Assembly (NCBI GenBank): GCA_965238005.1
Contig: OZ250165.1
Span: 3,680,001-3,744,000, forward strand
Direction: 5' to 3'
Length of the DNA stretch: 64,000 nt
Origin: Longimicrobiales bacterium
GTDB lineage: Bacteria; Gemmatimonadota; Gemmatimonadetes; Longimicrobiales; Gaopeijiaceae
Made by a program: the position numbers and the translations under genes. Below the pieces are notes generated by a model. The model was not told the origin of the DNA, made no database searches, and saw only the letters and a program-made list of their open reading frames with translations. This document shows positions 1 through 64,000 of the stretch, piece by piece. Every line of letters begins with the position of its first letter. Within the stretch, counting starts at the first letter, position 1.

Positions 1-354
1 CGGCAGAGTAACCACGTCGGGCATGACTTCCCGCCAATACTGGTAGTTGGAGTACATCCCGCTCGTGTAAGTGTGGAGGCCGGTCAGAAGAGCTGTCCGG
101 GCCGGGTTACATGACGGTGACGGCGTGTAGGCCCGGGTGAAAACCATCCCCTCGCCGGCCAGCCTGGACAGGTTGGGGGTGATCGCTTGAGGATGCCCGC
201 CGAGCGGCTCGATCCAGTCATTCAGGTCGTCGACAGAGATGAAGAGGATGTTGGGCTGGGAGACCAGCCCATCGGGAGTGTCCCCGATTCCGCCCGAACA
301 GCTCGTGAGCATGGCGGCCGCAAGGAGGAGCCCGGATGCATACCGGCGGATCAT
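1..354 (-). CDS. Sulfatase family lipoprotein (3' part runs off the window)
   Basis: My translation of the minus strand from ATG 354 gives MIRRYASGLLLAAAMLTSC (lipobox)...QPNILFISVDDLNDW...TPNLSRLA...PSCNPARTALLTG, which contains the CxPxR formylglycine motif. Not in the ORF track because there is no stop inside the window. Confidence 0.9.
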   Translation of the reverse strand, partial: MIRRYASGLLLAAAMLTSCSGGIGDTPDGLVSQPNILFISVDDLNDWIEPLGGHPQAITPNLSRLAGEGMVFTRAYTPSPSCNPARTALLTGLHTYTSGMYSNYQYWREVMPDVVTLP

Positions 355-426
355 GCAGTCGGAAGAAGAGGGCTTATTGAACATGGTCAAGGGAAAATGT
401 ATCCGTCGCAACGTCACGATGCGACA

Positions 427-665
427 TCACAACGCGACAAAGAGGCCCGTGGCGTACATGATCATGAGGCCCGCCATGAGACCACCGGCGATCAACGGCG
501 TCCAGACGGTGTCGGGGCTTTGCCTCGCGACCATCCTGTGTAAGGCGACTACGACCTGCACGATCGCTCCGATGCCGATGCTCAAGAATAGTGTCGCCCA
601 GAGCGGGGAGTAGGCTAGGCCAGGCCCCCCAACCAAGCTCCCGCAACCGTCGGGAGGCCCGCAAC
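427..665 (-). pseudogene. C-terminal remnant of a ZIP-type metal transporter, 5'-truncated and frameshifted
   Basis: VAGLPTVAGAWLGGLA joins YSPLWATLFLSIGIGAIVQVV...GLMIMYATGLFVAL if a 5-bp duplication (taggc taggc, 611-620) is removed. There is no upstream coding sequence before the tRNA. Confidence 0.65.
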
Positions 666-701
666 AGGATCGCATAACCCTTATTTTATGCACAATCTCG
701 A

Positions 702-774
<73 letters not shown>

Positions 775-1030
775 CGGCGGTAAAAATAGCCGGTAGCCGA
801 GCGAACCTCCACGGCCGCGACACGTTCCTCAGAACATGAGGAGCACCGAGAGTGGGGTGAACCCCCAGTCGTTCTCGCGTATTCGGCCTGCAGCCGAAGC
901 TCCCGGGCTCACTGCCGAACCCAGAGGCCTGTTGCGGAGCCACTCCAATCCCTCCATTACCAATGCGTATCCCATATCCTCCCGAGGGACCCAGCACCCG
1001 GCGGGCGTCATCGCCTGCGAGGAGAGAACA

Positions 1031-2218
1031 GTGATCGAGACTGACAGCCAGAGGCAGAAGACCAGCGCCGGTGCCTAGGAGACCGCGGTCCAGGATCGCT
1101 ACGCCGACGCCGCACAGGCCCAGGCCGCGGCCCTCTGTTGTCCCGTGGACTACGATTCGAAGTACCTGGAGGTCATCCCGGACGAGGTCATCGAACGGGA
1201 CTACGGCTGCGGCGATCCCAGCCGCTACCTCAGGGAGGGTGAGACCGTCCTCGACCTGGGCAGCGGCACGGGCAAGATCTGTTTCATCGCGTCGCAAGTG
1301 GTGGGAGAAACGGGCAAGGTCATCGGCGTCGACATGACCCCCGAGATGCTGGAGGTCGCCCGTCGAAACGCGCCTGTCGTCGCTGAGCGGATCGGCTACG
1401 CCAACGTGGAGTTCCGGCGGGGCCGCATCCAGGATCTCGCCCTCGATCTGGAGCGGCTGGAGGAGCGCCTGGGCGAGCATCCGGTGTCGACCACCGAGGG
1501 CTACCTCGAGCTCGAGCGGATGACGTCGGACCTTCGGCTTCTGGAGCCCCTGGTCCCCGACGAGTCGGTCGATGTCGTCGTCTCGAACTGCGTCCTGAAC
1601 CTCGTGGCGACGGATCAGAAGCAGAACCTCTTCAGGGAGATCCACCGCATTCTGAGGACGGGCGGACGGGCGGTCATCTCGGACATCGTCTCCGACGAGC
1701 CGGTCCCCGAGGAGCTCCAGATGGACGCCGAGCTCTGGAGCGGGTGTGTCTCGGGGGCCCTCATCGAGGAGGGATTCCTCGAGGCGTTCGAAGAGGTCGG
1801 CTTCTACGGGATCCGTGTCCGGGAGCGCCAGGCCGAGCCCTGGCAGACGGTGAACGGAATCGAGTTCCGCTCGGTGACCGTGGAGGCTTTCAAGGGCAAG
1901 GAGGGCCCCTGCTGGGAGAGGATGCAGGCGGTGGTCTACCGGGGCCCCTTCAAGGAAGTGCTCGACGATGACGATCATCGCATGGAGCGAGGGAAGCGAT
2001 ACGCGGTGTGCGACAAGACCTTCCGCATCTACGGCCGGGAGCCGTACCGGGAGCACTTCGACTTCATCGAGCCGTTGGTCGAGATCCCGTTGGAAGAGGC
2101 GGAGCCCTTCGACTGCACCCGCACGACGGCGCGGCATCCCCGGGAGTCCAAGGGGATGGACTACGACGTGACCACCGACCCTCAGGGGGCTTGCTGTGAG
2201 CCAGGCGACTGCTGCTGA
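1031..2218 (+). CDS. ArsM/AS3MT-like SAM-dependent methyltransferase (in-frame TAG at 1076-1078; longest open part 1145-2218)
   Basis: Motifs CCPVDY, YGCGDP, LDLGSGTG, GVDMT, VVVSNCVLNL and WSGCVSGA, plus a C-terminal CCEPGDCC. GGAG precedes GTG 1031. The segment AVQDRY...LCCP lies upstream of the ORF-track start. Confidence 0.8.
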
Positions 2219-3179
2219 CGCTAAATCCGGTGGCGCCGTGAGCTCGAATGCCGCGCAGGCCTCGGGCGCCACGGCGGCGCCGAGCTTGCAGACGAACGCA
2301 TCCCGGTCGGAGACCGAGAGCGCGGCTCCCGCGGTCGACCTCCGGTCTTTGGACACGCTGTGGTTCCAGGTGGGAGGCACCCTCTGCAACCTCACGTGCA
2401 GCCACTGTTTCATCTCCTGCTCCCCCACGAACCACACCCACGAGCTCTTGAGCCTGGAGACGGTTCGCTCGTACCTCGACGAGGCCGTGGAGTTGGGCGT
2501 GAAGGAGTACTACTTCACGGGGGGAGAGCCCTTTATCAACCGTGACATGGAGGCCATCCTCGCCGCGACGCTCGAGGTCGGTCCCGCTACGGTCCTGACC
2601 AACGGCCTGCTCCTCGACGGGGAACGGTGCGGTCGGCTGGCCGCGTTGGCCGACGCTTCCGAGTACTCCCTCGATCTGCGCATCTCCCTCGATGGCTACA
2701 CAGCCGAGTCGAACGATCCCATTCGGGGCGAGGGGACGTTCGAGCGGATCCTCGTGGGCGCCCTCAACGCGGCGGAGGCCGGGCTCAACCCGGTCGTCAC
2801 CGTCACCGACGTCCACGAGGGCAACTCCAGCGACCAGGGGCGCACCCGCTTCCTGGAGCTCCTGGCCGGGCGAGGCATCAGACGGCCCAGGCTCAAGGTC
2901 CTGCCGGTCTTCCGCCTCGGAGCGGAGGCCGAGCGGTCCGGCCCGTACGAGAGCTGGCAGAAGCTCTCGGCGACGGACACTCCAGAGGACGGGTGGAGCC
3001 ACCTTCAGTGCTCCTCGTGTCGCATGGTCACCGACCAGGGCGTCTGGGTATGCCCCATCCTGGTAAACGAGCCCTCGGGTCGGATGGGGGAGCGCCTGGC
3101 CGACACCCTCACCGACTTTCCCCTGGACCACCAGGCGTGCTGGACCTGCCACGTCTACGGGGTGAGCTGCCGGACATGA
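2196..3179 (+). CDS. Radical SAM protein with C-terminal auxiliary Cys motifs
   Basis: CNLTCSHC (CxxxCxxC), TGGEP, LTNG, SLDG, and C-terminal CSSC..CP..CWTC. The start may instead be GTG 2238. Confidence 0.9.
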   Translation: MSQATAADAKSGGAVSSNAAQASGATAAPSLQTNASRSETESAAPAVDLRSLDTLWFQVGGTLCNLTCSHCFISCSPTNHTHELLSLETVRSYLDEAVELGVKEYYFTGGEPFINRDMEAILAATLEVGPATVLTNGLLLDGERCGRLAALADASEYSLDLRISLDGYTAESNDPIRGEGTFERILVGALNAAEAGLNPVVTVTDVHEGNSSDQGRTRFLELLAGRGIRRPRLKVLPVFRLGAEAERSGPYESWQKLSATDTPEDGWSHLQCSSCRMVTDQGVWVCPILVNEPSGRMGERLADTLTDFPLDHQACWTCHVYGVSCRT

Positions 3180-4129
3180 CCAACGCCCACAAGGGAATGG
3201 CCACGTGGGGTGAGCGTCTGGTTCCCCTGGAGGACTTCCGAGTCGCGACCACGCGCTTCGGTCGGACCCTCTCCGAGGAGGGCCGTCGGTCTGCCGTGGA
3301 GGAGTACCTGACCTCGGCCGACGATGCGACCCCCGTAGAGGGCTCATACGGGCGGATCGCCGTCTTCGGAGGGGTCTACAACAACCACTTCGGCCTCCAA
3401 GCCCTCCTGGAGGACGCCCGCCGACGTGGGGCCGAGGCCGTGTATTGTCTCGGGGATCTGGGAGGCTTCGGGCCGAACCCGGAAGCCATCTGGCCCCTCC
3501 TGGCATCAGGCGATGTGCGGTCCATCCAGGGGAACTACGAGCAGTCCCTGGCCGCCGACCGGGGGGACTGCAACTGCGGATACACCGACCCGCGGGACAA
3601 CCACTTCGCCGCCCTTTCGTACGGCTACACCGAGCGTCGCTGCTCTCCCGAGTTCAAAGCGTACATGGGGGAGCTCCCCAACAGGCGCCGGGTCGCCGTC
3701 GGGGAGGCAGAGCTGCTCCTCGTCCACGGGTCTCCAAGGCAGGTCAACGAGTTCCTCTTCGCGTCGACCTCGTCCACGCCCTACCTGGAGATATTGTGTG
3801 ACGAGAACAGGTGCGACGGGATTCTCTGCACCCACACAGGTCTCCAGTGGCACCGGCGTCTCCCTTCGGGTCGGGACGTGGTGAACGTGGGCGTCATCGG
3901 ACGACCGGCCAACGACGGCCGAACCAACGTCCGGTACGCCGTCCTCTCGGCGGAGAACGGCAGACTCCACGTCGAGCTCGTCCCGCTCGAGTACGATCAC
4001 GAGTCCCTGGCGGCCGAGATGCGCCGAGAGGAGCTTCCGGAGGAGTTCGTCGAGACGATCCTCAGCGGATGGTGGACCACCTGCCTCGAGATTCTGCCGG
4101 CCAAGGAGCGGGCGGCCTCGAGGTTTTAG
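3176..4129 (+). CDS. Calcineurin-like metallophosphoesterase-fold protein with degenerate metal motifs
   Basis: ATGA overlap with the radical SAM stop. Motifs GGVYNN, CLGDLGGFGP, GNYE, CNCGY, HGSP, THTG and NVGVIG. Confidence 0.85.
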   Translation: MTNAHKGMATWGERLVPLEDFRVATTRFGRTLSEEGRRSAVEEYLTSADDATPVEGSYGRIAVFGGVYNNHFGLQALLEDARRRGAEAVYCLGDLGGFGPNPEAIWPLLASGDVRSIQGNYEQSLAADRGDCNCGYTDPRDNHFAALSYGYTERRCSPEFKAYMGELPNRRRVAVGEAELLLVHGSPRQVNEFLFASTSSTPYLEILCDENRCDGILCTHTGLQWHRRLPSGRDVVNVGVIGRPANDGRTNVRYAVLSAENGRLHVELVPLEYDHESLAAEMRREELPEEFVETILSGWWTTCLEILPAKERAASRF

Positions 4130-4140
4130 GACGTACGTAT

Positions 4141-5391
4141 ATGACGGCATCGAAGCTACGTATCGCCATCCTGGGGAGCGGTCCCACCGGCCTGGAGGCC
4201 GCCCTGGCCGCGGCCGTCGCCGGATACCCATTCACGGTTTACGAGGCGGCGGCGCAGGCGGCGGCCCACGTGCGCGACTGGGGCCACGTCCGGCTCTTCA
4301 CCTCCTGGGACCTCAACGTCTCGGCCCGGATGCGCCAGGCGCTGGACGAGGCCGGCGAGTCTGTCCCCGAAGGGACCGAGTACCCTACGGGAGCGGAGCT
4401 GGTAGAGAAGGCACTCGATCCCGTCAGCGCTCTCTCGGCCCCCTCGGGGCACATCCAGTACAGGGTTCGCGTAGAGCGCCTGGGCCGCACCGGCCTGCTC
4501 AAGCATGAGGAGATCGGCACCGGCGAGCGCGGCCGACACGCCTTCCGACTCCTCCTCCGGGACGACTCCGGCCGGGAGTGGACCGAGGAGGCCGACGTGG
4601 TGATCGACTGCACCGGCAACACCGAGCCCAACGCCCTGGGCGACGGAGGCATCCCCGCCCCAGGTGAAGGGCGCGCATCGGAGGCCATCAGCCATGAGAT
4701 TCCGGACGTATCGGGCAACCCGGAGACCTGGGCGGGACGCACGGTGCTCGTGGTGGGCGCTGGGCACTCGGCCACGACTGCCGTCGTGGACCTCGTCAAG
4801 CTGGCCGAAAAGTACCCCGGGACCGAAGTCGCCTGGGCCATGCGACACGAAGTCCCGGAGCCCGATGTGGACGATCCGCTGGAGGAGCGGGCCGCTCTTC
4901 TCGAGAAGGGAGCCGCGCTGGCCGCCCATCCCCCATCGTGCCTCCGGGTTCGCACCGGGGTCGTGGTCGACGCCTTGACGGTGGGGGAGGGCCGGACCGT
5001 GAGAGAGGCCACCGCACCTGCCACGCCCGGCGGGTCTCCCCGAGTCGGGGCCAAACTGCGGACCCTCGACGGCCAGGTGGAGTGCCTCGACATCGACCGT
5101 ATCCTGGCGCTCACGGGGAAGGTCGGAGATCACCTCCTGTACCGGCAGCTCCAGGTGCACGAGTGCTGGGCGACGCAGGGTCCCATGAAGCTCGCGGCCG
5201 CCCTTCTGGCCCAAAGCGGCGGTAGCGGGGACTGCCTGGATCAGACAAGCCTGGGAGCCGAGACCCTCGTGCACCCCGAGCCCGGGATCTTCATCCTCGG
5301 AATCAAATCCTACGGACGTCGGAGCGACTTCCTGATGAGGGTGGGCTGGGAGCAGGTGGACGAGGTCTTCGGGCTACTGGCCGGACGCTGA
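4141..5391 (+). CDS. FAD/NAD(P)-dependent oxidoreductase, ArsO-like flavoprotein monooxygenase
   Basis: GSGPTG FAD site, WGHVRLFTSW, DCTG, GAGHSA NAD(P) site, LQVHECWAT, and GIKSYGR near the C-terminus. Confidence 0.8.
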   Translation: MTASKLRIAILGSGPTGLEAALAAAVAGYPFTVYEAAAQAAAHVRDWGHVRLFTSWDLNVSARMRQALDEAGESVPEGTEYPTGAELVEKALDPVSALSAPSGHIQYRVRVERLGRTGLLKHEEIGTGERGRHAFRLLLRDDSGREWTEEADVVIDCTGNTEPNALGDGGIPAPGEGRASEAISHEIPDVSGNPETWAGRTVLVVGAGHSATTAVVDLVKLAEKYPGTEVAWAMRHEVPEPDVDDPLEERAALLEKGAALAAHPPSCLRVRTGVVVDALTVGEGRTVREATAPATPGGSPRVGAKLRTLDGQVECLDIDRILALTGKVGDHLLYRQLQVHECWATQGPMKLAAALLAQSGGSGDCLDQTSLGAETLVHPEPGIFILGIKSYGRRSDFLMRVGWEQVDEVFGLLAGR

Positions 5392-5756
5392 CCGGCACAG
5401 CGTATCCGCCACGCCGGCATTCCGGGTCGCAGGCTCCCCGTAGAACGCATCAATGCCCCGGAATGTCGAGCAAACTTTTCCGATCCTAGGCAAAAACCTC
5501 CGGAAAGGCCGACCCCGGGGCCTAGAGAGCCGCAGGCCCGTCCCGATCCCACAAGCCACGGCCCTGCAACGGCTTAACACACGTGGAATCGTACTGCGCG
5601 CCGAGGCGGCGTGATCCTTGCATACCAATTGACACGCGAACGGCCCATCACGCCGCTCACACGACGCGGAGTCTGCCTCTGCTCCCAGCCTCAGGCCGGA
5701 CTTAAGCGCAGAAGCGCTGGACCGACCCGACCGAACTCGTCCAAAGAGGCACTGAA

Positions 5757-7076
5757 ATGATGCGAAGACACGCTGTTCCCCCCGCAGCCGTCGCATTCGC
5801 ACTGGCATTCCTGGGTTGCGAGCAGACGGCCACAGGTCCCGATCTCCTGCGAGATCTCGGACCGTCATTGGCCATCGAGGGAGTGTCCGAGTTCCCCACG
5901 ACCTCGGTTCTCGGGGGCACGTGCATCGACTCCGGATCGCCCGTGTCGTGGTGGCCCGGAGAGGACGACTTCAACGACGTGGTCGGCGAGAATCATATCG
6001 TCCGGGATAACGGAGTTGAGTTCACGGCGGGGGTCGTCGGTCAGGGATTCAGGATCAGCCCGTTCACCTCGGTGGGTCAGTCGTTCATGGAGATCGACGA
6101 CTCACCCGATCTCCAGCCCACGAACTTCACGATCGACCTGTGGGCTCAACGCTTCGGCCAGGGTCAGAACTTTGACGAATTCGGCAACATACTCGTCCAG
6201 AAGGCGATCGACGACGATGATCTGAGCGCCGGAGTGTCGTACCTCATCTCTTGGAATGACGTTAACAAAATCGTGGCGTTGCTCTCCTTTTCTGTTGGCG
6301 CTCCGGTCATACTCGAGGGGACCTCGGCGCATGGGTTTGCCGACCCAGATGCCGACCCTGCCGACCCGTTCGTTCACGTGGCCCTCACGTACGACGGCAC
6401 CACGGCCAGGCTCTACGTCAACGGCACCGTCGAAGACTACGACGCACCCGGGCGTTCCGTCGCCTACGGTGAAGGGTCGATGGTCGTCGGAGCGACCTTT
6501 GAGGCCGCTCGGACCAGATTTCCAAGATCCCCGGACGGCATCATCGACGAATTGGAGATCTTCGACTACGCTCTCACCGACGATCAGATCCGGGAGATCT
6601 ACGAGACGGAGGGCGCCTGCAAGCTACGATACGAGCCGTCCCCCGAGGTTGACATCGACATCAAGCCGGGCAGCGAAGACAACCCGATCAACCTCGGCGC
6701 CGGTGGCGGAAAGAGCGGCAAGGGCAAGGGCAAGGGCAAGGGCAAGGGGAAGGGCAACGCCAACATCCCGGTCGCCATTCTGACCACCAACGACTTTGAC
6801 GCGTCCACGGTCGACGTGTCCACCGTGACGCTGGGCGACGACGACGACGACACGGTCGGCGTGATCGTCAAGAAGAACGACACGCTCCAGGCGGCGCTCG
6901 AGGACGTGGACGACGACGGCGACCTTGATCTGCTGATGCACTTCAGCATCGCCGATCTGGTGGCCAGCGAAGATCTCGACGAGTCCACCACCCAGCTCTG
7001 TGTGAACGGGTCGAGCCTCGACCCCGATGCCATCCATGGATGCGACATGGTGGCCATCGTCGGGGGCGGCGCGTAG
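5757..7076 (+). CDS. Lipoprotein with LamG/concanavalin-like domain, GK repeat and Asp-rich Ca-binding C-terminal domain
   Basis: Lipobox FLGC; LamG-like SWWPGE...FTIDLW...HVALTYDGTTARLYVNG...GIIDELEIFDYALT; then IDIKPGS and EDVDDDGDLD. Confidence 0.8.
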   Translation: MMRRHAVPPAAVAFALAFLGCEQTATGPDLLRDLGPSLAIEGVSEFPTTSVLGGTCIDSGSPVSWWPGEDDFNDVVGENHIVRDNGVEFTAGVVGQGFRISPFTSVGQSFMEIDDSPDLQPTNFTIDLWAQRFGQGQNFDEFGNILVQKAIDDDDLSAGVSYLISWNDVNKIVALLSFSVGAPVILEGTSAHGFADPDADPADPFVHVALTYDGTTARLYVNGTVEDYDAPGRSVAYGEGSMVVGATFEAARTRFPRSPDGIIDELEIFDYALTDDQIREIYETEGACKLRYEPSPEVDIDIKPGSEDNPINLGAGGGKSGKGKGKGKGKGKGNANIPVAILTTNDFDASTVDVSTVTLGDDDDDTVGVIVKKNDTLQAALEDVDDDGDLDLLMHFSIADLVASEDLDESTTQLCVNGSSLDPDAIHGCDMVAIVGGGA

Positions 7077-7589
7077 TAGCTCCAGATACAACGAAGCCCC
7101 CCCCCCCACCGTATCGGGGCGGTCTCCCAGCGGAGGCCGCCCCATCGTTTTCTCGGATCCGCCGAACCGCTAGCTACCGGTCGTTCTCCAAGACTGGATC
7201 CACCACGAGACAATCTTTTCCAATCTCAAGAGGACGTCATTCCGTCCAACTCCCAAACGTACTGCGGGGTAATCCGCGGACACCGCTCAGGAGTCCCAGA
7301 GGGTAAAAAGGCGACTCATTGACGTTGGCAACACCATCGGATAAGAAGAAATGAAGAAATCGCGCGGAGATTCCAGTGTTTCCGCGGGGTGTCGGTCCGT
7401 GAGGCAGATGCCGCTCACGCGGCTCCTACAAAGGGAGTAGGTCGGAGAGAAATACCCGCAAGAAAGTTGTTGCGGGGCCCGAAGACCGTTGGTAACGTTT
7501 AGATAGGGAGTATGCCTCCGCTCCCCGGGTCGGCGGGGTACGTCGGCCAAGAAAAACACTTTTCGACCTCAGACTCTCCAGGAGGCGAC

Positions 7590-9281
7590 ATGCCCCGGAA
7601 GTACCGTCTTCAAGCCGTTTCCATCGTACTCGCGCTGGCGGTATTGGGGTGTGAGCAGAGTGTTACAGATGTCGTTGATTGGACGGCTGAGGCGAACCAT
7701 CCCTCTATCACGGCACTGTTGTCGCCGCTCGCGACAGGTACCGGGTTCATAGATGCGACCTTCGCAACAGACTTTAACCCTGTCGATGGAGACTATCTCT
7801 CGGGCCTTATCACAGTCGGTGGAACTTTCACTGTAGCGGCAGGTGACGTCGTCTACGTGGACGGATCAGTGGAAATCGTGGCTGCAGATGTGCTCATCGC
7901 CGGTACGCTTGACGCGAGCGGTGCGGGACCGGCCGGCGGCGCGGTGCCTTCGCTCCTCGCGGCGGGGAAGCCGGGATTCGGGACGGGCGGCGGTGCCGGC
8001 TCTGCGAGCAACTTCTTCGAAGGCCCGGGAGGCGGCGGGGGGGGATACGGCGGGGCAGGCGGTGGAGGAGGGACGACCCCTAGCACCGGGGCCCAAGCGG
8101 CCGGCGGCGCATCATACGGAGCCACGAATCCCCCCGGCATCCTCATGGGCTCGGGCGGCGGCAGCGCCAGCAGCAACTTCTTCAACCCCGGTGGAGCGGG
8201 TGGAGATGGCGGTGGCGCGATCACGATCGTCGCGACGGACATATCGGTGACCGGGATCGGAGTCATCTCGGTATCGGGCGCCGACGGCCTGGGGAGCACC
8301 GGCGGCGGACTGCCGGTGGGCGGCGGTGGTGGTGGATCGGGCGGCGGAATCTGGTTGGACGGTGCCCTGGACATCTCCGGGTCGCTCCTCGCGGTTGGAG
8401 GCGTGGGAGGGCCCGTAACGAGCAACCAACCTGGCGTCGCGACGGCAGGCGGAGGGGGCGGGGGCGGCCGGATCAAGCTCTCGGGCTGCGGCGTCATCGA
8501 CGCTGGTGCGATCGTCCTGTCCACCGGCGGCAGCCCGGGCGGGAACTCCGTCGGAAATGGCGTGAGTCTTCCCCAGCCCGGCGCGGACGGCACCACGCCC
8601 ACCGACCAAGACGATCCGCTCGAGGCCTGCGGTACGACTTCGACTTCCGCATCTTTCCTGATCATCGACGAGGAGAGCATCGGCAAAGGCAGCCCGCCGC
8701 ACTCCTTCGACGAGATGGACGTGAGCGAACACATCGCCGACATCGGGGTGCGGACCCAGCTCCCCTTCTTTGAGAGCAACGTTGGTAGTACGATCACCCT
8801 GCATACGGGCGAAGTCGGCGATGAGGGATGGTTCGCGTTAAAGACGATCCCGGACTCCTGGAATGCGGCCGGCCCGACCCCTGACGGGCTGCGGAATTAT
8901 GTGGGCAATCCGGTCGGTCCAGGCTTGGGCTCTGGGGGTGATCCAGAGGCCCTGCTGGACAAGATTCCGAACGTCACTCCCTTGCGGGCGATGGGGCTCA
9001 AGCAGTTGGTGGGGCAGCGGGTCTGCGCCGTGGTCTACAAGAGCGACGTCTCCATCAACTATGACCCACTGGACGGGAGTCTCAAGGGAGACAACCTGGG
9101 AACGGTGGCGTTTGAGGTCCTATCCGTGACAAGGTTGGACGGGTTCTCCTCGTCGTCCCTGCCGCAGGCAGAAATCGAGATCTTGGACGCCAACGACGTC
9201 TGCGAGGGGTCGCTGACTCTCTTCACGGATGCTCCTGAGCCGATCTCCTCCTCGGAACCCTTTGACGTGGACCCGTCCTAG
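7590..9281 (+). CDS. Glycine-rich lipoprotein with a C-terminal domain of unknown function
   Basis: AGGAGG RBS before ATG 7590, lipobox VLGC, repeated GGGGG/GSGGG motifs, and a globular C-terminal region of about 200 aa. Confidence 0.75.
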   Translation: MPRKYRLQAVSIVLALAVLGCEQSVTDVVDWTAEANHPSITALLSPLATGTGFIDATFATDFNPVDGDYLSGLITVGGTFTVAAGDVVYVDGSVEIVAADVLIAGTLDASGAGPAGGAVPSLLAAGKPGFGTGGGAGSASNFFEGPGGGGGGYGGAGGGGGTTPSTGAQAAGGASYGATNPPGILMGSGGGSASSNFFNPGGAGGDGGGAITIVATDISVTGIGVISVSGADGLGSTGGGLPVGGGGGGSGGGIWLDGALDISGSLLAVGGVGGPVTSNQPGVATAGGGGGGGRIKLSGCGVIDAGAIVLSTGGSPGGNSVGNGVSLPQPGADGTTPTDQDDPLEACGTTSTSASFLIIDEESIGKGSPPHSFDEMDVSEHIADIGVRTQLPFFESNVGSTITLHTGEVGDEGWFALKTIPDSWNAAGPTPDGLRNYVGNPVGPGLGSGGDPEALLDKIPNVTPLRAMGLKQLVGQRVCAVVYKSDVSINYDPLDGSLKGDNLGTVAFEVLSVTRLDGFSSSSLPQAEIEILDANDVCEGSLTLFTDAPEPISSSEPFDVDPS

Positions 9282-9492
9282 AAGGAGGCCATAGCGGGCG
9301 AAGAATTGGCGGCGAAGTAGCCTGTCGTCGTTAGAGGACGAATTGACAGGGCCTGGTCAAGGTCACCACAGGGATCAACGGGAAGGGATAGCCAGGACGA
9401 CATCTTCCCCTCCGGCGCCGCCCCGGTCCAGCTCCTGGGAGCCTCGGTCCATCCAACGAAGACGGTGTCGGCCTCCACAGGAGGCCACCCCG

Positions 9493-10149
9493 TCACAGCT
9501 CCAGCCCGTACTGCAGTCCCAGAAAGCTCTGGCGATGGTGCGGCGTGGAGCCCAGCCGATCCAGGGCGTCGCGGTGCTCCTGGGTGGCGTAGCCCACGTT
9601 GTGGTCCCACCCATAGCCGGGATAACGCTTCGCCAGCTTGGTCATGAGGCGATCCCGGCACACCTTCGCCACGATGGACGCGCACGAGACCGAGTGCACC
9701 AACCCGTCGCCACCCACCACCGCTTCGTGCTTCCAGCGAAGCGACTTCATCGGGAGGCCGTCCACGACGACATGATCGGGTTTGACGGGTAGTCTGCGCA
9801 GAGCCCGGTTCATGGCCCACGCCGTGGCCACCAGGATGTTGGCTCGATCGATCTCCCGGACGGAGGCCGCGCCCAAAGCCACCGCGTGAGCACGGTCACG
9901 GATCACGCCCGCCAGCTCCTCCCGGGCCTCGGCGTCGAGCTCCTTGGAGTCCGTGGCCCCGTCGATGACGGTCCCTTCGGGAAGGATCACCGCGGCCGCC
10001 ACGACGGGTCCCGCAAGGGGGCCGCGCCCAACCTCATCCACCCCGGCCACCCCGGAAAGACCGCGGCTCCAGAACCGCCTCTCGTAGTCGAGGGGGTCCT
10101 GGAGCCGATCGCTTCCAGAATCGTCCGGCGACTTCGCCGGCGAGCTCAT
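9493..10149 (-). CDS. rnhB: Ribonuclease HII
   Basis: GVDEVGRGPLAGPV, DSK, ASIVAKVCRD, HRQSF. Confidence 0.97.
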   Translation of the reverse strand: MSSPAKSPDDSGSDRLQDPLDYERRFWSRGLSGVAGVDEVGRGPLAGPVVAAAVILPEGTVIDGATDSKELDAEAREELAGVIRDRAHAVALGAASVREIDRANILVATAWAMNRALRRLPVKPDHVVVDGLPMKSLRWKHEAVVGGDGLVHSVSCASIVAKVCRDRLMTKLAKRYPGYGWDHNVGYATQEHRDALDRLGSTPHHRQSFLGLQYGLEL

Positions 10150-10150
10150 G

Positions 10151-10171
10151 CTAGTGTGGACACCACACTAG
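10151..10171. mobile_element. Collapsed 21-bp footprint of the CTAG-targeting MITE family
   Basis: CTAGTGTGG-ACA-CCACACTAG. Its reverse complement starts CTAGTGTGGTGTCC, identical to the end of the element at 39930. It contains the rplS stop. Confidence 0.75.
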
Positions 10172-10518
10172 TTGGTCCGCTTCTCCCGGATCCGGGCTGC
10201 CTTGCCGCGCAGGCCTCTCAGGTAGTAGAGCTTGGCCCGGCGTACGCGTCCGCGCCGGACGACCTCTATACCCGTGACGGTGGGAGCGTGGAGGGGAAAC
10301 ACCCGCTCGACACCCACACCGCTGGAGATCTTCCGAACCGTGAAGGTCGCTCCGGTACCGGCGCCACGGCGCCCGATACAAACGCCCTCGAAGACCTGGA
10401 TCCGCTCCTTGGCCCCTTCACGGACGTTGTAGAGCACCCGAACCGTGTCACCGGGGGCGAAGTCCGGATCGTCGTCCCGCAGCTCCTCTCTCTCGAGCTC
10501 TTGTATCAGATCAGACAT
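10168..10518 (-). CDS. rplS: 50S ribosomal protein L19
   Basis: [52 protein letters not shown]. Confidence 0.98.
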
Positions 10519-10640
10519 GACGATCCTCTTGGTCCGGGCGAACTTGTCGTTCGTCAGAGACAAAATAATGCAGCGCTGGGCAGGGGTGAAGAGGTCGGGG
10601 GAACAAGCTCCCAAGGCCGTTTCGGAGCCGCGCTGCCGCG

Positions 10641-11327
10641 CTATCCCTCCTCGCGCTCCCGGGAGAGGCGAGCCGCCTCCGCCTCGCGCCAGGCCTCGAT
10701 CCTGGCGTGATCCCCGGTCCGCAGCACCTCAGGGACACGGTGCCCGCGGTACTCGGGTGGCCGTGTGTAGGACGGGGCGCTCAGCCGTCCTTCATCATAG
10801 AACGAGTCCGTCGACGCCGAGTCGTGATCTCCCATGGCGCCTGGGAGGAGCCTCACCACGGCATCCGTGACGGCCAGAGCCCCGATCTCGCCACCCGAGA
10901 GCACGAAGCGGCCGAGGGAGATCTCCTCGGTGGCCAGATGGTCGGCCACCCGCTGATCCACGTCCTTGTAATGGCCGCACAGGAGCGTCAGCTCGGGCTG
11001 CACGGAGTAGCGGACCGCGTCCGAGTGCTCGAACACTCTGCCGCGAGCCGAAAGAAGCACAACGGGTCCGGCCGGCTGGAGATTGTCCACCGCCTCGAAG
11101 AAAGGCTCGGGCTTCATCACCATGCCGGCCCCACCGCCGTAGGGAGTGTCGTCCACGGTCCGGTGCCGGTCGTGGGCGAAATCCCTCAGGTCGATGATGC
11201 GATAGCGCACCAGTCCGACCTGCTCAGCCCGTCCGGGAATGCTCGTCGCCAGAGGCTCCCGGAAGAAGTCGGGAAAGATCGTGACGATGTTGATGGTCAG
11301 GGGTTCTCGATCGGTCACGTCAGACAT
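10641..11327 (-). CDS. trmD: tRNA (guanine-N1)-methyltransferase
   Basis: [41 protein letters not shown]. Confidence 0.97.
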
Positions 11328-11862
11328 CCAACAGGCCGTCGGGAGGATCGAGGACGATGCGATTCTCATCCACGCTCACCGAATGAACCACCTTGGAGAT
11401 ATACGGGATCAGTATGCTCTTCTCGGGGCCCCTGACCTCGAGGAGATCGGCGGGCCGGAGCTCATAGACCTCCGAGACCTCGCCGATGCTGTCGCCATCC
11501 ACCGTCACCACCTCCATGCCCAGCAGGTCGTGGTAGAAGACCTCACCCTCTTCGAGCTCGCCGACGTCGTCCAGGGTGCGCAATACGTAGCAGTCACAGA
11601 GAGCCTCCGCGCCGGTCCGATCGTACACTCCCTCGAAACGGACCAGGAAGCCCCGGCGGTACGCGCGGCTCGTCTCGATCCGGCAGGTGGGCAGGTCGGG
11701 TGACAGCACGCCTTCGGCATCTCCCAGGTACAGAGCCACCCCGGGAGCGAACGTGCTCTCGGGGTGGTCGGTGAGAGGCCAGATGAAGACCTCTCCCTTG
11801 GTACCGTGTGCCTTGTTGAGGTGCCCCACCACGAGGTGCCGAGGGGCGTCCGTCCTACCCAT
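11320..11862 (-). CDS. rimM: 16S rRNA processing protein RimM
   Basis: VVGHLNKAHGTKGEV, FYHDLLGMEV and LIPY motifs; lies between rpsP and trmD. Confidence 0.95.
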   Translation of the reverse strand: MGRTDAPRHLVVGHLNKAHGTKGEVFIWPLTDHPESTFAPGVALYLGDAEGVLSPDLPTCRIETSRAYRRGFLVRFEGVYDRTGAEALCDCYVLRTLDDVGELEEGEVFYHDLLGMEVVTVDGDSIGEVSEVYELRPADLLEVRGPEKSILIPYISKVVHSVSVDENRIVLDPPDGLLDV

Positions 11863-11880
11863 GGTCGTGGGCTCGGAGGG

Positions 11881-12891
11881 TTACTCCGACTTCTCCTCCC
11901 CGTCCTCTTCGGCCTCGGCATCTGCCTCGGCGGCGGGCTCCTCCTCGGCTTCCGCCTCGGGGGCTTCCTCTTCGGTAGCCTCGGGCTCCGACTCCTCTTC
12001 GGCGGCGGGCTCTTCCTCGGCTTCCGCCTTGGGGGCCTCCTCTTCGGCAGCTTCGGCCTCGGGCTCCGACTCCTCTTCGGCGGCGGGCTCTTCCTCGGCT
12101 TCCGCCTCGGGGGCTTCCTCTTCGGCAGCCTCGGCCTCGGGCTCCGACTCCTCCTCGGCGGCCGGCTCCTCCTCGGACTCGGCTGCGGGGGCTTCCTCTT
12201 CGGCAGCCTCGGCCTCGGGCTCCGACTCCTCCTCGGCGGCCGGCTCCTCCTCGGACTCGGCTGCGGGGGCTTCCTCTTCGGCAGCTTCGGCCTCGGGCTC
12301 CGACTCCTCTTCGGCGGCGGGCTCTTCCTCGGCTTCCGCCGCGGGGGCCTCCTCTTCGGTAGCCTCGGGCTCCGACTCCTCTTCGGCGGCGGGCTCCTCC
12401 TCGGCTTCCGCCTCGGGAGCCTCCTCTTCGGCAGCTTCGGCCTCGGGTGCGTCGTCTTCAGCAGCCTCGACGTCGGCCTCGGCGGCGTCGAGCTCGGCAG
12501 CCGCCGCAGTCGCGGCCTCCTGGGCCACCTCGGCTGCCGCCGCCGCCTCGCGGGCCTTCGCCTCTGCTTTCCGGCGCTCCGCAAGGGCAGCGGTCTTCAG
12601 AGCCTTCACCTCCTCCGGATCGAGCTCGCCGAGAGCCACGGAAGTATCACCACCCTTGCGGGCCTTGTTCAGCAGCGTTCGGACGGTGTCGGTGGGCTCG
12701 GCACCCTTGGCGATCCACGCGTCGGCCTTCTCGACGTCCACCACGAGGCGGGCCGGGCTCGTCAGAGGCTTGTAGTACCCAAGCGTCTCGACGAAACGGC
12801 CATCTCGCGGAGCTGCGGAGTCGGCCACCACGATGCGGAAGTGGGCCTGCTTCTTACGGCCCATGCGACGAAGTCGGATTTTTACGGCCAT
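11881..12891 (-). CDS. rpsP: 30S ribosomal protein S16 with a very long acidic repeat tail
   Basis: [45 protein letters not shown], followed by about 250 aa rich in E/A/P. Confidence 0.96.
11925..12445 (-). repeat. Coding tandem repeat of about 72-78 nt ([14 protein letters not shown][EA]xEEEAPxAEx), about 6.5 copies
   Basis: Visible in both DNA and translation; recurring ggctccgactcctc units. Confidence 0.9.
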
Positions 12892-12948
12892 ATGCGCTTT
12901 CCAGTCGGTCCCTTACGTAGCCGGCTTACCCGGCGTCTCCCTCGATGA

Positions 12949-14247
12949 TCAGAAGGGCATCATGCCCTTCATCTGCTTCATGAACTTCTGCGTCTCCTTG
13001 AACTGCTTCAGCAGCCGGTTCACTTCCGCGACCGGCCGCCCACTTCCCTTGGCGATCCTCGCCCTCCGGGATCCGTCCAGGAGCCCCGGCTTACGCCGCT
13101 CATCCGGCGTCATCGAGAGGATGATGGCCTCTACGTGCTTCATCCTCTTCGGATCGACTCCCCCTGCGGGCATCGCCCGTGCGGCCCCGGGAATCATCTT
13201 CAACAACTGCTCTAGGGGCCCCATCTTCTGGACCTGCCGCATGGCAGTCAAGAAGTCCTCGAGCGTGAAGCGGCCACGGAGCATTTGCTCCTGGAGCTTC
13301 TCCTGGGTCTCGGTGTCCATGGCCTGCTCGGCCTTTTCAACCAGACCCACCACGTCGCCCATCTGAAGGATCCGCCCGGCCAACCGCTCCGGATCGGCCA
13401 ACTCCAGATCGTCCACCGTCTCGCCCACGCCCACAAATTTGATGGGCTTCCCGACGACGCCACGGATGGAGAGCGCTGCTCCCCCCCGGGCATCACCGTC
13501 CATCTTGGTGAGGATCACCCCCGTCAGGCCCAACGCTTCGTCGAACCCTTCGGCGATCCTCACCGCCTCCTGCCCGGTCATGGCGTCGGCCACGAGGAGG
13601 ATCTCTTGCGGCTCGAGGTCCGCCTTCAACCGGCGCAGCTCGTCCATCATCGGCTCATCGATCTGCAGCCTTCCGGCCGTATCGACGATAAGGACCGACC
13701 TGAGGTCCCGCCTGGCGACTTCGACGGCCGCCTTCGCCACCAGAACCGGGTCGCCTCCCGGCTCGCCCTTGTGGACCGGCAGGCCGATCTGCTCGCCCAG
13801 GGTGGCCAGCTGGTCCACCGCGGCGGGCCGATACAGGTCGCAGGCCGCCAACAACGGCGCTCGGCCCTCCTTGGCCAGACGCTTCGCCAGCTTTGCGACG
13901 GTGGTCGTCTTCCCCGACCCCTGCAGGCCCACCACCATGAAGACGGTAGGCACCGACGAAGCCCAGTGAAGCGTGGGCCTGCCCTCGCCCAGCAGATTCG
14001 CCAGCTCGTCATGGACGATCTTGACGATTTGCTGCCCCGGCGACACGGACTTCACGACCTGGTCCCCGAGCGCGCGCTCCTGCACGTGCTGGAGGAACTC
14101 CCGCGTCACCTTGTAATTGACGTCGGCCTCGAGGAGGACCCGCCGTACCTCGCGGAGCCCGTCCCGGATCATGGGCTCCGTCAGGATGCCCCGCTGCCGG
14201 AACTTGCCGAGAGCGCTGTCTAGCTTCTTGCCGAGTTCATCGAACAT
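12949..14247 (-). CDS. ffh: Signal recognition particle protein Ffh
   Basis: GLQGSGKTTT, DTAGR, TKMDGDARGGAALS and the M-domain motif SMTPDER. Confidence 0.98.
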   Translation of the reverse strand: MFDELGKKLDSALGKFRQRGILTEPMIRDGLREVRRVLLEADVNYKVTREFLQHVQERALGDQVVKSVSPGQQIVKIVHDELANLLGEGRPTLHWASSVPTVFMVVGLQGSGKTTTVAKLAKRLAKEGRAPLLAACDLYRPAAVDQLATLGEQIGLPVHKGEPGGDPVLVAKAAVEVARRDLRSVLIVDTAGRLQIDEPMMDELRRLKADLEPQEILLVADAMTGQEAVRIAEGFDEALGLTGVILTKMDGDARGGAALSIRGVVGKPIKFVGVGETVDDLELADPERLAGRILQMGDVVGLVEKAEQAMDTETQEKLQEQMLRGRFTLEDFLTAMRQVQKMGPLEQLLKMIPGAARAMPAGGVDPKRMKHVEAIILSMTPDERRKPGLLDGSRRARIAKGSGRPVAEVNRLLKQFKETQKFMKQMKGMMPF

Positions 14248-14375
14248 CGGCGACCGATCCTCCTCGTTGGCGACCCCACCCGCTCACCTCACGACCTACG
14301 CGCGGACGAGGTGGATGCGACAAAGCTTTGTAAGATATGAATTTCGCAGGACGCCCTCAACGGCTGTCCGGGAGT

Positions 14376-15677
<1,302 letters not shown>

Positions 15678-15755
15678 GGTGCGCTTCTTTGTTTGGAGGG
15701 GTCTAGAGGTCTGTGTACTCCATCAACAGACCTCCTATGGACCCTATTGGACACG

Positions 15756-15784
15756 AAAAAAGCCCATTCGTCGGGGAATGGGCT
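15756..15784 (-). terminator. Intrinsic terminator in the purA 5' region
   Basis: Minus strand reads AGCCCATTC-CCCGAC-GAATGGGCT-TTTTT: a 9-bp stem followed by a U tract. Confidence 0.8.
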
Positions 15785-15807
15785 CTGGGCGGTGGATCCT
15801 TTGGTGG

Positions 15808-15836
15808 AAGCTAGATCGCCAGGAGGAGCGAGTCAA
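15808..15836 (-). promoter_or_regulatory. Sigma70-type promoter facing purA
   Basis: Minus strand TTGACT-17 nt-TAGCTT. Confidence 0.6.
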
Positions 15837-15903
15837 CGAGTGGCCCCCTCTCTCGGCGATCCGGAGGTCCCCTCCGATGCATCGGGAGATCCCCTCCGAC
15901 GAA

Positions 15904-18174
15904 TCAGAAGGTGCGCCCTACGAACAGGTAGAGGGTGTCACCTCCGGAAGTGGCCCGCCCGTACACCAGGTACAGGGGCCCCAACAGCGTCTCCATGCCC
16001 ACGAAGACGCTCGCTCCACCCTTGAGCTCGTCGAGCCGCACACCGCCCGCTTCCGGCCACGCGCTGCCCGCCTCCACGGAAAACCCCACGTGTAGATCCC
16101 CGCCCTGGGGCGTGGTATTCAGCGTGGCCACGTTCCTTCGGAACGTGGCGCGGGCGAAACCGTATTTCCTGCCGACGACCTGCCGTGGCCGGAGTCCGGA
16201 GAGCTGCTGGAAGCCACCCAGAGCGAAGTCGTGGTGCAAGGGCAGCTTCGACGTCAACCCGGTCCCGAACCGTAACTCCACGAGCATCGTGTTGCTTCCC
16301 CTCGAGAGAGCCGTCAGAAAGGCGCTTTGCAGGCGGGTGTACGTAGGATCGGCCCCCAGTGACCGCGCGGAGCGGTACGCCTCGATGCGAGCCCAGGTCC
16401 CACTCCTGGGGAACGACGCGTCGTCCAGGAGATCCACCGAGAGGCGAGCCAGGATCGCCCCCACATCGGCGCTGAGCTCCTCCCCGGTCGCCTCGGCCCC
16501 CGAGCCCCTCCGCTCCACCTTTCCCCGGATGAGCTCGACGCGGAATTCGCCCCAGTCCTGCCACTGAGCTCCGAAGGCGATCGCCGCGTTGAGCTCACGA
16601 ATACCGCGGTTCACCTCGCCGGCCCCGAGGACGGCAACCTCCAGGGACTCCTCCCGGTAGTCGAGGCGCGGCGCGATGAAGAAACGGCCGTCGACGTCGA
16701 GGGGCTGGTAGAGCTCAACCTCGGCCCCCTGGGCGTCTCCGAGACGAATCTCCGTGAGAAGCTCTCCTCCGCGACGGTTGAGCTGGGTCTGGGTGTGGGT
16801 AGCGAGAATCGTGAAGCTGCTCCGGCCCCGTTCCAGGTCGTTTCCGAACGCCACCCCGAAGCGCATGAGACCCGGACCCCACGGCTTCTCGGTCACCTGG
16901 ACCAGCAGTCCGTTGGCATCGCCCTCTTGCACGAGGCTGTAGTCCACTCCCTGGTAGAGCCCCATGGCGAAGACCCGGTTGAGGGCACGCTCGAGCGTCT
17001 CGGCTGTCAGCGGCTGCCCCACGGAGAGCCCCAGCCGGGCGCGCAGCACGGCGGAGCTCATGCGCTGGGTCCCCGCGATGTGGACGAAGTCGATGGTCTG
17101 GGGCCGTGCCTCCTCACGGCGGCGGCTCTCACTGAATGCCCGGTAGGCTTCGGGGCTCAAGCTCCACTGTGCGAGATCCTCGCCCGCGGCCCGGGCGCTC
17201 TCGGCTCCCGCATCGAAGGTACCGGTGAGCGAGCGGAATTCCGTGATCGGCACATCGGCGACGTCGGGGCGGAGGAGAACGTCCCGTCCCGGTACCAGAG
17301 CCTCTCTTTGTGGCACGGTGTTCCGGAGCGTGGAGATGCGGAGCGTCTGGGCCGTGACCTCGATGGCGCTCTTCAACTCGTCGGCCTGGTAGAGGGGAGG
17401 CGTCAGGTCCACAGCGATCACCACGTCGGCACCCATGGCCCGGACCACGTCCACCGGCAGATTGCGCACCGGCCCGCCATCGACGAGGACGCGCCCCTGG
17501 AGCTCCACCGGAGAGAACGCCCCGGGGAGCGACATGCTGGCATGGATCGCCGTGGAGAGATCCCCCCTGTCCAGGACCACCATCTCGCCGGTCACGAGAT
17601 CCATGGCTACGGCGACGAAGGGCGTGGGCAGCTCCTCGAACGATCGAATGTGTGCCACCGGAAGTGTTGCCGAACGGAGCGTGAGCTCCACGTTCTGGCC
17701 GGTGACGATCCCCGTAGGAAGTCGGAATTCCCCCCCGTTGAAGCCGACCTCGAGTCGGGAGGGGACCCGCCGGTCGGTGTTTTTGAGACGGAACGGCTGG
17801 TGGCGCCTGGGCGGTCGGTCGGAGAGCAAGTCCTGCCAGTCCAGCGACTCCAGGAGAGCCTTCAGCTCCTGGACGCTCATGCCCGACGCATAGAGCCCCC
17901 CGATGGCGGACCCGATGCTCGTTCCCGCGATGTAGTCCACGGGAATCCGGAGCTCCTCAAGAACCTCGAGGACGCCGACGTGGGCCCCTCCCTTCGCCCC
18001 GCCACCGCCGAGCACGAGACCGACCTTGGGGCGGGAGGTATCCGCTCCAGGACTGTCGTACAGGCCCGGCCGCTGGGCGAAGGCGGTGGCGGGAACCCCC
18101 GCTGCGACGATCACAGTCAGGAGGGCCGAGGCTCGTGATCTGAGGACCGAGGCCCGAGATGAGGGAAACGCCAA
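15904..18174 (-). CDS. Patatin-like phospholipase fused to POTRA and Omp85-like barrel (PlpD-type)
   Basis: Signal peptide, GGGAKG, GTSIG and DGG motifs; C-terminal barrel strands ending in F. Confidence 0.9.
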   Translation of the reverse strand: MAFPSSRASVLRSRASALLTVIVAAGVPATAFAQRPGLYDSPGADTSRPKVGLVLGGGGAKGGAHVGVLEVLEELRIPVDYIAGTSIGSAIGGLYASGMSVQELKALLESLDWQDLLSDRPPRRHQPFRLKNTDRRVPSRLEVGFNGGEFRLPTGIVTGQNVELTLRSATLPVAHIRSFEELPTPFVAVAMDLVTGEMVVLDRGDLSTAIHASMSLPGAFSPVELQGRVLVDGGPVRNLPVDVVRAMGADVVIAVDLTPPLYQADELKSAIEVTAQTLRISTLRNTVPQREALVPGRDVLLRPDVADVPITEFRSLTGTFDAGAESARAAGEDLAQWSLSPEAYRAFSESRRREEARPQTIDFVHIAGTQRMSSAVLRARLGLSVGQPLTAETLERALNRVFAMGLYQGVDYSLVQEGDANGLLVQVTEKPWGPGLMRFGVAFGNDLERGRSSFTILATHTQTQLNRRGGELLTEIRLGDAQGAEVELYQPLDVDGRFFIAPRLDYREESLEVAVLGAGEVNRGIRELNAAIAFGAQWQDWGEFRVELIRGKVERRGSGAEATGEELSADVGAILARLSVDLLDDASFPRSGTWARIEAYRSARSLGADPTYTRLQSAFLTALSRGSNTMLVELRFGTGLTSKLPLHHDFALGGFQQLSGLRPRQVVGRKYGFARATFRRNVATLNTTPQGGDLHVGFSVEAGSAWPEAGGVRLDELKGGASVFVGMETLLGPLYLVYGRATSGGDTLYLFVGRTF

Positions 18175-18186
18175 AACGGGGGTAAC

Positions 18187-19104
18187 CTACGTGGAGGAGC
18201 CCGCCGTTACGGTGAGCCCCGCACGATCCAGCACCTTGGCCACATCGTCCCTGCGATGGTCCGGCAGCGGCTGGAGAGGCGGGCGCGGATCGCCGCCCCG
18301 GAGCCCGAGGAAATCCATGGCCACCTTCACCCCGGGAACACCCATGCCGCCCACGATCTCCTGGTGGGCCGGTGCGATCACCTCCTGGATGCGCCCGGCC
18401 TCGGCAGAGTCTCCGTCCACAAAGGCCTGGTGAATGGCCGCCGAGTGCCCCGGCGCCAAGCAGGCCACCGCCAAGATGCCACCCACCGCACCCAGCTCGA
18501 GCCCGCCATAGAAGATCGCTCCACTCCCCACCACGACCTGGAAGTCGTCACGGGTACGCGACACCACCTCACCCACCAGCTCGAGGCTGCCCCGCGAGTC
18601 CTTCATTCCGATGATGTTGTCCAGCTTGGACAGATCGGCCAGGAGGCTAATGGAGAACTCGAGGGTGCTCATCCGGAGCGGCACCTGGTAGACGATGACC
18701 GGGATCGGAGAGGCCTTGGCCACCGCTCGGTAGTGATCCAGGAGGGCAGAGTCGGTCATGGCCCCGCGGTAGAACGCCGGGGGCTGGACCAATACCGCGT
18801 CTGCGCCCGCCTCGGCGGCTAGGTCGCAGCGCCGGATCGTTGCGCGGGTGGACTCGGCTCCGGTGCCCGCCACCAACAGCCGGTCGTCTGAGATCAGATC
18901 CCGGGCGCCCTCCAGGACGGCGGCACGCTCGTCCTCGTCGAGCAGGAGCGCCTCTCCCGTGGAGCCGCCGACCACGATCCCCCGGATCGGGTGGGCCAGC
19001 CAACTCCTGAAGTTCGCACGGATGCCGACGAGATCGACCTCGCCGGTGACGGGGTCGAAGGGGGTCGTGCAGGGGATGAGTACTCCGGACAGATCCACGC
19101 TCAT
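18187..19104 (-). CDS. DapA/NanA-family aldolase (HOGA-like paralogue)
   Basis: TTPF, GSTGE, VYQVP and GMKDS (Schiff-base Lys). Confidence 0.88.
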   Translation of the reverse strand: MSVDLSGVLIPCTTPFDPVTGEVDLVGIRANFRSWLAHPIRGIVVGGSTGEALLLDEDERAAVLEGARDLISDDRLLVAGTGAESTRATIRRCDLAAEAGADAVLVQPPAFYRGAMTDSALLDHYRAVAKASPIPVIVYQVPLRMSTLEFSISLLADLSKLDNIIGMKDSRGSLELVGEVVSRTRDDFQVVVGSGAIFYGGLELGAVGGILAVACLAPGHSAAIHQAFVDGDSAEAGRIQEVIAPAHQEIVGGMGVPGVKVAMDFLGLRGGDPRPPLQPLPDHRRDDVAKVLDRAGLTVTAGSST

Positions 19105-20234
19105 GAGCCGAGCACCCCCGCGCCGCTCGGATCACCACCCGGCACCCCACCCGCATGGCCGCTTCCCGGTCCGCCGAGGATGTTCATCTTCAGATCGAAG
19201 TCGCTGGGGCTGTTGGACGCCGCCTTTCCGACCTGGAAGGTGATCAGCCCCTCGGTCACGAGCTCCATGAGGTGCTGATCGAAGGTCTGGGACCCGTAGT
19301 GCTCCCTCCCCTCGGCGATCAGGTCGTGAATCTCATCGATCCGCTCGGTATCGAGGATGCAGTCCCGGATGGTCCCCGTGACGCGCATGATCTCGGTCGC
19401 CACGACCCGTCCCAGGCCGTCGACGGTGGGAACCAGCCGCTGGCTGATCACGGACTGAATCGAGTCCGCCAGACGGACGCGGATCATGTCCTGCTCATCG
19501 TGCGTGAACACGGCGATCAGGCGGGACAGGGTCTGGACCGCGTTCTTGGTGTGGACCGTCGAGATGACCAGGTGACCGGTCTCGGCGGCCAGGAGCCCCG
19601 TATCGATGGTCTCCTTGTCGCGCATCTCACCGATGAGCAGAACGTCGGGGTCCTGGCGAAGGGAGGCCCGCAGCCCGGTCGCGAAGGACTCCGTATCGGA
19701 GCCCACGTCCCGCTGTGTGACGGAGGAGTTGAGGTCCCGGTGGAGGAACTCGATGGGGTTCTCCAGCGTGACGATGTGCTTCTTCATATGGCGGTTGATG
19801 TAGCCGATCATGGCCGCCATGGTGGAGCTCTTCCCGCTCCCCGTGACGCCCGTCACCAGGACCAGCCCGCGCTCCGTCTGTGAGATTTCCTCGAGGACCT
19901 TGGGCATCCTGAGATCCGCGAAGGTCGGGATCTCGATGGGGATGATCCGCATCACGATGGAGAAGACGCCCCGCTGCCTACTGATGTTCACACGGAAGCG
20001 GCCCAGCCCGGGAAGGCCCCAGGAGCAGTCGTAGTCCATGAGCTCGTCGATGCGGTCCCGGTCTTTCTCGTGGGGGATCAGCTTTACGGCGAGCTCCCGG
20101 ACCTGGGAGTGGGAGATCTTCTGCTCGGTGAGGGGGGCCAGCTCTCCGTGAAGACGGGCTCGGACATAGTCACCGGCCTTGATGTGGATGTCGCTGGCTC
20201 CATCCTGGATCGCCTTCTTGAACATCTCATTCAT
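19101..20234 (-). CDS. pilT: PilT/PilU family type IV pilus ATPase
   Basis: ASDIHI, GVTGSGKSST, LRQDPDVLLIGEMRD, AETGHLV, QTFDQHL. Confidence 0.9.
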   Translation of the reverse strand: MNEMFKKAIQDGASDIHIKAGDYVRARLHGELAPLTEQKISHSQVRELAVKLIPHEKDRDRIDELMDYDCSWGLPGLGRFRVNISRQRGVFSIVMRIIPIEIPTFADLRMPKVLEEISQTERGLVLVTGVTGSGKSSTMAAMIGYINRHMKKHIVTLENPIEFLHRDLNSSVTQRDVGSDTESFATGLRASLRQDPDVLLIGEMRDKETIDTGLLAAETGHLVISTVHTKNAVQTLSRLIAVFTHDEQDMIRVRLADSIQSVISQRLVPTVDGLGRVVATEIMRVTGTIRDCILDTERIDEIHDLIAEGREHYGSQTFDQHLMELVTEGLITFQVGKAASNSPSDFDLKMNILGGPGSGHAGGVPGGDPSGAGVLGS

Positions 20235-20313
20235 TGGGCATCACCTTCGGTGATTCCTTAGATAGGGTCCTATCGCAAAGTACCGACGTTCCACCACGGG
20301 CGAAATCCGTCTC

Positions 20314-20499
20314 CTGGTGTTCCGTTGCCGAAGTTCGCGAGCCACCAAGAGGGTCGGGGCGCCGTGGGATCAAGGCGGGACGACGCGGCGTAGCGCAAGC
20401 GGGCACCGCGCGAAGCGTGGTCGTAAGGAGTTCCAACGCCGAGCCCACGGATGCACCGTGCCCTCGACTGGCCGAGACACTTTGGTAACGGGACACTAG
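20314..20499. mobile_element. MITE, about 186 bp, with imperfect terminal inverted repeats
   Basis: Ends are CTG-GTGTTCCGTTGCCGAAGT and ACTTTGGTAACGGGACAC-TAG (15/18 match). The interior is homologous to the 39931-40207 element. Confidence 0.8.
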
Positions 20500-20504
20500 T
20501 GCCC

Positions 20505-21518
20505 TCACAGGGCCGATGGCCAGTCGAGGCCCATTCGGTGGCGGGCTTCGGACAAGGTCTCGCTGGCGATGGATCGGGCGTGGGCGGCTCCGGCCTCCAG
20601 AACGTCACGCACCTCGTCCGTGTGCTCACGGTAGTAGAGGGCCTTCTCCCGGATGGGTGCAAACGCCTTCACGATGCTGTCGGCCAGGATACGCTTGCAG
20701 TCCACACAGCCCCGCTGGGCGGTCCGGCACTGCTCGTCGATGTCGGCAATCATGTCCGCGTCCGTGAGCAGCTTGTGGAGCGAGAAGACGTTGCAGACCT
20801 CGGGCCGGCCCGGATCCTCGCGCCGGACGCGCTGGGGGTCCGTCACGGCGCGCTTGACCCGATCCCAGATCTCGTCCTCATCGGCCAGGATCCCCACCGT
20901 GTTCCCCAGCGATTTGCTCATCTTGGTCCCGCCGTCGAGACCGATGATCCGCCCCACCTCGGGGATGATGGCCTCGGGCTCGGGAAAGTACTCGCCGTAG
21001 CGGGCATTCCACTTCCGGGCGATGTCGCGGGTCAACTCCAGATGCTGTCGCTGATCCTCTCCCACGGGCACGGCGTCCGCCCGGTAGATGAGGATGTCGG
21101 CCGCCTGTAGGACGGGATAGTTGAGCAACCCTACCGGGATGGACTCGTGTCTGGCCGATTTGTCCTTGTACTGCGTCATCCGCTCCAGGTCGCCCACGGG
21201 AGCCACCGTGTTGAAGAGCCACTGGAGCTCCAGGTGCTCCGAGACGTCGGACTGGACGAAGATCGTGCACTTCTCGGGGTCGAGGCCCACGGCCAGCAGG
21301 CTGATGGCCGCGTCGATCGTTCGGGCGGGCAGATCCGCTGGGTCCCCGTCGCCGAGGATGGCGTGCTGGTCCACGATGGCGTAGAAGCACTCGTACTCCT
21401 CCTGCATGTGGACCCACTGCCGCAGAGCCCCCAGGTAGTTGCCCAGGTGTACCTCGCCCGTGGGCTGAATGCCGCTGAGTACGCGCTTACGCCGTGTGGC
21501 CGTGTCGAGATCGCTCAT
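20505..21518 (-). CDS. trpS: Tryptophan--tRNA ligase
   Basis: SGIQPTG, HLGN, YPVLQAADIL, VPVGEDQ, KMSKS. Confidence 0.98.
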   Translation of the reverse strand: MSDLDTATRRKRVLSGIQPTGEVHLGNYLGALRQWVHMQEEYECFYAIVDQHAILGDGDPADLPARTIDAAISLLAVGLDPEKCTIFVQSDVSEHLELQWLFNTVAPVGDLERMTQYKDKSARHESIPVGLLNYPVLQAADILIYRADAVPVGEDQRQHLELTRDIARKWNARYGEYFPEPEAIIPEVGRIIGLDGGTKMSKSLGNTVGILADEDEIWDRVKRAVTDPQRVRREDPGRPEVCNVFSLHKLLTDADMIADIDEQCRTAQRGCVDCKRILADSIVKAFAPIREKALYYREHTDEVRDVLEAGAAHARSIASETLSEARHRMGLDWPSAL

Positions 21519-21590
21519 CGCGTAACTTACGTACGGTTCGAGAATATGTGAATCTTACGCCACCCGCGCTCCAACATCGACCGGAAGCCG

Positions 21591-22391
21591 ATGATCGATC
21601 TTCTCGAGACAGCACTGGACACCGCCCGTCTGGCCGCAGACGTCGCCGCGGCGGTCCACCGAGCCCATGGTACCTCCGTCTCGGTGGGCGACGCGACCAA
21701 GAAGGGCCGCGCGGACTACGTGTCCGCTACCGACCTGGAGGCGCAGGAAGCGTGTGTTGCCGTCATCCGGGAGCGGCATCCCGAGCACGCGATCCTGGCC
21801 GAAGAGGGCGCCGGGGAAGGCCTGGAAGTCACGCTTCCCGACGGCCCAGTGTGGGTGGTGGACCCCCTGGACGGCACCGCGAACTTCCTCCACGACCATC
21901 CCATGCACGCGGCCTCGGTGGCGCTCGCCATCGACGGGACTCCCGCCGTTGGAGCGGTGTCGTGCGCGCCCACCGGCGAGCGCTGGTGGGCCGCCCGTGG
22001 GCACGGGGCCTGGAAGAATGGACAATCCATAGCGGTGTCGTCCATCGCTGAGCGCGACCATGCTCTCATCGGAACCGGCTTCCCCTTCAAGAGCGAGCAC
22101 CTGCTCCAAGAGTACGCGGCCCAGCTCGTCCGGGTGCTGGAAGCCAGCGGAGGCGTGCGCCGGGGTGGCTCCGCCGCACTGGACCTCTGCTATCTGGCTG
22201 AGGGGAGGTTCGAGGCCTTCTGGGAGCTCTTCCTGAATCCGTGGGATTTCGCGGCGGGGTGGGTGATCATCGAGGAGGCGGGAGGGGTCACGAGCCGGGT
22301 AGGGGGTGGGTCCCTCGCCCTTTCCCAGGGAAGCGTCATGGGCGCCAACTCGCCGGCCATGCTCGAGGCGATCTCGGAGCTGTTGGAGTAG
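21591..22391 (+). CDS. Inositol monophosphatase family protein (SuhB-like)
   Basis: AEEG, WVVDPLDGTANF, GSAALDL, WDFAAG. Confidence 0.93.
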   Translation: MIDLLETALDTARLAADVAAAVHRAHGTSVSVGDATKKGRADYVSATDLEAQEACVAVIRERHPEHAILAEEGAGEGLEVTLPDGPVWVVDPLDGTANFLHDHPMHAASVALAIDGTPAVGAVSCAPTGERWWAARGHGAWKNGQSIAVSSIAERDHALIGTGFPFKSEHLLQEYAAQLVRVLEASGGVRRGGSAALDLCYLAEGRFEAFWELFLNPWDFAAGWVIIEEAGGVTSRVGGGSLALSQGSVMGANSPAMLEAISELLE

Positions 22392-22425
22392 GAGCGGGGG
22401 GGGCGCCCCCCTCCTCGGCCGCCCC

Positions 22426-23028
22426 CTAATCGGCCACCCACCAACCGGCCGCTCCCGATCGGCCCACCCCGATGGGCCGACCCGAGTAGGTCGACCCAAG
22501 AACGAAAGCGGGCCCGGATGTCTCCGGACCCGCCACGTATGCTTCAGACTTCCGCGTCGAACGGGAGCCTGACTCGCTGCCCTTGATCTCGATGGTGCGG
22601 CTCTTGGCCTCCGCGGCCTTGGGCATGCGCACGGTCAGGATCCCGTTGTCGAAGTCGGCCTTGACCCCATCGACCGCGACCGACTTGGGGAGTGTGAAGG
22701 CCCTCTGGAAGCTCCCATAGCGACGCTCCCAAACGTGGTAGCTGCTCTTGTCGTCCCCCTCCTCGCGCTCCTCCCGCTTCTCACCGCGGATCGTTAGAAT
22801 GTTGTTCTCGATCTCGAGGTGGACGTCCTCCTCGGCCATGCCCGGGAGCTCGGCTGTGAGGAGAAGCTCATCCGGTCCCTTTTCGACGTTGACCGCCGGG
22901 AGCCATGAGCCTGTGGGCTCCGCCGTGTCCCGGGCCTCGTCGAAGAGCCGCGGAAGGCGATTCGCGAAGCCCGTGAGCTCGGGCCAGGGCGAGAAGATTC
23001 GCCGGGGGGTGTATCTCATGATTGCCAT
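22426..23028 (-). CDS. Hsp20/alpha-crystallin small heat shock protein (possibly spurious C-terminal extension)
   Basis: AELPG, LTIRGEK, ERRYGSFQRAFTLP, NGILTV and the IEI motif; GGAG before ATG 23028. Confidence 0.92.
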   Translation of the reverse strand: MAIMRYTPRRIFSPWPELTGFANRLPRLFDEARDTAEPTGSWLPAVNVEKGPDELLLTAELPGMAEEDVHLEIENNILTIRGEKREEREEGDDKSSYHVWERRYGSFQRAFTLPKSVAVDGVKADFDNGILTVRMPKAAEAKSRTIEIKGSESGSRSTRKSEAYVAGPETSGPAFVLGSTYSGRPIGVGRSGAAGWWVAD

Positions 23029-23130
23029 CGGAGTAACTCCTTGATCGGATTGGTGCGACATGAGGCGGGCGGCGGTCCTGAACCTCTCGAACCGAGTAGG
23101 TGGGACCTCCGACCGCCAAGCACCGACGGT

Positions 23131-23146
23131 TGCATGAGCCGTGCCA
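23131..23146 (-). promoter_or_regulatory. Sigma-54 (-24/-12) promoter for hsp20
   Basis: Minus strand TGGCACGGCTCATGCA (GG-N10-GC). An IHF-like site TGTCAACGACTTA lies at 23181-23193. Confidence 0.65.
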
Positions 23147-23388
23147 CGGTCACGAGGGGAAAGTCTGCCAAATGTACATGTGTCAACGACTTACAACGAC
23201 GATTGGGTGCCGTAATGACCCGTTCCCGGGCTCGTGGGCTGCTGTTTTGGCAGTCCACAGAACGCCGGGCTCCGATACCGGCCCGCTCCTTGCCACGAGG
23301 CTTGATGGGGGCGGATTGAGAGGGCAGCACCGCCGCTCGAGGGGGCCGCGTGGCGGCCCCGCCGAACGGGCAACATGGAGACCAGAAG

Positions 23389-24429
23389 GTGCATGATCGC
23401 ATGGCGGTAGGAGTCCTTGGCGCAACGGGAACGGTGGGTCAGAAGCTCGTCCAGCTCCTGGACGGCCACCCCTGGTTCCGTCTGGCCGAGGTGAGCGCCT
23501 CGGCCTCGTCGGCCGGGCAGACCCTCGGCGAGCGGGTGCCCGGAGGCGGCCTTCCCGCCGAGGCGGCCGCCCTTCCCCTGGGCGCTCCGGACTCGGAGTG
23601 GGAGTCCCCCATCCTCCTTTCCGCCCTTCCGTCGGGGGCGGCCCGCGACATGGAGATCCGCCTGGCCGAAGCCGGGCATCTGGTCGTGAGCAACGCCTCG
23701 GCCCACCGGATGCGCCACGACGTGCCACTCCTGATTCCCGAGGTCAACGCCGATCATCTCGAGATGGTGGAGAGCCAGCCGTGGGACGGCGCCTTGGTCA
23801 CCAACCCCAACTGTGCCGTGGCCGGCCTAGTGCTGGCGCTGGCGCCCCTGAACGACGCCTTCGGCATCGAGCGTGTGGTCACCACGTCCCTCCAGGCCAT
23901 ATCCGGGGCCGGCACGCCGGGACCCCCGGCCGGAAGCCTTCTAGACAACGTCCTGCCCCTCATCGAGGGAGAAGAGGAGAAGCTGGCCGAGGAGCCCCAG
24001 AAGATTCTGGGGAGCGTAAGCGGAGGGGTGCTGGCCGAGGCCGACTTCGCCGTGAGCGCGTCATGCACCCGGGTATCGGTGTCCGACGGTCATCTCCTCT
24101 CGGTCTCGGTCGCTCTCGCCGGCGGACCCTCGCCCGGGCGGGTCACGGAGGCCATTCAGAACTTTCGGACTCCGGAGGCCACCAGGGGGCTGCCCACCTC
24201 GCCGGAGCATGCCGTCCGGGTCATGGCCGAGGAGGATCGACCACAACCGCGACTCGACCGTGATCTGGGTCACGGGATGACCGTCACCGTGGGTCGCGTC
24301 CGGCCGTGCGAGGTCCTGGATGTGAAGTTCTTCGTCCTGGCCCACAACCTGGTACGCGGCGCGGCCGGCGCGGCGCTCCTGAACGCCGAGCTGTGCCGGG
24401 CGGAGGGGATCGCCGAGGGAGTACGATGA
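23389..24429 (+). CDS. asd: Aspartate-semialdehyde dehydrogenase
   Basis: GATGTVGQ, PEVN, NPNC, QAISGAG, EEEK and HNLVRGAAG; GGAG before GTG 23389. Confidence 0.96.
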   Translation: MHDRMAVGVLGATGTVGQKLVQLLDGHPWFRLAEVSASASSAGQTLGERVPGGGLPAEAAALPLGAPDSEWESPILLSALPSGAARDMEIRLAEAGHLVVSNASAHRMRHDVPLLIPEVNADHLEMVESQPWDGALVTNPNCAVAGLVLALAPLNDAFGIERVVTTSLQAISGAGTPGPPAGSLLDNVLPLIEGEEEKLAEEPQKILGSVSGGVLAEADFAVSASCTRVSVSDGHLLSVSVALAGGPSPGRVTEAIQNFRTPEATRGLPTSPEHAVRVMAEEDRPQPRLDRDLGHGMTVTVGRVRPCEVLDVKFFVLAHNLVRGAAGAALLNAELCRAEGIAEGVR

Positions 24430-25880
24430 CGGACCGACCGACCCTCACGGACACCGACCTCTGCGGCGAGACCTCGGAGCGGGTAGGTTCGGCCCACGAG
24501 CTCGCGGGCGGCCCGACTACCGCGGTCCCCCGCATCCACAAGTTCGGAGGGACTTCGGTGGACGGGGCCGAACGGCTGAGAGCCCTTGCCCGTATCATCC
24601 GGGATCAGGACGATCCCGCCGTGGTCGTGGTCTCCGCCATGGCCGGTGTCAGCGACGAGCTGGGCGGGCTGGTGGGGGGGCCGGACGACGCCTCGCGGGC
24701 GTCCGATCCCTCACAGGTCGTCGAGGGTCTACGCAGGCGGCACCACGACGCGCTGCTGGAGCTGATCGACGAAGGCCCGGAGCGCGCCGCCGTGGCCACC
24801 CGAATCGACCAGATACTGGACGGCGTGTCGGCGCTTCTGCCCCCTGCGCCCGGCGCGGATCCGCTACGCTTGAGGGACCAACTGATGGCGGCCGGCGAGG
24901 ACCTTACGGTCGAGCTGACCCTGGCGGCGCTGAAGGCCGAGGGCGTGTCGGCCACCGGCAAGGACGCCCGGAGTATCGTTTGGACGGATGCCGGATTCGG
25001 CGCCGCCATCCCGGACGTGGACGCCATTGCGCGGCTGGCTCCCGAGCGCATCCGGCCCCTTCTCGACGCCGGCACGGTGCCCGTGGTCCAGGGCTTCATC
25101 GGGAGCGAGGCGGGCGGGAGCACCACCACGCTGGGCCGGGGGGGATCCGACTTCACCGCGGCACTTCTCGGAGCCGCGCTGGACGCATCGGAAGTGGTGA
25201 TCTGGACCGACGTGGACGGCATGTACTCGGGAGACCCCAACCTGGTTCGGGCCGCCGAGGTCCTGCCCGAGGTGGGCTTCGGCGAGGCGGTGGAGCTCGC
25301 CTACTTCGGGGCGCGGGTCGTCCACCCGTCGGCCGTCAAGCACACCATCGCCCGGGATGTGCTCATGCGGATCAAGAACGCGTTCGCACCCGAGCGGGAG
25401 GGAACGCTCATCCACTTCGACCGGCGGGACACGGCGGCCTTCGCCGCCGTGGCAAACAAGACCAACGTCGCCCTCATCGAGGTACGGGCGTTTCCCACAG
25501 CCATGGCGTACGGCTTTCTCGCCCGGGTCTTCGCGGTGCTGGCAAGCCATCGAGTACCCGTGGACCTGGTGGCGACATCCCACAGCAGCACGGCCTTCAC
25601 CGTGGACCGGGACCAGGAGCTGACGGAGGTGCGGCGGGCCCTCTCGGTATTCTCCGAAGTGGACGTGATAGAGGACGTCGCCACCGTCACGGTCGTCGGC
25701 CGCGGACTCCTGCGGGAGCCGGGACTCGACGCCCTGGTGTTCTGGGCCGTGGAGAAGACGCCGGTCTACCTGATCTCCCAGGCTTCCGACGTCAGCATCA
25801 GCTTCGTGGTAGACGGGGTCGAGGCGCCCGAGTTGGTCCGCAAGCTCCACCTGTCGCTCATCGAGCTCAGGAGGACCTAG
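24426..25880 (+). CDS. lysC: Aspartate kinase
   Basis: KFGGTSV, VVSAM, TLGRGGSD, WTDVDG and ACT domains; ATGA overlap with asd. Confidence 0.95.
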   Translation: MTDRPTLTDTDLCGETSERVGSAHELAGGPTTAVPRIHKFGGTSVDGAERLRALARIIRDQDDPAVVVVSAMAGVSDELGGLVGGPDDASRASDPSQVVEGLRRRHHDALLELIDEGPERAAVATRIDQILDGVSALLPPAPGADPLRLRDQLMAAGEDLTVELTLAALKAEGVSATGKDARSIVWTDAGFGAAIPDVDAIARLAPERIRPLLDAGTVPVVQGFIGSEAGGSTTTLGRGGSDFTAALLGAALDASEVVIWTDVDGMYSGDPNLVRAAEVLPEVGFGEAVELAYFGARVVHPSAVKHTIARDVLMRIKNAFAPEREGTLIHFDRRDTAAFAAVANKTNVALIEVRAFPTAMAYGFLARVFAVLASHRVPVDLVATSHSSTAFTVDRDQELTEVRRALSVFSEVDVIEDVATVTVVGRGLLREPGLDALVFWAVEKTPVYLISQASDVSISFVVDGVEAPELVRKLHLSLIELRRT

Positions 25881-25893
25881 TGTTCCGTTACCA
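25877..25893 (+). mobile_element. Solo MITE terminus on the lysC stop codon
   Basis: CTAGTGTTCCGTTACCA matches the termini of the 20314-20499 element. Confidence 0.65.
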
Positions 25894-25905
25894 GGACAGC
25901 GCGCC

Positions 25906-26643
25906 ATGAAGATCGCCCTGGTGGGGTACGGCCGGATGGGCCACGCCGTGGAGGAGGTGGCCCTGGCGAAGGGTCACGAGATCGTGGCCCGCATCGATCC
26001 CGTCCTGGACTCGCGCGAAGTCACGCCCGAATCCCTGGACGATGCCGAGGTGGCCATCGAATTCAGCGTGCCCGGTGCCGTGACCCGCAACGTCGGCGCC
26101 ATCGCCGAAGCCGGCGTGGACGCCGTCGTGGGGACCACGGGCTGGCACTCGGGGATGGACAAAGTGGTGGCCGCGGTCGAGGCGGCCGGCATCGGTCTGA
26201 TCTACGCGCCCAACTTCTCCCTCGGTGTGCAACTCTTCCTGCGGCTCGCCCGAAGCGCGGCAAGACTGGCGAACGCCCTCGAGGAGTACGACGTGCACGT
26301 GTGGGAAGCGCACCACCGGCACAAGATCGATCACCCCAGCGGGACGGCCATCGATCTGGCGGACTTGTTGATAGAGGAGCTCGACCGCAAAGGACGCTGG
26401 TCCGAAGCACCCCCGGGCGGCGCCCCCGACGCACAAGTTCTGTACGTGGCCAGCCAGCGGGCCGGCGAGACGCCCGGGACCCACGTCGTCGGGCTCGAGG
26501 GACCCGACGACCGCATCGAGCTGCGCCACGAGGCCCGAAGCCGGGCCGGCTTCGCCCGGGGCGCGGTGGAGGCGGCCGAGTGGGTTCCAGGCCGCTCCGG
26601 TGTGTTCACCCTCGACGACATGCTCGCCGAGCGATTCGGCTAG
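25906..26643 (+). CDS. dapB: 4-hydroxy-tetrahydrodipicolinate reductase
   Basis: GYGRMG, GTTG, APNFSLG, EAHHRHKIDHPSGTA. Confidence 0.96.
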   Translation: MKIALVGYGRMGHAVEEVALAKGHEIVARIDPVLDSREVTPESLDDAEVAIEFSVPGAVTRNVGAIAEAGVDAVVGTTGWHSGMDKVVAAVEAAGIGLIYAPNFSLGVQLFLRLARSAARLANALEEYDVHVWEAHHRHKIDHPSGTAIDLADLLIEELDRKGRWSEAPPGGAPDAQVLYVASQRAGETPGTHVVGLEGPDDRIELRHEARSRAGFARGAVEAAEWVPGRSGVFTLDDMLAERFG

Positions 26644-26676
26644 ATTGGATGCTTTGAGCGAGAGCAGGAGAGGAAC

Positions 26677-27582
26677 ATGGACGCCGACCGTTTCAGAGGC
26701 GTGGGTGTAGCCCTGGTCACACCCTTCCGCGAGGACGGATCCGTAGACACGGACGCCCTCCGTCGCCACGTGCACTTCCAGATCGACGGCGGTGTCGGGG
26801 TCATGGTGCCGTGCGGCACCACCGGCGAGAGCGCCACCCTGTCGGCCGACGAACAGGCCCTCGTTGTGCACGAGATCGTCAGCGCTGCTCAGGGACGGGT
26901 GCCGGTCCTGGCGGGGGCGGGCGGCAGCGACACGGCCGACGTGGTCCGTCGGGCGCGGGCGGCACGGGAGGCCGGTGCCGATGGCATCCTCTGCGTGAGT
27001 CCGGCGTACAACAAGCCCAGCCAGCGGGGGCTTGTCGAGCACTACCGTGCAGTGGCCGGAGCAGTCGACTGCCCCGTCGTGGTGTACAACGTTCCTGGGC
27101 GAACCTCTTCCAACGTCCTCCCCGAAACCCTGTTGGCGCTCGCCGAGTTGGACAACATCGTGGGTGTCAAAGAGGCCTCGGGAGACATGAACCAGATCAT
27201 GACGATCGTGAGAGAGCGGCCCGAGGGGTTTCTGGTGCTCTCGGGAGACGACAGCCTTACCCTGCCCATCATCGCCGCCGGGGCCGACGGAGTGATCTCG
27301 GTGGTGGCCAACGAAGCGCCCAGCCTCATGTCCCGCTTGGTGGGCGCCGCCCTCCGAGGGGACTACGACGAGGCGCGCACGCTCCACTACCGGCTGCTGC
27401 CCCTCATGCAGGCCAACTTCGTCGAGACGAATCCCGTACCGGTGAAGGCGGCCCTGGCGATCATGGGGCGTCTGGAGGCGAGGTACCGCCTGCCCCTGGT
27501 GCCCCTGGATGCCGCGAACGAGCCCCGCCTCCGTCACGCCCTGGCCGAGGCCGGGCTGCTGGAAGCCGAGATGGTCGGGTGA
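26677..27582 (+). CDS. dapA: 4-hydroxy-tetrahydrodipicolinate synthase
   Basis: GTTGES, YNVPGRT, GVKEASG, SGDD, ETNPVPVK. Confidence 0.97.
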   Translation: MDADRFRGVGVALVTPFREDGSVDTDALRRHVHFQIDGGVGVMVPCGTTGESATLSADEQALVVHEIVSAAQGRVPVLAGAGGSDTADVVRRARAAREAGADGILCVSPAYNKPSQRGLVEHYRAVAGAVDCPVVVYNVPGRTSSNVLPETLLALAELDNIVGVKEASGDMNQIMTIVRERPEGFLVLSGDDSLTLPIIAAGADGVISVVANEAPSLMSRLVGAALRGDYDEARTLHYRLLPLMQANFVETNPVPVKAALAIMGRLEARYRLPLVPLDAANEPRLRHALAEAGLLEAEMVG

Positions 27583-27583
27583 C

Positions 27584-28423
27584 GTGGATACGGAGGCGCT
27601 GAAAGCCACCATCGTCCGTTTGGCCGCGTCGGATCTCGGCGAGAGCACCGAAGAGGCCCGGATCGCCGTCACCCGACTCCTGGACGCCCTCACGCGAGGT
27701 GAGGTGCGCTCGGCCCGGAAGGAGGAAGGTGAGTGGCGGGCCGTGGAGTGGGTGAAGACCGGGATCCTCCTGGCGTTCCGCGTCGGGCGAACCCGGGAGT
27801 TCCCCGCCAGCCCGGCGTCTTACTACGACAAGGACACGCTCCCGCTCCGGGACACGCGCGGCGTCGAGGAGAACATCCGGATCGTTCCGGGGGGCAGCTC
27901 AGTGCGCTCCGGCGCGTTCCTCGGCGAGAACGTGATCATCATGCCGCCGGCCTTCGTGAACATCGGAGCGTACGTGGGCCGGGACACGATGATCGACTCC
28001 CATGCACTGGTGGGCTCGTGTGCCCAGGTCGGTGAGCGGGTGCACCTGAGCGCCGGAGCCCAGCTGGGCGGCGTGCTCGAGCCCGTGGGGTTGCGGCCGG
28101 TGATCGTAGAGGACGACGCGATGATCGGCGGCAACGTGGGCGTCTTCGAGGGGACCCTGGTGGGAGAGAGAGCGGTGCTGGCGCCCGGCGTTCAGCTCAC
28201 TTCTTCCACCACCGTGTGCGACCTGGTTCGGGAGCAGGCGTACCGCGGCGCCCCCGACCGCCCCCTGACCATCCCTCCCGGCGCCGTGGTCGTCCCCGGT
28301 TCACGGGCGGTGAACAGCGACTTCGCACGGGAGCAGGGAGTCCAGCTGTACGCATCCGTCATAGTGAAGTACCGCGATGCGTCTACGGATGCCGCCACGG
28401 CCCTGGAGGACGCTCTCCGCTGA
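27584..28423 (+). CDS. dapD: Tetrahydrodipicolinate N-succinyltransferase
   Basis: WVKTGILLAF, RIVPGG, VNIGAYV, VGSCAQVG, GGVLEP. Confidence 0.95.
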   Translation: MDTEALKATIVRLAASDLGESTEEARIAVTRLLDALTRGEVRSARKEEGEWRAVEWVKTGILLAFRVGRTREFPASPASYYDKDTLPLRDTRGVEENIRIVPGGSSVRSGAFLGENVIIMPPAFVNIGAYVGRDTMIDSHALVGSCAQVGERVHLSAGAQLGGVLEPVGLRPVIVEDDAMIGGNVGVFEGTLVGERAVLAPGVQLTSSTTVCDLVREQAYRGAPDRPLTIPPGAVVVPGSRAVNSDFAREQGVQLYASVIVKYRDASTDAATALEDALR

Positions 28424-29339
28424 AGGGGGCGCCGCCCTCCACGGACTCGATGGCCAGGTGGGCCGCCCCCCGGGCGACGTCCACTACGCGGTCACGTGTC
28501 TGGCAGAGCAGACCCCCTATGGCCGTCGACACGCGCTGCCGTAGCGGCCCGTCCTCATCGATGAGCCCACCGGCTAGCGCCACCGCAGGACGCCCGGGCC
28601 AGGGGCCCAGGCGCTTCACCACGGCAAGGACATGAGCCACCAGATCCTCCACGACGTTCTCCACCATGATCCCCGCCACGTCGTCGCCGGCCTCGGCCTG
28701 GTCGCACACGATGGGGACCAGAGCAGCGACGTCCGCCTTGCTGGCCATGGCGATCCAGGCGATCAGGTCTTCTGGACGGTCCGCACCGAGCTTCGCGAGG
28801 ATCGGATCGCGGAGTCCCGTCTTCATGCTGCGGCCGTCCTCTCCCCGCACCACCGCCCGAAGAGCCGCCATGCCCATGGCGTAGCCGCTTCCCTCGTCAC
28901 CGAGTAGAACTCCCCAGCCCCCGATACGGACCGTGGACCCATCGACTCCTCGGCCCAGGGCGATGGAGCCCGTCCCGGAGATGAGGAGGATCCCCGGCTC
29001 CGATCCGAATGCGTCGTGGAACGCGGCCCTGGCGTCTCTGCCGACGTGGACGGTCTCGGCGATGCCCGCCTCCTGAAGCGCCTCCTGGACCACGCTCCGG
29101 GCCGGATCGTTCCCCGCCCCGGCGATGCCGGCCCAAAGGACTTTTGCCGGAAACGTTGCACCCGCATCACCCACGGCTTGGCGACATACGTGGGTGATCA
29201 CGCCGATGGTGGCTCGCGGGTTCGCCTGATCGATCAGGGCTGGCGGTCCCTCGGCCCGAGCCAGCTCCTGGCCCTCTGCGTCCATGACCACGGCCCGGGT
29301 CCGGGTGCCTCCTCCGTCCACACCGACGAAGAAGCTCAT
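28383..29339 (-). CDS. BadF/BcrA-type N-acetylglucosamine / N-acetylmuramate kinase (MurK-like)
   Basis: GVDGGGTRT, GIAG, SGTGS and GGWGVLLGDEGSG; operon context. Confidence 0.88.
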   Translation of the reverse strand: MSFFVGVDGGGTRTRAVVMDAEGQELARAEGPPALIDQANPRATIGVITHVCRQAVGDAGATFPAKVLWAGIAGAGNDPARSVVQEALQEAGIAETVHVGRDARAAFHDAFGSEPGILLISGTGSIALGRGVDGSTVRIGGWGVLLGDEGSGYAMGMAALRAVVRGEDGRSMKTGLRDPILAKLGADRPEDLIAWIAMASKADVAALVPIVCDQAEAGDDVAGIMVENVVEDLVAHVLAVVKRLGPWPGRPAVALAGGLIDEDGPLRQRVSTAIGGLLCQTRDRVVDVARGAAHLAIESVEGGAPFSGERPPGPWRHP

Positions 29340-30796
29340 ACGGCTTCGGGGGTAGGAGAATCGGCGGGACGCCCGCCACCCAGCGTCCAGCCCACCACCA
29401 CCGTCACCGCCGTGCCGATGGGGACGAACCAGGGCCAGGCCACGACAGTGCGAGCGAAAAGCCAGATAGACGTGACCACGGCGATCCCGGCGATCATCCC
29501 GAGGATGACGCTCCGCTGGTCGGCGCGGCTCGACCGAACCGACAGAACGAACGCTCCGAGGAGACCGCCGTATACCATGGACGCGACGGCCAGCGCCACC
29601 TCCACCGCAGTGGTTCCCTCGCTGAGGGGGATGAAGAGCACGGCTCCACCGATGAGCAGTGCGGCCCAAACGAGCGTGAAGAGCTTCCCTGCCCGGAGGA
29701 TGCGGGCCTCGTCATCCACGGCGCCGACCAGGGGCGCCCAGAAGTCGTATGCCGTGGCCGACGCCAACGAGTTGATGGATGAGGACAGCGACGACATGGC
29801 CGCGGCGAACACTCCGGCGATGAGCAGTCCCGTTATCCCGGCGGGGAGCACGTTCACCACGAAGCTGGCGAAGATCTCGTCTCCCCGACTGAACTCCTGA
29901 CCGCCGTAATACGCCCACAGGCCGAGTCCCACCAGAAGGAAGATGGCGAACTGGATCATGACGACCACGCCACTCCCCACGAGCGCCCTCTGGCTGGAGT
30001 CCAGGTCCCGGCAGGTGAGAAGGCGCTGGACGATGAGCTGATCGGTGCCGTGGGACGCCATTGTGAGGAAGCCTCCGCCCAGGACGCCGGCCCAGAGCGT
30101 GTACGGGATGGCGAAGTCGAGGGACAGGTCGAAGACGGCCATCTTGCCAGCTTCACGCGCGCTGGCGAAGATGCCGGCCCATCCGCCCGGGACGAGCTCC
30201 TGGAGGGCCACCATGGCCACCAGCGCTCCCAGCAAATAGAGGCCCATCTGGAATGCGTCCACCCAGATCACCGCCTTGATCCCCCCGAAGTACGTGTAGA
30301 CCACCGTCATCACACCGATGACGGCTATGGACACGGGATAATCCCAGCCGGTGACCAGGGCCAGAGGGATGGCCGTGGCGAAGAGCCTCACCGAGTCGGC
30401 CAGGAGACGGGTGATCATGAAGACTGCCGAGGCGAAGCGGCGGGCCCGCTGGCCGAAACGGGCCTCGAGGAGCTCGTACGCCGTGCTCAGCTCCCCCCGG
30501 TAGTAGGACGGTAGCAGGAACGCCGATACCACCACCCTCCCCGCGAGATATCCGAAGGTGAGCTGCAGGAAGCCCAGGGTTCCCAGGTAGGACACGCCGG
30601 GAATGCTGAGGAAGGTGAGGGTGCTGGTCTCCGTGGCGACGACCGAAAGCATGACGGCCACCCACGGTAGCTCCCTGTTCCCCAGGAAGTAATCGCGGCC
30701 GCCGGTCTGCCCCCGCCCCAGCCACGCGCCCCAGGCGGTGATCCCGACGAGGTAGACCAGGAGTACGGAGAGATCGAGAGACGTGAAGTCGCTCAC
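29336..30796 (-). CDS. Sodium:solute symporter
   Basis: YFLGNR, ATETS, GGIKAVIWVD, DQLIVQR and AAAMSSLSSSINSL; many TM helices. Confidence 0.93.
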   Translation of the reverse strand: MSDFTSLDLSVLLVYLVGITAWGAWLGRGQTGGRDYFLGNRELPWVAVMLSVVATETSTLTFLSIPGVSYLGTLGFLQLTFGYLAGRVVVSAFLLPSYYRGELSTAYELLEARFGQRARRFASAVFMITRLLADSVRLFATAIPLALVTGWDYPVSIAVIGVMTVVYTYFGGIKAVIWVDAFQMGLYLLGALVAMVALQELVPGGWAGIFASAREAGKMAVFDLSLDFAIPYTLWAGVLGGGFLTMASHGTDQLIVQRLLTCRDLDSSQRALVGSGVVVMIQFAIFLLVGLGLWAYYGGQEFSRGDEIFASFVVNVLPAGITGLLIAGVFAAAMSSLSSSINSLASATAYDFWAPLVGAVDDEARILRAGKLFTLVWAALLIGGAVLFIPLSEGTTAVEVALAVASMVYGGLLGAFVLSVRSSRADQRSVILGMIAGIAVVTSIWLFARTVVAWPWFVPIGTAVTVVVGWTLGGGRPADSPTPEAV

Positions 30797-30826
30797 CGAC
30801 CGGCGCTCCCGCGGAGTCCAGTCGAC

Positions 30827-33800
30827 CTATGGCTCACGTCGCCTGACGTCCCGGTCTGTGATCGCCAGGGCCGCGGCGTCGTGCACCGCTCGTCGGAGCG
30901 GAACGTGCTTCGAGTTGTCCCGCGTCGGGTTCACCCGGTTGGTCAGCAGCACGACGAACAGGTCGAGCTCGGTGTCGATCCAGATGGATGTCCCCGTGAA
31001 CCCGGTGTGCCCGAAGGCGCTGGAGGTGAAGTAGTCCCCGGCCGAGGATCGCCCGCTGGGGGTGTCCCAGCCCAGCGCGCGACTGGCCGAGGCGTCATGG
31101 CGCTCAGTGAAGAGTCGCAAGGTGGCCTCGGAGACGAAACGCACGTCCCCGGAGGCGTCGGGGGCGCAGATCATGCCGTCTCCAGCGGCGGGCGCGTCTC
31201 CCCGCTCGCAGCCCTCGATACGGCCCCCGTTCAGGAGGGCCTGCGCCAGGACCGACAGGTCGGACGCCGTGGAGAAGAGGCCTGCGTGGCCGGCCACCCC
31301 CCCGATGGCGTACGCGTTCTCGTCGTGGACCACGCCGTGCACGTGGACGTCCCTGAAGATCGTGTCCACCTCGGTGGGCGCGATCCGTCCTCGCAGCTCG
31401 GATCCGGGACGGAACCCCGTGTCTGCCATTCCCAAGGGGTCCCACACCTGCTCCTCGAGGAAAGCGTCGAGGCTCAGGCCGGTCACCTCCTCGATAATGA
31501 ACGCCACCGTCATGGACCCGATGTCGGAGTAGACGGTGCGTTCTCCCGGCGTGTACTCGAGCGGGAGATCGCCGATGGCGTCCTCGTAGGCGCTCCGCCC
31601 CTCCATCTCCAGATAGAAGCGACGGAAGGGGGGCAGGCCTGCACGGTGGAGCAGGAGGTGTCGGACAGTGACGCCGGCCTTGGACGGGTCTCCTCTGCCC
31701 CACCACGGAAGATAGTCCACTACGGCCGCATCCAGATCGAGCCGGCCTTCGTCCACCAGGATCATGGCCGCGGTGGTCGTGCCTACCACCTTGGTGAGAG
31801 AGGCCAGATCGTAGATCGAGCTCGCGTTGGCGGGTCCGGCCGACGCGTCCCAATCCAGCCGGCCGTAGCCCCGGAGCCGGATCAGCTTTCCGCCGCGCCC
31901 TACGGCCACCACCACGCCGGGCGTCGCTCCGTCGCGGATGGCCTCGGTCACCAGGTAATCCAGGGCCCGGAGACGCCGGGAGCTCATCCCGGCGGAACCG
32001 GCGTCTGCCTCGAGCGCCGAGATCGACACGGCGATGGCGGCACCCGTGGCACCAGGCTCGGGGGCGGCTTTTCCTACCTCGGGATCGGGCCCGCCTGCAT
32101 TCCGGCTCGCCACTGCGACCGTGGAGTCGGTGACACCCGAGCCCGGGATCGGCCCACGAGCGCCGGCGGCGCCGGCGGCCCTGGTGAGCCCGTCCCCCAT
32201 GGTATGGAAGGGCGGGATGGATATGGGCAGCCGTCCGCCGATGGCCGTCTCGCCGAAGAGGGCGAGGACCGCAGCCACCTGCGACACCTCCCGGTCTCCC
32301 CAGGCGATCAGGTAGGCGGGTGCGTCGGGCAGAGCCACCAGCAGATACGGATTCCCGAACGAGGTGACCAGGAGCGGACGCTCCTGCCCGACTTCGCGGA
32401 TGAAGTCGGCCAATGCGTCCGGGGCGGCGACCTCACCGGCTCCCGCCCGGGGCGGCACGTAGGCGCTCACCAGCACCAGGTCGACGTCTTGGGCCCGGAG
32501 GCGCAGGGAGTCGTACGTCTCGGCCGGAGTGTCCGGGTCGACCCGAGCCCGGCGCAGCGACGCGACCCTGCCGGTCAGGGCCGGATCGAAGGCCGTGCCC
32601 GCCACCAGGTTGTCGGCTCGAGCATAGGTCACGCTCAGGATCCTCCGGGTCACTGTGGAATCCACCGGCACGGCACCTGCGCGGTCCCGGAGGAGGGTCA
32701 TGGAGCGGGCCGCCGCCGTGTCCGCGAACGCCAGGTGAGCCGCGCTCCCCACCACGTCGTCCACAGCGTCCAGATCCACCATCCGCCCGCGGTGAAGCCC
32801 GGCCCGGGCCTTGGTCTCGAGCACCCGGCGGGCCGAGGCCCGGATGCGGCCCGGATCCACGCGGCCCGCCTCCACGGCGACGACGACGGCGTCGATGGCT
32901 TCTGTCACGTCCATCGGAATGAGCAGGACATCGCTTCCGGCTTCCAGCGCCAGCACCGCCACCTCACCGGTCCCGTAGCGGTCGGCGAGGGCTCCCATGT
33001 TCAGGGCGTCCGTGAGGAGAAGGCCGCCGAAGCCAATCTCCTCGCGGAGGAGCTCGGTCATGAAGCGTGGATCCAGCGTGGCAGGAGGCCCGTCCGTGCC
33101 CTGGACCCCGGACACGATGACGTGGGCCGTCATGACGGCGTCCACACCCGACTCTACCGCCTCCCGGAACGGCACCAGCTCCACGGCGTTGAGCCGGTCC
33201 CAGTCCGCCGGAACCACCGGAAGATCCAGGTGCGAGTCGGTCCGGGTATCCCCGTGTCCCGGGAAGTGCTTCGCCGTGGCGAGCACGCCGCCCTGGTGCG
33301 CCCCCTGGATGTACGCAGCCCCCAACCGGGCCACGGTAGCCGGGTCCTCACCGAAGGAGCGCGTGTTGATGATAGGGTTGTCCGGGTTCGAGTTGACGTC
33401 CAGCACGGGAGCGAAGTTCAGGTGGACGCCGACCGCTCTCGCCTCGACCGCAGTGATGCGCCCGTACTCCCGAACGAAGCGCTCGTCCCCGATGGCTCCG
33501 AAGGCCATGGTCGGCGGAAAGCTGGTGCCGCCGCCCTGCGGGAGCATGGACGGCAGGGCGTAGGAGTGGTTGATCCGCATCCCCGGCCCGCCGTTCTCGA
33601 AGTCCGAAGTGACCAGGAGGGGGACCCGGGCCCGGGCCTGGAGCTCGTTGATCTTCGCCGCGTACGAGTGGGGCAGCCCGATGGACAGATAGATGCCCCC
33701 GATCTCGTCGTCTTCCACCCAACCGGCCCACTCGAGGAACTCGGGGCTGCTGGTCGACGCGTACGAGCCGGGCAGCCACTGGATGACGAGCTGCGCCACC

Positions 33801-34015
33801 TGCTGCCGCAGCGTGAGGGAGGCCAGGGTCCCGTCCACCCACGCCCGTGCCTCACCGTCCAGCGGCTTCGTGCCGGGAGTGAACGCCCCCGGGGCTGGAC
33901 CGGCGGCCGGGCGGGCCGGGGACGGCTCCGACCCCTCCCCCAGTCCCAGCGAGGTGCAGCCGCCGACCCACAGGATGGCCAGGACGGCCGAGAGACGAAG
34001 TGGCCTACCGCCCAC
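30827..34015 (-). CDS. GH3 beta-N-acetylglucosaminidase fused to a beta-lactamase-fold serine hydrolase (NagZ-AmiE-like), lipoprotein
   Basis: KHFPGHGDTRTDSH in the GH3 domain; SLTK (SxxK), YSD and HTG in the C-terminal domain; lipobox VGGC. Confidence 0.92.
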   Translation of the reverse strand: MGGRPLRLSAVLAILWVGGCTSLGLGEGSEPSPARPAAGPAPGAFTPGTKPLDGEARAWVDGTLASLTLRQQVAQLVIQWLPGSYASTSSPEFLEWAGWVEDDEIGGIYLSIGLPHSYAAKINELQARARVPLLVTSDFENGGPGMRINHSYALPSMLPQGGGTSFPPTMAFGAIGDERFVREYGRITAVEARAVGVHLNFAPVLDVNSNPDNPIINTRSFGEDPATVARLGAAYIQGAHQGGVLATAKHFPGHGDTRTDSHLDLPVVPADWDRLNAVELVPFREAVESGVDAVMTAHVIVSGVQGTDGPPATLDPRFMTELLREEIGFGGLLLTDALNMGALADRYGTGEVAVLALEAGSDVLLIPMDVTEAIDAVVVAVEAGRVDPGRIRASARRVLETKARAGLHRGRMVDLDAVDDVVGSAAHLAFADTAAARSMTLLRDRAGAVPVDSTVTRRILSVTYARADNLVAGTAFDPALTGRVASLRRARVDPDTPAETYDSLRLRAQDVDLVLVSAYVPPRAGAGEVAAPDALADFIREVGQERPLLVTSFGNPYLLVALPDAPAYLIAWGDREVSQVAAVLALFGETAIGGRLPISIPPFHTMGDGLTRAAGAAGARGPIPGSGVTDSTVAVASRNAGGPDPEVGKAAPEPGATGAAIAVSISALEADAGSAGMSSRRLRALDYLVTEAIRDGATPGVVVAVGRGGKLIRLRGYGRLDWDASAGPANASSIYDLASLTKVVGTTTAAMILVDEGRLDLDAAVVDYLPWWGRGDPSKAGVTVRHLLLHRAGLPPFRRFYLEMEGRSAYEDAIGDLPLEYTPGERTVYSDIGSMTVAFIIEEVTGLSLDAFLEEQVWDPLGMADTGFRPGSELRGRIAPTEVDTIFRDVHVHGVVHDENAYAIGGVAGHAGLFSTASDLSVLAQALLNGGRIEGCERGDAPAAGDGMICAPDASGDVRFVSEATLRLFTERHDASASRALGWDTPSGRSSAGDYFTSSAFGHTGFTGTSIWIDTELDLFVVLLTNRVNPTRDNSKHVPLRRAVHDAAALAITDRDVRRREP

Positions 34016-35912
34016 TGGCAGTAACCTTCAGCGGGACGTGTATCCCGTCACCCAGCTCGAAGTAGGGCGGCATGCCCGTGGGGGTCCGGCCACTGATCTC
34101 GATGCCGCCGAGGAGGGCCGTAGCCGCGGCGCGCTGGCTCACCAGAGCCGAGCTCCACGCCAGGACGTACGCCTGTGCATCCGGGAATTCCGAGATCAGG
34201 TAGGGGTTCCCGAAGGACACCACGACATGGGTGATCCTCGCGCGGGCGAGCTCGTTCACGAATTCCACCATCTCCTCCGGGAGCTCGACGCGGCCCGCGA
34301 AGTTCGAGTAGATCGAGACCACCACCAGATTCGAGCGATGCGACCGCCGCTCCAGGTCTTCGTAGACGGAGGAGTTGGTCTGGTCGTCCACCCGGGTCGT
34401 GACGAGGCGAGGATAGGTCTCGCGGAGGCGAGCGTCGAAGTAGCGGCTCGCCAGCACGTCGGTGCGGCTTCGGAACGTCACCGACATGACACGGGCCGTC
34501 CGGGTTCCCAATAGGGGCAGGAGATTCCGCTGGTTCCGGATAAGCGTGATGGAGCGCTCGGCGACCTCCTGGGCGATGCGCGTGTGCTCGGGAATGCCCA
34601 CCACCTGGGGGACAACCTCGAGGGGCACCTCGCGCTCTTCGTGGAGTCCCATCTCCTCCTTCAGCCGGAGCAGCTTCGTGACCGATCGGTCGATGCGGGA
34701 CTCGGGGATCCGCCCGTCACGTACCGCCCGAAGGATGGCGTCGATGGCCTGCGTCACGTCGGGGGGCATCAGCATCACGTCGGCCCCGGCCAGCAGGGCC
34801 ATGACGGACGCCTCTCCCCGCGGATAGAGCCGGTTCACCGCGGTCATGTCCATGGCATCGGTGAAGACGATCCCGTCGAACCCCAGGTCCGAGCGCAACA
34901 GATCATCGAGCACCCGACCGGAAAGGGTGGATGGCAGATACCCTCCGCTGACCTCCGGGACGGCGATGTGGGCCGACATCATGCCCCGGATTCCCGCATC
35001 GATGGCCGCCCGGAACGGCACCAGCTCCACCGAGTCCATGCGCTCTCGCTGAGCGCGGATAATGGGCAGAGCCAGGTGGGAGTCCACATCGGTGTCGCCG
35101 TGACCCGGGAAGTGCTTGCCCGTGGCCACCACCCCGTGCTCCTGGAGCCCGCGGACGAAGGACACACCCATGTTCGCCACCGCTTCGGGATCCTCGCCGA
35201 AGGAGCGGATGTTGATGATCGGGTTCTCGGGGTTGTTGTTGACGTCCAGGACAGGCGCGAAGGGTAGGTGGACCCCCATGGCCAGGGCCTCCAACGCCGT
35301 GATGCGCCCCATCTGATAGGCGTAGTCCGGGTCACCCGTCGCCCCGAACGCCATCAGCGACGGGAAGGTCGTAGCGCCACCCAACGCGATGTTCGTAGGA
35401 ACGTGCACCGCCCCCCAGAATCGGAAGCCAGCGCCGGTCTCCAGATCGGCCCCCACGAGGAGCGGATACTTGGAGTGGCGCTGCAGATCGTTGAGCTTCA
35501 CCGCCACGTCTGTGGGAACGCCCACCGACATGATCACGCCGCCCACGCCCTCCCTCTCGATGACGTCCACGATCCGGTCGTGGCTCTCCGTGCCCTCGGG
35601 AGCGAAGTTGCCCAGAACGAACGGCATGATCATCTGGGCGATCTTCTCCCGGAGCGTCATCTCGTCGAGGACGCGCTGAGGCCAGGGGAGAGTGGACCGC
35701 GTGGGCCGAGCCGCTTGAGCGGGGGTCGGTCTCGGAGATATTTCGCGTGGGGCCTCGCCCTCGACAGAGGCGGCCGGCCGGTCCTCGGTAGAGGTGGGGT
35801 CCTGAGCGGGCCCAGAGCTCAACGTGGAGCACGACGAAACGAGAATCGCCAGGACCCAGAGGCTTCCCGCCGGGTTACTCAGGGTGAGTCGGGGCGTGCT
35901 CCGGGTGGGCAT
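34005..35912 (-). CDS. GH3 beta-N-acetylglucosaminidase (NagZ-like), lipoprotein
   Basis: APVLDV, RSFGEDP, KHFPGHGDTDVDSH and TDAMDM; lipobox VSSC. Confidence 0.92.
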   Translation of the reverse strand: MPTRSTPRLTLSNPAGSLWVLAILVSSCSTLSSGPAQDPTSTEDRPAASVEGEAPREISPRPTPAQAARPTRSTLPWPQRVLDEMTLREKIAQMIMPFVLGNFAPEGTESHDRIVDVIEREGVGGVIMSVGVPTDVAVKLNDLQRHSKYPLLVGADLETGAGFRFWGAVHVPTNIALGGATTFPSLMAFGATGDPDYAYQMGRITALEALAMGVHLPFAPVLDVNNNPENPIINIRSFGEDPEAVANMGVSFVRGLQEHGVVATGKHFPGHGDTDVDSHLALPIIRAQRERMDSVELVPFRAAIDAGIRGMMSAHIAVPEVSGGYLPSTLSGRVLDDLLRSDLGFDGIVFTDAMDMTAVNRLYPRGEASVMALLAGADVMLMPPDVTQAIDAILRAVRDGRIPESRIDRSVTKLLRLKEEMGLHEEREVPLEVVPQVVGIPEHTRIAQEVAERSITLIRNQRNLLPLLGTRTARVMSVTFRSRTDVLASRYFDARLRETYPRLVTTRVDDQTNSSVYEDLERRSHRSNLVVVSIYSNFAGRVELPEEMVEFVNELARARITHVVVSFGNPYLISEFPDAQAYVLAWSSALVSQRAAATALLGGIEISGRTPTGMPPYFELGDGIHVPLKVTASGR

Positions 35913-35985
35913 CAAGCGAGCTCAGCAACCTCGATGTTGGGCAGAAAGAGCAGCCGAAGTGCAGATCGGAGAGCAAGCTATAGAG

Positions 35986-37278
35986 TTGCCGAGAGTGTCA
36001 CAATTCTGGCTCATACTCGCGCTCCTGACATGCATGGCCTGCAGCTCGGATGCCGACGCCGGTAGCCTCGAGGGAACCCGCACGGGCGCACGGGCCGCCG
36101 ATCCCTTATACCGAAGTACCGATGGCGAGTTCGGTCCGGTGCGCCCGGGCATCGAGGTGCTGCTCGAGGACTCCTTGCATCTCGTGGCCGGAAAGCGGGT
36201 CGGACTCATCACCAACCAGACGGGTGTGGACTCGTCGGGACGCTCCTCGATCGACCGGCTCTTCGAGCATGCGGACGTGGAGCTCGTGGCGCTTTTCACG
36301 CCGGAGCACGGTATCCGGGGCACGGCCGAAGCCGGCGAGCTGGTGAACGACGAAGTCGATTCCAAGACAGGGCTGCCGATCTACTCGCTCTACGGGACGG
36401 TCCGGAAGCCGACCCCGGAGATGCTGGAAGGGATCGACGTCATCTTGGCGGACTACCAGGACATCGGCGCCCGGTACTGGACCTATGTCTCCACGATGAC
36501 CCTGGCGATGGAGGCGGCCGCCGAGGAGGGGATTCCGATGGTGGTCCTGGACCGTCCCAACCCGATCGGTGGAGCAACCCAGGGTAACATACTGGAGCCG
36601 GCGTTCGCGACGTTCGTGGGGCGGCACCCGGTGCCCATGCGCCACGGTATGACTCCCGGCGAGCTGGCACGCTACTCCAGTGGCGAGCTCGGCATCGAAG
36701 TCGAGCTGCACGTGGCGCCGGCGGAGGGGTGGCGCCGTGACATGTCCTTCGCGGAAACCGGCCTGCCGTGGGTCCAGCCGTCCCCGAACATGCCCAGCAT
36801 CGAGAGCGCCACCCACTACCCCGGCACCTGCCTCTTCGAGGGGACCAACCTGTCGGTGGGGCGCGGAACGGACATCGCCTTCCAGCACGTAGGTGCGCCC
36901 TGGCTGGACGGGGAGGCCTTGGCCCGGACCATGAACGGCTATGGGCTCGCCGGCGTCCGCTTCGAGGCCACCCGGTTCACGCCCCGGTCCCCCGGCGACG
37001 GCAAGTTCGACGGGGTAGAGGTCTCCGGCGTGCGCCTGATCGCCACCTCGGCCGAATACGATCCCACGGAGGCAGCCGTGGCCCTCCTCGTGGAAGCCCG
37101 CAGGATGTCCGGGGACAATTGGCGATGGCTCGCGTCCCACTTCGATCGTCTGGCTGGGACCGATCGGCTTCGTGAGGCCATCGAGGCGGGCGCTGGAATC
37201 GATGAGATCCGGGAAGGATGGGACGAGGCGCTGGCCGAGTTCAGGCGGGTGCGGGAGCCGTACCTGATCTATCGGTAG
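35986..37278 (+). CDS. namZ: Exo-beta-N-acetylmuramidase NamZ (DUF1343) family lipoprotein
   Basis: VGLITNQTG, PEHGIRG, SLYG, QDIGARYWTY, LDRPNP, RHGMT, PSPNMP and SVGRGT. Start codon uncertain. Confidence 0.88.
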   Translation: MPRVSQFWLILALLTCMACSSDADAGSLEGTRTGARAADPLYRSTDGEFGPVRPGIEVLLEDSLHLVAGKRVGLITNQTGVDSSGRSSIDRLFEHADVELVALFTPEHGIRGTAEAGELVNDEVDSKTGLPIYSLYGTVRKPTPEMLEGIDVILADYQDIGARYWTYVSTMTLAMEAAAEEGIPMVVLDRPNPIGGATQGNILEPAFATFVGRHPVPMRHGMTPGELARYSSGELGIEVELHVAPAEGWRRDMSFAETGLPWVQPSPNMPSIESATHYPGTCLFEGTNLSVGRGTDIAFQHVGAPWLDGEALARTMNGYGLAGVRFEATRFTPRSPGDGKFDGVEVSGVRLIATSAEYDPTEAAVALLVEARRMSGDNWRWLASHFDRLAGTDRLREAIEAGAGIDEIREGWDEALAEFRRVREPYLIYR

Positions 37279-37282
37279 CCCA

Positions 37283-37385
37283 CTGGCGTTGTCCCCCTCG
37301 CTACTGCGAGACCCCTCGAAAAGTCGCTCGGGGGACAACACCAGGGGTTGCCGGAAAAGTCGCTCGGGGGACACCACCAGGGGTT
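37283..37385. repeat. Degenerate inverted-repeat element with a tandemly duplicated right end
   Basis: CTGGCGTTGTCCCCC pairs with GGGGGACAACACCAG. The 32-mer GAAAAGTCGCTCGGGGGACA(A/C)CACCAGGGGTT occurs at 37318 and 37354. Confidence 0.7.
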
Positions 37386-37505
37386 CACGGTAGTGCGCCC
37401 TGGAGCCTACGACAGTAGGGGCGCTCCTGTCCAGGTTGCAGGCGGCGACTCGCTCCGACAGCTTACGAGCGTTCCCGCCGAACCCTTCTCGCGACGGTGC
37501 GACGC

Positions 37506-38003
37506 ATGGTCTCAGTCCGTAGAGCTGCTCTCTTTGGCTTGCTGATCTGGCTCATCCCCTTCGTGGTTGCGTTCGCGATCTTCCCCCTGCGGGAGTCGTC
37601 ACGACCCCTCTTCGAGTCCATAATGCCCGTCGCGATCACTCTGTCGGTCGTGGTCTTCGGTGTGGCCTACTTCCGGGAAGTGCATCGGCGCCACGTTTTC
37701 GAGGGTCTGTGAGTCGGCCTGACCTGGCTGGCGATCTGCGTCCTCATCGATGCGCCCCTCATGCTGTTGGGCGGGCCCATGCAGATGACGGTGCCCGAGT
37801 ACCTCGCGGACATCGGGCTCGCCTACGGCATCATTCCGGTGGTCACCATCGGCCTGGGAGTGGCCCTCCGTTCGGCGGAGGGGAGTCGGAAAGGCGAGCA
37901 GCGAGATCCGGAGCGGAAGTCCCCCGTTGAGTCACCGGAGGAGCCGGCAAGCACGCCGGATGCCGCACCCGACGATCCGCCGGAAGCAGCCCCCGAAGCC
38001 TGA
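37506..38003 (+). pseudogene. Small four-TM membrane protein interrupted by an in-frame TGA (37710-37712)
   Basis: ORFs 37497-37712 and 37761-38003 share a frame. Read-through gives ...EGL*VGLTWLAICVLIDAPLMLL..., a continuous hydrophobic helix. Confidence 0.7.
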
Positions 38004-38209
38004 CCCACCACCTCGCCCTCGCCCCCCCACCGCATTTCCGAGCGTCAATTGCAGGAGTGAGGGTTTCGCCCGCCTGAGGGTTGGAGGCCGAAGGGCCCGT
38101 CACGGATTCCCCTCCGAAGGACTCTTCGAGCGCTCTCGCAGGAGTGAGGATCAAGCCCCCCCCAAGCATTGCGAGACTCAAGGCAGGGGTGGGGGAGTCC
38201 GCACGCCCC

Positions 38210-39070
38210 CTACCCGCCCGCGACTTCCTCCACCACCCCTGCCTTGAACGCCTCGTAAAGCGCCCTAGCCACCGGCCCCACCGTCCCGTCACCCACCGGC
38301 CGACCGTCGAGCTCGACCGTGGGTCGTACCTCGGTGGTCGTCCCCGTGAAGAAGATCTCGTCCGCGCCCCGCATCTCCTCCACCGGAATCGCCCGTTCGA
38401 CCACCGTCATGCCCATCCCCCGCGCCAGCTCCATGACGAACCCTCTCCCGACTCCGTGGAGGATCTCATGGGTGGCCGGATGAGTGGTGACCACCCCGTC
38501 AAACACGCCGAAGACATTGTTGTGGGACCCCTCGAGAGCCACACCGTCCTTGACCAGGAGTGCGTCCGCCGCCCCCGCATCCACGGCTGCCTGCTGCGCC
38601 AGCACGTTCGGAAGGAGCCCGATGGTCTTGAGGTTGACCCTGGCCCAGCGGCGATCCGGCACCATGATGGCCGAATATCCCTGTTCCCAGCGCTCCGGAT
38701 CGGGCCGATGGAAGGCCTTCGCAAAAGCGTAAACCGTGGGTAGGGTGCCCTCGGGGGGGAAGTGATGGGTCCGGGGGGCCACTCCCCGTGTGATTTGGAG
38801 ATAGACTTTGGAGACGTCCTCATCCTCGAGACCGTTCTCGGTCAGGAGGCGCAGATGCATCTCCGGGAGCCCCGCAGTGTCGTAGCCGATCCGCAACGCG
38901 TCCAGGCCGTACCTGAGACGCCCCATGTGCTGCTCCAGGCGGAAGAGGCGGCCCTTGTATGCCGGCGTCACCTCATAGAGGCCGTCCGAGAGGAGAAAGC
39001 CCCGGTCGTCCACCGAGACCGTGGCCCGCTCCTTGGGCAGGTACTCGCCGTTCAAGTATACCGTGCTCAT
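38210..39070 (-). CDS. dat: Class IV PLP aminotransferase, D-amino-acid transaminase-like
   Basis: DRGFLLSDGLYEV, YLQITRGVAPR, LKT, EGSHNN, ILHGV, ADEIFFTGT. Confidence 0.88.
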   Translation of the reverse strand: MSTVYLNGEYLPKERATVSVDDRGFLLSDGLYEVTPAYKGRLFRLEQHMGRLRYGLDALRIGYDTAGLPEMHLRLLTENGLEDEDVSKVYLQITRGVAPRTHHFPPEGTLPTVYAFAKAFHRPDPERWEQGYSAIMVPDRRWARVNLKTIGLLPNVLAQQAAVDAGAADALLVKDGVALEGSHNNVFGVFDGVVTTHPATHEILHGVGRGFVMELARGMGMTVVERAIPVEEMRGADEIFFTGTTTEVRPTVELDGRPVGDGTVGPVARALYEAFKAGVVEEVAGG

Positions 39071-39264
39071 GTCGATCCTGGAGTTGGGGGCAACTAATGA
39101 TGTCGGAAAAGATGGCTTCGGCGCTCGACTCCGCCAGCCCCATCAGCGACCAAGAGATTGCACACGCGCTCGCTCGGTGCTTCATTTAAGAAGCACCCGC
39201 CCCGGCCGAGGAGCCCAGCCCCGCGCCCAATGCCCGTTGGACACGACAGAAGGAGCCACATCCC

Positions 39265-39933
39265 ATGAGAAAGCTCTGTGCCGCCGCCGTCGCATTCCTC
39301 ATTCTCGCCCCGGCACCCGCTCAGGCGCAGGGTTTCGCCATCTCGGGCCACGCCGGCACCATTGGCGTCGGAGGCGGTGTTATCATCGGCGTCGCCCCCA
39401 AGCTCAATCTCCGAGGCATGTTCGGGCTCATTCCGGGAGACCCCGAGGTTGAGATCGAGGGCGTCGATTGGGCCTTTGACCTCCCCACGTTCATCCTGGC
39501 TACCGCGGACTTCTACCCCATGAGCGGCTTCCACCTCAGCGTGGGCGGGCTGATCATCTCCAAGGGCAGCGACATCTCCGCGGTGGGCACGGCAGCAGGA
39601 CGCACCGAAGAATTCGGAGGGACGAACTACACCCTCACCGCTGAGGACGAGCTGGTGAGCACGTTCAAGCTGAAGAGCTTCCAACCCTACGCGGGCATCG
39701 GCTTCGGGAACGGAGTCGGCAAGTTCATCGGGATCAACCTCGGCATAGGCCTAGGGTTCGGTGAAAAGCCCACCGTAACCGTGACGCCCCAGGGTCCCCT
39801 TGCCAACGACCCGATCGGCGGAGCTCAGTTCCGAGCCGACGTCCAGGCCGAGGTACAGGACATCGAGGACGACATTCCGGAGTACTTCAGGTTCTTTCCG
39901 GTCATCGCGCTCTCCATCTCCGTCGGATTCTAG
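39265..39933 (+). CDS. Outer-membrane beta-barrel protein
   Basis: Signal peptide ending AQA, GTIGVG, PYAGIGFG, terminal F; AAGGAG RBS. Confidence 0.8.
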   Translation: MRKLCAAAVAFLILAPAPAQAQGFAISGHAGTIGVGGGVIIGVAPKLNLRGMFGLIPGDPEVEIEGVDWAFDLPTFILATADFYPMSGFHLSVGGLIISKGSDISAVGTAAGRTEEFGGTNYTLTAEDELVSTFKLKSFQPYAGIGFGNGVGKFIGINLGIGLGFGEKPTVTVTPQGPLANDPIGGAQFRADVQAEVQDIEDDIPEYFRFFPVIALSISVGF

Positions 39934-40207
39934 TGTGGTGTCCCAGAAGTTCGCGAGCCACCGAGAGTGCCGAGGCGCCGGATCCGGGGTACCCGCGCCG
40001 GATGCGTGGGTCAGGCGCGACGACGAGGAATAGCAACGCGGGCACCGCGGCCGAAGGCCGTGGTCCGAGGAGGAGGAACGCCGCAGGGCCGGATGCATCG
40101 GTGCTCGAGCCGAGCGACCTTCATGCTCGTCGTGAGCGCCCAGTTGACCGCGAGACGATCGAGCGCAGCGAGATCAATGGCCGAAACACTTCTGGGACAC
40201 CACACTA
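39931..40207. mobile_element. MITE, 277 bp, perfect 20-bp TIRs including flanking TA (IS630/Tc1-like)
   Basis: TAGTGTGGTGTCCCAGAAGT (39931-39950) and ACTTCTGGGACACCACACTA (40188-40207); no transposase ORF inside. Confidence 0.88.
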
Positions 40208-40208
40208 A

Positions 40209-40252
40209 GTGTTCCGTTTCCGAAGTTCGCGAGCCACCAAGAGGGTCGGGGC
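40209..40252 (+). mobile_element. Truncated second MITE copy abutting the first
   Basis: 43/44 identical to 20317-20360 and ends directly at the ATG of the next gene. Confidence 0.85.
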
Positions 40253-40498
40253 ATGCACGCGGTTTTCGTGATGATCAAGTGTGAGCTCGGCAAGTCCTAC
40301 GAGGTGGCCGACTACATCGTGGACAACATCGAGGAGACCGCGGAGGTCTATTCGGTGTCGGGAAAGTACGACCTTCTGGTGAAGTTCTACGTGCGCGAGG
40401 GGGACGACGTGGGTCACTTCATCTGCGATCGGCTCCAGGTGACTCCGCACCTCCGCGACACCTTCACCATCGACACGTTCAACGCGTTCACGAGATAG
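40253..40498 (+). CDS. Stand-alone Lrp/AsnC ligand-binding (RAM) domain protein
   Basis: AVFVMIKCELG..EVYSVSGKYDLLVK; 81 aa with no HTH. Confidence 0.85.
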   Translation: MHAVFVMIKCELGKSYEVADYIVDNIEETAEVYSVSGKYDLLVKFYVREGDDVGHFICDRLQVTPHLRDTFTIDTFNAFTR

Positions 40499-40586
40499 GC
40501 CGAAGGATTCCGGCCGTGGGAGTCCCTAGGGCTCTAGACGGTCGAAGCTGAATACCGAGAGGGAGTGCCTCTCCTAGCTGCCTGTC

Positions 40587-41474
40587 CTAGCTCTCCTGCT
40601 CCAGCTTATCGAACTCCTCGATGAGCTGGGCTTCCTGGATCTGCGGCTCCGCCTCGGCGGATTCCGGCTCGGCGACCCCGTCACCGCCTTCGGGCACAGC
40701 GCTGACGGCGGCGTCGGTGGCTACCGACTCGGCGGGGGCCTCGTCGTCGTCTCCCGACTCCAACTGCTTGGGAGCCTCGGACTCGGGCGCGGCGATCAAG
40801 CCCATCTCCTGCTTGAGGACCAGGAGCCGATCCTCTACGTCGCCGGTGCCTCCACCGGTCTCAAGGAGCTTGAAGTCTTCCTCCAGCGTGCCGGGGCCGA
40901 GGGCCTCGCTCACCTCGGCATAGGCCAGGCTCTGGCGCTCCTGCTCCTCGATCTTTTCGGCCATCCGGTTGAAGGCATCGAAAGCGGACGTGTTGGAGAG
41001 ACCGGACATGGTCTCGTGGATCCGCCTCTGCGCCTGGGCCCGCCGCTGCTTGGCGACTAGGAGGTTCCGCTTCCGCTTGGCCTCTTCGATCTTGTCGTTG
41101 AGCTGCCGGAGCGATCCCTTGAGCGATTCGGTCTCGGCTGCCTGGGCCCGCCAGGTCGTGTCCATGGCCGCGGCACGCTCGGCGTGCTCCCCCTGCCTCA
41201 TGAGGGCCTGCTTGGCCAGCTCGTCCCTGCCCTCCTTCACGGCCAGCATGGCGCGGTGCTCCCACTGGCGGGCCTGCTTCACCTCATCGTCGAGCTGAGA
41301 GCGGAGCTTGCGCTCGTCCGCGATGGCCGCCGCGACTTCGCGCTTGGCCTTCGCGAGCTGATCCCGCATGTCCAGAATGATCTGGTTCAGCATCTTCTCC
41401 GGGTTTTCGGCCCGGGAGATGAGGTCGTTGATGTTCGACTTGATGACCGTCGAAAGCTTGGTGAAGATGCTCAT
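40587..41474 (-). CDS. pspA: PspA/IM30 family protein
   Basis: MSIFTKL..KSNINDLISRAENPEKMLNQ; long coiled coil; AFDAFNRMAEKI. Confidence 0.95.
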   Translation of the reverse strand: MSIFTKLSTVIKSNINDLISRAENPEKMLNQIILDMRDQLAKAKREVAAAIADERKLRSQLDDEVKQARQWEHRAMLAVKEGRDELAKQALMRQGEHAERAAAMDTTWRAQAAETESLKGSLRQLNDKIEEAKRKRNLLVAKQRRAQAQRRIHETMSGLSNTSAFDAFNRMAEKIEEQERQSLAYAEVSEALGPGTLEEDFKLLETGGGTGDVEDRLLVLKQEMGLIAAPESEAPKQLESGDDDEAPAESVATDAAVSAVPEGGDGVAEPESAEAEPQIQEAQLIEEFDKLEQES

Positions 41475-41479
41475 TTGCC

Positions 41480-41911
41480 TCAGCCCTCTCCTTCCGAACC
41501 GCTATCGTCGGACGCATCTGAACCGCCACCATCGACCCCGGCGAGAGATTTGATCTTGCCGAGGTGGCTCGAGGCGGCGTATTGGAGACTCTCGACCGAC
41601 GCTTGTACCTCCTCGTAGTCCAGCGTCTGCAACTCGAGGGTATCGCTGAGGATGATCTCCCCTTCCTCGATGCCGTACGCCCCGTGAACCATGTCCGTAG
41701 CGTTCCATTCGAGGAGCGTCCGATACAGGTCCGTCAGATCCCCTTCGCCCGGAAGGTCCATGACGTTGAGGCGGAGCAGAAGGACAGGCTCCGAGTGGTG
41801 GACCACCACCGCCCCGTTCCCGCCTCGCACGAGAAACATCCCCTCATCCACCTCTTCGTACTCCAGATCCATCCGAATGAGGAAGCTCTCGAGATCCTCT
41901 CGGGTTACCAT
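41480..41911 (-). CDS. CesT/YbjN-like chaperone-fold protein
   Basis: Small acidic protein with LYRTLLEWNATDMVHGAYGIE..IILSDTLELQTLD; 5 nt upstream of pspA. Confidence 0.75.
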   Translation of the reverse strand: MVTREDLESFLIRMDLEYEEVDEGMFLVRGGNGAVVVHHSEPVLLLRLNVMDLPGEGDLTDLYRTLLEWNATDMVHGAYGIEEGEIILSDTLELQTLDYEEVQASVESLQYAASSHLGKIKSLAGVDGGGSDASDDSGSEGEG

Positions 41912-42103
41912 GATCGACTCCGTGGTTCGGGCGACCGGAGCACCGGCCGCCGGCAAATTGTAGCTGGACCCCTCGGACGAGGGGCGGTTATCCCTACGGT
42001 CTATCGGATGACGCTGTTTCTTAGACGCTTAAAGCGGTCAAAAGGGTCGCATGAGGTGAGATTGTTAGTTTAACACGAACGGCCATCCCGCCGCGACTCC
42101 TCC

Positions 42104-42150
42104 GTTCCCCGGGTAGTGGGTCAGTTAAACTGACCCACTACCGTTCCCCG
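42104..42150. mobile_element. 31-bp head-to-head IS termini flanked by an 8-bp direct repeat
   Basis: GTTCCCCG | GGTAGTGGGTCAGTT-A-AACTGACCCACTACC | GTTCCCCG. Confidence 0.85.
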
Positions 42151-42210
42151 TACGCCTCGAATGCAAGCGTACTTATTGTACGGCTGCACTAACCACGGTC
42201 CTCGCCGACG

Positions 42211-45096
<2,886 letters not shown>

Positions 45097-45204
45097 AGCC
45101 TTTTAGGATACCGAAGACGCGGCTTCCGCTCAAAGGTGGGGGTCGGAAGCGTGAACTCCGGGAAAGGGGCGCCGGCTGAAACCCCGCCTAACCCGCTCCA
45201 GCCC

Positions 45205-46059
45205 CTACCTTCCGGCCTCGGCGGCCTGGGTCCGCAGCGCGGCCACACGCTCGTCGGTAGGCGGATGCGTGCGGAAGAGCCCCGTGAGCCCGGGCCTGCG
45301 CGCCCCGGCCAACGGGTTCACGATGGCCAGCTGGGCAGCGGCGGGGTTCACCCGCATGGGGATCTGGAGGGCGTGCTGCTCCAGGCGTTGGAGCGCTCCC
45401 GCGAGGGCCATCGGATCGCCGACGATCTCGCCGCCGGTCCGGTCCGCCTGGAACTCGTTGGAGCGGCTGATGGCGAATTGGATGATCATGGCGCCGATGG
45501 GAGCCAGGATGGCCATGAGCAGAACAGCGAACGGGTTGTTGTCGTTGTCGCGACCACCGCCCAGGATCATGCCCCAGCGGGCCACGCTCCCGAGCATGGC
45601 TACGGCGCCCGCCATGGTCGCCGCCAGGGTGCTCACCAGCATATGCCGGTGCTTGATGTGCGCCAGCTCGTGGGCCGTGACACCCTCCAGCTCACTGGCC
45701 GGCAGAGCCTGCAGGATCCCTCTCGTGAAGCAGACGGCGGCGGTCTCGGGGCCACGCCCCGTGGCGAAGGCGTTGGGCTGATCCTGTGGCGACACCGCCA
45801 CCCTGGGCATGGGAAGCCCAGCTCTCTGCCTCAGCCGATCCACCATCTGGTAAAGCTCGGGCGCATCGTCGGGGCCGATGATTTGGGCCTTGTACATGCG
45901 GAGGACGGCACGGTCGCTGAACCAGTACACGCCCAGGTTCATGACCGCGGCGATGCCGAGGAACAGCATCGCGCCGCTCTGTCCACCCAGATATTGCCCG
46001 AAAAGCATCAGGAGAGCGGTGAGCCCTGCCATCAGCATGAAAACCTTCATCTGTCGCAT
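45205..46059 (-). CDS. htpX: Zinc metalloprotease HtpX
   Basis: PNAFATG, HELAH, SRSNEFQAD, THPP. Confidence 0.95.
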   Translation of the reverse strand: MRQMKVFMLMAGLTALLMLFGQYLGGQSGAMLFLGIAAVMNLGVYWFSDRAVLRMYKAQIIGPDDAPELYQMVDRLRQRAGLPMPRVAVSPQDQPNAFATGRGPETAAVCFTRGILQALPASELEGVTAHELAHIKHRHMLVSTLAATMAGAVAMLGSVARWGMILGGGRDNDNNPFAVLLMAILAPIGAMIIQFAISRSNEFQADRTGGEIVGDPMALAGALQRLEQHALQIPMRVNPAAAQLAIVNPLAGARRPGLTGLFRTHPPTDERVAALRTQAAEAGR

Positions 46060-46167
46060 TACGGGAAGCTCCTGCGATCGGTGTGTTTCGACGGGTAGGG
46101 CTCATACCCTAGATCGGGACCGAGGGTGCCGCCACGGCGCTGATTGACCGACTCGGCGCCGCAGAGC

Positions 46168-47645
46168 TCACCGCTGTTTCGGTTCGAGAGTGAAACGTAA
46201 GATCGCCCCCTCTCCTAGGATGCCCTGGGCCCACACTCGTCCGCCGTGGCGACGCACGATTCGCTCCACGGTGGCCAGCCCGAGTCCGCTCCCCGCGAAC
46301 TCCACCTTGGTATGGAGCCGCTCGAAGGCTCGGAAGATTCGCTCACGGTCGGCGTTGTCGAAGCCGATCCCATTGTCTCGGACGTGGTAGGTCGGGACAT
46401 CACTCTCGTCCTCGTTCGGCGTCCAGCTCGATCCGAGCGTCATCGTTAGGACCGGTGTACTTCCATGCGTTCTGGAGCAGGTTAGTCAGGAGAATCCTCA
46501 AAAGCGTTTTGTCCCCAAAGGCCGTGATTCCCGGCTCCGCCTCGAACCTCACTTCGCGGTCCGGGACCAAAGCCCTCAAATCGGCGATGATCTCGTGACC
46601 CAACGATGACAAGTCGACTTCCTCTTGACTGATCTCGCCGCGGTTCACGTCAGCGAGGTCGCGAAGGTCGTCGATGATATGCGTCATGTGCCGGCCCGCG
46701 GCCCGAATGCGCCGTAAGTAGTCTTGCTGCTGTTCATCGAGAGAGTCGCCAACCGCTTCGTCGAGGTACTCGCTGAACTGGGTCACGCTCAGCAAGGGGA
46801 TCTTCAGGTCGTGCGTTACTGAGTCGCTGAACGCCTCTAACTCCCGGTTCGCCGCTTCGAGTGCCGCAACCGACCGCTCATGGTGTTGCTCGATTTGCTT
46901 TCGATCGGTCGTATCGCGCACCTCCACCAGGACCCCCGACACTGAGCCGTCGGCCTCGAAGAACGGGTCGTACCGCACATCGACGTGCCGACGGCCACGA
47001 CTTGGCGAGTTCCACCAGAAGTCGAAGGTCACCCGCTCACCCAATAGGCAGCGATCCAAGTGGGGCTTCAGCGTCGTTTCAAAAGCCTTCTCTCCAAACA
47101 CTTCGGCTACGGTGTGCCCAAGAATCTCCTCCTGAGTCCGCCGGTGTTCATCACGGTAGACTTGGTTCACTGCCCGATACGTATACGTAGCATCAACAAA
47201 CACCATGAGATCGCTACTAGCGGTGACCATGGACTTATACCATTGAAGTGTCTTCTCCGTCCGGTCTAGCTCCCGCACTCGTGACGTGGCGTTCTCGCCG
47301 GTGATCAAGAGCTTGCTCTCGTCCAACGGTATTACGCACCCGGAGAACACGCCTGGCGGGACCTCGGCATCTTCGTATGCTACCTCGCCGAAATCGACTA
47401 TCTGCTGGTTTGCGAGCGCCTGCTCGTAGGTATCAAGATCTCCCACGGTGCGAAGTCCAGGGAACACGTCCGCGATGTTCCGACCGATGACGTCTTCCTC
47501 TCGGACACTTCGCCATGCGGCGCTCTTCCGAGCCGCCGAGTTGACGTCCAGGATGTAGAACTCTCCTGGCCCTCGGCGCTCGAGGATCAGGCCCGCAAAG
47601 GGAGAATTGTGGAACGCCGCTTGGTGGGCGGGGGGGGGGGGGCAT
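46168..47645 (-). pseudogene. PAS-PAS sensor histidine kinase with two +1 frameshifts
   Basis: H-box VTHDLKIPL and N-box [10 protein letters not shown] lie in ORF 46400-47467. DNGIGF and GSGLGLA lie in ORF 46168-46443. An N-terminal PAS segment is open back to a C13 tract after ATG 47645. Confidence 0.85.
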
Positions 47646-47894
47646 GGCCGGTGGCTCCAACCGGATCAACGAGACTTCTCTTGAGCCTCAATGGCTGCGC
47701 TGCATTGTGCAGCCTACGCAGTCAAAGCGCTACCGCGGGCCGACCAAATCTGACACCAAGCGGTATCCCGCCCTGCTCAGCGAAGGGGCGCCGCGTCCAA
47801 CCGGATCGCTTGCGCCCGTGGCCCCTAAACCACCGAGTGCGTGTCGAGGCTTGAAGCTCGCAGGTCGGCGAGAGCTTTCTGTGCAGCGCACTAC

Positions 47895-47941
47895 ACTAGT
47901 ACGCCCACTCGACTAGTACGCCCACTTAGTACGCCCACTCG
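47895..47941. repeat. Triplicated tamB 3' end (tagtacgcccact x3)
   Basis: actagtacgcccactcg / actagtacgcccact / tagtacgcccactcg. Confidence 0.9.
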
Positions 47942-50900
47942 CGGAAGATGAACAGGCCGAGCCCCTTCTCGTTCTGGATGCCCAGCTCGTTGAAGCCCAC
48001 CACCCGGCCCCTGAAGAAGCGATCCTCGAAGAAGGATTCGATGGTGTAGGCGTTGGAGGCCACCCACTCGAAGCGGATGCCGGCGAACTGGCTCCCGGCG
48101 CCCTGGTTGGCCAGCGGCCTGAGGAGCAGAGTGACGAAGAAGTCGTCGGCCAGGTAGAAGCCCGTCTCCACGACGGTCGTGCCCAGCGTTCCTCGAAGGC
48201 TGGCGTCACCCAGAGCTCCGAGGTCCTGCTGCGTGATGGACAGGTAGTCCACGCCCAGCTCCTGGGCGACCGCCGATCCGAGGCGGTTGCTGAACGTGCT
48301 GAGACCCAGTGTCACGCCCGAGCCCAGGAGGGCACCGGCGGCCCCCAGAGCCTGAGTCTGGCCCGAGGTCAGGGCGTAGGTGGGCCGGCCGAAGTAGAGG
48401 TAGCTGAGGAGGTCGTCTTCGGTGACGCCCGCCCGGTCGCTGGTGAGGCCGATCCGAGGCGAGACCAGAGTGCCCGTGACGGCGGCCGTGATGGTGAAGC
48501 GATCTCCCTGGGCGGAGCGAACGCGATTGCTCGCCTGGATGTTCAGATCGGGGTTGATGCCGGGTGTCCCGAGGAAGCGCAGGGTGCCCCCGTCCACCTG
48601 GAACTGTCTCCCGAAGGCCCCGTACGATCCGCGCACCGCCTCAAGCGTGCCCACCATGGCCAGGTCCTGCGTGAGGCGGTCGTAGAGCACCTGGAGCTCG
48701 CCGTCGAGCTCCACGTCCATGTGGTCGCTGCGGATCCAGCTGTTGCGCTGCACCGTCAGGGTCATGTTCTCCATGCGGATGTTCCGCAGGAAGGGATTCT
48801 GTCCGGCCAGGAGCGGACGGAGGTCCACTACCGAGGTATCCACCACCTCGTAGAACGCGGGATCCGAAAGATCCACGATCTCGGCGGCGCGCTGGAATTC
48901 CTCCACGAACAGCGTCCCCTCGTCCACCCGGAGATCGCCGGAGACCACGGGGCGCCGGTACGACCCTTCCACCCGGAAGTCCCCGCTCAGGCGGCCGGTG
49001 ACGTCCCGGCGGTCCATCCCCTGGAAGGCGTCGAGACTCACCGACAGGTCGAAGCCCGGATCGGAAGCCGGTGCCAGGGTCACGGTCCCCTGCACATTGG
49101 CCGTTCCCAAAGCCCGGACGCTGCCGTCCACCTCCACCCGACCGTCGGGGAACCAGTCCAGCGTCCCGTTCAGATCCTGGTGACGGACCCCGAGGCCCCG
49201 GAGGAAGGCGCCACCCTCGGACACGGTGAGCTGGCCGCTGGGGGCCAGGCTCTCCGTCGTGCCTCCCAGCTGGACGCGCCCGGACAGGGTGCCCTCCACT
49301 TCCTGGTAGCTCTCGAACGGCGCCATGAGCAGAGAGAGCGGCAGCTGCTGTGAGGCGACCACGAGATCGATGCGCTCGTCAGGGATCCGATCCGGCACGG
49401 CGTGGAAGGCCAGATCCAGGGGCAGCTCCCCGCTCACCGTCAGGACCTGCACCGAATCCTTCCACAGCTCGATCCCACCCATGGCGGTCCGGTTCCCGTA
49501 GTCCCAGGCCCCCACGAGCCGGTCGAACTCGTACTCCCGGAAGCGGAAGTCCGCCGTGGAGAGCGACCCCGACATAACTGGCTCGACGTCGATTCCGGTG
49601 ACCTCGAGCTCCACGTCCACCACCCCCTCCAGGCGCTCGCTCATCTGAAGCACGTGGGCGATGCGGCTGACGTCGAGACCCTCAACGCTCAACTCGAAGT
49701 CGGCTTCACCCTGGAACGGCAGGCGCCCGTGGGCCCGGAGGCGCATACCTCCGATCCCGGGACGGATCACCCGCAGGCCCCGGAAGGTGAGCCCGTCCGG
49801 ATCCCACGAGATGGTGGCCGGACCTCCCAGGTTCCACCGCTCGTCGGGGAAGCGCAGCACCAGCTCGTCGAGGTGGAGGGTCCGTACCGCGTCTTCCAGC
49901 TCGAACGCGACCCTGGCCTGGTAGCTCTCGTCCTCGGCCTTCACGATGAGCAGGTTCACGCGGCCTCGGGGCTCCTGGTACTCCAGGCGCACGGAGATGG
50001 AGTCGAAGGCCCGGGCGAGGAAGCGAACCTCGTCCCCGTCGATCTGTGCCTCGATTTCCCGCTCCGGCGAGAACAGGCCGTTGGCCGAGAACGTAGCGGC
50101 GGCGTCTCCCAACCGGCTGTCCCCATAGCGGCCATCCTCCAGACGAGCCTGCCCCGAGACGTCGAGGTCCTCCAGGGAACCGGCCAGCGTGAGGTCCCCG
50201 TCCAGGCGCCCCGCCACGAAGACCTGCGCCAGCGTGGGCAGGGTGTCGACATCGATGTCTTCCAGAGCCAGGATGCTGAGCTCGAGGGCCGAGAGGGTGT
50301 CCCTGGCGATGACGTTGGGTCCCAGGAGCAGGGGCCGAAGTCCCTCCAGGTTCTCGGTATCGAATCGGACGTGGAGCTCCTCGGTGGATTCGCTGCCGGT
50401 CAGGGCGAGCCGCCCCGCTCCCTCCACCGCTACACCACCGATGACGCTCTGGACGGTGTCCACGGTGAGGACGCCTTTGGAGATCCGGAGCTGGACCGCC
50501 GCCGTGTCCACCTCGAGATGGGCGAAGCGCGAGGCCGTCAGCTGCACGTCACCCGACAGCTCGGCGGTTCTGAGATCGCCTCCCTCCCCACGGAGATCCA
50601 GGGACCCGGAGAAGACCGTGCCTTCCGGAAGTGCGGGCAGCACCTCCCGAACGTCGAAGTCACGGGCTTCGCCCAGGAGGCGATAGGACGTCAGGGGCGA
50701 TCGTACGTCGAAACGACTCTCCAGCGTGAGCTCGCCTCCGCCCGTTACCAGGTCCGTCCTCAGGGCCACGGCCGAGAGGGGACCCTCGGCGTGGACGGTC
50801 CCCCGCACCACACCCAGCCGAGAAAGGGGCGACTCCTCCCCGAACAGTCCGGTGATGGAGAGCGGCCTCAGATCTCCGTCCAAGAACACGAACACCTCGC

Positions 50901-52476
50901 CCTCCACGTCCGTCAGGCTGCCCTCGACGGAGATGTGGGAATCCTCCGAATCCGGGTTGGGATAGGTAGCGTCCAGCACAACCCGCACGCCCTCGTCCAG
51001 GCGACCGTCTGCCCTGAGGTCGAGGCTCATGGCCCCGGCCAGGCGAAGTCCCTCCGCGAAGCGGTTCGCCAGGCTGAGGTCGATGGGCGTGAACCGCGCG
51101 TGCAGGTCGGTGGCGCCCACGGGCCCGTGGAGGTGCAGGACACCTTCGATCTCCCCACCCGAGGGTCCCGCACCCGGCTCCAGGAGGGCCACCCGCCCCG
51201 TCACGGCCAGGGCGTCCATGGTGCCGGAAAGGCCCAGGTACCCGTGGATCTTCCCGTCCAGCGGCGGCGTCCACGGAAGCAAGTCGGCCAGAAAGGAGAC
51301 CGGGATCCCCGAGACCTCTACCGACACGTCCTCCAGGAATGCCTCCCCTCCTCGGGGCCGGCTGAACACACCGTCCCCGACGAACTCACCACCCTCCACA
51401 TCGAAGCGTGCCCCGGACCAGCGGACCTGGAGCCCGTCCGGGCCTAGCTTCACCCCGATCCCCGCACTCCCCTGCGCGGCGGGGAGGCTCGGCTGCAGCC
51501 ACCGCAGGTCTGCCATGTCGAGGCGGGTGGCCACGAAGTCCAGCGTCAGCTCAGGCGGCGACCCCTCAATGAGATCGACGGTGGCAAGCCCGCTGGCCTC
51601 CGTCCCCGGAAGCCTGAGGCGCTCAGCGGTGACCGTGATGCGGTCATGGAGCCACTCCACCCGTCCACCGAACTCCTGGACCCGGACCGGGTCCCGGAAG
51701 ACCTCACCCTCCATGGTGAACCCACCCACATCCACCCGCAGGCCCTCCACTTCGGGATCTATGATGGAGAGCCGAGCCAGGTGGGCGTCGATCGCGCGGA
51801 ATCCGAGGCTCCGCATGAGCCCTTCCCCGTCGGGTGCGGGCACCGTGACGATGCGCGACTCGGGTGCGGGTGCCGAGGAGAGAGGGTAACGCACGTCGAG
51901 GCTGCCCTCGTAGATGGTCACGTCTTCCAGCACCAACCGCCTGTCACCTTCCGGCTCCGCCTCCCCGGCGACCCGCTCCGCGCTGGCCACCTCTTCGGTT
52001 GCCCCCTCCTCGGTTGCCGCCTCCTCACCGGCACGCTCCTGGGATGGGGCTTCCACGCTGCCGGCCTGTTTGCCCGCCAAGAACGCGGATACGTTGAAGC
52101 GTTCCCCTTGGCGGGGGCGCGTGATGGTGAAGGTGGGCCGCCACAGGGTGACGCCCGACAGGAGGACGTCACCCCTCAGGATGCTGCCGACCGAGTACTC
52201 CGCCTCCAGCGAGTCCACCACGAGTAGGGGACTGCCGTCGGGCGCGATGACCTGGACCCCCACCAGCTTTGCCCCTCTGTGGAGGCCGGTGGAGCGGATC
52301 CCCGACACCAGGATCTCACCGTTCACCGCGCCCTCCACCCGCTGCAGCACCGCCTCGAGCACGAGAGCCTGTCCAACACTGGTGCGCGTCAGGAGGAAGA
52401 ACGTCGACAGGGCACCGGCCCCTACGGCCAACAGGACGATGGCAGCGAGCCTCACGGACTTCCGCACCCGTCCCAT
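47926..52476 (-). CDS. tamB: Translocation and assembly module TamB-like protein
   Basis: 1516 aa with an N-terminal TM anchor, beta-rich repeats and a DUF490-like C-terminus (GTPGINPDLNIQA..LLSYLYFG); adjacent to an Omp85 gene. Confidence 0.88.
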   Translation of the reverse strand: MGRVRKSVRLAAIVLLAVGAGALSTFFLLTRTSVGQALVLEAVLQRVEGAVNGEILVSGIRSTGLHRGAKLVGVQVIAPDGSPLLVVDSLEAEYSVGSILRGDVLLSGVTLWRPTFTITRPRQGERFNVSAFLAGKQAGSVEAPSQERAGEEAATEEGATEEVASAERVAGEAEPEGDRRLVLEDVTIYEGSLDVRYPLSSAPAPESRIVTVPAPDGEGLMRSLGFRAIDAHLARLSIIDPEVEGLRVDVGGFTMEGEVFRDPVRVQEFGGRVEWLHDRITVTAERLRLPGTEASGLATVDLIEGSPPELTLDFVATRLDMADLRWLQPSLPAAQGSAGIGVKLGPDGLQVRWSGARFDVEGGEFVGDGVFSRPRGGEAFLEDVSVEVSGIPVSFLADLLPWTPPLDGKIHGYLGLSGTMDALAVTGRVALLEPGAGPSGGEIEGVLHLHGPVGATDLHARFTPIDLSLANRFAEGLRLAGAMSLDLRADGRLDEGVRVVLDATYPNPDSEDSHISVEGSLTDVEGEVFVFLDGDLRPLSITGLFGEESPLSRLGVVRGTVHAEGPLSAVALRTDLVTGGGELTLESRFDVRSPLTSYRLLGEARDFDVREVLPALPEGTVFSGSLDLRGEGGDLRTAELSGDVQLTASRFAHLEVDTAAVQLRISKGVLTVDTVQSVIGGVAVEGAGRLALTGSESTEELHVRFDTENLEGLRPLLLGPNVIARDTLSALELSILALEDIDVDTLPTLAQVFVAGRLDGDLTLAGSLEDLDVSGQARLEDGRYGDSRLGDAAATFSANGLFSPEREIEAQIDGDEVRFLARAFDSISVRLEYQEPRGRVNLLIVKAEDESYQARVAFELEDAVRTLHLDELVLRFPDERWNLGGPATISWDPDGLTFRGLRVIRPGIGGMRLRAHGRLPFQGEADFELSVEGLDVSRIAHVLQMSERLEGVVDVELEVTGIDVEPVMSGSLSTADFRFREYEFDRLVGAWDYGNRTAMGGIELWKDSVQVLTVSGELPLDLAFHAVPDRIPDERIDLVVASQQLPLSLLMAPFESYQEVEGTLSGRVQLGGTTESLAPSGQLTVSEGGAFLRGLGVRHQDLNGTLDWFPDGRVEVDGSVRALGTANVQGTVTLAPASDPGFDLSVSLDAFQGMDRRDVTGRLSGDFRVEGSYRRPVVSGDLRVDEGTLFVEEFQRAAEIVDLSDPAFYEVVDTSVVDLRPLLAGQNPFLRNIRMENMTLTVQRNSWIRSDHMDVELDGELQVLYDRLTQDLAMVGTLEAVRGSYGAFGRQFQVDGGTLRFLGTPGINPDLNIQASNRVRSAQGDRFTITAAVTGTLVSPRIGLTSDRAGVTEDDLLSYLYFGRPTYALTSGQTQALGAAGALLGSGVTLGLSTFSNRLGSAVAQELGVDYLSITQQDLGALGDASLRGTLGTTVVETGFYLADDFFVTLLLRPLANQGAGSQFAGIRFEWVASNAYTIESFFEDRFFRGRVVGFNELGIQNEKGLGLFIFREWAY

Positions 52477-52477
52477 C

Positions 52478-54730
52478 TCAGAACGCCTGCCCGATGCTCA
52501 GGTGGAGCTGGAGGCGACGCAGGGAGAATCGGCCGGTGGGGCCGAAGGCCACGGGGGGCCCCAGAACGGCCAGCTCGTCCACGAGCACGAAGTCGAGGGT
52601 CTCCTCCGTGCCGTTCACGAAGCGGGTGATCCTGTCCGACTCGTCGTCACGAGTCGGGTCGAAGGGTCGGATCTGGGAGGTCACGACCTGCAGATCTTCG
52701 ACCCCACGGAAGCGGTAGCCCAAGTCGATGCGAATGGGCCCAACGGGGCTCAGGTAACGGACGCCCACACCCGGCGCCACCTCGAACCTGCTTGTGGCCC
52801 CGGACTCTGCCTCGGCCCAGATCCGGCCGAAGTCGGCGAAGATGGCGGCCTCTACCCGGGCTCCCAGGGGCACCCGGTACTCGAGCCCTCCCTCGACGAC
52901 GACGCGGCCGCCGGTGGGCCGGGGAGTCCCGAAGGCCCGGTCATCCAACGGATTCGCGTTGCAAGTAACGTCAACGATCTCCCCGGGCGTGCAGGGCGGC
53001 CCCACGGTCTCCGACACCGAAGAGAGGAGCCGGGTGACGTCCACCGTGAGGACCCGCGGTCCGAGCTGGTTCTGGGCGAAGCCCCGCACGCTGTTCGCGC
53101 CGCCGGCGTAGAACCGCTTCTGCGGGTGGATGATGTCGGCGCTTCCGCCCAACAGGCTGAATGTGCCCGCGCCGATCCAGCCGGCCTGGACCCTGACCGC
53201 GAACACCTGGCCATGGCTGGCCTGCTGATACCTCGTCACGCCGGCGAAGACCCGGTTGTACTCGAAGTCCGATCCCGTGACGCTCGAGGCGTGCTCCACG
53301 TTCAAGAGCGCCTGATAGCCCTGGGTGGGGTTCAGGAGGCTGTTGGTGCGATCGCGCACGACTTTGAAGGCCAGAGGCGCCAGCCAGTTGGGATCCTGAA
53401 GGCCGGAGATGTCCTCAGGGGTGCATACGAGGAAGGTGGTGCAGAAGAACACCTCTGCCGCCTCGAGCTGGGTGAGCTGGGGCCGATAGGCGAAGCTGAG
53501 AGACGTGTACGGCCCCACGTTACGCGACAAGGACAGATCGAGACCGATGGCCTGGCGGACGAACACGTCCTGGAGGCTTTGGCGCTCGTGGAACAAGCTC
53601 GCACCAAGGGCGAAGCGCTGGCTGAAGATCCACGGTTGGCTGAAGTCGGCCGACACCAGCCAGTTGAGGCCCCCGAAGTCGCCGACGCCCGACTGCCGAC
53701 AGATCTCGTCGTGCAGGTCTTCGGACATGAGGTTGGACAGACGTGCCCGAGCCTGAAGACGGCGCGCCCCGCCAAAGAAATTCCGGCTCGTCCACCGGCC
53801 CTCGGTATTCACGCAGTCCGAGGTGCTCCACCCCGCTCCCGTCCTCACCCGATGCACGTTGCCCTCGGTCACCCTGACCTGAAGGGGCACGACGGTATCG
53901 GGAAGCGACCCCGCCGGATCCACCGTCTCGTCTATGGAGGCGTGCTGGATCATCTCGATGGAGTAGAGGTTGCGCTGCGCCTCGAGCCTACGGGCTTGCG
54001 AGTACTCCTGGCCCTCCTGGAATGGCAGCATGCGCCGGATCACTCCCTCGGAGAGCTTCTGACGGCCCACGACGGTGACCGGGCCGAAGACGGCATGGGG
54101 CCCCTCGTCCACATCGAAGGTCACGTGGGCTTCGTAGGGCGTATTGGCCGGGACCAGAGACGTGCGCATCACGTCCGCGCGGGGATATCCGCGGTTCTGG
54201 AGCCGCTGGATCAACGTGTCCCGGGCCGCGTCGAGGTCGATGGAGCTGAGAAGGTCGCCCTCGCGGATGGGCAGATCGGCGGCGAGGTCCGGTTCCTCCA
54301 GCCCTTCAATCCCCACGACGTCCAGCGTCGAGACGCGAACGGGGCGTCCCTCCTCTATCTGGAAGAGGATCGACACCCGGTCGTCGTCCGGTCGGGTGAT
54401 GACCGTATCGACCTGTGCCTCCTTGAAGCCGCGGCTGCCGTAGTAGCTCCGCAGCCTGAGGATGTCTCCGGGAAGCTCGCGCTCATTGAGCGACTGATGG
54501 CTGATGCTGAACCCCGCGCCGAAAGCGCAGAACGGAGCCAAGACGAACGAGCGGCACCGTGTCTCGCGATTGAAGATGGCCCGGGAGAGGGAGTCGTCCG
54601 GGAACGCCACGTTGCCCCTGAAGTCGATGCTGCTGAGCTCCACCTGGGAAGCCTGGGCAGCCAGGGTGCCGGAGCCCGCGCCTGCGAGCGCCAGCAGGGC
54701 CGGGAGCGCGAAGAGGGTGGCGGCGCGCAT
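52478..54730 (-). CDS. BamA/TamA (Omp85) family outer-membrane protein
   Basis: Signal peptide, POTRA repeats, FYAGGANSVRGF, SPVGPIRIDLG and terminal IGQAF. Confidence 0.92.
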   Translation of the reverse strand: MRAATLFALPALLALAGAGSGTLAAQASQVELSSIDFRGNVAFPDDSLSRAIFNRETRCRSFVLAPFCAFGAGFSISHQSLNERELPGDILRLRSYYGSRGFKEAQVDTVITRPDDDRVSILFQIEEGRPVRVSTLDVVGIEGLEEPDLAADLPIREGDLLSSIDLDAARDTLIQRLQNRGYPRADVMRTSLVPANTPYEAHVTFDVDEGPHAVFGPVTVVGRQKLSEGVIRRMLPFQEGQEYSQARRLEAQRNLYSIEMIQHASIDETVDPAGSLPDTVVPLQVRVTEGNVHRVRTGAGWSTSDCVNTEGRWTSRNFFGGARRLQARARLSNLMSEDLHDEICRQSGVGDFGGLNWLVSADFSQPWIFSQRFALGASLFHERQSLQDVFVRQAIGLDLSLSRNVGPYTSLSFAYRPQLTQLEAAEVFFCTTFLVCTPEDISGLQDPNWLAPLAFKVVRDRTNSLLNPTQGYQALLNVEHASSVTGSDFEYNRVFAGVTRYQQASHGQVFAVRVQAGWIGAGTFSLLGGSADIIHPQKRFYAGGANSVRGFAQNQLGPRVLTVDVTRLLSSVSETVGPPCTPGEIVDVTCNANPLDDRAFGTPRPTGGRVVVEGGLEYRVPLGARVEAAIFADFGRIWAEAESGATSRFEVAPGVGVRYLSPVGPIRIDLGYRFRGVEDLQVVTSQIRPFDPTRDDESDRITRFVNGTEETLDFVLVDELAVLGPPVAFGPTGRFSLRRLQLHLSIGQAF

Positions 54731-54738
54731 GCCCGGTC

Positions 54739-54781
54739 CTAGTGTCCCGTCCCAGAAGTTCGCTGGCATCCGGAACACTAG
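54739..54781. mobile_element. 43-bp internally deleted MITE
   Basis: CTAG-TGTCCCGTCCCAGAAGTTCGC...CGGAACA-CTAG; supplies the TAG stop of the small upstream gene. Confidence 0.78.
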
Positions 54782-54975
54782 CCGTCCGTGTCCGCCGCGA
54801 GAGACAAGTCGGCCCCGGTCTTCCGAAGCCGCTTCGGGGCCTCCCTTTCGAGGCCCTCCCGTGCCAGGAACATGCGCACGAAGTAGAACGACACGGCGCC
54901 CACGCCCAGAGCAACTGCCAGAGCGCCCAGGGTCTCCCGCGGGCCGGGTTCCCGGTGGACGTAGAACCGGGTCAC
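54778..54975 (-). CDS. Small single-TM hypothetical protein (65 aa)
   Basis: GTGA overlap with the upstream stop; TM segment TLGALAVALGVGAVSFYFVRMFL. Confidence 0.65.
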   Translation of the reverse strand: MTRFYVHREPGPRETLGALAVALGVGAVSFYFVRMFLAREGLEREAPKRLRKTGADLSLAADTDG

Positions 54976-55829
54976 GAGCGTCGCGGGATGGACGTGGGCG
55001 CACGGGCGACGAAGCGGTCCTGGTCCTCCTCGAACCAGTGCGGGGTCACCACGATCTCGTGGGCACCGATCTTTAGCACGTTCAAGCTGTTTCTCCCCCT
55101 CTCGGCCATGCGGCCGCGGTTCGACGTGGCCGTGCCGCTGTGGACGATGGCCACCTCTCTGTGAGCCCCGCAGGTGGTGGCCGAGTCCGGACCCGACACG
55201 GCTCCGCCGACCGAGCCCCCGCCCGACGATCTCACTACGTAGCTTCTGTGGACGTGCCCGCTCAGGATCAGCTCGACCCCCATCTCCCGGAAACTGTCGA
55301 GCAGCATGCCACTTCCCGGGAGGATGTTGTCCGATCCACCATCCCGCGGGCGGGCGAGCGGATGGTGCGTCACCAGGATGCGAACGTCCTCCCGGGCACA
55401 CTCCTGAAAGATACGTGCCGCGAACTCGAGTTGCCTGCCCCTGAGCCGTCCATTGACGATGGCCCGGTGCGGCTCGGCCGAGCACAAAGCCACGAAAACC
55501 GCTCCCTCCACGCGGGTCACGCTGTCCAGATCGGACGAGATGTACGTGCGGTAATTGCGCAGCGGATTGATAAGCCGCTCATGCACCCGGTAGAGGGGAA
55601 CGTCGTGATTCCCCGGCGTGACGATGACCGGAACGTCCGGCAGTGTATCCAGGCACTCGCGGGCCTGCTTGTACTCCCGGACTTTGGCCCGTTGCGTGAA
55701 GTCACCGGCGAGGACGATGACGTCGGGCTCGGCCCGGCGCACCGCCTCGTGGAAGGCGGCGGCGACACGCGCTAGATGCGGTTTCCCGAAGTGGAGGTCC
55801 GACCCCTGAAGGATCGTGAGCATCCTCAC
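54972..55829 (-). CDS. Metallophosphoesterase (CpdA-like)
   Basis: SDLHFG, GDFT, PGNHD, THHP, SGHVH. Confidence 0.92.
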   Translation of the reverse strand: MRMLTILQGSDLHFGKPHLARVAAAFHEAVRRAEPDVIVLAGDFTQRAKVREYKQARECLDTLPDVPVIVTPGNHDVPLYRVHERLINPLRNYRTYISSDLDSVTRVEGAVFVALCSAEPHRAIVNGRLRGRQLEFAARIFQECAREDVRILVTHHPLARPRDGGSDNILPGSGMLLDSFREMGVELILSGHVHRSYVVRSSGGGSVGGAVSGPDSATTCGAHREVAIVHSGTATSNRGRMAERGRNSLNVLKIGAHEIVVTPHWFEEDQDRFVARAPTSIPRRS

Positions 55830-55847
55830 CTCAGCTCCGCGGGCCCG

Positions 55848-56705
55848 TCAGGCCGGGGCCTCCGCCGGCTTCCTTCCCGCAGCCACAGTGCGATTCACTC
55901 CCCACACGCTGAGGATGATGAGCGACATTGCGATGAGCTGCGCGAGGGTGAACGGTCCCAGGAAGCGATCATCCTTGACCCGCACGAACTCCACGAGGAA
56001 CCGCTCGAAGCTGAGCATGGCCAGGCAGATCCACCAGAGCCACCCCGCCCCGTGCTCGTGGATGCGTAGTCGCCAGAGGACCACGAAGATCAGGCTGGCC
56101 AGGACGATCTCGTAGAGCTGGGTGGGGTGGACCGGAACCACCTGCCCGAACTGCTCGACGAGGGTGGGATCGACCTGGATTCCGAACTGGCTCTCGAGCA
56201 CGTCGACACGGGTGGGCGGTGTCCCCTGTGGGAAGCGAATGCCGACCCACGATCCCGTGGGACGCCCGTAGTCGTCCCCCACCAGGAAGCAGCCCATGCG
56301 GCCCACGGCATATCCGATGGCCAGGGTAGGGGCACCGACGTCGGCCGTCCTGGCGAGCGGCAGCTTCCTCCTCTTGATCTCCCAGACGATGAGCGCCACA
56401 GCGCCTCCGAAGCCGCCGTACCACACCATCCCTCCCCGGGAAAAGATCGCCCGCACGGGATCCTCGAAGAGCCGGGGGTAGTTCAGGAGCACGTAATAGA
56501 GCTTCGCCCCCACTATGCCCCCCAGGACCGCCATGAAGAGCAGGTCCCACGCCCTCTCGGGATCCATCCCCGCCCGATCCATCTCCGGCCGCAGCAGCAC
56601 CCCGGCGGTGAGGAACGAAAGGAACATGAACACCCCGAAGGACGTGATGGGCTCACCGCCCATGAAGGGCAACCACTCGGGAAGACGGAAGAAGATGGGG
56701 TACAC
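55848..56705 (-). CDS. lgt: Prolipoprotein diacylglyceryl transferase
   Basis: GGMVWYGG, GRMGCF, HPTQLYE, RFLVEFVR. Confidence 0.95.
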   Translation of the reverse strand: MYPIFFRLPEWLPFMGGEPITSFGVFMFLSFLTAGVLLRPEMDRAGMDPERAWDLLFMAVLGGIVGAKLYYVLLNYPRLFEDPVRAIFSRGGMVWYGGFGGAVALIVWEIKRRKLPLARTADVGAPTLAIGYAVGRMGCFLVGDDYGRPTGSWVGIRFPQGTPPTRVDVLESQFGIQVDPTLVEQFGQVVPVHPTQLYEIVLASLIFVVLWRLRIHEHGAGWLWWICLAMLSFERFLVEFVRVKDDRFLGPFTLAQLIAMSLIILSVWGVNRTVAAGRKPAEAPA

Positions 56706-56718
56706 GCTCAGTGTCCTC

Positions 56719-57771
56719 TCATGCCGAGGCCCTCACCAGCCCCGGAAACGGGAGGTTCGGATCCGCGGACGCGTTCAGGGCCGCGATGTCTCCGCGCTCC
56801 AATCGATAGGCACCAGCCCGGGCTACCATGGCTCCGTTGTCCAGCGAGAGCCGAGGCGACGCGTGGAACAGGGCTCCCTCGGTACCAAACCGTCGGCCCA
56901 GCTCCTCTCGCAACCGTGCGTTGGCCGAGACCCCACCCCCCAGGAGCACTCGCGAGCAGCCGGTCTCCTCCACGGCCCGGAGCGTCTTGCTCGTCAGAAC
57001 CTCCACCACTGCCGCCTGGAAGGACGCCGCCACGTGCTTCCGCTCGTCGTCCAGTGTGCCGAGGCTGTCGAGCTCCGAAACGAGGGTCGCCACGGCTGTC
57101 TTGAGCCCGCTGAAGGAGAAGTCGTAGAAGTCGGCATCGCCGGGTCGCTGGTTCGAGCGCAACATGGGCCGCGGCAACCGGTGGCGGGTCTCGTCTCCTT
57201 CAGAGCCGAGGGCCTGGATGGCAGGGCCCCCCGGATAGGGAAGCCCGAGCAGCTTGGCCACCTTGTCGAATGCCTCGCCCGCCGCGTCGTCCCGCGTCTC
57301 CCCCAGGAGGTAGTACTCACCCCAGGCCGGCGCGTGGAGCAGGATGGTGTGACCACCCGAGACCAGAAGCGCCACGAAGGGCGGCTCCGCGTCGGGGTCC
57401 TCCAGCGAGGGGGCGAAGAGGTGGGCCTCCATGTGGTGGACGGCAGCCAGGGGCTTGCCGAGCCCGAAGGCCAGAGCCTTCGCCCAGGAGACGCCCACCA
57501 GAAGCGCCCCGATGAGGCCCGGTCCTGCCGTGACGGCCACCGCGTCCAGGTCCTCGAAGCCGCACCCCGCTTCCCTGAGAGTCTCCCCCACCACGTCGTC
57601 GATCCGCTGGAGGTGGACCCGGGCGGCTATCTCGGGGACGACGCCCCCATACAGGGCGTGCTCGTCCTGGGAGAGGATCACGTGGCCACGGAGGGTGGTG
57701 GGCGCCTCGAGGAGGGCCGCCGCCGTCTCGTCACAGCTCGTCTCGAGGCCCAGGATGAGCCGTCCGCTCAT
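56719..57771 (-). CDS. tsaD: tRNA N6-adenosine threonylcarbamoyltransferase
   Basis: LGLETSCDETA, GGVVPEIA, HHMEAH, VSGGHT, DDAAGEAFDK, FSFSGLKT. Confidence 0.98.
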   Translation of the reverse strand: MSGRLILGLETSCDETAAALLEAPTTLRGHVILSQDEHALYGGVVPEIAARVHLQRIDDVVGETLREAGCGFEDLDAVAVTAGPGLIGALLVGVSWAKALAFGLGKPLAAVHHMEAHLFAPSLEDPDAEPPFVALLVSGGHTILLHAPAWGEYYLLGETRDDAAGEAFDKVAKLLGLPYPGGPAIQALGSEGDETRHRLPRPMLRSNQRPGDADFYDFSFSGLKTAVATLVSELDSLGTLDDERKHVAASFQAAVVEVLTSKTLRAVEETGCSRVLLGGGVSANARLREELGRRFGTEGALFHASPRLSLDNGAMVARAGAYRLERGDIAALNASADPNLPFPGLVRASA

Positions 57772-58739
57772 GGCTCCATCTGCCGGCGGACCACTACGGT
57801 GTCCACGGCCGACGAGACGGACATATACGAGGGGAGGCCCTCCACGACGATGGGCACCCTCCGCTCCTCGGCCTCGCCCAAGCCCAGCAGCTCGGAAGAC
57901 GGCACGACGACCCGCAGGCGACGTGGGTCCAGATTCGTGACCTGCGTCCGCGCGCCCCGGAGTGTGAGCCGTACCGTGGCGGGGAGGATTTCCACCGTAC
58001 CGCCCGCCTCCTCGAACTCGGCCCCGATGTCGGCCAAAACAGGAACGGACGTCAGCACCCGGTCGATGGACTCCTCGACGGGGATCCTCAGGGTGATCGC
58101 CACAGGGATCACCGTCAAGCGGGCCAGCCCCGTGGTGTCGACGGTAGTCTGAACGGCACCCCGCTCGTCCACCTGACCCAGATCCACGGGAACGATGTCC
58201 AGCGAATCCAGCTGCCGCACCAGACTTGCGGGCCCGCTGACCCGTACCGCGCTCGGCGTGACGGACAAGGACCGGGTCAAGGCCAGATACTCGGGAAGGC
58301 TGCCTCGGGTGGTGATGCGAACCGGAACCGAAGCCGTCTCCACGTGATCGAGGTGTAGGTGCACCGTGCTCGGGAGTATCTCCTCCACCGTGACACCTGG
58401 GTAGCGGTCTACGGGAATCCACCCGTTCTGAAGAGCGATGACCATCTCCTCGCCGGCGACCTCGGTGACGGGCACGGTGATGGAGACGCCGTCGAGAGCC
58501 GTGAGGCGAAAGACCTCCGTCGGCGGACCGCTGAATCGCACGTTGACGCTTGGGGGCACCGGATCGTCCATGAGGATCCAATCGGGATCGTTCAGGCTGA
58601 CGTTGACCGGGATGGAGACGGCCCGCTGGTCGGGCGCTCCCACGCGAACCAGAGCCCAAAGGAAGAGAGCCATGGCGAAAGCCGCCACCTTGAGCCGCCA
58701 GTTGCTGGCGAGCGATCTGTCGAAGGTACGGGATCTCAC
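57768..58739 (-). CDS. YbbR/CdaR-like domain protein
   Basis: NWRLKVAAFAMALFLW membrane anchor followed by three repeats with a P..V.V..SGP pattern. Confidence 0.85.
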   Translation of the reverse strand: MRSRTFDRSLASNWRLKVAAFAMALFLWALVRVGAPDQRAVSIPVNVSLNDPDWILMDDPVPPSVNVRFSGPPTEVFRLTALDGVSITVPVTEVAGEEMVIALQNGWIPVDRYPGVTVEEILPSTVHLHLDHVETASVPVRITTRGSLPEYLALTRSLSVTPSAVRVSGPASLVRQLDSLDIVPVDLGQVDERGAVQTTVDTTGLARLTVIPVAITLRIPVEESIDRVLTSVPVLADIGAEFEEAGGTVEILPATVRLTLRGARTQVTNLDPRRLRVVVPSSELLGLGEAEERRVPIVVEGLPSYMSVSSAVDTVVVRRQMEP

Positions 58740-58771
58740 GACCTAGCCGATCGTCGGAGTTGGGCGGGGAG

Positions 58772-59353
58772 TCACTCCGTTGCCGCCAAGAGCCGCCGGA
58801 TCAGCTCCTGATGATCGGGCGCATCCCATTCGGTCCCACCAGCCACTTTCTTGTAGATGATCCCGTCCCTGCCGACCAGGAAGGTTTCGGGCACTCCGGT
58901 GGTCTGATACACCTTCTGGATGCCACCAGAGGGATCGTGGAGCAAGGGGAACGTCAGACCCAAAGAATCGGCGAACGCCTGGATGTCGCCCCCGGGGCGT
59001 CCGAACAGATCGAAGGTCCCGGCCTCGGCGTCGATGCTCACGGCCAGGATCTCCAGGCCCTCGTCGGCGAACTCCTTGTAGAGGCGCTCCATGGAGGGCA
59101 TCTCGTACCGGCATGGACCGCACCAGGTCGCCCAGATGCTCACCATGACGACGTGGCCTCGATGGTCGCTCAGGCGGACGATATCGCCGTCCAGATCGGC
59201 CACCGCGAACTCGGGTGCAGGGGTGCCGGGGATCACGGGTTGGAGCCGATCCCGATTGACCCACGCCACGAGCACCACGAGAGCCAGGCCCAAAAGGGCG
59301 AAAGCGTAAGGGAGGCGGGAGTATCTCGGCTTTCGAGTGTCGTCCGAGGTCAT
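58772..59353 (-). CDS. TlpA/ResA family thiol:disulfide oxidoreductase
   Basis: TM anchor, WATWCGPCRYEMP and GVPET. Confidence 0.93.
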   Translation of the reverse strand: MTSDDTRKPRYSRLPYAFALLGLALVVLVAWVNRDRLQPVIPGTPAPEFAVADLDGDIVRLSDHRGHVVMVSIWATWCGPCRYEMPSMERLYKEFADEGLEILAVSIDAEAGTFDLFGRPGGDIQAFADSLGLTFPLLHDPSGGIQKVYQTTGVPETFLVGRDGIIYKKVAGGTEWDAPDHQELIRRLLAATE

Positions 59354-59400
59354 GTCATCACTGGCCTGAGGTCCGTCATCTGCTACGGAAGTGAATCTAA

Positions 59401-60309
59401 TTAGTTCCTACGGTTCCTGCGCGTGTTGGAGCGCCGCCCGATGACCAGACGAACGGGGCTTCCCGGGGGCAGCAGGCTGTCCGCCTGGGGGTCCTGCTCG
59501 ACGACCCGCCCCCGGTCGCGGCCGAAGCGGAATCGGGTGAGTATCTCCGACACCACGAACCCCAGCGAGTCCAGCATCGCTTCGGCCATGGCCTGCTCGA
59601 TTCCCAGGAGCAGAGGCATGGCCACCAGGCGTGGCCCGGTGCTCACCGCGATCCTGACCTCCATGGGCAGATCCACTTCCGTGCCCGGCTCGGGGAGCAC
59701 TTCCACGACCCGGCCGGCCGGCAGATCGGCCTCCAGGCTGTCCACCGCCACCGTGAACCCACTCGCTTCCAGCACGTTGCGGGCCCAACCCTCCCTGAAA
59801 CGGACGACGTCGGGCACCGGTCGTCGCACGGGGCCGAGGCTCAGCGTCAGGTTGACGGTGTCTCCGGCCACCGAGAGCTGACCGGCCAGAGGGCTCTGGC
59901 CAAGAACTTGGCCTCTGACCGCCGTGGGGTGGCTGAACGAGTCCACCACCGCCATGTGTAGCCCCGCGGCCTGAACCGCCTGGAGGGCGGCCGAGCGATC
60001 GACGCCGCGCACGTCGGGGATCTCGAAGAGGTCCCGGGGGCGCGGGGGGACCGGGAAGAGGACCCGCGTGGCCAGGACGTAGCCGAGCCCGAACCCCACG
60101 AACAGCGTAGAGGCCACCACGCCCCACGTGCCGCGCGAGGGTCTGTAGCTCCGCAGGTTGTGCCACCACGTCTCGAGGGCCGCCCGAAGGCGTCTTCGGC
60201 CACCGTGGCGCCTTCGTCGAATCGAGCTGCCTAGTCTCATCCCTGCCGCTCTAGCCTCATCGCTTCCGTTCTTGCCTGTCTTCCCTGAGTCTGCCATCAG
60301 GCTGCCCAT
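59401..60309 (-). CDS. Membrane-anchored PASTA-domain protein (three PASTA domains)
   Basis: TM helix followed by IPDVRG, VPDVV and MPLLLG repeats with GQV/GRV..P motifs. Start uncertain. Confidence 0.88.
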   Translation of the reverse strand: MGSLMADSGKTGKNGSDEARAAGMRLGSSIRRRRHGGRRRLRAALETWWHNLRSYRPSRGTWGVVASTLFVGFGLGYVLATRVLFPVPPRPRDLFEIPDVRGVDRSAALQAVQAAGLHMAVVDSFSHPTAVRGQVLGQSPLAGQLSVAGDTVNLTLSLGPVRRPVPDVVRFREGWARNVLEASGFTVAVDSLEADLPAGRVVEVLPEPGTEVDLPMEVRIAVSTGPRLVAMPLLLGIEQAMAEAMLDSLGFVVSEILTRFRFGRDRGRVVEQDPQADSLLPPGSPVRLVIGRRSNTRRNRRN

Positions 60310-60330
60310 CCTCGGCGCGTCGGCTCGCCG

Positions 60331-61674
60331 CTACGCTCTTCTCAGTCGGGCCGCGAACGCGCCGTCGAACGCGGATTCCTGGGGCAGCACGTAAAGCTGT
60401 CCCCGCTCGTCCAGATACGCCTCGTTCACGCCCGAGCTCGGCTCCAGTTCGAACTCCGGATGCCGCTCCAGAAACGCGGAAATCCGATCTTCGTTCTCCT
60501 CCGGCTCCAGGCTGCACGTTGAGTACACCAGACGGCCCCCGCTCGGTACTACGCTCGTGCACGCCTCCAGGATGCGCTCCTGAAGTGCCACCAGCTCGTT
60601 CAGCCGCTCGGGAGTGAGCTTCCAGCGTGCGTCCGGATTCCTTCGGAGCGCGCCGGTCCCCGTACACGGCACGTCTAGCAGAGCCATGTCGGCACCCTCC
60701 ACTATGGGGGCAAGGGCGTCCGCCTGCATCACGGACACACTGAAGCCCGGACTCTCCCAAAGCCCGTCGGTGAGCCTTTCCGCATTCTCCCGTACCAACC
60801 GCAGGCGCTCCAGGGACCGGTCCGCCGCCAGCACCACGTTCCCCCGGGCGGCCAGGGCCATGGCCTTCCCGCCGGGCGCCGCGCACAGGTCGGCCACCCG
60901 ATCTCCGGGCTCCGGATCCGCGTACGGCACCACCAGGGCGGCTGCCGGATCCTGCACTACCGACGGGACCTCTGCCATGGCCTCCACGGGGGAGGATTCC
61001 CCGAGGAGCACAACACATCCCGTGCCAGAACCCACCGGCTCGGCCTCGATGCCGGCACCTGCCAGGAGTTCCACGGCCTCCTCGGGAGTTTCCCGGAGAC
61101 ACCGGAGATAGATGGGGGGCACCACATTGTTCGCTTTGACGAGGCGCCCGACCTGTGCCGGGGACCACCGCCCGAGCCAGCGCTCCACGAGCCACCGGGG
61201 ATGGGATCCCCAGGTGGACAGAAACCCCACCGGATCGGCTTCCGCGTCCGGGAAGTGCTCTTCGCCCCCACCCTCGCCGGTGGCGGCGCGAAGGACGGCG
61301 TTCACGAAGCCCGCCACACCCTTGCCCACAGCCGAGCGGGCCAGGTCCACCGCCTGCGACACGGCCGCGTACTCCGGCACGCCGTCCATGTAGAGAATCT
61401 GATACAGACCCAGGCGGAGGGCGTCCCGCACAGCGGGATCCACGGAATCGAGGCCCCTCTGAACCTTCCGGTCCAGCAGATGGTCGAGACGGCCGCGAAG
61501 CCTCTGAACTCCGTACGCCAGCTCGCGGCACCAGCCGCGCTCCCGGGGGTCGAGGGCGCGGGACGAAGCGGCAAAGGCCCGGTCCAACCGTTGACCGCGC
61601 TCGACCGCGCCGAGGATCTCCAGGGCGGCCCGCCGGCCCGGCGTCACCTCTGCCCCGGATCTGGGGGACGTCAC
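60331..61674 (-). CDS. rsmB: 16S rRNA m5C967 methyltransferase
   Basis: NusB-like N-terminal domain, QD, DLCAAPGGK, DVPCTGTG and YSTCS. Confidence 0.96.
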   Translation of the reverse strand: MTSPRSGAEVTPGRRAALEILGAVERGQRLDRAFAASSRALDPRERGWCRELAYGVQRLRGRLDHLLDRKVQRGLDSVDPAVRDALRLGLYQILYMDGVPEYAAVSQAVDLARSAVGKGVAGFVNAVLRAATGEGGGEEHFPDAEADPVGFLSTWGSHPRWLVERWLGRWSPAQVGRLVKANNVVPPIYLRCLRETPEEAVELLAGAGIEAEPVGSGTGCVVLLGESSPVEAMAEVPSVVQDPAAALVVPYADPEPGDRVADLCAAPGGKAMALAARGNVVLAADRSLERLRLVRENAERLTDGLWESPGFSVSVMQADALAPIVEGADMALLDVPCTGTGALRRNPDARWKLTPERLNELVALQERILEACTSVVPSGGRLVYSTCSLEPEENEDRISAFLERHPEFELEPSSGVNEAYLDERGQLYVLPQESAFDGAFAARLRRA

Positions 61675-61708
61675 GGCTCGGAAGCGGTCTGGGCGTCGGA
61701 GGGCGAGC

Positions 61709-62524
61709 TCAGTCCAGCATCCCCCGGGTGGGCGACGACGGAATGGCGATCTCCTTGGCCTCCATACGGCCCGCGAGATACGCCAGCCGGCCCGCCTGGA
61801 TGGCCAGCCTCATGGCGTGAGCCATGGAGACTGGATGGTCGGCCGTGGCGATGGCCGTGTTCATCAGGACCCCGTCCACTCCCTGCTCCATTGTGACGCA
61901 GGCGTCAGACGCGGTGCCCACGCCGGCGTCCACGATGATGGGAACGTCGCAGCGCCGCTTGATCTCACGGATGAAGTACGGGTTCACCACGCCCAGTCCA
62001 CTACCGATGGGACTGGCCAAGGGCATGACCGACACGCAGCCGGCGTCCTCGAGCCGGAGGGCTGTCACCACGTCGTCGTTGGTGTAGGCCATGACCTTGA
62101 AGCCTTCGTCCACCAGCGTCTTGGCGGCTTCCAGCGTGGCCTGCGTGTCAGGCAGCAGCGTCTCCTGGTCTCCGATCACCTCCAGCTTCAGCCACTCGTT
62201 GAAGCCCGCCGCCCGGGCCAGCCGGGCGTAGCGGATGGCGTCCTCGGCCGTGTAGCACCCGGCGGTGTTGGGGAGGAGGAAGAACTCGTCCGGATCCAGG
62301 TGGAAGAGGATGCCATCCTCCTGGGTGCGGTCCAGGTCGACGCGGCGAACCGCCACGGTGATCATGGCCGTCCCCGACGCCCGGATGGCCCTCACCATGG
62401 TGTCGTTGTCCGGGTATTTCCCCGTCCCGACAATCAAGCGCGAGTCGAACTCCTGATCCGCCATGCGCAGCGGATCGTCGATCGCCGCGGCCTCTGCCTG
62501 GGCCTCTATATCGGTCGGTATCAT
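61709..62524 (-). CDS. thiG: Thiazole synthase
   Basis: GTGKY, LPNTAGC, KLEVIGD, MPLASPIGSG, DAGVG. Confidence 0.98.
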   Translation of the reverse strand: MIPTDIEAQAEAAAIDDPLRMADQEFDSRLIVGTGKYPDNDTMVRAIRASGTAMITVAVRRVDLDRTQEDGILFHLDPDEFFLLPNTAGCYTAEDAIRYARLARAAGFNEWLKLEVIGDQETLLPDTQATLEAAKTLVDEGFKVMAYTNDDVVTALRLEDAGCVSVMPLASPIGSGLGVVNPYFIREIKRRCDVPIIVDAGVGTASDACVTMEQGVDGVLMNTAIATADHPVSMAHAMRLAIQAGRLAYLAGRMEAKEIAIPSSPTRGMLD

Positions 62525-62533
62525 CTCGTTCCT

Positions 62534-62770
62534 CTAGCCTCCGCCCACGAAGTGGACCAGCTCCACCTGATCTCCCTCGGAGACCTGAATCTCGCCGAAA
62601 CAGTCCCGGCTGAGGATCTCCCTGTTCAGCTCTACGACGATGAGCTTGGGGTTGAGATCCAGGGACTCGACGAGCTCCTGAACGGAGAGGCCCGAATCGA
62701 TCTCCCGGCCCTTGCCGTTGAGGCGCACGTGGATGGTCTGCCCTTCACTCATGGTCTGCTCGCTGGTCAC
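62534..62770 (-). CDS. thiS: Sulfur carrier protein ThiS
   Basis: Ubiquitin-like fold ending VHFVGGG; adjacent to thiG. Confidence 0.96.
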   Translation of the reverse strand: MTSEQTMSEGQTIHVRLNGKGREIDSGLSVQELVESLDLNPKLIVVELNREILSRDCFGEIQVSEGDQVELVHFVGGG

Positions 62771-62791
62771 GGTCGTTTTCGCCCCGGCGTC

Positions 62792-62826
62792 GTTTCTTGC
62801 TACCCCACCGGTTTCTTGCTACCCCA
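62792..62826. repeat. 16-bp direct repeat spanning the thiE stop codon
   Basis: gtttcttgctacccca at 62792-62807 and 62811-62826. Confidence 0.85.
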
Positions 62827-63433
62827 GGGCCTGAAGATAAGCCTGCACCGCGTCGCCTGAAGAGGGGGCATTCCAGATTCCCCTGATGACGGCCGCACCA
62901 TGCCCCCCAGCCTCAAGGATCGGCGGCACCCGCTCGGGCGTTACTCCCCCGATCCCGACGAGCGGCACGGAGACGGCCGCTCCCACGTCACGGATCAGCT
63001 GCGGCCCCGCCGGCGTTTCGTCGGGGTGGGACGGAGTCGCCCAAAGGACTCCCACGAAGAGGAAGTCCACACCACCCCGAGCGGCCTCCGCCGCCTCCTC
63101 CACACTGTGCACCGAGGCCCCCACCAGGCGATTCGGTCCCAGCAGCTCCCGCGCCTCATCGGGTGGCAGGGAGCGGCGGCCCAGGTGGGCACCGTCCAGC
63201 ACCAGACAGAGGGCCACGTCCACCCGGTCGTTCACGAGGAGCGTGGCGCCGGAGGAGGCGGCCGGATCCCGTAGCGCCCCTGCCAGCTCCACGAGGCGTC
63301 GCCCCGTGGCGTGGGGTCCCCGGAGATGGAAGGCGATGGGACCGCCGGCCTCCAGGACCTCCAGAGCCCGGGCTTGAAAGTCATCCCGGGCCAGCACCCC
63401 GTCGTCCGTGACGACGTGAAGGCGGGGGATCAC
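62819..63433 (-). CDS. thiE: Thiamine phosphate synthase / TenI family protein
   Basis: VNDRVDVA, GAHLG, GASVHS, TPSH, IGGVT. Confidence 0.85.
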   Translation of the reverse strand: MIPRLHVVTDDGVLARDDFQARALEVLEAGGPIAFHLRGPHATGRRLVELAGALRDPAASSGATLLVNDRVDVALCLVLDGAHLGRRSLPPDEARELLGPNRLVGASVHSVEEAAEAARGGVDFLFVGVLWATPSHPDETPAGPQLIRDVGAAVSVPLVGIGGVTPERVPPILEAGGHGAAVIRGIWNAPSSGDAVQAYLQALG

Positions 63434-64000
63434 TCGAATCGCTGGCCGGCGCTCGCTCCCCGGCCCAGCACCCAGTCGCCGGCTTTCATCCGGCTCTTCC
63501 CCGCCGGCTGGACCTCGCCGATCCGGACGGCGCCGTCCCCGGCCGCCACCAGCAAGCCCGTAGTCCGGTCTGCGTCCACGATGGTCCCCGGCGACTCCTC
63601 GGGGGTGACAACCGGCTCGGCCTCGGGCTTGAACAGCTTCACCGGGCTGCCCTCCAGCTCGGACCAGGCTCCCGGCACGGCGTCCATCCCCCGGATCAAA
63701 TTGGCCACGTCCGAGCTCGATGCGGTCCAGTCGATGTGAGCCGTCTCCCGGTCCACCTTGGGCGCGTGCGTAGCCGCCGACTCCTCCTGCTCCACCTCCT
63801 CGACGACGCCGGCCTCCAGGAGGGCCAGCGCCTCCACCAGGGCTGCGGCGCCGATCTCAGAGAGGCGCGTCGTGAGCTCCGAGGCGGTCTCCCTGGCGTC
63901 GATAGGCTCCTCGGTCTGAAAGAGGATGGGGCCGGCGTCCATCTTCTCCACCATGCGCATGACGGTCACGCCCGTGACGGTGCCGCCGCGCACGATGGAC
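63430..64000 (-). CDS. fmt: Methionyl-tRNA formyltransferase (5' part outside the window)
   Basis: TGVTVMRM..MDAGPI, THAPK, IDW and VQPAGK; upstream of rsmB. Confidence 0.95.
   Translation of the reverse strand, partial: SIVRGGTVTGVTVMRMVEKMDAGPILFQTEEPIDARETASELTTRLSEIGAAALVEALALLEAGVVEEVEQEESAATHAPKVDRETAHIDWTASSSDVANLIRGMDAVPGAWSELEGSPVKLFKPEAEPVVTPEESPGTIVDADRTTGLLVAAGDGAVRIGEVQPAGKSRMKAGDWVLGRGASAGQRFE

Follow-up and report, generated by a model that had tools for sequence, protein, structure and literature searches.

Four co-directional genes in the 64,000-nucleotide window, the whole stretch of DNA analysed here, form a conserved arsenic-handling module centred on rSAM-X, a radical SAM enzyme whose family is unnamed. 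We lean towards a reading in which rSAM-X substitutes for ArsS and adenosylates a trivalent methylarsenical to supply an unlinked glycosyltransferase cassette. The module and its divergent neighbour are laid out as follows.

702..774, minus strand: tRNA-Lys(TTT), divergent neighbour outside the module
1031-2218, plus strand: arsM, 395 codons, with an in-frame TAG at 1076-1078
2238 (or 2196)-3179, plus strand: rSAM-X, radical SAM enzyme (PF04055)
3176-4129, plus strand: phosphoesterase-fold protein, MPE (PF12850)
4141-5391, plus strand: FAD/NAD(P)H flavoprotein, akin to the ArsV-like flavoproteins of ars operons

Composition and conservation of the module

An open reading frame check reproduced the arrangement described in the original prediction, including the ATGA overlap at 3176-3179, the 11-nt gap at 4130-4140 and every Cys motif that it named. 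It was also correct that arsR, acr3 and arsC are absent beside the module; Acr3 was not found in the genome (95.85% complete), which carries a separate MarR-linked arsM at C1:391845. Co-occurrence of the genes elsewhere, as predicted, was seen in 80 related rSAM-X loci, of which 78 have MPE as a partner, 66 the flavoprotein and 31 an ArsM of the type encoded here. Among 31 long rSAM-X matches, rSAM-X is fused to a methyltransferase in 20, to the flavoprotein in 6 and to MPE in 1; P0137, the sole methyltransferase fusion scanned, is ArsM-like. The proposed connection to arsenic is supported.

The flavoprotein is a specific partner of rSAM-X, present in 9 of 14 rSAM-X genomes and 0 of 36 others, and its ECW Cys is kept in 61/61 loci. 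The earlier description of it as ArsO-like is supported as kinship to ars-operon flavoproteins: it is 34-36% identical, over full length, to proteins encoded between marR-arsN and arsD, or between arsR and arsK, whose identity as ArsV-type flavin monooxygenases is assigned from context. No ArsO- or ArsV-named NCBIfam model matched it at E 0.01, and these homologues likewise bear neither name. Unlike them, it has no Cys-rich tail, carries a clade-specific Cys (ECW/ECY) and tracks rSAM-X rather than resistance genes.

The arsM product is a long (AS3MT/CmArsM-type) arsenite methyltransferase that matches CmArsM structures (E 1e-38) and has the SAM-binding fold; three of its Cys align with Cys of CmArsM, which we take to be the As-binding set. 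Its Cys are conserved in related loci (CC 29/29, GCG 29/29, SNC 30/30, SGC 30/30, tail CC 31/31). Scored on the residues downstream of the TAG only, it reached no named ArsM model at the curated cut-off (NF040538, 357 bits against 500; PRK11873, 212 against 263; a third model, 130 against 400). An RBS-like GGAGAG (1021-1026), partly conserved, precedes the gene, and the TAG at codon 16 is CAG or CAA (Gln) in 6/6 relatives. The reading frame is interrupted in the assembly and its product probably non-functional; the TAG may be an assembly error or a recent nonsense mutation. Pyrrolysine or another reassignment was ruled out, with no PylS over cut-off and TAG an ordinary stop that terminates 1071 of 3122 well-scoring called genes. 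Nor was selective decay of arsM established: stops or split alignments also affect its partners (arsM 3/31, MPE 3/78, flavoprotein 8/66 matches), and its dN/dS (0.08-0.16) is similar to that of neighbouring genes. As genome background, 187 orthologues (66,689 aa) contain 2 clear substitution stops, 3 stops at gaps and 7 frameshift-like cases.

ArsM is in any case optional. It is present in 20 of 50 rSAM-X genomes, adjoining rSAM-X as the long form in 20/20, and in a set of 14 rSAM-X genomes it was not detected in 9, all nine near-complete; three of the nine also have neither MPE nor flavoprotein. The nine genomes suggest salvage of external methylarsenic.

The radical SAM enzyme and the phosphoesterase-fold protein

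rSAM-X combines a CxxxCxxC motif with a twitch-like C-terminal domain that has four invariant Cys and a terminal Cys (invariant in 36 homologues). Its start is GTG 2196 or 2238, and the conserved core begins at 2340. Across the 80 loci, CxxxCxxC and C272/C286/C315/C318 are kept in 80/80 and C325 in 79/79; the second Cys of the CSSC motif is replaced by Ser in 9. HHalign matched rSAM-X to ArsS at 99.3% over 277 columns (22% identity), from the N- to the C-terminal Cys, with all five C-terminal Cys aligned. Its score on the ArsS model TIGR04167 is nevertheless 50.4 bits against a cut-off of 300, where true ArsS genes reach 398-443. The best model is NF049973 (111 bits, cut-off 380), and among radical SAM models the Rv1681 family scores 111, mycofactocin 62 and ArsS 50 bits. 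By these profile scores, rSAM-X is not an ArsS orthologue.

The original prediction that the enzyme resembles no full-length ArsS or ArsL thus stands as to family, since the profile scores make it neither, and fails as to length, the 277-column alignment showing a full-length protein. No ArsL model is among the 25 best NCBIfam matches listed, and the protein ends CWTCHVYGVSCRT without the ArsL-type C-terminal RCCLKC tail. A tree computed without an Rv1681-like sequence does not join rSAM-X with ArsS; its deep nodes are unresolved and ArsS sits on a very long branch. The predicted structure (pLDDT 94) has SkfB and BlsE as nearest solved folds; fold searches with rSAM-X and MPE returned generic radical SAM and phosphoesterase folds only, and an Atlas search with rSAM-X returned unnamed radical SAM clusters.

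An active binuclear metallophosphoesterase has seven metal ligands (D-x-H, D, N, H, H-x-H). MPE, whose fold matches SapH (TM about 0.78), retains D94/N120/H184/H220; motif I has become G-x-Y in 78/78 loci and motif V H-x-G in 77/77, with G66, Y68 and G222 standing in place of three ligands in all loci. The phosphoesterase is therefore degenerate, as first described, with one metal site lost, and the hydrolytic step proposed for it was rejected because three ligands of that site are replaced. A CxC (C132/C134), invariant in 78/78 loci, aligns with C74/C76 of a Hymenobacter ars-operon MPE of about 32% identity, a proxy and not Car1 itself. In a passage of PMC12124457 concerning 10.1111/mmi.15289, Car1, an As(V) reductase of Rufibacter tibetensis, is described as requiring Cys74 and Cys76; MPE shares with Car1, as characterized there, the fold and a CxC after GNY(D/E). 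It differs in its distance from the proxy, the replaced ligands, an extra conserved C-terminal Cys and its coupling to a radical SAM enzyme rather than to acr3/arsC. The lost metal site and matching CxC suggest that MPE is probably a Car1-type As(V) reductase and not a hydrolase; the second-hand passage and the 32%-identical proxy count against this link. As a reductase, MPE could let cells use methylated arsenic from outside.

Distribution relative to ArsS and the DUF2064 cassette

We surveyed 120 genomes of the phylum together with that of the window, 121 in all; rSAM-X occurs in 13, ArsS in 14 and both in 0. The ArsS companion DUF2064 is present in 42, including 13/13 rSAM-X and 14/14 ArsS carriers, and the 79 genomes that lack it have neither enzyme. 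The zero overlap has P 0.0015 within the 42 DUF2064 genomes, an exclusion statistic that is overstated because the genomes are related, and P 0.18 across all 121. In 50 further rSAM-X genomes, DUF2064 is found in 50/50 and ArsS over cut-off in 2. A close MPE orthologue occurs in 10/14 rSAM-X and 0/14 ArsS genomes, and TIGR04169 in 0/14 and 10/14, respectively.

DUF2064 is adjacent to rSAM-X in 20/80 loci. At one locus (L139), rSAM-X and MPE lie among TIGR04282, TIGR04283, TVP38 and MerA-like genes; at another (L173), ArsS occupies the place of rSAM-X beside the same long ArsM (358 bits on NF040538, like the 357 of the window) and a Pst-like transporter. In the window genome the companion cassette is present and ArsS absent; the TIGR04283/TIGR04282 genes lie 1.48 Mb from the module. 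The functions of TIGR04282 and TIGR04283 are themselves names assigned by genomic context.

One of the closest known systems is the ArsM plus ArsS arsenosugar pathway (TIGR04167, TIGR04282, TIGR04283, TIGR04169), which shares an ArsM-linked radical SAM enzyme of ~300 aa, the C-terminal Cys pattern, the companion genes and the gene slot. Replacement of ArsS by rSAM-X is supported by the end-to-end profile match with all C-terminal Cys aligned, by mutual exclusion with ArsS together with universal DUF2064 and the same slot, and by the mirror-image partners (MPE against TIGR04169) and the rSAM-X fusions. Against it count the low identity far under the family cut-off, the higher scores to other radical SAM models, the tree, the P value over 121 genomes and the two genomes carrying both enzymes, the context-derived names of TIGR04282/TIGR04283, and the arsM-less genomes, three without MPE and flavoprotein, which are hard to square with a DMAs(III)-dependent enzyme. 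The redox partners also differ, being MPE and the flavoprotein rather than TIGR04169.

We hypothesize the following steps from homologies, linkage, fusions and distribution. ArsM, where intact, would methylate As(III), yielding MAs(III)/DMAs(III), and the MPE CxC would reduce pentavalent arsenic to trivalent, its likeliest substrates being DMAs(V)/MAs(V) that were taken up or had been oxidised again. rSAM-X would cleave SAM and attach the 5'-deoxyadenosyl radical to this trivalent methylarsenical, with DDMAA or something closely similar as product, much as ArsS converts DMAs(III) to DDMAA in the portion of PMC13598754 that treats it; the TIGR04283/TIGR04282 glycosyltransferase-like cassette would finish the product. 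The flavoprotein may oxidise escaped trivalent methylarsenicals, or relay electrons from NAD(P)H, with the reductase or the Fe-S cluster as acceptor. As rSAM-X is full length and stands in ArsS's place beside arsenosugar companions, a new enzyme may here be making an arsenosugar that is already known. A biosynthetic rather than a resistance context, as originally proposed, is supported; a self-contained pathway of methylation, alkylation, hydrolysis and oxidation is not, given the optional ArsM, the reductase-like MPE and the filled ArsS slot.

Alternative chemistries and implications

Nearest to the original prediction, and possible though rather unlikely, is that rSAM-X works with MPE and the flavoprotein to produce another, undescribed organoarsenical that enters the same cassette, for example by adenosylating MAs(III)/As(III), by aminocarboxypropyl transfer or as an oxidised or reduced DDMAA derivative. 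The dedicated partners missing from ArsS genomes, the lack of orthology to ArsS, the dispensable ArsM and the two genomes that keep both enzymes all fit, as does the best score of ArsM on the arsinothricin ArsM model NF040538. However, ArsS is swapped in beside an equivalent ArsM at L173, and rSAM-X has the ArsS architecture and Cys pattern. The arsinothricin pathway (ArsL, ArsM and ArsQ; PMC8552651; 10.1101/2024.02.01.577332) likewise places ArsM beside a radical SAM enzyme, but the module ArsM is under cut-off, rSAM-X has a twitch-type C terminus, and the module has neither an exporter nor the RCCLKC tail.

Degradation or recycling of imported organoarsenicals (arsenosugars, DMAs) by the triad is improbable. 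Importers do lie within the 80 loci (Pst-like ABC 10, PhnS-like ABC 5, phosphate-type porin 4), PhnD/E lie beside rSAM-X in Roseomonas, and arsM is missing from nine near-complete genomes; yet a Pst-like importer also accompanies ArsS at L173, the 20 methyltransferase fusions fit synthesis, and the tie to DUF2064 is as strict as for ArsS. Still less probable is a detoxification unit that methylates, reduces and oxidises, its radical SAM enzyme making no As-C bond. MPE and flavoprotein homologues are found in ordinary ars operons, ArsV confers MAs(III) resistance in the part of 10.1101/2021.08.12.456183 bearing on it, and the genome yielded no Acr3; against this, the radical SAM enzyme is the constant member, no recurrent regulator or efflux family was identified among clustered neighbours in the 80 loci, and the genome has its separate MarR-linked arsM. 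Least probable is a non-arsenic substrate (Sb, Se, or phosphinate/phosphite) with arsenic genes as secondary passengers, which the phosphate- and phosphonate-type importers, rSAM-X with DUF2064 in genomes without detectable arsM, and an Rv1681-family enzyme that also lies between DUF2064 and a TIGR04283-like gene would suit, but not the arsenic-linked families of all three rSAM-X neighbours or the adjacency of long ArsM in all 20 genomes that have it among the 50.

The literature consulted on arsenic names ArsS and ArsL as As-C-forming radical SAM enzymes. If rSAM-X replaces ArsS, arsS-based surveys overlook roughly the same number of producers as they detect (13 against 14 of 121 in the phylum sample), abundant soil Acidobacteriota among them, and a reductase feeding DMAs(V) into the pathway would close a gap between a methylarsenical common in the environment and arsenosugars. 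More speculatively, and with the odds against it, rSAM-X, the reductase and the flavoprotein might be an ArsM-independent route scavenging environmental dimethylarsinate into an As-C product other than DDMAA. At least four radical SAM families (ArsS, rSAM-X, an rSAM/SPASM-ArsM fusion and Rv1681-like) would on this reading feed the DUF2064 cassette interchangeably, and bacterial organoarsenic synthesis would extend well beyond what counts of ArsS indicate. Type III PKS, ferrochelatase and other common Thermoanaerobaculia neighbours of rSAM-X were read as inherited synteny and not as part of the module, because they are absent from Gemmatimonadota loci.

A conserved module with a broken methyltransferase gene

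The window sequence contains all four open reading frames of the module and every Cys motif of the original prediction, and it also has the ATGA overlap and the gap of 11 nt:

1031-2218 (+), arsM, the methyltransferase gene
2238-3179 (+), possibly from 2196, radical SAM gene of the family here called rSAM-X
3176-4129 (+), protein of metallophosphoesterase fold (MPE)
4141-5391 (+), flavoprotein

The expected co-occurrence of these genes elsewhere is borne out in related loci, the closest titled relatives being Longimicrobiales (Gemmatimonadota) assemblies. Among the best 80 loci from 137 relatives, some cut by contig ends and two (L051 and L066) without gene calls in the neighbour counts, MPE occurs in 78, the flavoprotein in 66 and a long (AS3MT/CmArsM-type) ArsM in 31. 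DUF2064, a companion family of the arsenosugar enzyme ArsS, adjoins the module in 20 loci, and 10 have a Pst-like ABC importer upstream of rSAM-X. Longer rSAM-X homologues (31) are fused to a methyltransferase (20), the flavoprotein (6) or MPE (1), or show the radical SAM domain alone (4). The four-gene module is real, widely conserved and uncharacterised.

The methyltransferase frame starts at GTG 1031 and is interrupted by a TAG at 1076-1078, a position at which six of six close relatives, sharing the start region, have a Gln codon. Because TAG is a frequent stop codon in the window's genome, which yielded no PylS match over the cut-off, arsM is broken in this assembly, and the premature stop makes the window's copy of the module not the best one for study. 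With 2 cases in 187 orthologues, the genome has few clear nonsense changes. Among close relatives, arsM carries a different lesion in two, namely a TAG in L008 and a frameshift in L002, and is missing from L003 and L004. The TAG is either an assembly error or a recent inactivation, and we favour neither, because flavoprotein lesions are about as frequent in related loci and the dN/dS of arsM is low. Judged by sequence, the protein is a long ArsM, in keeping with its prediction as ArsM-like: NF040538 is its best NCBIfam match and three of its Cys align with those of CmArsM, although the score is under the cut-off (357 against 500 bits) and the frame is broken.

Other arsM-type genes occur in the same genome. 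At G000:C1:391290-392693, an intact PRK11873-type arsM follows the gene of a MarR protein that has a CC motif and a Cys tail; the two form a separate pair of resistance type. Two ArsM-like genes, at G000:C1:3644968-3644250 (-) and C1:1137398-1138750 (+), have an in-frame TGA at the position of the last catalytic Cys, which probably encodes selenocysteine in both; tRNA-Sec is present in the genome. The second also has an in-frame TAG upstream.

The radical SAM enzyme and its partners

No NCBIfam model was matched over its cut-off by rSAM-X; the Rv1681 family scored best (111 bits, cut-off 380), and the ArsS model gave 50 bits (cut-off 300). The 36 homologues compared share CxxxCxxC and four C-terminal Cys without exception. 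Their profile and five ArsS proteins could be aligned over 277 columns (99.3% probability, 22% identity), with the C-terminal Cys of the two in register; rSAM-X is therefore full length and ArsS-like in build. The earlier view that it is not a full-length ArsS thus stands as to identity, by score, but not as to length. The relation between rSAM-X and ArsS lacked resolution in a 38-row tree. A literature search (few subscription journals, no supplements) returned no paper on the family, and a 2025 article (PMC12159101) names ArsS and the arsinothricin enzyme ArsL as the radical SAM enzymes that form C-As bonds. A second rSAM-X copy, in genome G007 (L144:7866-8837), has no MPE and lies amid transposase-like and conjugation-type genes.

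Family match and fold search both assign the third protein a phosphoesterase fold. By the metallophosphoesterase motif scheme, one metal site has G66, Y68 and G222 in place of three ligands, and four ligands of the other are retained, in 77-78 of the 77-78 covered loci, which agrees with its description as a degenerate phosphoesterase. The pair C132/C134, which never varies, aligns with C74/C76 of a homologue from Hymenobacter encoded within an arsR-acr3-arsC operon. Through this proxy MPE resembles, in its CxC, the As(V) reductase Car1, which has a phosphoesterase fold and in which Cys74 and Cys76 are essential, according to a citing passage (PMC12124457).

The flavoprotein shares 34-36% identity with proteins of marR-arsN and arsR-arsK operons. 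By inference, these would be ArsV proteins; arsV, the gene of this flavin monooxygenase that oxidises MAs(III), is placed behind such marR genes in 10.1101/2021.08.12.456183. In the module the flavoprotein would act as guard oxidase or electron donor; that it occurs fused to rSAM-X speaks for a close tie, without deciding between the two.

Distribution relative to ArsS

The survey covered 121 genomes from the phylum, namely the window's and 120 more sampled at a completeness of at least 90%. It found rSAM-X in 13 and ArsS in 14 (13 over the cut-off), never together. DUF2064 is present in 42, including all 27 with either enzyme. The zero overlap has P 0.0015 among these 42, a figure inflated by relatedness, and P 0.18 among all 121. 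In a separate 50 rSAM-X genomes, DUF2064 is present in all, ArsS over the cut-off in 2 and an ArsS fragment in 1; given those two genomes, exclusion is strong but not absolute. The 15 DUF2064 genomes without either enzyme contain a distant rSAM-X (1), a radical SAM/SPASM-ArsM fusion (7), an Rv1681-family enzyme (1) or nothing found (6).

The same split appears in the partners when 50 genomes selected from the 121 are compared, 14 with rSAM-X and 36 others. A close MPE orthologue is present in 10 of the 14 against 0 of the 36, and the flavoprotein in 9 (unlinked in 8) against 0. TIGR04169 shows the reverse, exceeding its cut-off in 10 of 14 ArsS genomes but in none of the 14 with rSAM-X. Nine of the 14 (96-100% complete) have no arsM match with either query, the long-ArsM query having been run on the ten without a PRK11873 match; from three of the nine, MPE and the flavoprotein are missing as well. 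The long-ArsM query matched in 9 of 10 ArsS genomes tested. Among 50 source genomes of the 80 loci, 20 have long ArsM, every time at the rSAM-X locus, and 26 of the other 30 have a PRK11873-type match elsewhere.

Proposed role and related loci

The module is a variation on ArsM-ArsS, not a separate kind of system. In L139, rSAM-X and MPE lie within a TIGR04282/TIGR04283/TVP38/MerA-like cassette; in L173, it is ArsS that accompanies this long ArsM, together with Pst-like genes. No ArsS was found in the window's genome, which has, outside the window:

G000:C1:2198828-2203036, ArsS-companion cassette: MerA-like flavoprotein, TVP38-DUF547 fusion, TIGR04283-DUF2064 fusion

According to a review (PMC13598754), ArsS adenosylates DMAs(III) to DDMAA, and ArsL requires prior reduction of As(V). 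On the simplest account, rSAM-X would stand in for ArsS in this adenosylation and MPE would provide trivalent arsenic through reduction, so that arsM may be missing or broken. We give this reading slightly better than even chances. As a speculation, the vacated MPE metal site could make space for the methyl groups of DMAs(V). That the module instead makes a new As-C product is possible but considerably less probable; catabolism is doubtful, a resistance unit improbable, and a substrate other than arsenic marginally more so.

A distant rSAM-X member in Roseomonas neighbours TIGR04282, DUF547, a phosphonate importer and MPE. L010-L013 have a variant that lacks the flavoprotein, in which rSAM-X and MPE are joined by a PhnS-like ABC importer and a phosphate-type porin; in L011, MPE is present twice. 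Radical SAM/SPASM-ArsM fusions of about 790-850 amino acids lie near DUF547, TVP38 and DUF2064 genes (L153-L157, L159, L160, L164, L167, L168); they occur in seven genomes with neither ArsS nor rSAM-X and are candidates for a further As-C forming enzyme. At L166:6383-10970, DUF2064 and a TIGR04283-like gene border an Rv1681-family radical SAM gene that lies together with genes for an Rv1680-like binding protein and an acyl-CoA dehydrogenase-like protein, a context that suggests an arsenic-type role for the Rv1681 family.

The window also contains two lipoprotein-like ORFs, at 5757-7076 and 7512-9281 (+), one with a LamG domain and GK repeat and the other Gly-rich, with no family match, and, at 11881-12891 (-), what we take to be an S16-like ribosomal protein of 336 amino acids with a long repetitive Glu/Ala-rich tail. 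Apart from the genome's main tRNA set, an array of 17 tRNA genes (G000:C1:1035994-1037821) is possibly on a mobile element.
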